A stretch of 32,000 bases of DNA from Candidatus Nitrospira inopinata (GCF_001458695.1 NZ_LN885086.1:3120001-3152000), one strand, 5' to 3'. Shown: positions 1 through 32,000, counted from the stretch's first letter. The notes: generated from the letters alone by a model not told the origin. Program-made: numbers and translations.

Positions 1-2271
1 CAGAAGCACGTTGTTGCCGCTGTTGCCGGTGAGGATATTGTCCAACCCATTGCCCGTGCCGTTGATGTTCGCCGTGCCCGTCAAGGTGAGATGCTCCACG
101 TTCGGCCCCAGGGTAAAACTCACGGAACTCACGACCAGATCCACGCCTCCCGCCGATCCCGCCACCGTTTCGATCACCCTGTCCCCCACGTGGTCCACAA
201 TGTAGGTATCGTCACCGGCTCCCCCCTCCATCCGGTCCGCTCCCGACCCGCCGTTGAGAGTGTTGTTTCCGCTGTTGCCGATCAACACGTTGTTCAACTC
301 GTTGCCCGTGCCGTTGAGATTCGCCGTACCTATCAAGGTGAGATGCTCCACGTTCGGCCCCAGGGTAAAGCTCACGGAACTCACGACCAGATCCACGCCT
401 CCCGCCGATCCCGCCACCGTTTCGATCACCTGGTCGCTCGCACTATCCACGATGTAGGTGTCGTTGCCCGCGCCGCCTTCCATCCGATCGGCTCCCAGCC
501 CGCCGTCGAGCCGGTCGTTCCCCCCGTTGCCGATGAGGGTATCGTTGCCCGCGCCGCCTTCGAGCACGTTGGCCGCGCCGTTGCCGATGACGACGTTGTT
601 CAGCTCGTTGCCTCGGCCGTTGATGGGCTTGGTGCCGGTGAGGGTCAAATTCTCGAAATTCGGCCCCAAGGCATGGGTGATCGAGGACTGCACCAAGTCG
701 ATCCCTTCGCCGGATTGTTCTATGAGCTCGTCGGTTCCCTCGCCGATCACGTAGGTGTCGTTGCCGGAGCCGCCGACCAATGTGTCATTGCCGGGGCCGC
801 CGATCAGCGTGTCATTCCCGGCGCCGCCGACCAACGTATCGTTCCCAGGCCCCCCGATCAACGTGTCATCGCCCGCGCCGCCATTGAGCGTGTCATTGCC
901 GGCCATGCCATAAAGGGTGTTGGGACCGCCGTTACCGGTGATGACGTTGTTGAGTTCGTTGCCCCTGCCGATCAAGGCGCCGCCCGTCAATTCAAGATTT
1001 TCGAGATTGGCGCCCAGCGTATAATCGATCGGCGAAAATACCTTGTCGATCCCCGCATTCCGCCCTTCTCGGACGATGTCGCCGGGACTGTCCACTCGGT
1101 AAGTATCGTCGCCCAGTCCGCCGATCATGGTGTCGTTCCCGGTGCCGCCGTTGAGCACGTCGTTGCCGGGCGAGCCGATGAGGGTATTGTCCAGACTGTT
1201 GCCGGTCACGTTGACCGAGCCGACGACTCTCGAAGCGTCGAGATGTTCAAAATTGGCCTGCACCAGTCCGTCCGCCGCCCCGCCGATCGACACGACTTGA
1301 TCGGAGAGCGACAGGTTCACCACCACTTCCCCATTGCCGGGGACGGTGCCGGCCAAGATCAACGTATCGAAGCCCGGGCCGGCGTTGATCGTGTCCGTAT
1401 CACCGGGCGTGATCAGCATGGTGATGCGATCGTTGCCGTCCCCGCCGACGATCGTATCCTGCCCAGGCCCGCCGTCCAGCACGTCGTCGCCGTCGCCGCC
1501 GTTCAACGTGTCGCCGTGTGGGCCGCCGATGATGATCGTATCGTTGCCCGGCCCTCCATGGAAACTCATGCCGGCGCCGCTGTTGTTCGTATAAATAATG
1601 GCGTCGTTGCCGGTCATCCGATTGCCGATGTAGGTGAAGAGATCGTGGACCGTCGTCAGGGTGTCGTTGGCCAACGCGGCTTCAACGTCATCCCACGGCA
1701 GAGAAAGACCCGTCATGGTGATGGCGCTGCCGCCGTTGACCACGGCAATGGCGGTCACGGTGCCGGTGATGTCGGCGGCGCTCATGTTCCCCGAGAGACG
1801 GAACCTCCCGTTGAAGGTCACCGTCGTGGACCCGATCCTCGCCGCGAGCGACGTCAGAGTGCCCGTGTAGTTGCCGCTCGCGGCAATGAGCTGGATGGTG
1901 CCGTTCATCGTTTCAGAGAAGCCGGGGGAGCCGAGGGTGACGGCCGTGAGGGTTTCGATCCCGCCGTTAAAGGTGCCGACCGCGCGGATCACTTCGCCGC
2001 TGCCGTCTGGCGGATTTCTAAAGTCGATCTCCCTGATCAGCGGGGTCCTGGTAGTGAGCCGCGAACCGACCAGTGTCAGCCGTCCTCCGGAAAACATATC
2101 GACGACCAGACGAGTCGAACCGGCGGAGGCCACCGCAAACTGCGCGGTGCGAAACTGTAGCATGATCTGAGAAAGTCTGGGGCCGGCATTGACGAAATTG
2201 GCCGCAAAATCCACCTGACCGAGCGAGACGCTCGACCAGGCGGTCGTCGTGGAACCGGTGATTGCAGCCAT
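1..2271 (-). CDS. Large RTX-type (hemolysin-type calcium-binding repeat) secreted protein, N-terminal 757 codons; the C-terminus lies beyond the window start
   Basis: Absent from the ORF track because it has no stop inside the window. Reverse-complement reading from ATG 2271-2269 (AGGAGG 6 nt upstream) gives [19 protein letters not shown]... The frame was checked at 1500 ([20 protein letters not shown]) and at the window edge (...GNSGNNVLL). It shows classic GGxGxD nonapeptides and repeated '[14 protein letters not shown]...GG.D.V.SS.S.TL..N.E.LTLTG' modules. A non-repeat N-terminal domain of about 190 aa precedes them. Confidence 0.85.
8..511. repeat. Two tandem 252-bp (84-codon) near-identical repeat units inside the RTX gene; a third, diverged unit follows at about 512-770
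   Basis: 86-180 and 338-432 are identical apart from one base (gtgagatgctccacgttcggccccagggtaaaRctcacggaactcacgaccagatccacgcctcccgccgatcccgccaccgtttcgatcacc). The flanks align with scattered substitutions at a constant 252-nt offset. Confidence 0.85.
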
Positions 2272-2749
2272 GTCCAACCTCCTCTGAGAACGTCACGTCG
2301 GACCGCCGTCGGTCAGGACACTGACGGTCACAAACGATCAAGAGCGGGCCTCAGTTGAAAAGAGCGACTCCGAGCGTCGATACGAGACAATGAACCATCC
2401 GGTTTAAAGCCATTCTCCTGCTCGGCAATCAAAATGGGGCAAGAAAGGTGCCGATTCGGAGGATGGTTCCTTTTTGCCGGACCCAGGATTTGCGCTGGTG
2501 AACCGAGCACAAATGTTGAACAATGCCGACAACCGGCATCAATGGACCATGGCCAGGCTCTTGGGAGGGACTTGAGTCTCTTGTTAGAGGGGAAAGCGGT
2601 GAATGGATTTTCCTACGACCTTGGCAAGAAATGGAGAGGCGCCCGTCACGCCAAAAAATCGACCAAGTGATGTAATTATTGGCGCCGTTGCGGCCGGCAG
2701 CCTGATTCCGTGGAGCCGCGCTCCCGCCTCAGTTCGCCGGAATCAGTGG

Positions 2750-3097
2750 TTACCGGTCGCAGCGCTCGAGTCGATGAATGAGCGCGCCGCGCAGTTCGCG
2801 ATTGAGCCGTTGCCGCGCGTCCGATGAGAGGTCAAGAAATTCCACGCCGAACCGACCGTCTTCCACCCATTTGACGATCCCGCTCTCAATAGGCAGCGCC
2901 CGCGCTCGATCCGGAAGGAGGACGCCCAAGCGGACCGGTTCGCCGACCGGCAACCGGCGATCACAGTGGATCGAACACCCACGAAACGAGAGATCAAGGA
3001 GATGGCCCTCTCCCACGCAAAACGACGCGCCGAAGATGACCGGATACCGGACCGCGTATCGCAGATAGAGCCGATGAGAGAACCGGAACGACATCAA
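2750..3097 (-). CDS. Single-domain PilZ (c-di-GMP binding) protein
   Basis: 115 aa. N-terminal RxxxR (RFSHR) is followed about 26 aa later by DxSxxG (DLSFRG), the two PilZ signature motifs. Small beta-barrel-sized protein. Confidence 0.75.
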   Translation of the reverse strand: MMSFRFSHRLYLRYAVRYPVIFGASFCVGEGHLLDLSFRGCSIHCDRRLPVGEPVRLGVLLPDRARALPIESGIVKWVEDGRFGVEFLDLSSDARQRLNRELRGALIHRLERCDR

Positions 3098-3319
3098 GAC
3101 CTCCCTGCCGCCGGTATTCTATCGAGCCCGACAAGGGAGAACCAGCCCTCCTTCGGAGGGATAGGCTTCAGATTGAGCGTACCGCCTGATATTCCCGTGC
3201 CTGATGGTCCCAACTCCCTCGTTGTGTTCGGCGGCATGGAAGGCAAGTCACGCGATGGGCTCGGAATCTTGAATGGAAGTGAGTCTGATCGTTGGGCGCC
3301 AGACGGTCGTTGATGGTGA

Positions 3320-3733
3320 TCAGAAAATTCCCGCTTGTTTTTGAAGCCAACGGACGTACTTCACGATCTGCTCGACGTCGGCCGTGGTCACGCTCTCGAC
3401 TTTCGGCATGTTGCCGAATTGCCAATGGTGCGCCCGCACCCCGTTGGCCGCAGCGTTATGGAAGGCGGCGTCGGCATGATGATTCGGCTCATAGATCTTG
3501 TGGACGAGCGGCGGACCATGGTCCGTCCCTACGCCTCCAAGACCGTGACAACGGGAACAGTTGGCGACGAACTTCTGTTCGCCTTCCCGCAACTCGACCG
3601 GCGCCGCCCCCGCCGTTGCTCCCACGACTCCCTTTGACGCCGTCTCGTCTTGACTACAGGCCGACGTCACGCCGATGGCCAGCAGAACCAACATCCACTT
3701 GATCACTCCGTGACATTTCACGACGTTGTCCAT
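3320..3733 (-). CDS. Exported mono-heme c-type cytochrome (possible lipoprotein)
   Basis: CSRCH heme-binding motif with a distal GNMP Met ligand region. Signal peptide MDNVVKCHGVIKWMLVLLAIGVTSAC. Start moved to ATG 3733 because the track ORF (to 3886) overlaps queC. Confidence 0.75.
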   Translation of the reverse strand: MDNVVKCHGVIKWMLVLLAIGVTSACSQDETASKGVVGATAGAAPVELREGEQKFVANCSRCHGLGGVGTDHGPPLVHKIYEPNHHADAAFHNAAANGVRAHHWQFGNMPKVESVTTADVEQIVKYVRWLQKQAGIF

Positions 3734-3771
3734 CCGTCTGATAAGCGATTGAGTGATGATGTGCGTGGGGC

Positions 3772-4470
3772 TCAGGGTACCATATACGGAATCGGATCCG
3801 CGACCCCCGCCTCGGCAAACCCCTTCCGGCGGATCAGGCAACTGTCGCACTGACCGCAGGCCACCGCGCCGGCAGGGTCGTAACAACTGTGCGTCAGATG
3901 AAACGGCACGTTCAGAGATAAACCCAGCGTGACGATCTGGGCCTTGGTCAAGGTAAGCAGTGGCGCGCGGACTTCAAACGACCGTCCTTCCGTTCCCGCT
4001 TTCGTTCCCGCCCGAACCGCCGACTCGAAGGCCTTGATGAATTCAGGCCGGCAGTCCGGATAGCCGGAATAGTCGAGCACGTTGGCGCCGAAATACACGA
4101 CCGGCGCGTCGATCGTTTCGGCGTAGGCGGCGGCGAGGGAGAGAAAAATCAAGTTTCTGGCCGGCACATAGGTGACGGGCACCTCGCGGCTCCGCTCGGC
4201 CTCCGGCCGATTTTTGGGAACAGGAACGTCGCCCGTAAGGGCCGACCCACCGATCGCCCGCAAGTCCAGATTGATGACGAGATGTCTGCGGGCCTTCAAC
4301 GCCGTTGCGATTCGACCGGCCCGCTCGACCTCGATCGCGTGGCGCTGTCCATAGGCGATTGTCAGCAAATCAAGGTCGTAGCCGTCTCGGCCGGCCACAG
4401 CCGCGGCGACGGTGGAATCCAAGCCGCCGCTCGCCAGAACAACCGCCCGTTGCGCCGTAGAGTCGCTCAT
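3772..4470 (-). CDS. queC: 7-cyano-7-deazaguanine synthase QueC
   Basis: 232 aa. N-terminal VVLASGGLDS PP-loop and C-terminal Zn cluster C..CGQCDSC. Collinear with the QueC family. Confidence 0.95.
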   Translation of the reverse strand: MSDSTAQRAVVLASGGLDSTVAAAVAGRDGYDLDLLTIAYGQRHAIEVERAGRIATALKARRHLVINLDLRAIGGSALTGDVPVPKNRPEAERSREVPVTYVPARNLIFLSLAAAYAETIDAPVVYFGANVLDYSGYPDCRPEFIKAFESAVRAGTKAGTEGRSFEVRAPLLTLTKAQIVTLGLSLNVPFHLTHSCYDPAGAVACGQCDSCLIRRKGFAEAGVADPIPYMVP

Positions 4471-4600
4471 CGCGATGGCCCGGTCTGATCCGTCTCGTCA
4501 AAATGTGGGAAGGAATCTCATCGCAAGCGGCAACATGACGGCATCGGTCACGGAAGGAGAGAACAAGCGGGAAACGGTCTTTGTGCGGAAAACGCCGCGG

Positions 4601-5161
4601 CTATTCGCGATCCTCCTCGCGCTCGATTTTTTCGAGCAGCTCTTGGCGCGATTGACATTCCACGCAGAGTTTGGCGAACGGCACGGCCTGGAGCCGCCTC
4701 TCGCTGATTTCGACGCCGCACTCGGCGCAGATACCATAGGTGCCTTCGTGCAGGCGCGTGAGCGCTTCGTCGATGGATTGCCGGCGGCGATTGCGCATTT
4801 CCATCAGTGAAATGCCGAGTTCCCGCTCCAAATCCATCAAGGCTTGATCTCCGACGTCGCGAGCGGACTCCAGACGCCGCTGTTGGTCCTCCGTCAACGA
4901 CTGCCCCAAATTCTCGGTGATTTCCCTCACGATCTCTTGCCGCTTCCCCAACAGCATTTTGTGCAGCACTTCATGCCGCCGTTCACGCGCTTCCCGTTCC
5001 TTGGCCGTTTCCTTGGGGCGAATCGGTCCGGACGCCTCGGCTTGAGCCGGCTCCGGTCTGACCGCCTCGGCGGCCGCTACCGACTTGGGCTTTTCCGCGG
5101 CAGCCACTGAAGATCTGGATTTTTCCACCGGCTTTTTCTTGGATTGCGCTTTGGTCGCCAT
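4601..5161 (-). CDS. DksA/TraR-family C4 zinc-finger transcription factor with a Lys/Ala/Glu-rich N-terminal extension
   Basis: C-terminal CAECGVEI...LCVECQ four-Cys finger preceded by a coiled-coil region. About 60 aa of low-complexity N-terminus. Confidence 0.85.
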   Translation of the reverse strand: MATKAQSKKKPVEKSRSSVAAAEKPKSVAAAEAVRPEPAQAEASGPIRPKETAKEREARERRHEVLHKMLLGKRQEIVREITENLGQSLTEDQQRRLESARDVGDQALMDLERELGISLMEMRNRRRQSIDEALTRLHEGTYGICAECGVEISERRLQAVPFAKLCVECQSRQELLEKIEREEDRE

Positions 5162-5262
5162 GCAAACCCCGTTCTTTCCACGACTTCAGGAGACCTTGAG
5201 CTCGGCATCTATATCACGGCATATGCCCTTTGACAAGTAGCGGTGGAATTGACCGAGAGATC

Positions 5263-5787
5263 CTAGGGATAGACGATCGTCGCATGCACGTCGTATCCGG
5301 CAAGTCGTTCGCGCCCGTTCAAGCTTTTCAACTCCACGAGAAAATCCAGCCCGACGATCTCCCCGCCAAGTTGCCGAATCAAATGAACCGTGGCTTCCGC
5401 CGTTCCACCAGTCGCCAAGAGGTCATCGATGATCAACACTCGTTCTCCTATTCCGATTGCGTCTCGGTGAACGGCCAATGAATTGGTCCCGTACTCAAGG
5501 CTGTATTTGACTTCGTAACAGTCCGCCGGCAATTTCCCCGGTTTTCTGACGGGAACGAATCCCGCTCCGAGGCGGGACGACAAGATCCCCCCGAAAATGA
5601 ATCCGCGAGACTCGATCCCCACCACCTTGGCCACGCGCGCGTGCCGATATCGCTCCGTCAATTCGTCGGCCAGGTTCTGAACGGCATCGGCGTTCTTGAG
5701 CAACGTGGTGATGTCGTAAAAGAGGATGCCGGGCTTGGGGAAGTCCGGCACTTCGCGAATGAGCGATCGATAGTCGAGAGCCGCCAC
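5263..5787 (-). CDS. apt: Adenine phosphoribosyltransferase
   Basis: LIREVPDFPKPGILFYDITTLL plus the PRPP motif VLIIDDLLATGGT. The track ORF extends to 5838 and overlaps the sigma gene. GTG at 5787 (VAALDYRSLIREV...) gives the canonical length of about 174 aa. Confidence 0.92.
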   Translation of the reverse strand: MAALDYRSLIREVPDFPKPGILFYDITTLLKNADAVQNLADELTERYRHARVAKVVGIESRGFIFGGILSSRLGAGFVPVRKPGKLPADCYEVKYSLEYGTNSLAVHRDAIGIGERVLIIDDLLATGGTAEATVHLIRQLGGEIVGLDFLVELKSLNGRERLAGYDVHATIVYP

Positions 5788-5791
5788 GAGA

Positions 5792-6736
5792 TTACAGCAA
5801 ATCCGACTGGGCCATGGTTTTTCGCTCGATGGTCGCACGAAGCCGCGTCAACGCCGCCATCTCAATCTGCCGTACCCGTTCCCGCGTCAATCCCATTTCC
5901 CGGCCGATCTCTTCCAACGTTTTGCCTTCGTTTCCGTCGAGCCCGAACCGCGACACGATAACAGTTTGCTCTTTCTCTGGCAACTCCCTGACCCACTCCA
6001 TCAACTCCAGCCGACGGCGCACGCCGTCGGCGGTTTCATCGGGAGAGAGACCGGACGGATCTTCGATCACGTCACGGAGAAAGGTATCGGCCCGATCGTT
6101 GAGCGGACTGTCTAATGAACAGGTGGTACGGATCAACTGTTTGAGGTCCGATACCTCTTCTTCCGAGGTTTTCATTTTCACGGCGACTTCGCCCAACGTC
6201 GGCTCGCGTCCCAATTCCTGAACCAGTTGCTCGGTTTTTCCAAGATAGCGGTTCAATCGTTCCACCACGTGAACGGGAAGACGCACCAGCTTGCCTTGGT
6301 TGATAATGGCCCGCTCGATGTATTGCCGAATCCACCATGACGCGTAGGTGCTGAACCGGAATCCCCGCTTGTAATTGAATTTTTCAACGGCCTTGATCAA
6401 TCCCAGGTTTCCTTCCTCCACGATGTCGGAAAACGGAAACCCCCGATGCATGTACCGCTTGCCGATGCTAATGACGAGGCGCAAGTTGGACTCGATCATC
6501 TGTTGACGGGCCTGCTCGTCGCCGGCCATGACCCGCTTGCCGAGTTGCTGTTCCTGTTGGAACGTCAGCAAAGTGGACCGGCGAACCTCCCGCAAATAGC
6601 TCTTGAGCGTATCAAGCCCTTCTGATCGGTCAAGATCCTCCGCCGCCGAATCCAGACCATGTTCGTGACCGTCCTCATCGTCGACGGTCCGCCGTCGAGA
6701 CTGGCTTTGGACCAGCCGAACTCCCTGCCGCCTCAT
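5792..6736 (-). CDS. Sigma-70 family RNA polymerase sigma factor, RpoS/RpoD-like (group 1/2)
   Basis: Regions 1.2-4 are recognisable: YLREV..., [66 protein letters not shown], and the C-terminal [26 protein letters not shown] 6736 is preferred over TTG 6742. Confidence 0.93.
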
Positions 6737-6763
6737 ACCCAAGATGCTCCAATTCTCATCTTG

Positions 6764-7060
6764 CTAGTACCAGATCTTGAAACTTGAAAACCGTCCCGTT
6801 GCTTCTCTCCACCGGGTCTCGACGTGTGTCACTCGCGCCGCCGGAGGCCCGTCCCGGAGATCGCGTAACAGCGCGTCAATGGCCAACGGCTGCCCCTCGA
6901 CCTCCAACTCGACACGGCCGTCGTCGAGGTTCCGGACTCCGCCGACCAAACCATGGTTCAACGCCGCGCGGGCCGCAAAGGCTCGATAGCCCACACCTTG
7001 CACCCGTCCGCTCACCAAGATATGCGCGTGAACGGCCGTTTTAGACACCGACTTAACCAT
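6764..7060 (-). CDS. acyP: Acylphosphatase
   Basis: 98 aa with VSGRVQGVGYR and GGVRN motifs. Confidence 0.9.
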   Translation of the reverse strand: MVKSVSKTAVHAHILVSGRVQGVGYRAFAARAALNHGLVGGVRNLDDGRVELEVEGQPLAIDALLRDLRDGPPAARVTHVETRWREATGRFSSFKIWY

Positions 7061-7286
7061 CTGTTTCCGTGCATGCCGTCCGGCTTGAGCGAACGCCAGG
7101 CCGACACCCGACGGATCTTCTCATACCGACTTGCACACGTCACGTGTTTTGCATTTCCATACCGCCGACCGCCATCTTACTTATGAGGCCGGCGCACGAG
7201 CTGGTTTGAATCGGAAAGTGAAGAAAGAACCTTCTGCGTTTAACCGCCAGCCTTGTTCATGCGGCCGGCGGCACGAGCAAGCTTGG

Positions 7287-7365
<79 letters not shown>

Positions 7366-7402
7366 ACAAGAACGTGAGAAACAAGAAGGGAACGCGATTG
7401 TC

Positions 7403-8506
7403 TTACAAGAGAGGGGTAAAAGGCAACCCATGGGCCTCGGCCACCCCTCGGCAGGTCACCAGGCCCTCTTTCAAATTGACACCCTTCGCCAATCCCGGAT
7501 CGTCGCGAATCGCCCGTTCCACGCCGTCCGACGCCAAGCGCAATAGATACGGCAACGTCGCGTTCGTCAACGCCAATGTCGAGGTGCGCGGCACGATGCC
7601 GGGCATGTTGGCCACGCAATAATGGAGCACGCCGTCAACGATATACACCGGATCGGAGTGAGTCGTGGGCCTGGTCGTCTCGAAACAACCGCCTTGATCC
7701 ACGGAGACGTCCACCACCACGGCGCCTCGCTTCATTCGCGAGACTATGGCACGAGACACCACCTTCGGCGCCTTGGCGCCCGGAACCAGCACCGCCCCGA
7801 TGACGAGATCCGCCTCGCACACCGCTTGCTCAATCGCAGTAACACCGGCCGCGCGGGTTTCGATCCGGCCTTGATACAGATCGTCCAAATACCGCAGCCG
7901 ATCGACATCAAGATTGATGGCGGTCACTCGCGCGCCCATTCCGACGGCGATGCGAATTGCCGAACTCCCCACCACCCCCGCGCCGAGCACCACGACACGG
8001 CCGGGCTCCACGCCGGGCACACCGGCCAACAACACGCCGAGGCCGCCGCGGGTTTTTTCGAGATAGTGCGCGCCGACCTGCACCGCCATGCGACCGGCAA
8101 TTTCGCTCATCGGCCTCAACATCGGCAAACTACCGTCCTTCGCCTCGGTCGTTTCATAGGCGACGGCCGTTATTTTCCTGTCCAACAGAGACCTCGTCAG
8201 CTCCGGCAAAGACGCCAAATGAAGATAGGTGAAGAGGACTTGGCCGGGGCGAAACAGGCGGACTTCTTCCGGCAACGGTTCCTTGACCTTCACGATCAAC
8301 TCGGCTCTCTCGAACATCTCTTCCTTTGAGACGGCCACCGTGGCCCCGGCTTTGCTGTACTCGTCGTCGCCAAACCCGCTCCCCTGCCCGGCACCGGCTT
8401 CAATCCACACCTCGTGACCGGCCCGACGCAGCGTTGCCGCTCCGTCGGGAGTGACGCTGACACGATACTCATGATCTTTAATTTCCTTTGGCACTCCGAT
8501 GATCAT
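7403..8506 (-). CDS. ald: Alanine dehydrogenase
   Basis: [20 protein letters not shown]... and the Rossmann motif [10 protein letters not shown]. The start is taken at MIIGVPKE (8506) rather than the track start 8548. Confidence 0.95.
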
Positions 8507-8513
8507 GCAACAC

Positions 8514-9413
8514 CTATGGAGCCGGTCCAAGCGGCCGGCCCGTCGCAATTTCGTAGGCTTCGGCCAACGTCGAGACCTCGGTGACTTTGATGGATCGCGC
8601 CATCCCCTTATCCATGAGGGCGAAGGTCTTCTGCCCCCACGGTATCATCAATTCGTGAAATTGCCGGAGCAGGCGGCACCCTTCGATTTTATGGTCCAGC
8701 CCCTCCACCGGACCGATGGCAAGATCCGAGTCGATGGTTCCGGAAAAACACAGATCCTGCCGAAGCTCGTCCCCCAAGATGGCCGACGCCACGGCGACCG
8801 CCCAAAAGCCCCCCGCGCTCGGCCCGTCCACGCGCACGCCGGCGTGAAGCGATCCCGCCGCCATGGGTATCGTCACATGGACCTTGAGGAATCGAGGATC
8901 GTATCGGACGGCCTTGGCCGCAGCCAACACCGCCGTGCTCAACGTCAGCCTTGCTTCACTCATAAAATGGTAATCGGCCGAGACGGCCGGGCCGTTTCCC
9001 TCGGCGAGGTGACTCACGTCCACCTGCAGCAGTTGAATATCACCTTTGTTCGGGAGATTCCACCCCTTCGCCCGCCATTCAATCGGAAGATCGCGCACGC
9101 TCAGCGCCGGGACGACGCGCGATGCAGCCGGGAACGGTCGCGACGACACGCTCCTCCTCTCCGTCGGATGCGGGGTCTGCACACCTCCCATCGATATCGG
9201 GTCCGACTGTCGCCCCTCCGCCGAATTTTCTTTCCTGGGAAATCGAGTTGATTGGAGTTCGGTCAAACCGTCAACTTTTCCACAATTCGGCCCGCCTCCG
9301 TCTTGAAAGACCGTCGTCCCGTCCGGTTGCGTACAGCGCCACAGAGCGGCGTGACCATTCTGCCCCGCAAAGAGCAATGCCAACGAGACGGCGGCTGGGA
9401 CAAACGCTCTCAT
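8514..9413 (-). CDS. Exported protein with an N-terminal DUF4124-like hairpin and a C-terminal Lon-protease (S16) proteolytic domain
   Basis: Signal peptide MRAFVPAAVSLALLFAGQNGHA, then LWRCTQPDGTTVFQD. The C-terminal half aligns to Lon_C: VDGPSAG (catalytic Ser) and DHK with the Lys exactly 43 residues later, the same spacing as E. coli Lon S679/K722. No AAA+ module is present. Confidence 0.75.
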   Translation of the reverse strand: MRAFVPAAVSLALLFAGQNGHAALWRCTQPDGTTVFQDGGGPNCGKVDGLTELQSTRFPRKENSAEGRQSDPISMGGVQTPHPTERRSVSSRPFPAASRVVPALSVRDLPIEWRAKGWNLPNKGDIQLLQVDVSHLAEGNGPAVSADYHFMSEARLTLSTAVLAAAKAVRYDPRFLKVHVTIPMAAGSLHAGVRVDGPSAGGFWAVAVASAILGDELRQDLCFSGTIDSDLAIGPVEGLDHKIEGCRLLRQFHELMIPWGQKTFALMDKGMARSIKVTEVSTLAEAYEIATGRPLGPAP

Positions 9414-9557
9414 CGGCACCTTTCATACAGCCGTTCTACGCACCGTTCAGGGAAAATATAGCAGAGGAATCCGGGCAACTGGACAGCGTGAAAATCACTG
9501 GTGTAAGATGCTCCAGCTTGTGTCGATCCCGCGCGATACAAGAGGAGAAGCACCGGC

Positions 9558-9935
9558 ATGAACACCGAGCTCTGTCAGGCCTGCGGCGCGTCCGGCAGTC
9601 CGCTGATGAAGTTTTCGTTGGGAAAGGATTTCTTCGGCCGTCCCTATGACCGCCTTTCTCCTTCTTCCGATCAACACCCCAAATGGTACTGTGCCTCGTG
9701 TTCGATGCACAAAAACCTCCAGCGTGACTTTCGGGACATTCGAGCCGAGCATGACAAGCTCGTCAACGGGCAAGGATCGGAACTGACCAAGGCCGACGAG
9801 TTCCTCCGCGCATCCGTTCGATTGAGAGAAATTTTCACGATTCTGGACGCCGCGAGCGATCCCTCGCCGCTCCTTGCGAAGCAGGATGTGCTCTTGCTCA
9901 TGAAACGTCTGAACACGGTGACCATGCCGGTCTGA
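9558..9935 (+). CDS. Hypothetical zinc-ribbon protein
   Basis: 125 aa. A CQAC...CASC pair of CxxC motifs in the N-terminal 50 aa, followed by a helical C-terminal half. No family recognised. Confidence 0.5.
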   Translation: MNTELCQACGASGSPLMKFSLGKDFFGRPYDRLSPSSDQHPKWYCASCSMHKNLQRDFRDIRAEHDKLVNGQGSELTKADEFLRASVRLREIFTILDAASDPSPLLAKQDVLLLMKRLNTVTMPV

Positions 9936-9946
9936 CGATCGACGCC

Positions 9947-10300
9947 ATGCCGCCCTTTCAACGTCACATTTTCGTCTGCACCAACCAACGGGCCAAAGAC
10001 GACCCGCGCGGTTGCTGCGCCAACCTGGGGTCGGAAAGGCTTCACGCTCACTTCAAAAACGAAACCAAACGCTTAAACCTCAAGGGCTTGGTGCGCGCCA
10101 ACAAAGCCGGCTGCCTCGACCACTGCGACATGGGCCCCAGCATCGTCATCTATCCGGAAGGAGTCTGGTATTGGGTCGGAACTGAAGCCGACGTCACCGA
10201 GATCATGGAACGGCACGTCGTCAGGGGCGAGATCGTGACGAGGCTGCTCATGCCGGATCATCCGGCGCCGGATTCTCTCGCCCCTCTTAAAATCCCCTGA
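9947..10300 (+). CDS. Thioredoxin-like [2Fe-2S] ferredoxin
   Basis: HIFVCTNQR...GCC...AGCLDHCDMGPSIVIYPEGVWY is the characteristic Cys pattern and motif of the TRX-like 2Fe-2S ferredoxin family. Confidence 0.8.
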   Translation: MPPFQRHIFVCTNQRAKDDPRGCCANLGSERLHAHFKNETKRLNLKGLVRANKAGCLDHCDMGPSIVIYPEGVWYWVGTEADVTEIMERHVVRGEIVTRLLMPDHPAPDSLAPLKIP

Positions 10301-10311
10301 TCTCCATTCCC

Positions 10312-10725
10312 ATGCCGATTGAAAATAAATGGAAGGCCAACTTGGAGAAGGTCGCCTTCGCCAAGCGGTTTCCTGGACTCCTGACGGAATGGCGCGACTG
10401 TCAGGGTAAAACGGTCGAAGCCGTGATACCGCTCACGGGCAGACAGGGCGCCGCCGTCGTCAGTTTCACCGACGGGACTTTCTTCGTCGTGCCTCCCTTG
10501 GCGCCCGAGGCGTGGGAACTGGGGCAAGCTTTGGTGGACGCTAGATCCAACCTCGAACCCAAACACCGATCGGCGTATGAGGAATATGATCGGCTGGCCG
10601 CAAAAGACGCCGAAGCGCTTCGCTCGGCCCGATTGGAAAAAATCGTCGGGGCGATTCAAAATAACGTGGACCGGATCCCCGAGTTGAAAGAGCGCATCAA
10701 AGCGCTTGTTCAGGAGTGGAAGTGA
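10312..10725 (+). CDS. Hypothetical protein
   Basis: 137 aa with protein-like composition. It lies 11 nt after the ferredoxin gene. The antisense ORF 10258..10890 looks like a shadow. Confidence 0.55.
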   Translation: MPIENKWKANLEKVAFAKRFPGLLTEWRDCQGKTVEAVIPLTGRQGAAVVSFTDGTFFVVPPLAPEAWELGQALVDARSNLEPKHRSAYEEYDRLAAKDAEALRSARLEKIVGAIQNNVDRIPELKERIKALVQEWK

Positions 10726-11018
10726 GCGGCCGGCCCACCAAGAACATGTTCGAGATCTTTTCGCAAGGTCTTTTCGAAGGAGTGACGCCCATGATGGTTG
10801 TTCGCGATCACCTTGTCCGCCATCCAGACCGTTGCACCCATCAAGCCGTCTGCGTGCCGATCTGCCCGACTGGCGCGTGGCTCTCCACACCCCCTTACAA
10901 GTTCGATCCCTCGCGCTGTCTTGAAAGTTGCCGCCTCTGCCTCGATGCCTGTCCCTCGCAAGCCATCTACGGCGTGTTCAAGAAAGGCGACAAGCTGTTG
11001 GAGCCGCAGAAGAAGTAA
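10716..11018 (+). CDS. Putative small 4Fe-4S ferredoxin-like protein
   Basis: CLESCRLCLDACP (C-x3-C-x2-C-x3-CP) plus an upstream degenerate C...C..ICP half-site. The start is uncertain (GTG 10716 overlapping the upstream gene, or ATG 10746). Confidence 0.45.
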   Translation: MEVSGRPTKNMFEIFSQGLFEGVTPMMVVRDHLVRHPDRCTHQAVCVPICPTGAWLSTPPYKFDPSRCLESCRLCLDACPSQAIYGVFKKGDKLLEPQKK

Positions 11019-11151
11019 TCATAAAAACGGCGTACGGACGCACGGTCTCCAAAATCAAAAATACCGACGTTCTATCCCTCGCTATGCCGCCGACGGTTTG
11101 TCGCACTCCCATGACAGTAGTCCATGGGACAGAGAGAGGGAGCCTGGCTCG

Positions 11152-12189
11152 TCACGCAAGTTGTTTGCGCAGATGGCCCCAGTAGGCCGTGCCGGCATAG
11201 CCGCAGGCGACGGTGCCGGTCGTCATGGCCATGATCCGATAGACCTTGCTGCGCGGGATTTTCACCTTGACGGCGGGATTCAAGAGGTCGGGAGATTGCA
11301 GCACCAGTTTGAGAGACTCGCCTGCCGAGAGGATCGGCCACATGCAGGAGAGCCTGAGCCTTGTCTCGTAGCGGGGAACCGCCATGGTATAGAGCCAACC
11401 CTGATCAAGGTGTTCAACCGCCATGCGCACGAGCTTGGTTAACACCGGCCTGAAACGAGGAAGATTAGCTTGATCCAAGAGATCGCGCGGCTTCAGCCCC
11501 GCCTCGGCCAACATCGGCTCGGGCACGTAACATCGCCCTTTTTGAAGATCGTGCGCGAGGTCTTTGACGATGTTGGTCAATTGAAGCCCTTTTCCAAATC
11601 TCACGCCGATTGACGCCATATCCTGCACATTCCAGGATGCCAACGCCTTCCGATGGGCGCACATCAGATCCGTCCAAAACTCTCCCACACAGCCGGCCAC
11701 GTGATAGGTATAGAGGTCGAGTTCGTCAAGCGTCTTGAGAGCCGCAAGGTCTTCGGCGGATCGGCCGGGGAATGCCCTCAAATCCATCTCCATTCCTTGC
11801 GTGAGCGTCGTCATGAGCCGCCGAACCCGGCGACGGTCGTCCGGAGAGAAATCAAGAAACAGCCGGAAACATTCATCCAGTCGTTCGAGCAGAACACGCT
11901 CCGCCGACTCAGGCTGAAACGGCGCGACCGCGCGTTGAACGTCTCGGAGCCGTTCCCAGACAATGCGATCGTCGGCGAATTGGTCCCGGAAGCGACCGAG
12001 CAGCTCCAATCGCCGATGCCGCTCAATGATGTCCGTGTCCGCGATCGTGTCGGCGGCGCGTGCGAAGAGGTAGGCCAGACCGACTTGATCCCGCACGTTT
12101 GCGGGAACGACGGCCAACGTCGTAAAAAAGAGCCTCGATACCCGTTTAAGAAGATCGTGAAGAAGCGCGCGTTTGGACGAGGCGGCCAT
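11152..12189 (-). CDS. Squalene/phytoene synthase family protein (HpnC/HpnD-like)
   Basis: Asp-rich motifs YLFARAADTIAD and NIVKDLAHDLQKGRCYVP. ATG 12189 is preceded by GAGGGAGGG, whereas the track start 12285 adds an Arg/Glu-rich leader. Confidence 0.75.
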   Translation of the reverse strand: MAASSKRALLHDLLKRVSRLFFTTLAVVPANVRDQVGLAYLFARAADTIADTDIIERHRRLELLGRFRDQFADDRIVWERLRDVQRAVAPFQPESAERVLLERLDECFRLFLDFSPDDRRRVRRLMTTLTQGMEMDLRAFPGRSAEDLAALKTLDELDLYTYHVAGCVGEFWTDLMCAHRKALASWNVQDMASIGVRFGKGLQLTNIVKDLAHDLQKGRCYVPEPMLAEAGLKPRDLLDQANLPRFRPVLTKLVRMAVEHLDQGWLYTMAVPRYETRLRLSCMWPILSAGESLKLVLQSPDLLNPAVKVKIPRSKVYRIMAMTTGTVACGYAGTAYWGHLRKQLA

Positions 12190-12481
12190 CGCAGCCCTCC
12201 CTCTCGGCTTCCCCTCGGTTTCCCCTTCTTCTCCGCGCCGCTTTTCCCGGATGGAATCGGAGGCCGGATGAACACGGTCAAGCATAAGGCTTTGTACCGC
12301 AAGACGGTGGAGGGGTCAATCTCATGCCTCGCTCAGACCTTGGGACTTTCTTCTTCTCATGGAACGGTCGCATCTTGACTTTTAGACTCACAGCCTTATT
12401 CTTCAACCAGTTAGGCCGGATGAGGATCAAGACCAGGATAGGCAGAGGGATTCCGGATATCAGGCCTGCTTGGACTTTGTG

Positions 12482-12487
12482 TATAAT
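12482..12487 (+). promoter_or_regulatory. Candidate -10 box (TATAAT) upstream of htpX
   Basis: A perfect TATAAT lies 62 nt upstream of the htpX ATG. The -35 is poor. AAGGAGG RBS at 12537-12543. Confidence 0.3.
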
Positions 12488-12549
12488 GGGGGTCGCCGCC
12501 TCTTCTCAACGGGACGCGAGGACGCGGTGAACTCGCAAGGAGGACGTCA

Positions 12550-13437
12550 ATGAAGTGGATGAAAGGCATGTTTCTGCTCCTGATGGCCAATATTCTGATC
12601 ATGGTGACGCTTTCGATCACCGTTCCGATTTTGCTGAACGTCATTCTGCCCATGTTCGGCATCGACCTGCGCGGCTCGATCGATCTTTCGACGTTGGTTT
12701 GGGCCGCAGCCTTTGGATTCGGGGGCGCGTTTATCAGCTTGGCTTTCTCCAAGCAGATGGCCCGCTCGATGCTTGATTGCAGACAAATCACCCAGCCTCG
12801 CTCACACGCCGAACAAGTGATCTATGGCTCGGTCCAAGAGATCGCACAACGGCTGCGCATCAAGATGCCGGAAGTGTGGATCTACAATTCGCCGGACCCC
12901 AACGCCTTCGCCACCGGCCCCAGCAAAAACAACTCGATGGTCGCCGTGTCGACCGGGTTGCTTGAAAACCTGCGCGAGGAAGAAGTCAAAGCGGTTCTCG
13001 CCCACGAAATGGGCCATGTCTATAACGGCGACATGTTCGCCACCACCGTTCTCGCCGGGCTGATGAATACGTTCGTGTACTATATCGCCATGTGGGTGCG
13101 GCGCGTCTTCGCGGAACGCGACCAAGCCGCTCTGGGATTTGCCCTGTCGCTGGTTCTTCAGATCGTCGTCAGCATCCTGGCGTCGATCCTGATCAGTTGG
13201 TTCTCTCGCCGCCGCGAGTTCGGAGCCGACGCTTTTGCGGCCAAGGTATATGGAAAAGACTCCATGATCGGCGCTCTGCGCGCCATCGACCGGTGGGTCA
13301 CCCGCGCTCAATTCCAATACTCGTCGCAAGACGCGCTGGCCACCATGAAAATCTCCGGCAAAACCGGCGGCTTCATGAGCCTGTTCTCGACACATCCGCC
13401 GATTGAAGCCCGTATCGCGGCGCTGGAGCGACTCTAA
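12550..13437 (+). CDS. htpX: Membrane zinc metalloprotease HtpX (M48)
   Basis: HEMGHV zinc motif, four hydrophobic segments and the C-terminal FSTHPP...RI..L motif. Confidence 0.95.
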   Translation: MKWMKGMFLLLMANILIMVTLSITVPILLNVILPMFGIDLRGSIDLSTLVWAAAFGFGGAFISLAFSKQMARSMLDCRQITQPRSHAEQVIYGSVQEIAQRLRIKMPEVWIYNSPDPNAFATGPSKNNSMVAVSTGLLENLREEEVKAVLAHEMGHVYNGDMFATTVLAGLMNTFVYYIAMWVRRVFAERDQAALGFALSLVLQIVVSILASILISWFSRRREFGADAFAAKVYGKDSMIGALRAIDRWVTRAQFQYSSQDALATMKISGKTGGFMSLFSTHPPIEARIAALERL

Positions 13438-13760
13438 GTCGCTCGTTTCCAGAACGAAAGGTGGGCGCGGTATTCATGAATGGCCGCGCCCAACGCCTCT
13501 TTCCCTCGTGGAATGTTCGCTTCCAGAGCCGCCTCCACCAGCGGATCGTCGATCTCAACGTCGTAACGATCTTGAAAATTGGTCCTGACGGGCCCGACCG
13601 TGACATCCCGGGGCATGAAAATTTCTTTCCACACTTCCTTCTCAACCAAACAGACGTCCCGAAATCGTTCATAGAGCAACGTCAGCCTCTCAGGATCCGT
13701 GATTTTGATACGATTCTCCGTCGTCATGGCGTCCTCTTGCATCCACCGGTGTCCGCGCAT
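13434..13760 (-). CDS. Hypothetical protein
   Basis: 108-aa ORF. A likelier start is ATG 13727 (AGAGGA 6 nt upstream, MTTENRIKI...). Its stop overlaps the htpX stop (CTAA). No family recognised. Confidence 0.5.
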   Translation of the reverse strand: MRGHRWMQEDAMTTENRIKITDPERLTLLYERFRDVCLVEKEVWKEIFMPRDVTVGPVRTNFQDRYDVEIDDPLVEAALEANIPRGKEALGAAIHEYRAHLSFWKRAT

Positions 13761-13781
13761 ACCCCCCTTTTAAGCCCGTTC

Positions 13782-14438
13782 TCACTGTTTTCCGTTCGTG
13801 CCGGTGCTTTCAACCGGCTTGGACGACTCCGCTTCAGCGATCGCAAAGCGCATGGTCCCGACTTGATTCACGGCGTGGAACGGTTGTTGACCTAATGGGG
13901 CGATGAAAATTTTAGCCAGATAATTGCCGATCATCCAAGCCTCCCCCGGCCGCTTCAATTCAAGAAAACCGTATCGTTCATGACCGGGCACCTCAAGAAC
14001 GTCTCTCCCATTCAAGCCGGGGCTCAACCGCCCCTCCGGCTCCTCAAAAAACCATTGCACGCCGAACTGCGCCGGGTCTTCTAAAGGCGCCACCTCAAAG
14101 ACGATATAGACAACCGGCGTGTCCGGTGAAAATACCGATCCCGGTTCGACCGGTTTGAGCCGAGGGTCCTGAGTGTACCAGCCCTGTCGCCCGAACGTGT
14201 CCCATTCGACTTCATATCCTTTCGCCATCGTGATCCACGTAAACAGGGATTGGGGGATTCCCTGCCGCTGTTCGTCAAACGACGGACTCTGCGTGGGGCC
14301 GATCTCCGTCGTTTCCTGCTCTTTCGGAGCCAGCAAGTCCCTGGCGTCGGCCCGTGACACGGACCACACCGCCGGGCTGGTCGATAGCCAGGCGGAAACG
14401 AGAACGGTGGCGAAGGAGTATAAGCCGGCGGCTCTCAT
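13782..14438 (-). CDS. Hypothetical exported protein
   Basis: 218 aa with an N-terminal hydrophobic signal-like segment (AAGLYSFATVLVSAWLSTSPAVWS). Lies 21 nt upstream of the previous ORF. Confidence 0.55.
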   Translation of the reverse strand: MRAAGLYSFATVLVSAWLSTSPAVWSVSRADARDLLAPKEQETTEIGPTQSPSFDEQRQGIPQSLFTWITMAKGYEVEWDTFGRQGWYTQDPRLKPVEPGSVFSPDTPVVYIVFEVAPLEDPAQFGVQWFFEEPEGRLSPGLNGRDVLEVPGHERYGFLELKRPGEAWMIGNYLAKIFIAPLGQQPFHAVNQVGTMRFAIAEAESSKPVESTGTNGKQ

Positions 14439-14634
14439 GGATTTATGCTAGCGAGGGGATCCCGCAGGGTCAATAAAGGCCGTCATCAACCGATGGGGAA
14501 AGTACGGGGAAAGTAACGAGCGTCGTCCGCCGTTAAACGGCAGGCGGGAGGATGGAACCGAAAGAAGACGAGGGCTCAACCGGAAATCATTCCGACATGC
14601 TCGCCGACACTCTCCGATCTTCCGCGAGCGCCGG

Positions 14635-14865
14635 TCAGCGGGGCGGCTCGGTCTGGGTGCCGGTCCGATTCCGCTCTTCTTGTTTCAAGTTTTCAAAGGC
14701 CTTGTCCGCGTGACCGCGAACCTGGTCCGGTGTGACGGTCGGCGGCGACGGCTTGGGTTGTTCGCCCGCGCAACCGACGAGTCCCGACAAGAGAACAAGC
14801 AGGCCGACCGCTCCAACGGCCAGGCTATCGTGAGACCGTTTCCGGAAAGCTCCCGTCTCGTTCAT
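14635..14865 (-). CDS. Small lipoprotein
   Basis: ATG 14865 is preceded by GAAGGAGGA. The signal peptide ends in the lipobox LVGC. Confidence 0.6.
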   Translation of the reverse strand: MNETGAFRKRSHDSLAVGAVGLLVLLSGLVGCAGEQPKPSPPTVTPDQVRGHADKAFENLKQEERNRTGTQTEPPR

Positions 14866-15021
14866 GCTCGTCCTCCTTCTTTTTTTATCGATTCGGCGAG
14901 GCGATCGCCCGATGATCCGCAACGAACTTTTTCACCAGCAAGATTTCCGTGTGGACATCATACCTCGCGAGATGCCGGAAACACCATGCTATCATCCCTC
15001 TATCACCCTTATCGCGTCTCG

Positions 15022-15050
15022 TTGACTCACCGAACGCGCGGGAGTATTCT
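15022..15050 (+). promoter_or_regulatory. Candidate sigma-70 promoter for yqeY
   Basis: TTGACT, 17 nt spacer, TATTCT. It lies 41 nt upstream of ATG 15091, which has GAGG 7 nt upstream. Confidence 0.4.
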
Positions 15051-15090
15051 TCACCGTGAAGCCCGCCTTGCCTCAACCGACGAGGTTCTC

Positions 15091-15540
15091 ATGTCGCTGC
15101 GTGATCGCTTGGCCGAAGACCTGAAGCTCGCCATGAAGTCGAAGGATCAGCTTCGGATGGATGTCATCCGTTTAATCAAAGCGGCCATTTTGAACAAAGA
15201 ACTGGAGTTGAAAAAAGACCTGGACGACGCCGAGATGAGTCGGCTCATGACGACGCTCATCAAGCAGCGCCGCGACTCCATCGCCCAATACGAGCGGGCC
15301 GGTCGAACGGATTTGGCGGAGAAAGAACAAAAAGAAATCACCATCATCGAGACGTACCTTCCACAACCTCCATCCATGGGAGAAATCGAACACCTGATCG
15401 CCTCGGCGATTGAAGAAATGGGAGCCCGGTCCCCCAAGGACATGGGCATCGTCATGAAGGCCGTCATGGCTCGTCTTGCGGGTCGGACCGTCGATGGGAA
15501 AATGGTCAGCGATCTGGTCCGCGCCAAACTGTCGACGTAG
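15091..15540 (+). CDS. yqeY: GatB/YqeY domain protein
   Basis: MSLRDRLAEDLKLAMKSKD...RLIKAAI...IKQRRDSI..Y..AGR.DLAEKE..EI.IIE.YLP is the typical YqeY sequence. The track ORF from 14680 adds a spurious N-terminus. Confidence 0.9.
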   Translation: MSLRDRLAEDLKLAMKSKDQLRMDVIRLIKAAILNKELELKKDLDDAEMSRLMTTLIKQRRDSIAQYERAGRTDLAEKEQKEITIIETYLPQPPSMGEIEHLIASAIEEMGARSPKDMGIVMKAVMARLAGRTVDGKMVSDLVRAKLST

Positions 15541-15582
15541 CCGTCTGCTATACTTACTACCCTGACCCTAAAGATGAAACCC

Positions 15583-15608
15583 GTTCGCCCGTCGGCGGAC
15601 GTTTTTTT
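15583..15608 (+). terminator. Rho-independent terminator after yqeY
   Basis: 7-bp stem gttcgcc/ggcggac (one G-U pair), 4-nt loop, followed by gTTTTTTT. Confidence 0.6.
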
Positions 15609-15630
15609 CGGCATCCGATAAAGACGATCG

Positions 15631-16269
15631 ATGGCCATTCTCATCGTCGATGATTCAGCCGATCAGCAGCTTCTCCTGAGATCCATCCTCACGAACGCCG
15701 GCCACTCCGACGTCATAACGGCCGAGTCGGCGCAGACGGCCTTTTCGGCGTTGCCCCTCGACGCCGGACAAGACCGTTCGTCCATCGACTTGATCCTCAT
15801 GGACATCCTCATGCCGAATCTCAACGGCATCGACGCGTGCAGGCTGATCAAGCAGCGGGACCATCTTCGAGACATCCCGATCATCATGGTCACGGCCAAA
15901 AACAACCCGGACGACTTGAGCGAAGCGTTCTCGGCGGGAGCCATGGATTACATCTCCAAGCCGGTCAACGGCGTCGAGTTGCTGGCTCGCGTAACGTCCG
16001 CCTTGACGCTCAAGCGGGAAATGGATTGCCGCAAAGAACGGGAGGCCGAGCTGCGGCGCAGCAACGAGGAGCTGCAGCGGGCGCTCAAGGAAGTCAAAGT
16101 GCTCCGCGGCCTGATTCCCATCTGCGCGTCCTGCAAAAACATCCGCACCGACGATGGATTGTGGACGCGCATCGAAGAATATCTGAGCGAACACTCCGAG
16201 GTTCAATTCAGCCACGGCCTCTGCCAACCCTGTATCAAAAAGCTTTATCCTGGTGTTTGCCAGGACTAA
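15631..16269 (+). CDS. Response regulator (REC) with coiled-coil linker and C-terminal Cys-rich CxxC...H...CxxC tail
   Basis: REC motifs [14 protein letters not shown] (phospho-Asp), MVTAK and SKP. The C-terminal tail is LIPICASCKNIRTDDGLWTRIEEYLSEHSEVQFSHGLCQPCIKKLYP. Confidence 0.85.
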   Translation: MAILIVDDSADQQLLLRSILTNAGHSDVITAESAQTAFSALPLDAGQDRSSIDLILMDILMPNLNGIDACRLIKQRDHLRDIPIIMVTAKNNPDDLSEAFSAGAMDYISKPVNGVELLARVTSALTLKREMDCRKEREAELRRSNEELQRALKEVKVLRGLIPICASCKNIRTDDGLWTRIEEYLSEHSEVQFSHGLCQPCIKKLYPGVCQD

Positions 16270-16311
16270 TTGCTAGGATTCGACCCATCTCGGCATGAGA
16301 GCGTATGTCGT

Positions 16312-17316
16312 ATGAGTATCCTGATCGTTGACGACTCGCCGGACGACCGCGAATTGCTCAAAACCATCCTCCTGTCGTCCGGATATGAAGACGTCGTCAC
16401 GACCGACTCCGCCGCCGCCGCCTTCGAGTACCTGGGGCTTGACGGAAGCAACGAGCCCCCCGCTCAGGTGAACCTCATCTTGATGGACATCCTCATGCCT
16501 CAAACCAGCGGAATCGAGGCCTGCCGCCGGATCAAAGCCGTCACGCGGTACCGCGACACCCCCGTCATCATGATCACCGCCAAAACCGACCCGGCCGATC
16601 TTCAACAGGCCTTCGCAGCCGGCGCGATGGATTACATCGCCAAGCCGATCAACAGGATCGAGCTTCTGACAAGGGTGCGATCCGTCCTGCGCCTGGTCCA
16701 TGAAATCGAACGGCGACGCTCGCGCGAGCAGGAGCTGCTCGAAGTCATGCGCCAATTGCAGGAAGCCAACCAAATGCTTCTTCGCCTCTCTTGTTTGGAC
16801 GGCTTGACGGGCATCACCAACCGTCGCCAATTCGACGACTTTCTGGACCAGGAATGGCGGCGGGCGGCTCGCGAGGCGACTCCGCTCTCCCTCATCATGT
16901 TCGATATCGACCAGTTCAAAACCTATAACGACACCAAAGGCCACATGGCCGGAGACGAGTGCCTCAAACGAGTCTCGGCCGCGATCTCCAGCGCCGTGAA
17001 TCGGCCCGGCGACCTTGTCGCCCGCTACGGAGGCGACGAGTTTGCCATCGTGTTGCCGGGCACCTCCATTGAAGGCGCCGCGCAGGTGGCCGAGAACCTT
17101 CGCCGCCGGGTCGAATGTCTCGGAATCAAGAACGTCGACGGAGGACTGATTACCATCAGCGTCGGCTATGCCTGTCTGACCCCCACCAGGAACACCTCTC
17201 CTACTGATCTCATCAAAGCGGCCGATCAGGCCCTCTATCAAGCCAAACAAGAGGGGCGCAATCGGATCCGACCGGCCGGCACCTTGTCACTCGTGCGGGA
17301 TTCCCACGGGAATTAG
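16312..17316 (+). CDS. Response-regulator diguanylate cyclase (REC-GGDEF, PleD/WspR-like)
   Basis: The REC domain is a paralogue of the upstream gene. The GGDEF domain has the RYGGDEF active site and an RPGD I-site (RxxD) five residues upstream. The start is taken at MSILIVDD (16312). Confidence 0.93.
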
Positions 17317-17500
17317 GCTCGTGCGATAAGCGGTTCGAGGACTTCTTATAGTGGAATCTCGGCGACGTCTTGTGTAGAATGCCTCCGCGAATGCGAGCGC
17401 GACACCTCCCCGTTCTCCTGACCCAGGTTCCATGTTGCGCAATCAGGCGCAGCCAACCCTGACGGTTTCCACGTGCTCGGTTCGCATCAGTAGCAAGCGT

Positions 17501-17576
17501 GGGGGGCTAGCTCAGCTGGGAGAGCACTACGTTCGCAACGTAGGGGTCGCGGGTTCGACTCCCGTGCCCTCCACCA
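17501..17576 (+). tRNA. tRNA-Ala (anticodon CGC)
   Basis: GGGGGGCTAGCTCAGCTGGGAGAGCACTACGTTCGCAACGTAGGGGTCGCGGGTTCGACTCCCGTGCCCTCCACCA. It has the G3:U70 identity pair, anticodon loop TTCGCAA, and encoded CCA. Confidence 0.95.
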
Positions 17577-17626
17577 ATTCTCGCGCACGCATGCCGGCCG
17601 CCGTGTTTGATCGCATCCCTGTGGAC

Positions 17627-17807
17627 GGTGCATCCCGACCAAAAGACGACACGCTTTGGTCTCCTCCCCGCCAGGCGGACCTTCGACCAGATCGGCCCCG
17701 CGGAGGTTGAGATACCCGACGCAGAACGAACTGGCCGTGGCATCGGGCAGCGCCGCGTGCAGGCCTTCCAACAGTTTCAGCGCGATGTTGTCAAAAATCT
17801 GCGGCAT
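17627..17807 (-). pseudogene. Possible 5' remnant of a PLD-domain/SNF2-type helicase gene
   Basis: MPQIFDNIALKLLEGLHAALPDATASSFCVGYLNLRG....GGEETKACRLLVGM resembles, from memory, the conserved N-terminus of PLD-nuclease/helicase fusion proteins (..IFDN...L...L......DFCVGYFNLRGW.....GG...CRLLVGM). The similarity stops after about 60 codons and the ORF then runs antisense through the tRNA-Ala gene. Confidence 0.3.
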
Positions 17808-17967
17808 GGAGACTTGCTTTTCAAGGGATCTGACTCAGAGAGCCCCCTTCTCGTCAGGGGCAGTGGGGGATGGTAGGCAACATCCGGTTCCTTGGCAAGG
17901 GTTTTGATGCGTGAAGGGGGAAGAAAGAGAGCCGTACCCGTGACAAGGCAGCCACAGCAGAACGACT

Positions 17968-18204
17968 CTACGGTTTTTCTCCGGGCTTGTCTCGATTGTT
18001 TTTTTTCTCTCGATCCGATGGAGGGAAGTTCCGATTTTGATCGGCATGCCGATCGCCCAACAGGATCGCCGCCACGAGCAACTGAATGCCGACCAACAGC
18101 AGAAACAAGGCGCCGACGTCATACCCGATGTGTTCGGTGAGATAAAATCGTCTCGTGGCAAGCCCGATCGCCAACGCCGAGAGACCGAGCAGAACGATTC
18201 TCAT
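17968..18204 (-). CDS. Putative small two-TM membrane protein
   Basis: 78 aa with two hydrophobic helices and a basic/Pro-rich tail. AAGGCGAGG lies upstream of the ATG. No homology recognised. Confidence 0.4.
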   Translation of the reverse strand: MRIVLLGLSALAIGLATRRFYLTEHIGYDVGALFLLLVGIQLLVAAILLGDRHADQNRNFPPSDREKKNNRDKPGEKP

Positions 18205-18461
18205 AGTCGGAGCCTCGCCTTACTCCGTTTTGCTGTGACGTCTCGTTTACATGTTTCTCGCACCGCCATACCGAGAGTGTCGCTCACCAATTACCGGGCC
18301 GTAATCCGTTTCCGGTTTTGGAATTGCACTTTTTGGGGCTCTTCAGCCTTGCGCTGGACCTGACACCCGCAACCCGACGACTTGAAACGTGCACTGCCCC
18401 AGACGGCGCCTCATCGGCTGCTTCGTCGGGCCGGAAACGGGTCAACCGTGGCACAGCCTTG

Positions 18462-19460
18462 TTATGGAGCGGGCTCGCCCATGTCAGACGGAACGTCAGA
18501 TGCCGGAGCCTGGATTGCCGACCGTGCCTCGCCCCTGAACGGCAGTTCCAGCAACGCATAGGGATTGACGCGCGCGCCGTTGAGTTTGACGCCCCAATGG
18601 AGATGGGGACCGGTCGCACGGCCGGTTGCCCCCACCTTGCCGATGACCTGTCCGGCCCGCACCGCGTCGCCTTCCCTGACCAGTATTTCCGACAGGTGGA
18701 AATACATGGAATAGAATCCGAGCCCATGATCGACATACACCCCCTTGCCGGAGAAGATGTGATCGACCGTCAGCCGTACGACGCCGTCGTTCGTCACCGC
18801 CACGTCGGCGCCGACGGGGGCTCCAATGTCCTCGCCGTTATGAGGGCTGCGGGCTTGGCCGTTCATGATTCTGACGCTGCCGAAAATCCCGGTTCGTCTT
18901 CCGCTGACCGGCTCCGCGAAGCCCGATCGCCACAATCTGATCGGTGAATCGTCCGCCAGCGCCGTTTTGACCTGCTCTTGCTCCGCTTTCCAGCGCTGCA
19001 AGCTCCGCTCGTCAAGATCGACCTTGTCTTTGGGCAAGGTCAGCCGCTCGACACGGAATTTCTCTTTCAGCACTTCCACGTGATAGGTGAGCCGCCGACT
19101 GCCGCCCTTCTGCTCGATCTCGATCGCAAGCTCGTGGGTCCCCGGTTTATCCTCCAGGTCGATGCCGAGCAGCCCGACAAACTCTTTGCTCTCATCCGGT
19201 CCGGTCTCGCGAAAAAATCTGACGGTTCTGCCCCTGAACGTTCCGCGAGCCTCACGCGACGTCTCGTCCGCCGGAACTTTCACGACGAGAATCTGGCCCT
19301 GTTTACCCTTGTACCGTCCTCCATCGTCTGTGGACGCGGAAGCAGCCTCCCCTGCGGTGAGAACCATTGCCGGACCGCCGAGGGCAAGAACGGCAACGAC
19401 CAGCATCCCCCTCCACGGAAGGGACCGCCGTCCGACGAACGTCTTGGCCGGCCGGCTCAT
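18462..19460 (-). CDS. Exported M23 (LytM-type) metallopeptidase
   Basis: HNGEDIGAP...D (HxxxD) and the HLHWGV (HxH) zinc motifs. Signal-anchor MLVVAVLALGGPAMVLTAGEA. The start ATG 19460 overlaps the pafA stop (ATGA). Confidence 0.9.
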   Translation of the reverse strand: MSRPAKTFVGRRSLPWRGMLVVAVLALGGPAMVLTAGEAASASTDDGGRYKGKQGQILVVKVPADETSREARGTFRGRTVRFFRETGPDESKEFVGLLGIDLEDKPGTHELAIEIEQKGGSRRLTYHVEVLKEKFRVERLTLPKDKVDLDERSLQRWKAEQEQVKTALADDSPIRLWRSGFAEPVSGRRTGIFGSVRIMNGQARSPHNGEDIGAPVGADVAVTNDGVVRLTVDHIFSGKGVYVDHGLGFYSMYFHLSEILVREGDAVRAGQVIGKVGATGRATGPHLHWGVKLNGARVNPYALLELPFRGEARSAIQAPASDVPSDMGEPAP

Positions 19461-20851
19461 CGGTGAAACCGCCCTCCCGGCATCTGCGACAGCAATTCCT
19501 CGACCCGCCGATTCACGGCGCTGAACGGATCCATGCAGAGAATCGTCTCCTCCCAGTAGCCGTTCAACTTCAAATAGGTCCAATCGACCGTGTAGGAACG
19601 GTTCTTCGCCCTTGCGAACCGAATGAAATCTCCTCGCACCTTGGCTCTGGTCGTCTGCGGAGGCGTGGACATGGCCCGTTGCACGGCGTCTTCTTGCACG
19701 ATCCGCTCGACCAACCCGCGCGATTCCAACAAGTAGTACAATCCTCTTGTGCGCTTCACGTCGTGGAATTGCAAATCCAACAGCAAGACGCGGGGATCAT
19801 CCCATCCGCACTCTTTCTTGTCCACATATGATTGAATCAGGTGCTTCTTGGTCACCCAGTCGATTTGATGCGCCAACTGCATGGGATCTTCTTCCAACTG
19901 ACGGAGCACCGCCTCCCACTTGGCATACACGTCGTCGAGCGTCGCATCGTGTTCTTCCTGGTCCAGATACTGCCGCGCGCGCTCCAAATAGACCCGCTGG
20001 ATCTCAATGGCGGTCATGTAGCGGGCGTCGTCAAGCCGGACTTTTTTCTTGAGGGTGGGATCCCTTGCGATTTCGCGAATCGCCTTCACGGGGTCCTCCA
20101 GCTCCACTCCATGAACCAGATAGCCCTCTTCGATCATCGACAGAACCAGCGCCGCCGTCCCCACCTTGAGATACGTGGCGAATTCCGACATGTTGGAATC
20201 TCCCACGATGATGTGCAGCCGCCGGTAGCGTTCCGCGTCGGCGTGCGGCTCGTCGCGCGTGTTGATGATGCTGCGGGACGACGTCGTGGAGGAGGAGGTC
20301 TTTTCGTGAATGTGCTGCGCTCGTTGGGAAATGAAATACTGGGGCTTGCCGGACACCTTGAGGACCTTTCCCGCCCCGCTGAACACCTGCCTCGTCACGA
20401 AAAACGGGATCAATTGCTCCGTGACTTTCCAGAAATCGACGTCCCGCCGCATGAGAAAATTCTCGTGACACCCGTAGGTGTTGCCCAGCGAATCGGTGTT
20501 GTTCTTGAAAATGTAAATTTCGCCCGACAATCCTTCTTCGCGAAGCCGCTCCTCGGCGGCCGGCAGGCAGGCCTCCAGCAGCCGCTCGCCGGCCTTGTCG
20601 TGAGTCACCAGATCAAGAATGTTGTCGCATTCAGGGGTGGAGTATTCCGGATGGCATCCGGTGTCCTGATAGAACCTCGCACCGTTGACGAGAAAGGCGT
20701 TCGACGGCCAACTATTGGGGATCAGCCCCTCGAAGATGTAGCCCAGGACCTTTTCCATGGGGAGATAAATTCTCCCATTGGGCGAAAAGATGAGGCCGTA
20801 CTCGTTTTCGAGACCGAAAATTCTTTGTTTCATCGGACCTGTGCCGGCCAT
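19457..20851 (-). CDS. pafA: Pup--protein ligase PafA
   Basis: MKQRIFGLENEYG...NGARFYQDTGCHPEYSTPECD...THDKAGERLL is collinear with mycobacterial PafA and lacks the Dop insertion. The homology-based start is ATG 20833 (MKQRIFG). Confidence 0.93.
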   Translation of the reverse strand: MAGTGPMKQRIFGLENEYGLIFSPNGRIYLPMEKVLGYIFEGLIPNSWPSNAFLVNGARFYQDTGCHPEYSTPECDNILDLVTHDKAGERLLEACLPAAEERLREEGLSGEIYIFKNNTDSLGNTYGCHENFLMRRDVDFWKVTEQLIPFFVTRQVFSGAGKVLKVSGKPQYFISQRAQHIHEKTSSSTTSSRSIINTRDEPHADAERYRRLHIIVGDSNMSEFATYLKVGTAALVLSMIEEGYLVHGVELEDPVKAIREIARDPTLKKKVRLDDARYMTAIEIQRVYLERARQYLDQEEHDATLDDVYAKWEAVLRQLEEDPMQLAHQIDWVTKKHLIQSYVDKKECGWDDPRVLLLDLQFHDVKRTRGLYYLLESRGLVERIVQEDAVQRAMSTPPQTTRAKVRGDFIRFARAKNRSYTVDWTYLKLNGYWEETILCMDPFSAVNRRVEELLSQMPGGRFHR

Positions 20852-20927
20852 GGGCTGATAAAATCAGATTACACGGCCCTTCTTTGATCCGCAAGAGAAG
20901 GCGTGGAACGGCGTGAGGCGAGGGGCG

Positions 20928-21614
20928 CTAATCGGAGAGCAGCCGTCGAACGTCGGCGACCGACAATCGACGAAATTTTCGGCCGAGGCGGTTGCGGTCC
21001 AACAACGCGACTTCCAGACCTTCGGGGGGCAATTTCTGATTGGCCGTCTGTTCGAGCGCCGACACGCAAAGCGACAGAGCGGCTCCCAACGCGGTCGGCT
21101 CGGTCGAGATCTTGTCCTTCAAAACCGATTGAACGGCCTCCGCCCTTCCCCCGATGACCGCAAAATTTTTTTCGTCGATGATGCTGCCGTCGAAGGAAAT
21201 GCGATAGATCTCGTTGGGATGGCCGTTGACGCCGACTTGCACGACCAAAATTTCCACTTCGAGGGGTTTGATCTCCTGGCTGAATATCGTGCCGAGACTT
21301 TGTGAATAGCCGTTCGCGAGCGAGCGAGCTGTCACGTCTTCCCGACTGTACATGAATCCCTTGAGATCGGCGTGCCTGATACCGGCCTTCCGCAAGTTTT
21401 CAAACTCGCTGTATTTGCCTGCTCCGGCAAAGGCGATGTTGTCGTACACCTCCGAGATCTTGTGCAGAGAAGCGCTGGGATTGTCCGCCGTCAGCAGGAC
21501 ACCGTCCGCGTATTCCATGGCGATGATCGACCGGCCCTTGGCAATGCCCTTCTTGGCATACTCGGCCTTGTCCTGCATCATCTGTTCGGGGGACACGTAA
21601 TACGGCAGCGGCAT
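20928..21614 (-). CDS. prcA: 20S proteasome alpha subunit PrcA
   Basis: MPLPYYVSPEQMMQDKAEYAKKGIAKGRSIIAMEY...NPS.SLHKISEVYD..AFAGAGKYSEFENLR closely parallels Mtb PrcA. GAGGGAGG RBS lies within the end of prcB. Confidence 0.95.
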   Translation of the reverse strand: MPLPYYVSPEQMMQDKAEYAKKGIAKGRSIIAMEYADGVLLTADNPSASLHKISEVYDNIAFAGAGKYSEFENLRKAGIRHADLKGFMYSREDVTARSLANGYSQSLGTIFSQEIKPLEVEILVVQVGVNGHPNEIYRISFDGSIIDEKNFAVIGGRAEAVQSVLKDKISTEPTALGAALSLCVSALEQTANQKLPPEGLEVALLDRNRLGRKFRRLSVADVRRLLSD

Positions 21615-21617
21615 GGA

Positions 21618-22457
21618 TTACGCCTCCCTCGAACGGCGCGCGGCGATCAACCCGTCGTACACCGAGCGAACCTTCTCGTCGGACACGTCGACGATCCCTT
21701 GGGCCGTCACGAACTTGGCCGTCGGATAAATGCCTCGCACAAGATCCGGCCCCCCGGTGCCCACGTCGTCGTCCGCGGCGTTATACAGGGCCGTCAGCGC
21801 CAGGTCGAGCGCGTCCGGCTCGGCCATGCTTTTTCGAAAGTGTTCGCGCATGGTGTTGCGGGCGTCCTTCCCGCCCGACCCGATCGCGTGATAATCGGAC
21901 TCTTCGTATCGGCCGCCGGCGAGGTCATACTTGAAGATGCGCCCTTCGCCGCGCTTCACGTCGTATCCCGCGAAAAGCGGCATGACAATGAGCCCTTGGA
22001 ACGCCAGGGGAAGATTGGCCTTGACCATCTGACCGAGCTTGTTCGCTTTTCCTTCGCACGACAACGGCACGCCTTCCAATTTTTCGTAGTGCTCCAGCTC
22101 CGTCTGGAACAATTTGGCCATCTCGATGCAGGGCCCGGCGGCGCCCGCGATCGCCATGGCGGACCAGTCGTCGATCTTGAAGACTTTTTCAATGCGTCGG
22201 TCGGCGATTTGGAACCCCTCCGTCGCCCGTCGGTCCCCCGCGATGACCACGCCGTCACGATACTTGACGGCCAAAACCGTGGTGGCGTGGGGGACCGTCA
22301 GGTGCGCTCCTTGAGCCGTCTGCTCCGGTGGCACGGCGCGGCCGGCGGATGCGGTTTTTCCTGCGCCCGGCAGAAGACCCGGCCGGTGTTCGGCAAGGAA
22401 ATCAAAAAAGCTGGAACTCTCAAAATCAGGGAAATAGGGCGACTTCATGCCATCCAT
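21618..22457 (-). CDS. prcB: 20S proteasome beta subunit PrcB (with propeptide)
   Basis: The propeptide SSFFDFLAEHRPGLLP...PHA is followed by the Thr nucleophile TTVLAVKYRDGVVIAGDRRATEG. Confidence 0.95.
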   Translation of the reverse strand: MDGMKSPYFPDFESSSFFDFLAEHRPGLLPGAGKTASAGRAVPPEQTAQGAHLTVPHATTVLAVKYRDGVVIAGDRRATEGFQIADRRIEKVFKIDDWSAMAIAGAAGPCIEMAKLFQTELEHYEKLEGVPLSCEGKANKLGQMVKANLPLAFQGLIVMPLFAGYDVKRGEGRIFKYDLAGGRYEESDYHAIGSGGKDARNTMREHFRKSMAEPDALDLALTALYNAADDDVGTGGPDLVRGIYPTAKFVTAQGIVDVSDEKVRSVYDGLIAARRSREA

Positions 22458-22477
22458 CGAAACGAACGGAAATCGAC

Positions 22478-23977
22478 TCAGGCCTTCAACTTTTCAATCA
22501 AGGCGTCGACCGAGTCAACAAGGTCCAATAAACCGCCGGTCAACGCCTGGGTGCCGCGATGCGGGTCCATCAGCGGCACTCGCTTGATGGTCCCGTCCCC
22601 CACGTCGAACAAGAGCGACGTCCAGCTCGCGCCGTAGAGCGACCTGGCGAACTTGCTCGCGCAGCGCCCCCGAAAGTACGCTCTCGTGTTCGGCGGAGGC
22701 GTCAATTCGGCCCGTTGGATATCTTCCTCATGCACGATGCGATCAACGTGACCGCCGCGCTCCAGGGTATAAAACAATCCGCGGTCGGGACGGACGTCGT
22801 GGTATTGAAGATCCATCAATTTCGTTCGAGGATCGTCCCAGCCGCACCGCTTCCGGTCCATATAGGATTCAATGAGATGGCGCTTGGCCACCCAATCCAA
22901 TTCCCGCACCAGCAGGCGTGGATCCTGCTCGAGCTTGTCGAGCACCTCCTCCCACCGCGCGAGAACGTTCCGTGTTTCATCGTCGCAGCCCTCTTGAGCG
23001 TAAAAGTCTTTGGCGGCCCGGAGGTAGGCGCGCTGCACGGCCACGGCCGTCGTCGGACCGCCCCCGGCCAACTTGATCGTCTCCTTCATCTCCAGATCGC
23101 GCGACACCTGCCGGAACGCCCGGACCGGCTCGTCCAGCTCGATGACCGGCGGCGTGGCTCCTGCTTCCAAAAGATCGAGCACGATGCTCAAGGTTCCGAC
23201 CTTGAGAAAGGTGGAGACCTCGGCCATGTTGGCGTCGCCGACGATGACGTGAAACCGCCGATACTTCGCGTGGTCGGCGTGCGGCTCGTCTCGGGTGTTG
23301 ATGATCGGTCGCTTGACCATCGTGTTGAGATCGACCAAACACTCAAAAAAATCCGCGCGCTGAGAAATCTGGTACTCGGCGGGGCTCGTCTGATTTTCCG
23401 CTCCGACTTTTCCGGCTCCGGCAAAGATCGGCCTCGTGACAAGAAAGGGCGTCAGGACCCTGACGATGCTCTCGAACGGCACGGTCCTGGAAACCAGATA
23501 ATTCTCATGATACCCGTAGCTGTTGCCCTTGCCGTCCGAATTGTTCTTGTACAGAACGTACAGATCCCGCCCCACCACCCTCGCCATTTCCTGAAGACTT
23601 TGGGCCAGAATCCGCTCTCCCGCCCGTTCAAACGCCACGACTTCACGAGCCCGTGAACATTCCGGCGTGGAGTATTCCGGATGGGCGCCGTCCACGTACA
23701 GCCGTCCGCCGTTGGCCAGCACTTTGTTGAGTTGTCGATTGTAATCCGGGTTGGGCCGTTCCCGCTCTCCCTCGACTTCGAACCCTCTGGCGTCCAGCAG
23801 GGGATTTTCGTGCTCGTAATCCCAAATCGCGGCGGGGGCGGGAATTCTCCTATAATGTCCGATCACGGCGATGGAGCTCGACACGGGATCGGAAACGGAC
23901 GAGTCCTTCGCCGCGATACCGAATTCGGTTTCGGTGCCAAGCACGCGCGGACGAGTCGTCGGAGTGTCTTTCCGCAT
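22478..23977 (-). CDS. dop: Pup deamidase/depupylase Dop
   Basis: VLGTETEFGI..., the Dop-specific insertion WDYEHENPLLDARGFEVEG..., and NGGRLYVDGAHPEYSTPEC. 499 aa against 464 aa for the PafA paralogue. Confidence 0.93.
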   Translation of the reverse strand: MRKDTPTTRPRVLGTETEFGIAAKDSSVSDPVSSSIAVIGHYRRIPAPAAIWDYEHENPLLDARGFEVEGERERPNPDYNRQLNKVLANGGRLYVDGAHPEYSTPECSRAREVVAFERAGERILAQSLQEMARVVGRDLYVLYKNNSDGKGNSYGYHENYLVSRTVPFESIVRVLTPFLVTRPIFAGAGKVGAENQTSPAEYQISQRADFFECLVDLNTMVKRPIINTRDEPHADHAKYRRFHVIVGDANMAEVSTFLKVGTLSIVLDLLEAGATPPVIELDEPVRAFRQVSRDLEMKETIKLAGGGPTTAVAVQRAYLRAAKDFYAQEGCDDETRNVLARWEEVLDKLEQDPRLLVRELDWVAKRHLIESYMDRKRCGWDDPRTKLMDLQYHDVRPDRGLFYTLERGGHVDRIVHEEDIQRAELTPPPNTRAYFRGRCASKFARSLYGASWTSLLFDVGDGTIKRVPLMDPHRGTQALTGGLLDLVDSVDALIEKLKA

Positions 23978-23984
23978 GGAGACG

Positions 23985-25754
23985 TCAGAGGTAATGGCCG
24001 GTGGTCACGGTTTCGATCTGGCGGGACTCGCCGGGTCCGCCGCTGATCGTTCTGATGTGAACGATCTTCTCGCCCTTCTTCCCGGCGATTTTCGCCCAAT
24101 CATCCGGATTGGTCGTATTGGGAAGATCTTCGTGCTCTTTAAACTCCTCGCGGATGGCGCGCAACAGATCTTCCAGCCGCAGACCGTGCCCCTCCTTTGC
24201 AATGGCCCGCTTGACGGCGAATTTCTTGGCGCGCGACACGATGCCCTCGATCAAGGCTCCGCTGGCGAAATCCTTGAAATACAGCACTTCTTTTTCGCCG
24301 TTGGCGTACGTCACCTCGATGAACTTGTTTTCCTCACTGGCGGCATACATGGTCTCGACGATCCGCACAGTCAGCCGTTCCACGAAGGCTTGGCGGTCGC
24401 CCCCGTGTCGATCCAACTCGCTCTGATCGAACGGCAAATCCGGCGACAGATACTTTGAGAAAATGTCCCGCGCCGCTTCGGCGTCCGGACGCCCGACTTT
24501 GACTTTGACGTCCAGCCGTCCGGCCCGCAACACCGCAGGGTCGATCAAATCCTGCCGGTTGCTGGCTCCGATGACGATCACGTTGCGCAGGCGCTCCACT
24601 CCGTCTATCTCCGACAAAAATTGCGGAACGATCGTCGATTCGATGTCGGACGAGATGCCGCTCCCCCTCGTCCTGAACAAGGCATCCATTTCGTCGAAAA
24701 AGACGATCACCGGATGACCGTCTTCCGCGCGCTCCTTCGCCTTTTTGAAGACCTCCCGTACCTGCCGTTCGGACTCGCCGACGTACTTGTTGAGCAGTTC
24801 AGGGCCTTTGACGTGGAGAAAATAGCTGCGGATCTCCTTACCGGTGCGGTGACCGAGTTTTTTGGCGATCGAATTGGCGACGGCCTTGGCGATGAGCGTT
24901 TTGCCGCAGCCGGGCGGCCCATACAACAAGACGCCCTTCGGAGCGCTCAGCTTGTACTCGGCGAACAGGTCCGGATATAGGAACGGCAATTCGACCGCGT
25001 CCCGTACCTGCTCCAGCTCTTTCTGAAGCCCGCCGATACGCGAGTAATCGACGTCGGGAACCTCTTCGAGCACCAGTTCTTCCGCTTCCGATTTCGGCAG
25101 TTTTTCGATCACGTATCCGGAACGAGGATCGTACAAGAGATGGTCGCCGACGCTCAATCGATCGGCCAGCAACGGATCTCCCAACTCGACGACTTTCTCT
25201 TCGTCGAAGTGCAACGTCACGAGCGCGCGTCCTCCCTCCAACACGTCCTTGAGTCGCACCACCTCCCCCTGTCTGTCGAAGCTCTTCGCCTCAATGACGT
25301 TGAGCGCTTCGTTCAGCACGACCTCCTGTCCCTTCCTCAATTGAGAACCGCTGATGGAGGGATGAATGCTGACTTTCATTTTTCTGCCGGACACGAACAC
25401 GTTTCCCGTCCCGTCCTCATTGAGGCTCGAGAAAATGGCGTACGACGAAGGAGGAGCCGTCAGCTTGTCGACTTCGGCGCGCAGCGTTTCAATTTGCGTC
25501 TTCGCCTCTTGAAGCGCCGCGACCAGCCGTTCATTCTGCTTGTTCACCTGCTCAAGCTGGTAGCGCGATTGATACAAGCGACGGATTTCTTCCTCCATCG
25601 ACTGAATTTGCTCGCGAAGCCTGTCGGTTTCTCCGGCGTGCTCGTCGTTTTTGTGAATCATGCCCGCATTCCTCTCTGATAACCGCTTGGTGATTTTCTT
25701 GACGGAATCGCGGAGGGACCGGAGCCGGGTCTGTTGATTTTTGCTTTCTCCCAT
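23985..25754 (-). CDS. mpa: Proteasome-associated AAA+ ATPase Mpa/ARC
   Basis: N-terminal coiled coil, OB domains, Walker A GPPGCGKT, Walker [28 protein letters not shown] and the C-terminal docking motif ...GHYL (actinobacterial GQYL) are present. Confidence 0.96.
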
Positions 25755-25817
25755 GTGCGGCGCTCGACATTCGCCCCCGACATCGGTCGAAAGCGAGTCC
25801 GTATGCTCCTTTTTCGG

Positions 25818-25846
25818 ATTCTAACACCCGACCCTGGGGTGGTCAA
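25818..25846 (-). promoter_or_regulatory. Candidate sigma-70 promoter of the mpa-dop-prcBA-pafA operon
   Basis: On the minus strand: TTGACC (25846-25841), 17 nt spacer, TGtTAGAAT (extended -10, hexamer 25823-25818). It lies about 64 nt upstream of the mpa ATG and immediately downstream of the thiE stop. Confidence 0.5.
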
Positions 25847-25857
25847 CTGGAGCGGCG

Positions 25858-26520
25858 CTACGCGCGCGGGATTGCGCGAGCATCGGAATTGGATGATGCA
25901 GCCAGTGCGGCCAACAGATCGCGCGTCGCGGCGGCGACGTCGTCGCGACCGAGAATCGCCCCGATGACCGCGACGCCATGCGCGCCGGCTCGACGAACGG
26001 CAGGCACCGCTGCACAGGTGATTCCTCCGATGGCGAACACCGGAGCCGTCGAGAGCCGGCAGGCTTCGGCCAATCGCTCCAGTCCGACGGGAGATCCGAA
26101 CTGCCGCTTGGACGGCGTGTCAAAGACCGGCCCGAACACGACGTAGTCCGCCCTCTCTTGATTGGCGGCTTGCACTTCCGAGAGAGAATGCGTCGAAATT
26201 CCAATCAGTCGATCGACTCCGACCAGCCGGCGAACGGCCGAGAGCGGGAGGCTGTTGGTGCGCAGATGAACGCCGTCCAGATTCATCGCCAACATCAGAT
26301 CGACCCGATCGTTGACGATCAATGGCACGGCCCTGGGTTTCGTAAACGAGCCGATCTCGCGCCCCAACTGAATCAGCTCTCGTGTCGGCAAATCTCGCTC
26401 GCGAAGCTGAATGGCCGGCAGCCCCGCCTCGACGGCCTGACGAAGAAGCTCCAGGAAGGGGCGCCCCCGTGCTTGGGTTCGATCCGTGACCAACAGCAGA
26501 CGAAAATCAACGGACCGCAT
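25858..26520 (-). CDS. thiE: Thiamine-phosphate synthase ThiE
   Basis: FRLLLVTDR...AIQLRERDL...LIVNDRVDL...GVHL...IGIS.H......ADYVVFGPVF.T.SK... is the typical ThiE sequence. ATG 26520 is preferred over GTG 26550. Confidence 0.9.
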   Translation of the reverse strand: MRSVDFRLLLVTDRTQARGRPFLELLRQAVEAGLPAIQLRERDLPTRELIQLGREIGSFTKPRAVPLIVNDRVDLMLAMNLDGVHLRTNSLPLSAVRRLVGVDRLIGISTHSLSEVQAANQERADYVVFGPVFDTPSKRQFGSPVGLERLAEACRLSTAPVFAIGGITCAAVPAVRRAGAHGVAVIGAILGRDDVAAATRDLLAALAASSNSDARAIPRA

Positions 26521-26628
26521 ACGGTGATCGAGAGGGACCGGGCATCGCACGCACGCGCCGCCTTGCGCATCCTCGCATCGGAAGAGCGGCCGAGGAACCG
26601 TCGGTTCGCACTTGCGACTTGGAACGAC

Positions 26629-27402
26629 TCAGAGCATTCCCTCTATCGGACTGCTCGCCGTCGCGTAGAGTTTCTTGGGAATTCGGCCGGCCTTGTACGC
26701 CAACCGGCCTGCCCAGACCGCGTATTTCATCGCTTCCGCCATGGCAATGGGATCTCGCGCACCGGCGATAGCCGTATTCATCAATACCGCGTCGGCCCCG
26801 TATTCCATGGCCAACGCCGCGTCTGACGCCGTTCCCACGCCTGCATCGACGATGACCGGGACGTTGACGCTCTCCATGAGAATCTTCAGATTGTACGGAT
26901 TTCTGATCCCGAGCCCCGATCCGATCGGCGCGGCCAACGGCATCACCGCCGGGCATCCGATATCGACCAGTTTCTTGGCGACGATCGGGTCGTCGTTCGT
27001 GTAGGGCAGCACGATGAACCCTTCTTTGATCAGAATTCTCGCCGCTTCGATCAAACCGGCCGTATCGGGAAACAACGTTTTTTCGTCCCCGATCACCTCG
27101 AGTTTCACCAAATCGGAGACGCCGGCGGCGCGGGCAAGACGGGAATACCGCACCGCGTCCTCCACCGTGTAGCAACCGGCCGTATTGGGGAGGATCGTGT
27201 ATTTCTTGGGATCGATGTAGTCGAGCAGGTTTTCTTTGGATCGATCGGTGATATTGACGCGGCGTACCGCCACCGTGACGACGTCGGCTCCCGACGCCTC
27301 GATGGCTTTTTGGGTTTCGGCGAAACTTTTGTACTTGCCCGTTCCTACCCACAGTCGTGACTTGAACTCACGCCCTGCGATGATCAACCGATCGTCCGTC
27401 AT
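26629..27402 (-). CDS. thiG: Thiazole synthase ThiG
   Basis: [24 protein letters not shown]...LPNTAGC...[13 protein letters not shown]...[22 protein letters not shown]. The start ATG 27402 overlaps the stop of the thiS frame (ATGA). Confidence 0.95.
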
Positions 27403-27725
27403 AGCCCCCTCTTCAAAAAATGGCGGGGGAAGCCGTGCGCTCTTGGCGATTCCCTCGGTTCGCCCATGCGGGGCGCATCGACGCCCCCGCCGCCGATACA
27501 CAACGCCCCTCCGCCGATAAAGCTCAGGATCTCCACGCGATCGCCGTCCCGAAGCCGATGTTCCGCGAACTTGGCACGGTCCAAAATTTCGAGGTTGACC
27601 TCCACCGCCACACGGTCGGTCGCGATCTCCAGATCCCGCAACAAATCCGCTACCGTCACGCCGTCGCGCCAGTCCCTCGTCTCGCCGTTCACCTGGATTT
27701 TGATCGCTTCACCCATGACGGTCAT
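27399..27725 (-). CDS. thiS: Sulfur-carrier protein ThiS with a 35-codon extension beyond the Gly-Gly terminus
   Basis: [12 protein letters not shown]...[11 protein letters not shown]......[15 protein letters not shown] is a canonical ThiS beta-grasp. The frame then continues [35 protein letters not shown] to the TGA at 27401-27399. Start is ATG 27725 or 27716. Confidence 0.8.
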
Positions 27726-27753
27726 CCTAGGGGACAAGAATTCGCCTTGTCAA
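27724..27753 (-). promoter_or_regulatory. Candidate promoter upstream of or overlapping the thiS start
   Basis: On the minus strand: TTGACA (27753-27748), 18 nt spacer, TAGGAT (27729-27724). The -10 overlaps ATG 27725, so the transcript would begin near ATG 27716. Confidence 0.3.
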
Positions 27754-27830
27754 TCAAGGCTGCTTGCTCAAACGGCCCGGAACGACGCACAATAGACCCA
27801 TCCATCCGCTCAATCCGTCGGGGCATCACC

Positions 27831-28310
27831 ATGCACGAGAACAACCGGCGACTGGCGACTCTCTTTCGATCAATGGCTGAACTGCTCTCGGCTCAACGAG
27901 CGAACCCCTACCGCGTTCGGGCCTATCAACGGGCGGCGGAGGCCTTGCTGGCTCTCGAAGAAGACGTCGCCGCCGTTGCAAACCGGCGGCAGTTGGAAGA
28001 CATCGAGGGGATCGGCAAAGACCTGGCCAAGAAAATCGTGGAATTTCTTGAGAGTGGAACGATCCGCGCCTATGAAGAGCTTAAAACCCCCTTGCCGCCG
28101 GAAGTAAAAGCCTGGGTCTCTCTGCCGGGGTTTTCAGATTCCCTTGTGACGTACCTGTACTTTCGCCTTGGTATTCGAACCCTTCCGGACTTGGAGCAAC
28201 TGATCCGCTCCCATCTGCTTCGCACGGTGCCGGGATTTTCAGGGTCCGAGCAGGAATTGCTCGATGCCGTTCGGCGGCTCATGGCACGAATGGACCGGCC
28301 TACTAATTAG
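27831..28310 (+). CDS. Helix-hairpin-helix protein equivalent to the N-terminal (8-kDa plus fingers) part of family X DNA polymerases
   Basis: NRRLATLFRSMAELLSAQRANPYRVRAYQRAAEAL....L.DIEGIGKDLAKKIVEFLESGTI.AYEELK...P followed by a second HhH (LPGFS...). It stops at 159 aa with no palm (DxD) or PHP domain. The track ORF from 27420 adds a spurious N-terminus. Confidence 0.7.
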   Translation: MHENNRRLATLFRSMAELLSAQRANPYRVRAYQRAAEALLALEEDVAAVANRRQLEDIEGIGKDLAKKIVEFLESGTIRAYEELKTPLPPEVKAWVSLPGFSDSLVTYLYFRLGIRTLPDLEQLIRSHLLRTVPGFSGSEQELLDAVRRLMARMDRPTN

Positions 28311-28377
28311 ACCGGCTTGCAACGATTCACCGGCCTCGCGCTGGAGCCTTGAACACGAGGGTATTCTTTTACTCGAC

Positions 28378-28414
28378 CAAACGTCGCTCGCCCCAACGTC
28401 TCCCGAGCGTCGTT
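28378..28414. terminator. Hairpin between convergent genes (possible bidirectional terminator)
   Basis: aaacgtcgctcg / cgagcgtcgttt form a 12-bp stem with one mismatch and a 13-nt loop. Only short T runs flank it. Confidence 0.3.
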
Positions 28415-28443
28415 TGCGTCGTCCCGCCACGATAAAGAGACGT

Positions 28444-29433
28444 CTACGGGCTTGAGGGAACAGCCTCGCAGGAAACCGCTTCTGGAGAACGCGGCGTCTG
28501 GCGCCGATAAGGAGACGATTCGACGTCACGCGGGGAGGAAGCAACGGCGGGACCTTCGGCCAACAATCGCTCAAGAACCGCGGAGACGGCCAACAACCCC
28601 TTGGCGGCGGGAGACTCGGGAACAGCTTCGATGACGGGCATGAATTTTTGAACCGCCCGTCCCACCGCCGGATCCTCGGGAATCTCTCCAAGCAATACGA
28701 TGTCGCCGCCGACGTAGTCTCGAAGAACTTTGCGGAGATACAGCACGTTGACGTGGGAGCGACCGGAGACGCGATTGACGATCAATCCGGGTCGAAACGC
28801 TCGCAAGGCCGAGGCCGCCACGTCTCGTCCCTCCGGGTCGGTCGCTCCCGCAACGTCCATGACTTCCTCCACGCTGGAAAAGTCGCGGTTGGACAGAGCC
28901 TCGGACAGGGGACTGCGGGCAAGAAAACAGGCCAGCACTCGTCGGATCGCCGCCAATTTGATGAATCGGTACAGATCCAGCACCGACGTCGGCTCCGGCG
29001 TAGCGACCGCGAGATGAACATCGGCCATCAGAAAGAAATCCAGTGAATGATAGTTGGTGCCGGCTCCGACATCGATGACGACCACGTCTGCGTTGAGACC
29101 TTGAAATTGGCTCATCAACCGTTTCTTGCGGGCATAGGCCATGTTGGCCGTCGCCAAGGTATCGCCTGTTCCCGCAATGAGGCGGAGATTCGGATGAAAC
29201 GTGATCGGGACGGCCGCGTCGCCCAAGTGGTGAACCCGTTTGTTTAAAAAATCCGTGAGAGTGACCGGCGGTTTCAGCTCTCCAAGCAAGATATGGGCAT
29301 CGGCTCCTCCCACGTCGAGATCAGCCAGCAGAACCTGTCGACCAGCCTTTGCAAGCGCCAGCGCCAGGTTGGTCGAGACGACGCTCTTGCCCACACCGCC
29401 TTTCCCTGATGCCACGGAAATAAGAGTCGCCAT
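28444..29433 (-). CDS. MinD/ParA-family P-loop ATPase with a Pro/Ser-rich C-terminal tail
   Basis: MATLISVASGKGGVGKSVVSTNLALALA (deviant Walker A) and LLADLDVGGA. The start is taken at ATG 29433. Confidence 0.85.
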   Translation of the reverse strand: MATLISVASGKGGVGKSVVSTNLALALAKAGRQVLLADLDVGGADAHILLGELKPPVTLTDFLNKRVHHLGDAAVPITFHPNLRLIAGTGDTLATANMAYARKKRLMSQFQGLNADVVVIDVGAGTNYHSLDFFLMADVHLAVATPEPTSVLDLYRFIKLAAIRRVLACFLARSPLSEALSNRDFSSVEEVMDVAGATDPEGRDVAASALRAFRPGLIVNRVSGRSHVNVLYLRKVLRDYVGGDIVLLGEIPEDPAVGRAVQKFMPVIEAVPESPAAKGLLAVSAVLERLLAEGPAVASSPRDVESSPYRRQTPRSPEAVSCEAVPSSP

Positions 29434-29659
29434 GATACCCGTCGGTTTCCCGTGTTGGAGAGGGATCCGTTTTCGCCGGAGAAGAACGCCGACCGGCATG
29501 CAAAAGCCGTCGACGACCCCATTGTATCGGTTGGTGAAAAATTGAAAAGGAAAATACGGGATTCAGGAGACCCGGCCCGATTTCCTCCAAGAAAAACCCT
29601 GGGAAAGTCGGGATTGAACAGGCGGGTTTTTCGTAACCATTGACGCGGAGACGCCACGA

Positions 29660-29690
29660 AACGCCTGGCCGAACGGATCGACCAGGCGTT
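29660..29690 (-). terminator. Hairpin downstream of ctpA (possible terminator)
   Basis: Perfect 9-bp stem AACGCCTGG/CCAGGCGTT with a 13-nt loop, followed on the minus strand by only TTT. Confidence 0.45.
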
Positions 29691-29734
29691 CGATTTCTCT
29701 CGAGCGAAAATTCAGAAAGCGGATTCGCGCAAGC

Positions 29735-31114
29735 TTAAGAGGGCTTGAGCTCCTTGAAGATCTTCCAGGTTTTGAGCAGCTCCACGGCCTTTTGCAATTG
29801 GACGTCTTCCTCGATCGAAAGATCGGTCCCCGCCTCCGCCGTTGCGACCGGAGGAGTCGTCCCGGTTTTGGCGCCGACCTCGTCCGACGACTTCCCGACA
29901 GGAGACGCCTGATCCTTTCCCGCACCAGCAGGAGACTTTCCGCCCTTCCCCTCGGAATCTTTCTCGCCCGCTTGACTTTGGTTCTCGGTCGCCTTGGCAA
30001 CGACGGGCTGCGGCGCCTTCACCACGATGTCCGGCGTAATCCCCGTCGATTGAATGGTCCGTCCCTTCGGCGTGTAATACTTGGCCGTCGTCAGACGCAG
30101 TCCCGACCCGTCGCCGAGCGCCAGAATGGTCTGGACCGATCCCTTGCCGAACGAGGTGGTTCCGACGACGACGGCCCGTCCCCAATCTTGAAGGGCGCCG
30201 GCCACGATCTCCGAGGCGCTGGCCGATCCTTCGTTGACCAACACGATGAGAGGAAGATTGTCCAGATGATCTTTGGCCTTGGCGAACCATTCGTCTTTCT
30301 TCCCGTCGCGGCTCTTGGTGTAGACGATCAGTTTCCCGCTCGGCAGAAACTGCTCGGAGACGTCGACCGCGGCGGTCAACAGTCCGCCGGGATTGTTCCG
30401 TAAATCGATGATGACGCCTTGGACCTTCTGCTCTTTGAATTGTTTGATGGCCTTGGCCAAATCCTTGCCCGTCGATTCTTGGAATTGCGTCAGCCGCACG
30501 TATCCCAAATTGTTTTCAATGACCTTCGACTTGACGCTTTCGATCTTGATCGTGTCCCTGACCAACGTAAACACGAGGGGTTCGGGCGTGCCCTCCCGCT
30601 GAACCGTCAAACTTACCTTGCTCCCTTTCGGTCCCCGCATCTTTTGGACCGCGTCCATCAAGGAAAGATCTTTCGTCGTTTCATCATTGACCTTGACGAT
30701 GAAATCACCGGCCTTGATCCCCGCCCGATGCGCCGGAGTTCCTTCAATGGGCGCGATCACGGCCAAACGATTGTCTTTCACGCCGATCTGGATCCCCACC
30801 CCTCCGAATTCTCCCTTGGTCTCAACCTGCATCTCCTTATACATCTCGGGAGTCATATAGGCGGAATGCGGGTCGAGCGTCGCGAGCATGCCGCGAATGG
30901 CGCCTTGAATCAATTCTTTCGGCTTCGTCTCGTCCACATAATGTCGCTGAATTTGATTCAGCACTTCGGAAAACGTCTTGAGCTCTTCGTAGGTCTCACT
31001 GGCGTAGCCGGTCCGCTCCCACCCTTTGCCGATCAGAATCCCGCCGAGAAGCGCGATGGCGATCATCGGCCACACCACCCAAGACCTTCGCCGCGGTTGC
31101 TGTTCCATCATCAT
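29735..31114 (-). CDS. ctpA: Carboxy-terminal processing protease (S41, PDZ-containing)
   Basis: N-terminal TM segment, PDZ domain (GGVGIQIG...IAPIEGTPA..AGIK.GD.I..V), S41 core (IIDLRNNPGGLL, VLVNEGSASASEI, GTTSFGKGSVQ), and a low-complexity C-terminal tail. Confidence 0.93.
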   Translation of the reverse strand: MMMEQQPRRRSWVVWPMIAIALLGGILIGKGWERTGYASETYEELKTFSEVLNQIQRHYVDETKPKELIQGAIRGMLATLDPHSAYMTPEMYKEMQVETKGEFGGVGIQIGVKDNRLAVIAPIEGTPAHRAGIKAGDFIVKVNDETTKDLSLMDAVQKMRGPKGSKVSLTVQREGTPEPLVFTLVRDTIKIESVKSKVIENNLGYVRLTQFQESTGKDLAKAIKQFKEQKVQGVIIDLRNNPGGLLTAAVDVSEQFLPSGKLIVYTKSRDGKKDEWFAKAKDHLDNLPLIVLVNEGSASASEIVAGALQDWGRAVVVGTTSFGKGSVQTILALGDGSGLRLTTAKYYTPKGRTIQSTGITPDIVVKAPQPVVAKATENQSQAGEKDSEGKGGKSPAGAGKDQASPVGKSSDEVGAKTGTTPPVATAEAGTDLSIEEDVQLQKAVELLKTWKIFKELKPS

Positions 31115-31165
31115 CCCATCCCTTCATTCATCCATCGAACATTCGGCCCGCGCTTCGCGCGGGAA

Positions 31166-32000
31166 TCAACGCCTCGCCAGCCACTGAAGCGGGTCCACCG
31201 GCTCGGTTCCCTGACGCAGTTCAAAGTACAAAGTGTTTTCCCCGATGACACCCGTGTCTCCCGTTTCCCCAATGGGATGCCCCCCGGCAACCTGCTCTCC
31301 GACTTTCACCAAGACCTTCGATGCATGGGCGTACAAAGAAAAAAATCCGTTGCCATGGTCTAGAATTATAACGAGTCCGTAGCCTTTCAACCAGTCCGCA
31401 TAGACCACCGTCCCCGGCATGACGGCCTGGATCGCGCTGCCGTCTTTCGTCCTGATCTCAATTCCCTTGCGATGCACGTACGTGTCGAACGTCGGGTGTT
31501 TTTGTCGGCCGAAAAAGGAGATCACCTGCCCTTCGACCGGCCATGGCAACGTCCCCTTGCCTATGGAGGGGAGCGCAGGAACGGATGTCGGCGGACGCCT
31601 GGCAAGAGCCTGGCGACGGGCTTCCAATTGACGCAACAATCCGTCCACTCGGGACGCGGATCGTTCAAGCTCTTCCACTACGCGATCGTAAGCCTCTTTT
31701 TCTTGCGTAATTTTAACCAGATACACCTTCTTTTGCTTCTGGAGCGATTGAATGTCCGCCAGCTTTTTCTCGATGCGTTCCTTGAACGTCACCAAGCCGG
31801 CGCGAGCCTCCGCCCGCTGCCGTTCCGCCTGCTCCATCCGCGTCATGTCGGCTTTGAATTCGCCCATCAACTCATAGTCTTTATGAGTCACCGTCGACAA
31901 ATATTGGCGACGACGTTGAAAATCCACATAAGAGTCCGACGCCAGCAGCGCCTTCACGTATCCGAACCGCCCCTCCATATACTGGGCTCGCACACGCGCA
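31166..32000 (-). CDS. EnvC-like coiled-coil M23 peptidase-domain protein, C-terminal part (the start lies beyond the window end)
   Basis: A long coiled coil is followed by LPWPVEG...G.......GIEI....G..I.AV..G.VVYADWLKGYGLVIILDHGNGFFSLYAHAS. The frame is open to the window edge, and 31993 is only an internal GTG. Confidence 0.85.
   Translation of the reverse strand, partial: ARVRAQYMEGRFGYVKALLASDSYVDFQRRRQYLSTVTHKDYELMGEFKADMTRMEQAERQRAEARAGLVTFKERIEKKLADIQSLQKQKKVYLVKITQEKEAYDRVVEELERSASRVDGLLRQLEARRQALARRPPTSVPALPSIGKGTLPWPVEGQVISFFGRQKHPTFDTYVHRKGIEIRTKDGSAIQAVMPGTVVYADWLKGYGLVIILDHGNGFFSLYAHASKVLVKVGEQVAGGHPIGETGDTGVIGENTLYFELRQGTEPVDPLQWLARR

Follow-up and report, generated by a model that had tools for sequence, protein, structure and literature searches.

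A Pup-proteasome operon without its tag gene in Candidatus Nitrospira inopinata, and a distant pup gene in related Nitrospira

Organization of the operon

The window analysed here, a stretch of 32,000 nucleotides (32 kb) from Candidatus Nitrospira inopinata, carries on its minus strand the genes mpa, dop, prcB, prcA and pafA, separated by gaps of 7, 20, 3 and 76 nt, respectively; the ORF positions, the strand and the gaps agree with those given in an earlier note on this DNA. The first gene, mpa/arc (23985-25754), encodes a proteasomal AAA+ ATPase of 589 aa (558 aa from an alternative later start) with a coiled coil, two OB domains and an AAA module (Pfam PF17758, PF16450 (Prot_ATP_ID_OB_N/C) and PF00004). 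Its residues 55-584 match M. tuberculosis Mpa (PDB 7px9) with 655 bits, and its translated C-terminus, ...TTGHYL, contains the 20S-docking motif. The Pup deamidase/depupylase gene dop (22478-23977, minus strand) encodes 499 aa of the Pup_ligase family (PF03136, 575 bits). Dop aligns over its full length with 4b0r/5lrt (473 bits; best PDB match, Dop 4b0r), and in the alignment with 4b0r the catalytic Asp of LYVDxAHPEYSTPE is kept. Between dop and prcB lies an empty, strandless spacer of 20 nt (22458-22477), the site that is occupied by pup or UBact in other lineages.

The 20S proteasome beta subunit gene prcB (21618-22457, minus strand; Proteasome, PF00227, 138 bits) specifies a 58-aa propeptide followed by the nucleophile Thr59 (...PHA/TTVLAV), and the mature chains 1q5q_H and 2fhg_H begin at query residue 59. 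The alpha subunit gene prcA (20928-21614, minus strand) encodes 228 aa (PF00227, 68.7 bits) and lies in conserved synteny. The Pup ligase gene pafA (19457-20851, minus strand) encodes 464 aa (PF03136, 525 bits); residues 7-457 match 4b0t/4bjr with 380 bits (best PDB match, PafA 4b0t), and the Asp of YQDxxxHPEYSTPE is kept. All enzymes had been described as intact, which is borne out by the matches to Pfam families and to the solved structures of Mpa, Dop, PafA and PrcB, and by the presence of the GHYL tail and the Thr nucleophile.

The first 4 nt of an M23 peptidase gene (18462-19460, minus strand; Pfam Peptidase_M23; 332 aa according to the gene calls in the identical assemblies L093 and L096) lie over the pafA stop, and therefore this gene is likely the last one of the operon; an M23 gene is found 3' of pafA in many loci. 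On the other side, the thiamine biosynthesis genes thiS-thiG-thiE (25858-27737, minus strand; Pfam ThiS, ThiG and TMP-TENI) are conserved upstream neighbours of mpa and, though adjoining it, are outside the tagging system. Judged from its sequence, thiSGE-mpa-dop-prcB-prcA-pafA-M23 peptidase is a complete, functional-looking Pup-proteasome operon.

Search for a tag gene in the window and at related loci

No pup or UBact ORF had been seen between 19457 and 25846, and motif and HMM searches find none across the whole 32 kb. Among the stop-to-stop segments of all six frames of the window, none ended in GG[QE] or [RK][STA]G[EQ], and no G[EQ]-terminal candidate lay near the operon when a start codon was not required. 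HMMs for Pup and UBact were also built locally; searched with --max, neither gave a match on the six-frame segments of at least 12 aa in the window. As positive controls, the Pup HMM yields 56-119 bits on pup-carrying loci, and the UBact HMM, built from 120 matches, yields 114 bits on a Verrucomicrobiota locus (L083); the latter HMM had zero matches in the window or in 80 compared loci. The canonical pup position between dop and prcB is taken by the 20-nt spacer, and the locus holds no UBact gene (PF20513 / NF033388; R[ST]G[EQ] end). C-terminal motif scans (GG[QE], [RKQ][STA]G[EQ] and G[EQ]) over the stop-to-stop segments of the window and the 80 loci returned only out-of-frame junk for Nitrospirales. 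The C-terminus of Dop was considered as a fused Pup-like helix and ruled out, since the same region aligns with Acidothermus Dop.

The same architecture is found throughout the order. By the Pup HMM, none of the 60 Nitrospirales species loci with both dop and prcB has a pup, and the median gap between these two genes is about 19 nt; in 60 related species, the 10 kb flanking dop on each side likewise held no tag gene. Four Nitrospirales dop-prcB gaps exceed 200 nt, none of them with a Pup-like ORF. Three (L044, L045 and L048) consist of REP-like palindromic repeats without Pup or UBact HMM signal, and a frame ending in ...RTGE in L044 was dismissed, as it sits in these repeats and has no UBact HMM signal; the fourth (L050) contains no interesting ORF. 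PafA is 84-92% identical to that of the window in most Nitrospira/Nitrospiraceae loci and 73-80% in the deepest Nitrospirales, and the corresponding values for Dop are about 70-84% and 61-67%. This conservation suggests that these enzymes, for which Pup is the only substrate known, remain under constraint. In sister Nitrospiria (L056, L058 and L087), in Poribacteria and in Actinomycetota, dop and prcB flank a canonical pup; for the last group this is the placement that the earlier note had given. Like the Nitrospirales loci, those of Rokubacteria and Methylomirabilota have no pup.

The stand-alone pup gene and its interpretation

In genomes of Nitrospira/Nitrospiraceae, a canonical Pup of 65 aa (PF05639), with the end ...EEFVKNYVQKGGE, is encoded at a conserved locus of its own, hppA-pup-recJ-relA. 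This orphan Pup has a basic, disordered N-terminus and a helical end, ...DEIDDVLEENAEEFVKNYVQKGGE. The arrangement was found in two complete Nitrospira chromosomes whose pup loci were inspected, Nitrospira sp. Nam74 (5.17 Mb; L089) and Nitrospira sp. CP126122.1 (4.6 Mb; L090/91), and in every other inspected contig with a Nitrospira-type Pup (about 30, including L081, L084-86, L101 and L102-L119); a marine-type contig (L099) has the form hppA-pup-relA. Pups with 59-89% identity to the Pup of the sister Nitrospiria locus L056 include a coherent clade beginning MEKQERRPE..., and it is the members of this clade that are encoded at the orphan locus in the contigs inspected. In the alignment the C-terminal half of the orphan Pup is nearly invariant, as would be expected if PafA, Dop and Mpa still bind it. 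The Pups of the Nitrospiria relatives compared end in GGE or GGQ, and most Nitrospira Pups end in GGE. For the adjoining RecJ, nearly all of the best named matches belong to Nitrospiraceae, Nitrospira or Nitrospirota, and RefSeq names one of the proteins 'ubiquitin-like protein Pup [Nitrospira sp. Nam74]' (WP_447984412.1) and another '[Nitrospiraceae bacterium]'.

Both loci occur in the metagenome-assembled genome (MAG) REEB37 (WGS prefix JAGWTI01), where the operon without pup lies on contig 55 (L034) and the orphan locus hppA-pup-recJ-relA on contig 99 (L101), a link that depends on correct binning. Samples with the exact operon of the window and samples with Pup shared no accession among the matches listed. 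In the complete genome of Nitrospira sp. Kam-Ns4a (L092), recJ-relA is not preceded by hppA-pup, and thus the location of the orphan pup is not universal. A terminator-like hairpin lies at the stop codon of the orphan pup in L090, and a promoter-like site lies 5' of recJ. A 32-aa ORF upstream of the orphan pup, called in some contigs and not in others, overlies the pup leader and was rejected as spurious; the leader region beneath it holds candidate TTGAC-like hexamers.

Very probably, pup was lost from its ancestral position between dop and prcB in the ancestor of the order Nitrospirales, and canonical Pup is now encoded by a stand-alone gene at the distant hppA-recJ-relA locus. By extension from its Nitrospira relatives, the genome of the window would carry the orphan pup beyond the 32 kb, and Dop, PafA and Mpa of the window would use its product. 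By analogy with the actinobacterial pathway, PafA would join the gamma-carboxylate of the Pup C-terminal Glu to substrate lysines, and the coiled coil of Mpa would capture Pup and feed the substrate to the 20S core. As most Nitrospira Pups are made with a GGE end and require no deamidation, the main role of Dop would be that of a depupylase. The earlier note had left three options, a modifier encoded elsewhere, a divergent or very short one, and a different tag; of these, hppA-pup-recJ-relA lends strong support to the first and makes the other two unnecessary. It had also allowed that the case would be ordinary if related genomes routinely encoded the gene far away, and this is what is found: relatives have an ordinary pup at a distant conserved spot, so that nothing exotic is needed.

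More tentatively, pup might have left the proteasome operon just once, in an ancient event at the root of Nitrospirales, and become a separately transcribed gene between hppA and recJ-relA, so that the supply of the tag is regulated apart from the enzymes and the protease; we hold this to be a possibility that falls well short of an even chance. Since genes for a pyrophosphatase and a (p)ppGpp synthetase adjoin, the regulation of pup could be tied to energy or starvation signalling. If true, Nitrospirales would be the first lineage to have given up, across the whole clade, a linkage of pup that is supposed to be rigid. The literature searched contained no report of experimental pupylation in any Nitrospira and no mention of an unlinked pup in this genus.

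A true loss of the modifier, in this genome or in Nitrospira generally, with Mpa and the 20S core degrading untagged substrates and Dop and PafA kept for another reaction or tag, would fit the empty window and the empty 10-kb flanks of dop in 60 related species, and the search of the window's own genome covered 32 kb. However, Nitrospira and Nitrospiraceae, including the two complete chromosomes, have a canonical pup at hppA-pup-recJ-relA in every such contig inspected, one MAG holds both the orphan pup and the pup-less operon, and the near-invariant C-terminal half of the orphan Pup looks as if PafA, Dop and Mpa still bind it, which makes such a loss very unlikely. Still less probable is a very short or highly divergent Pup- or UBact-like ORF concealed in the operon or window, overlapping a gene or lying below ORF cut-offs. 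Small ORFs are indeed easily missed and the power of HMMs drops for very divergent short peptides, but the start-independent scan gave no candidate ending in G[EQ] around the operon, the --max search was empty, and the 20-nt and 3-nt spacers offer no room. Moreover, a hidden Pup is unnecessary because a canonical one exists elsewhere.

The adjacent ubiquitin-fold protein ThiS (27399-27737) might be thought to serve now as the proteasome tag, as it combines a beta-grasp fold with a GG motif and thiS-thiG-thiE directly precedes mpa in nearly all Nitrospirales loci. We rejected this highly improbable candidate. The thiSGE-mpa synteny is shared by L056 and L087, where the operon still holds pup, and hence it predates the relocation of pup; ThiS scores as a TIGR01683 sulfur-carrier equivalog (76.5 bits) with ThiG and ThiE adjoining; and PafA chemistry requires the side-chain carboxylate of a C-terminal Glu, whereas the ThiS core ends in Gly-Gly. 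The ThiS ORF continues for 35 aa beyond FIGGG and ends in Leu, a feature reproducible in the assemblies of this species. Finally, an assembly or sequencing artefact that removed pup from the contig, a general possibility with nothing beyond that in its favour and one that the earlier note had entertained as an error hiding the gene, is effectively refuted already: the 6298-nt operon recurs in independent NCBI, JGI and Logan assemblies of the same species with 0-3 mismatches (0 in L093, GCA_041694755.1, NCBI; 3 in one JGI assembly), the exact dop-prcB junction is present in 6 independent assemblies, and 60 species show the same architecture.

Nitrospirales, as nitrite oxidisers and comammox bacteria, are of global importance. 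With an ordinary Pup encoded elsewhere, an unknown tag is not required for Nitrospira and the mystery of the tag-less operon dissolves. Judging pupylation capacity from operon content alone would wrongly score the order as tag-less. Nitrospirales offer a clean natural case in which the tag gene is uncoupled from its enzymes, and they give a handle on whether tag abundance and machinery are regulated separately.

Comparison with other Pup and UBact systems

The five enzyme and protease components of the actinobacterial Pup-proteasome system (M. tuberculosis/Rhodococcus/Acidothermus: mpa-dop-pup-prcB-prcA-pafA) occur in the window in the same order and orientation, and the catalytic Asp of Dop, Thr1 of PrcB and the xYL tail of Mpa are retained (GHYL in the window, GQYL in actinobacteria). 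The Pup of the Nitrospira clade is canonical too (PF05639, ending in ...FVKNYVQKGGE). In contrast to the actinobacterial arrangement, pup of Nitrospirales stands alone between hppA and recJ-relA instead of between dop and prcB, and the window lacks pafBC, has an M23 peptidase gene overlapping the pafA stop and carries thiSGE upstream. According to published descriptions, pup always neighbours a gene of the PafA family (PMC2588565), and the gene order of the Pup system is rigidly conserved (PMC3511204); Nitrospirales are a modest exception to these statements.

Other, Manganitrophaceae-like Nitrospiria (L056, L058 and L087) share with the window the enzyme order, the upstream thiSGE and the downstream M23 peptidase gene; their Dop is 60-61% and their PafA 75-77% identical to those of the window. 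Between their Pup and the orphan Pup of Nitrospira the identity is 66-70%, and the C-terminal halves are almost the same. They keep pup in an ORF-filled gap of about 190-270 nt between dop and prcB, whereas the window and all Nitrospirales do not.

The UBact loci of Verrucomicrobiota and other Gram-negative phyla (PF20513 / NF033388) follow the same locus logic as the window. In L083 the order is AAA ATPase, Pup_ligase-family gene, small tag, beta subunit, alpha subunit and second Pup_ligase-family gene. The earlier note's placing of UBact within the same loci is correct for Verrucomicrobiota, where it separates the dop-like gene from that of the beta subunit (L083), but does not extend to the Nitrospiria relatives, which carry Pup with GGE or GGQ ends. 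UBact (ending in ...RYRQRTGE/Q) is a family distinct from Pup, without a match in the window or any Nitrospirales locus. The seed of our UBact family was validated against NF033388 (80 bits) and then used to gather the family, whose named members among the matches listed belong to Verrucomicrobiota or Omnitrophica and none to Nitrospira; UBact was set aside as irrelevant to this clade. The enzymes of the window are much closer to those of Pup-type than of UBact-type systems: its Dop is 44% identical to the L083 homologue versus about 50% to Dops of actinomycetotal MAGs.

Operon anatomy and enzyme identity

The minus-strand operon of the window comprises mpa (23985-25754), dop (22478-23977), prcB (21618-22457), prcA (20928-21614) and pafA (19457-20851), all recovered as ORFs with Pfam assignments and separated in turn by spacers of 7, 20, 3 and 76 nt, exactly as the earlier note had placed them. 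Its claim that the enzymes are intact was also borne out: the operon proteins fell into the expected Pfam families with high scores, and full-length matches to solved structures were obtained for Dop (4b0r, 473 bits, catalytic Asp kept), PafA (4b0t, 380 bits), Mpa (7px9, 655 bits, C-terminus GHYL) and PrcB, whose Thr59 aligned opposite residue 1 of the mature beta chains. The window belongs to a Nitrospira species, and its Dop shares 96% identity with that of MAG QZM_B4_3_Bin89 and 81% with that of N. moscoviensis. Past pafA the operon continues with an M23 peptidase gene. Its mechanical ORF (18462-19583, minus strand; 373 aa from a TTG start) shares 127 nt with pafA; in identical assemblies a later start has been called, giving 332 aa and a 4-nt overlap with the pafA stop that suggests translational coupling of the two genes.

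Upstream of the operon lies thiS-thiG-thiE. The ThiS ORF (27399-27737, minus strand) continues beyond the customary Gly-Gly: in this species it runs 35 aa past ...FIGGG and shares 4 nt with the start of thiG, an arrangement reproduced in independent assemblies. Comparison of the ThiS end in the window and in loci L001, L003, L005, L013, L021, L030 and L093 (the last an independent assembly of the same species) revealed variable extensions of 1-25 aa elsewhere in Nitrospira; the ThiS of L087, a sister Nitrospiria locus, ends at GGG. Since the ORF extends past Gly-Gly, the sequence implies that ThiS would need C-terminal processing before sulfur carrier activation, or that an internal form would be used. 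The window also carries tRNA-Ala(CGC) (17501-17576, plus strand) and tRNA-Pro(CGG) (7289-7365, minus strand); an ORF at 17487-17807 (minus strand) was rejected as a gene, being merely an antisense reading of the tRNA-Ala region.

Search for a tag gene in the operon

Stop-to-stop segments were scanned in all six frames regardless of start codon and gene length, and none in the 32 kb ends in GG[QE] or [RK][STA]G[EQ]. HMMs for Pup and UBact, each built from 120 database sequences and run with --max on all six-frame segments of at least 12 aa, had no match in the window; in positive controls the Pup HMM scored 56-119 bits on pup-bearing loci and the UBact HMM 114 bits on a verrucomicrobial locus. 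The lack of both genes reported in the earlier note is thus confirmed for the window. A pup gene hidden by sequencing error, a case which that note had raised, is excluded, because over 6298 nt the operon matches an independent NCBI assembly with 0 mismatches and a JGI assembly with 3, and the dop-prcB junction recurs verbatim in six assemblies.

The search of GTDB species representatives with Dop gave 80 loci, and synteny mapping revealed the order thiSGE-mpa-dop-prcB-prcA-pafA in essentially all Nitrospirales loci. No Pup HMM match was obtained in any of the 60 Nitrospirales loci having both dop and prcB; the dop-prcB gap in these has an approximate median of 19 nt, and no Pup-like ORF lies in the four that exceed 200 nt. 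REP-like palindromic repeats, rather than an ORF, widen the spacer to about 250-300 nt in some marine or sponge-associated Nitrospirales (L044:5869-6154, L045:11461-11773, L048:11461-11763), and units of these repeats include CCTCCCCTTTGTAAGGGGAGG and CCCTCCTTACAAAGGAGGGG; a frame of L044 ending in ...RTGE was dismissed as a tag, since it is a chance frame in these repeats and not a Pup-like ORF.

A canonical pup occupies the gap in L056 and L058, which are from two other Nitrospiria genomes, in one locus of Poribacteria and in those Actinomycetota loci that extend far enough to cover it; the in-operon Pups end in ...EEFVKNFVQKGGE or ...NYVQKGGE. The third Nitrospiria genome, L087, has thiSGE-mpa-dop-pup-prcB-prcA-pafA-M23, which is the architecture of the window plus pup. 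Outside Nitrospirota, loci of Methylomirabilota (L065:1436-1473) and Rokubacteria (L068:6259-6333) with mpa-dop-prcB-prcA(-pafA) had neither pup nor UBact between dop and prcB or elsewhere in the locus DNA examined; unlinked tags may also occur in these two.

An orphan pup between hppA and recJ

The Pup of L056, searched against the protein collection, gave 1167 relatives, and among the best 120 of these a coherent subgroup begins with MEKQERRPE... and ends with ...DEIDDVLEENAEEFVKNYVQKGGE. No proteasome genes were found near pup of this type on the contigs encoding the subgroup (L081, L084-86), where the context is (multihaem cytochromes)-hppA-pup-recJ-relA-DUF192-acyl-CoA ligase. The best named relatives of the adjoining RecJ were almost exclusively from Nitrospiraceae, Nitrospira or Nitrospirota, and through them hppA-pup-recJ-relA was located on the complete chromosomes of Nitrospira sp. 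Nam74 (OZ224220.1, 5.17 Mb) and Nitrospira sp. CP126122.1 (4.6 Mb), both with a 65-aa gene that matches Pfam Pup. Cluster members bear the database names "ubiquitin-like protein Pup [Nitrospira sp. Nam74]" (WP_447984412.1) and "[Nitrospiraceae bacterium]". Two abundant orphan variants occur in 257 and 387 indexed blocks of the collection, with hppA-pup-recJ-relA in 20 of the 20 places listed for them; the marine-type variant has hppA-pup-relA. In MAG REEB37, Pup P0239 is encoded on JAGWTI010000099.1 (L101) and a pup-less operon on JAGWTI010000055.1 (L034); therefore both features occur in one genome, subject to correct binning.

This position is not universal, because Nitrospira sp. Kam-Ns4a (complete; OZ224218.1, L092 1-5000) has recJ-relA with neither hppA nor pup found upstream of recJ in this stretch, which holds an OEP, Rce1-like and metallo-beta-lactamase-fold gene set; its pup must lie elsewhere in the genome or be absent from the strain. 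Among the options of the earlier note, a modifier encoded elsewhere is strongly supported by the pup at hppA-pup-recJ-relA in relatives, and neither a divergent nor a different tag need be invoked. We infer that the window's own genome carries pup outside the 32 kb.

In the CP126122.1 locus (L090), the stop codon of pup is overlapped by a terminator-like hairpin (L090:4764-4793; 13 pairs and then a T-rich tail), and recJ is preceded by a promoter-like site; these sites, which are consensus matches only, suggest separate transcription of pup and recJ-relA. Part of the hairpin consists of the last Pup codons AAA GGA GGG GAA TAG (K G G E stop) and their reverse complement, and the sequence for the invariant Pup C-terminus thereby also serves as the 5' stem arm. 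Between hppA and pup, a 32-aa ORF (MDAP.ALTCCLTVWE.LEYLRCSDAISLVFEL) has been called on some Nitrospiraceae contigs (L081/L084:5890-5988, L086:671-769); it covers the pup leader region, is uncalled in complete genomes and is probably spurious.

Proposed function and comparison with known systems

The parsimonious reading is a conventional Pup-proteasome system whose tag gene is unlinked. By analogy with the actinobacterial system, PafA would join the C-terminal Glu of Pup to lysines, the Mpa coiled coil would bind Pup and pass the substrate to the 20S core, and Dop would take Pup off. Since the C-terminus of most Nitrospira Pups is GGE and not GGQ, deamidation would be unneeded and Dop should be chiefly a depupylase. 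Identity of PafA to that of the window is 84-92% for the majority of Nitrospira/Nitrospiraceae loci, dropping to 73-80% for the deepest Nitrospirales, and the orphan Pup hardly varies in its C-terminal half; both observations fit continued co-function.

On every feature tested, the enzymes and protease of the window are members of the Pup-proteasome system, and the sole canonical feature in which the window departs from it is where pup lies. UBact, a separate family, is located at the equivalent position in Verrucomicrobiota; the in-locus UBact mentioned in the earlier note holds for that phylum but not for the window's clade, as none was found in Nitrospirales. It has been reported that pup invariably adjoins a PafA-family gene (PMC2588565) and that gene order is rigid in pupylation-competent organisms (PMC3511204). 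No mention of a Nitrospira exception to this adjacency was found in the literature searched, within which Nitrospira appears to represent a small, undescribed exception in gene order. The annotation that names the orphan proteins Pup is already public, and the lack of pup in the operon, though correctly observed, has an ordinary explanation.
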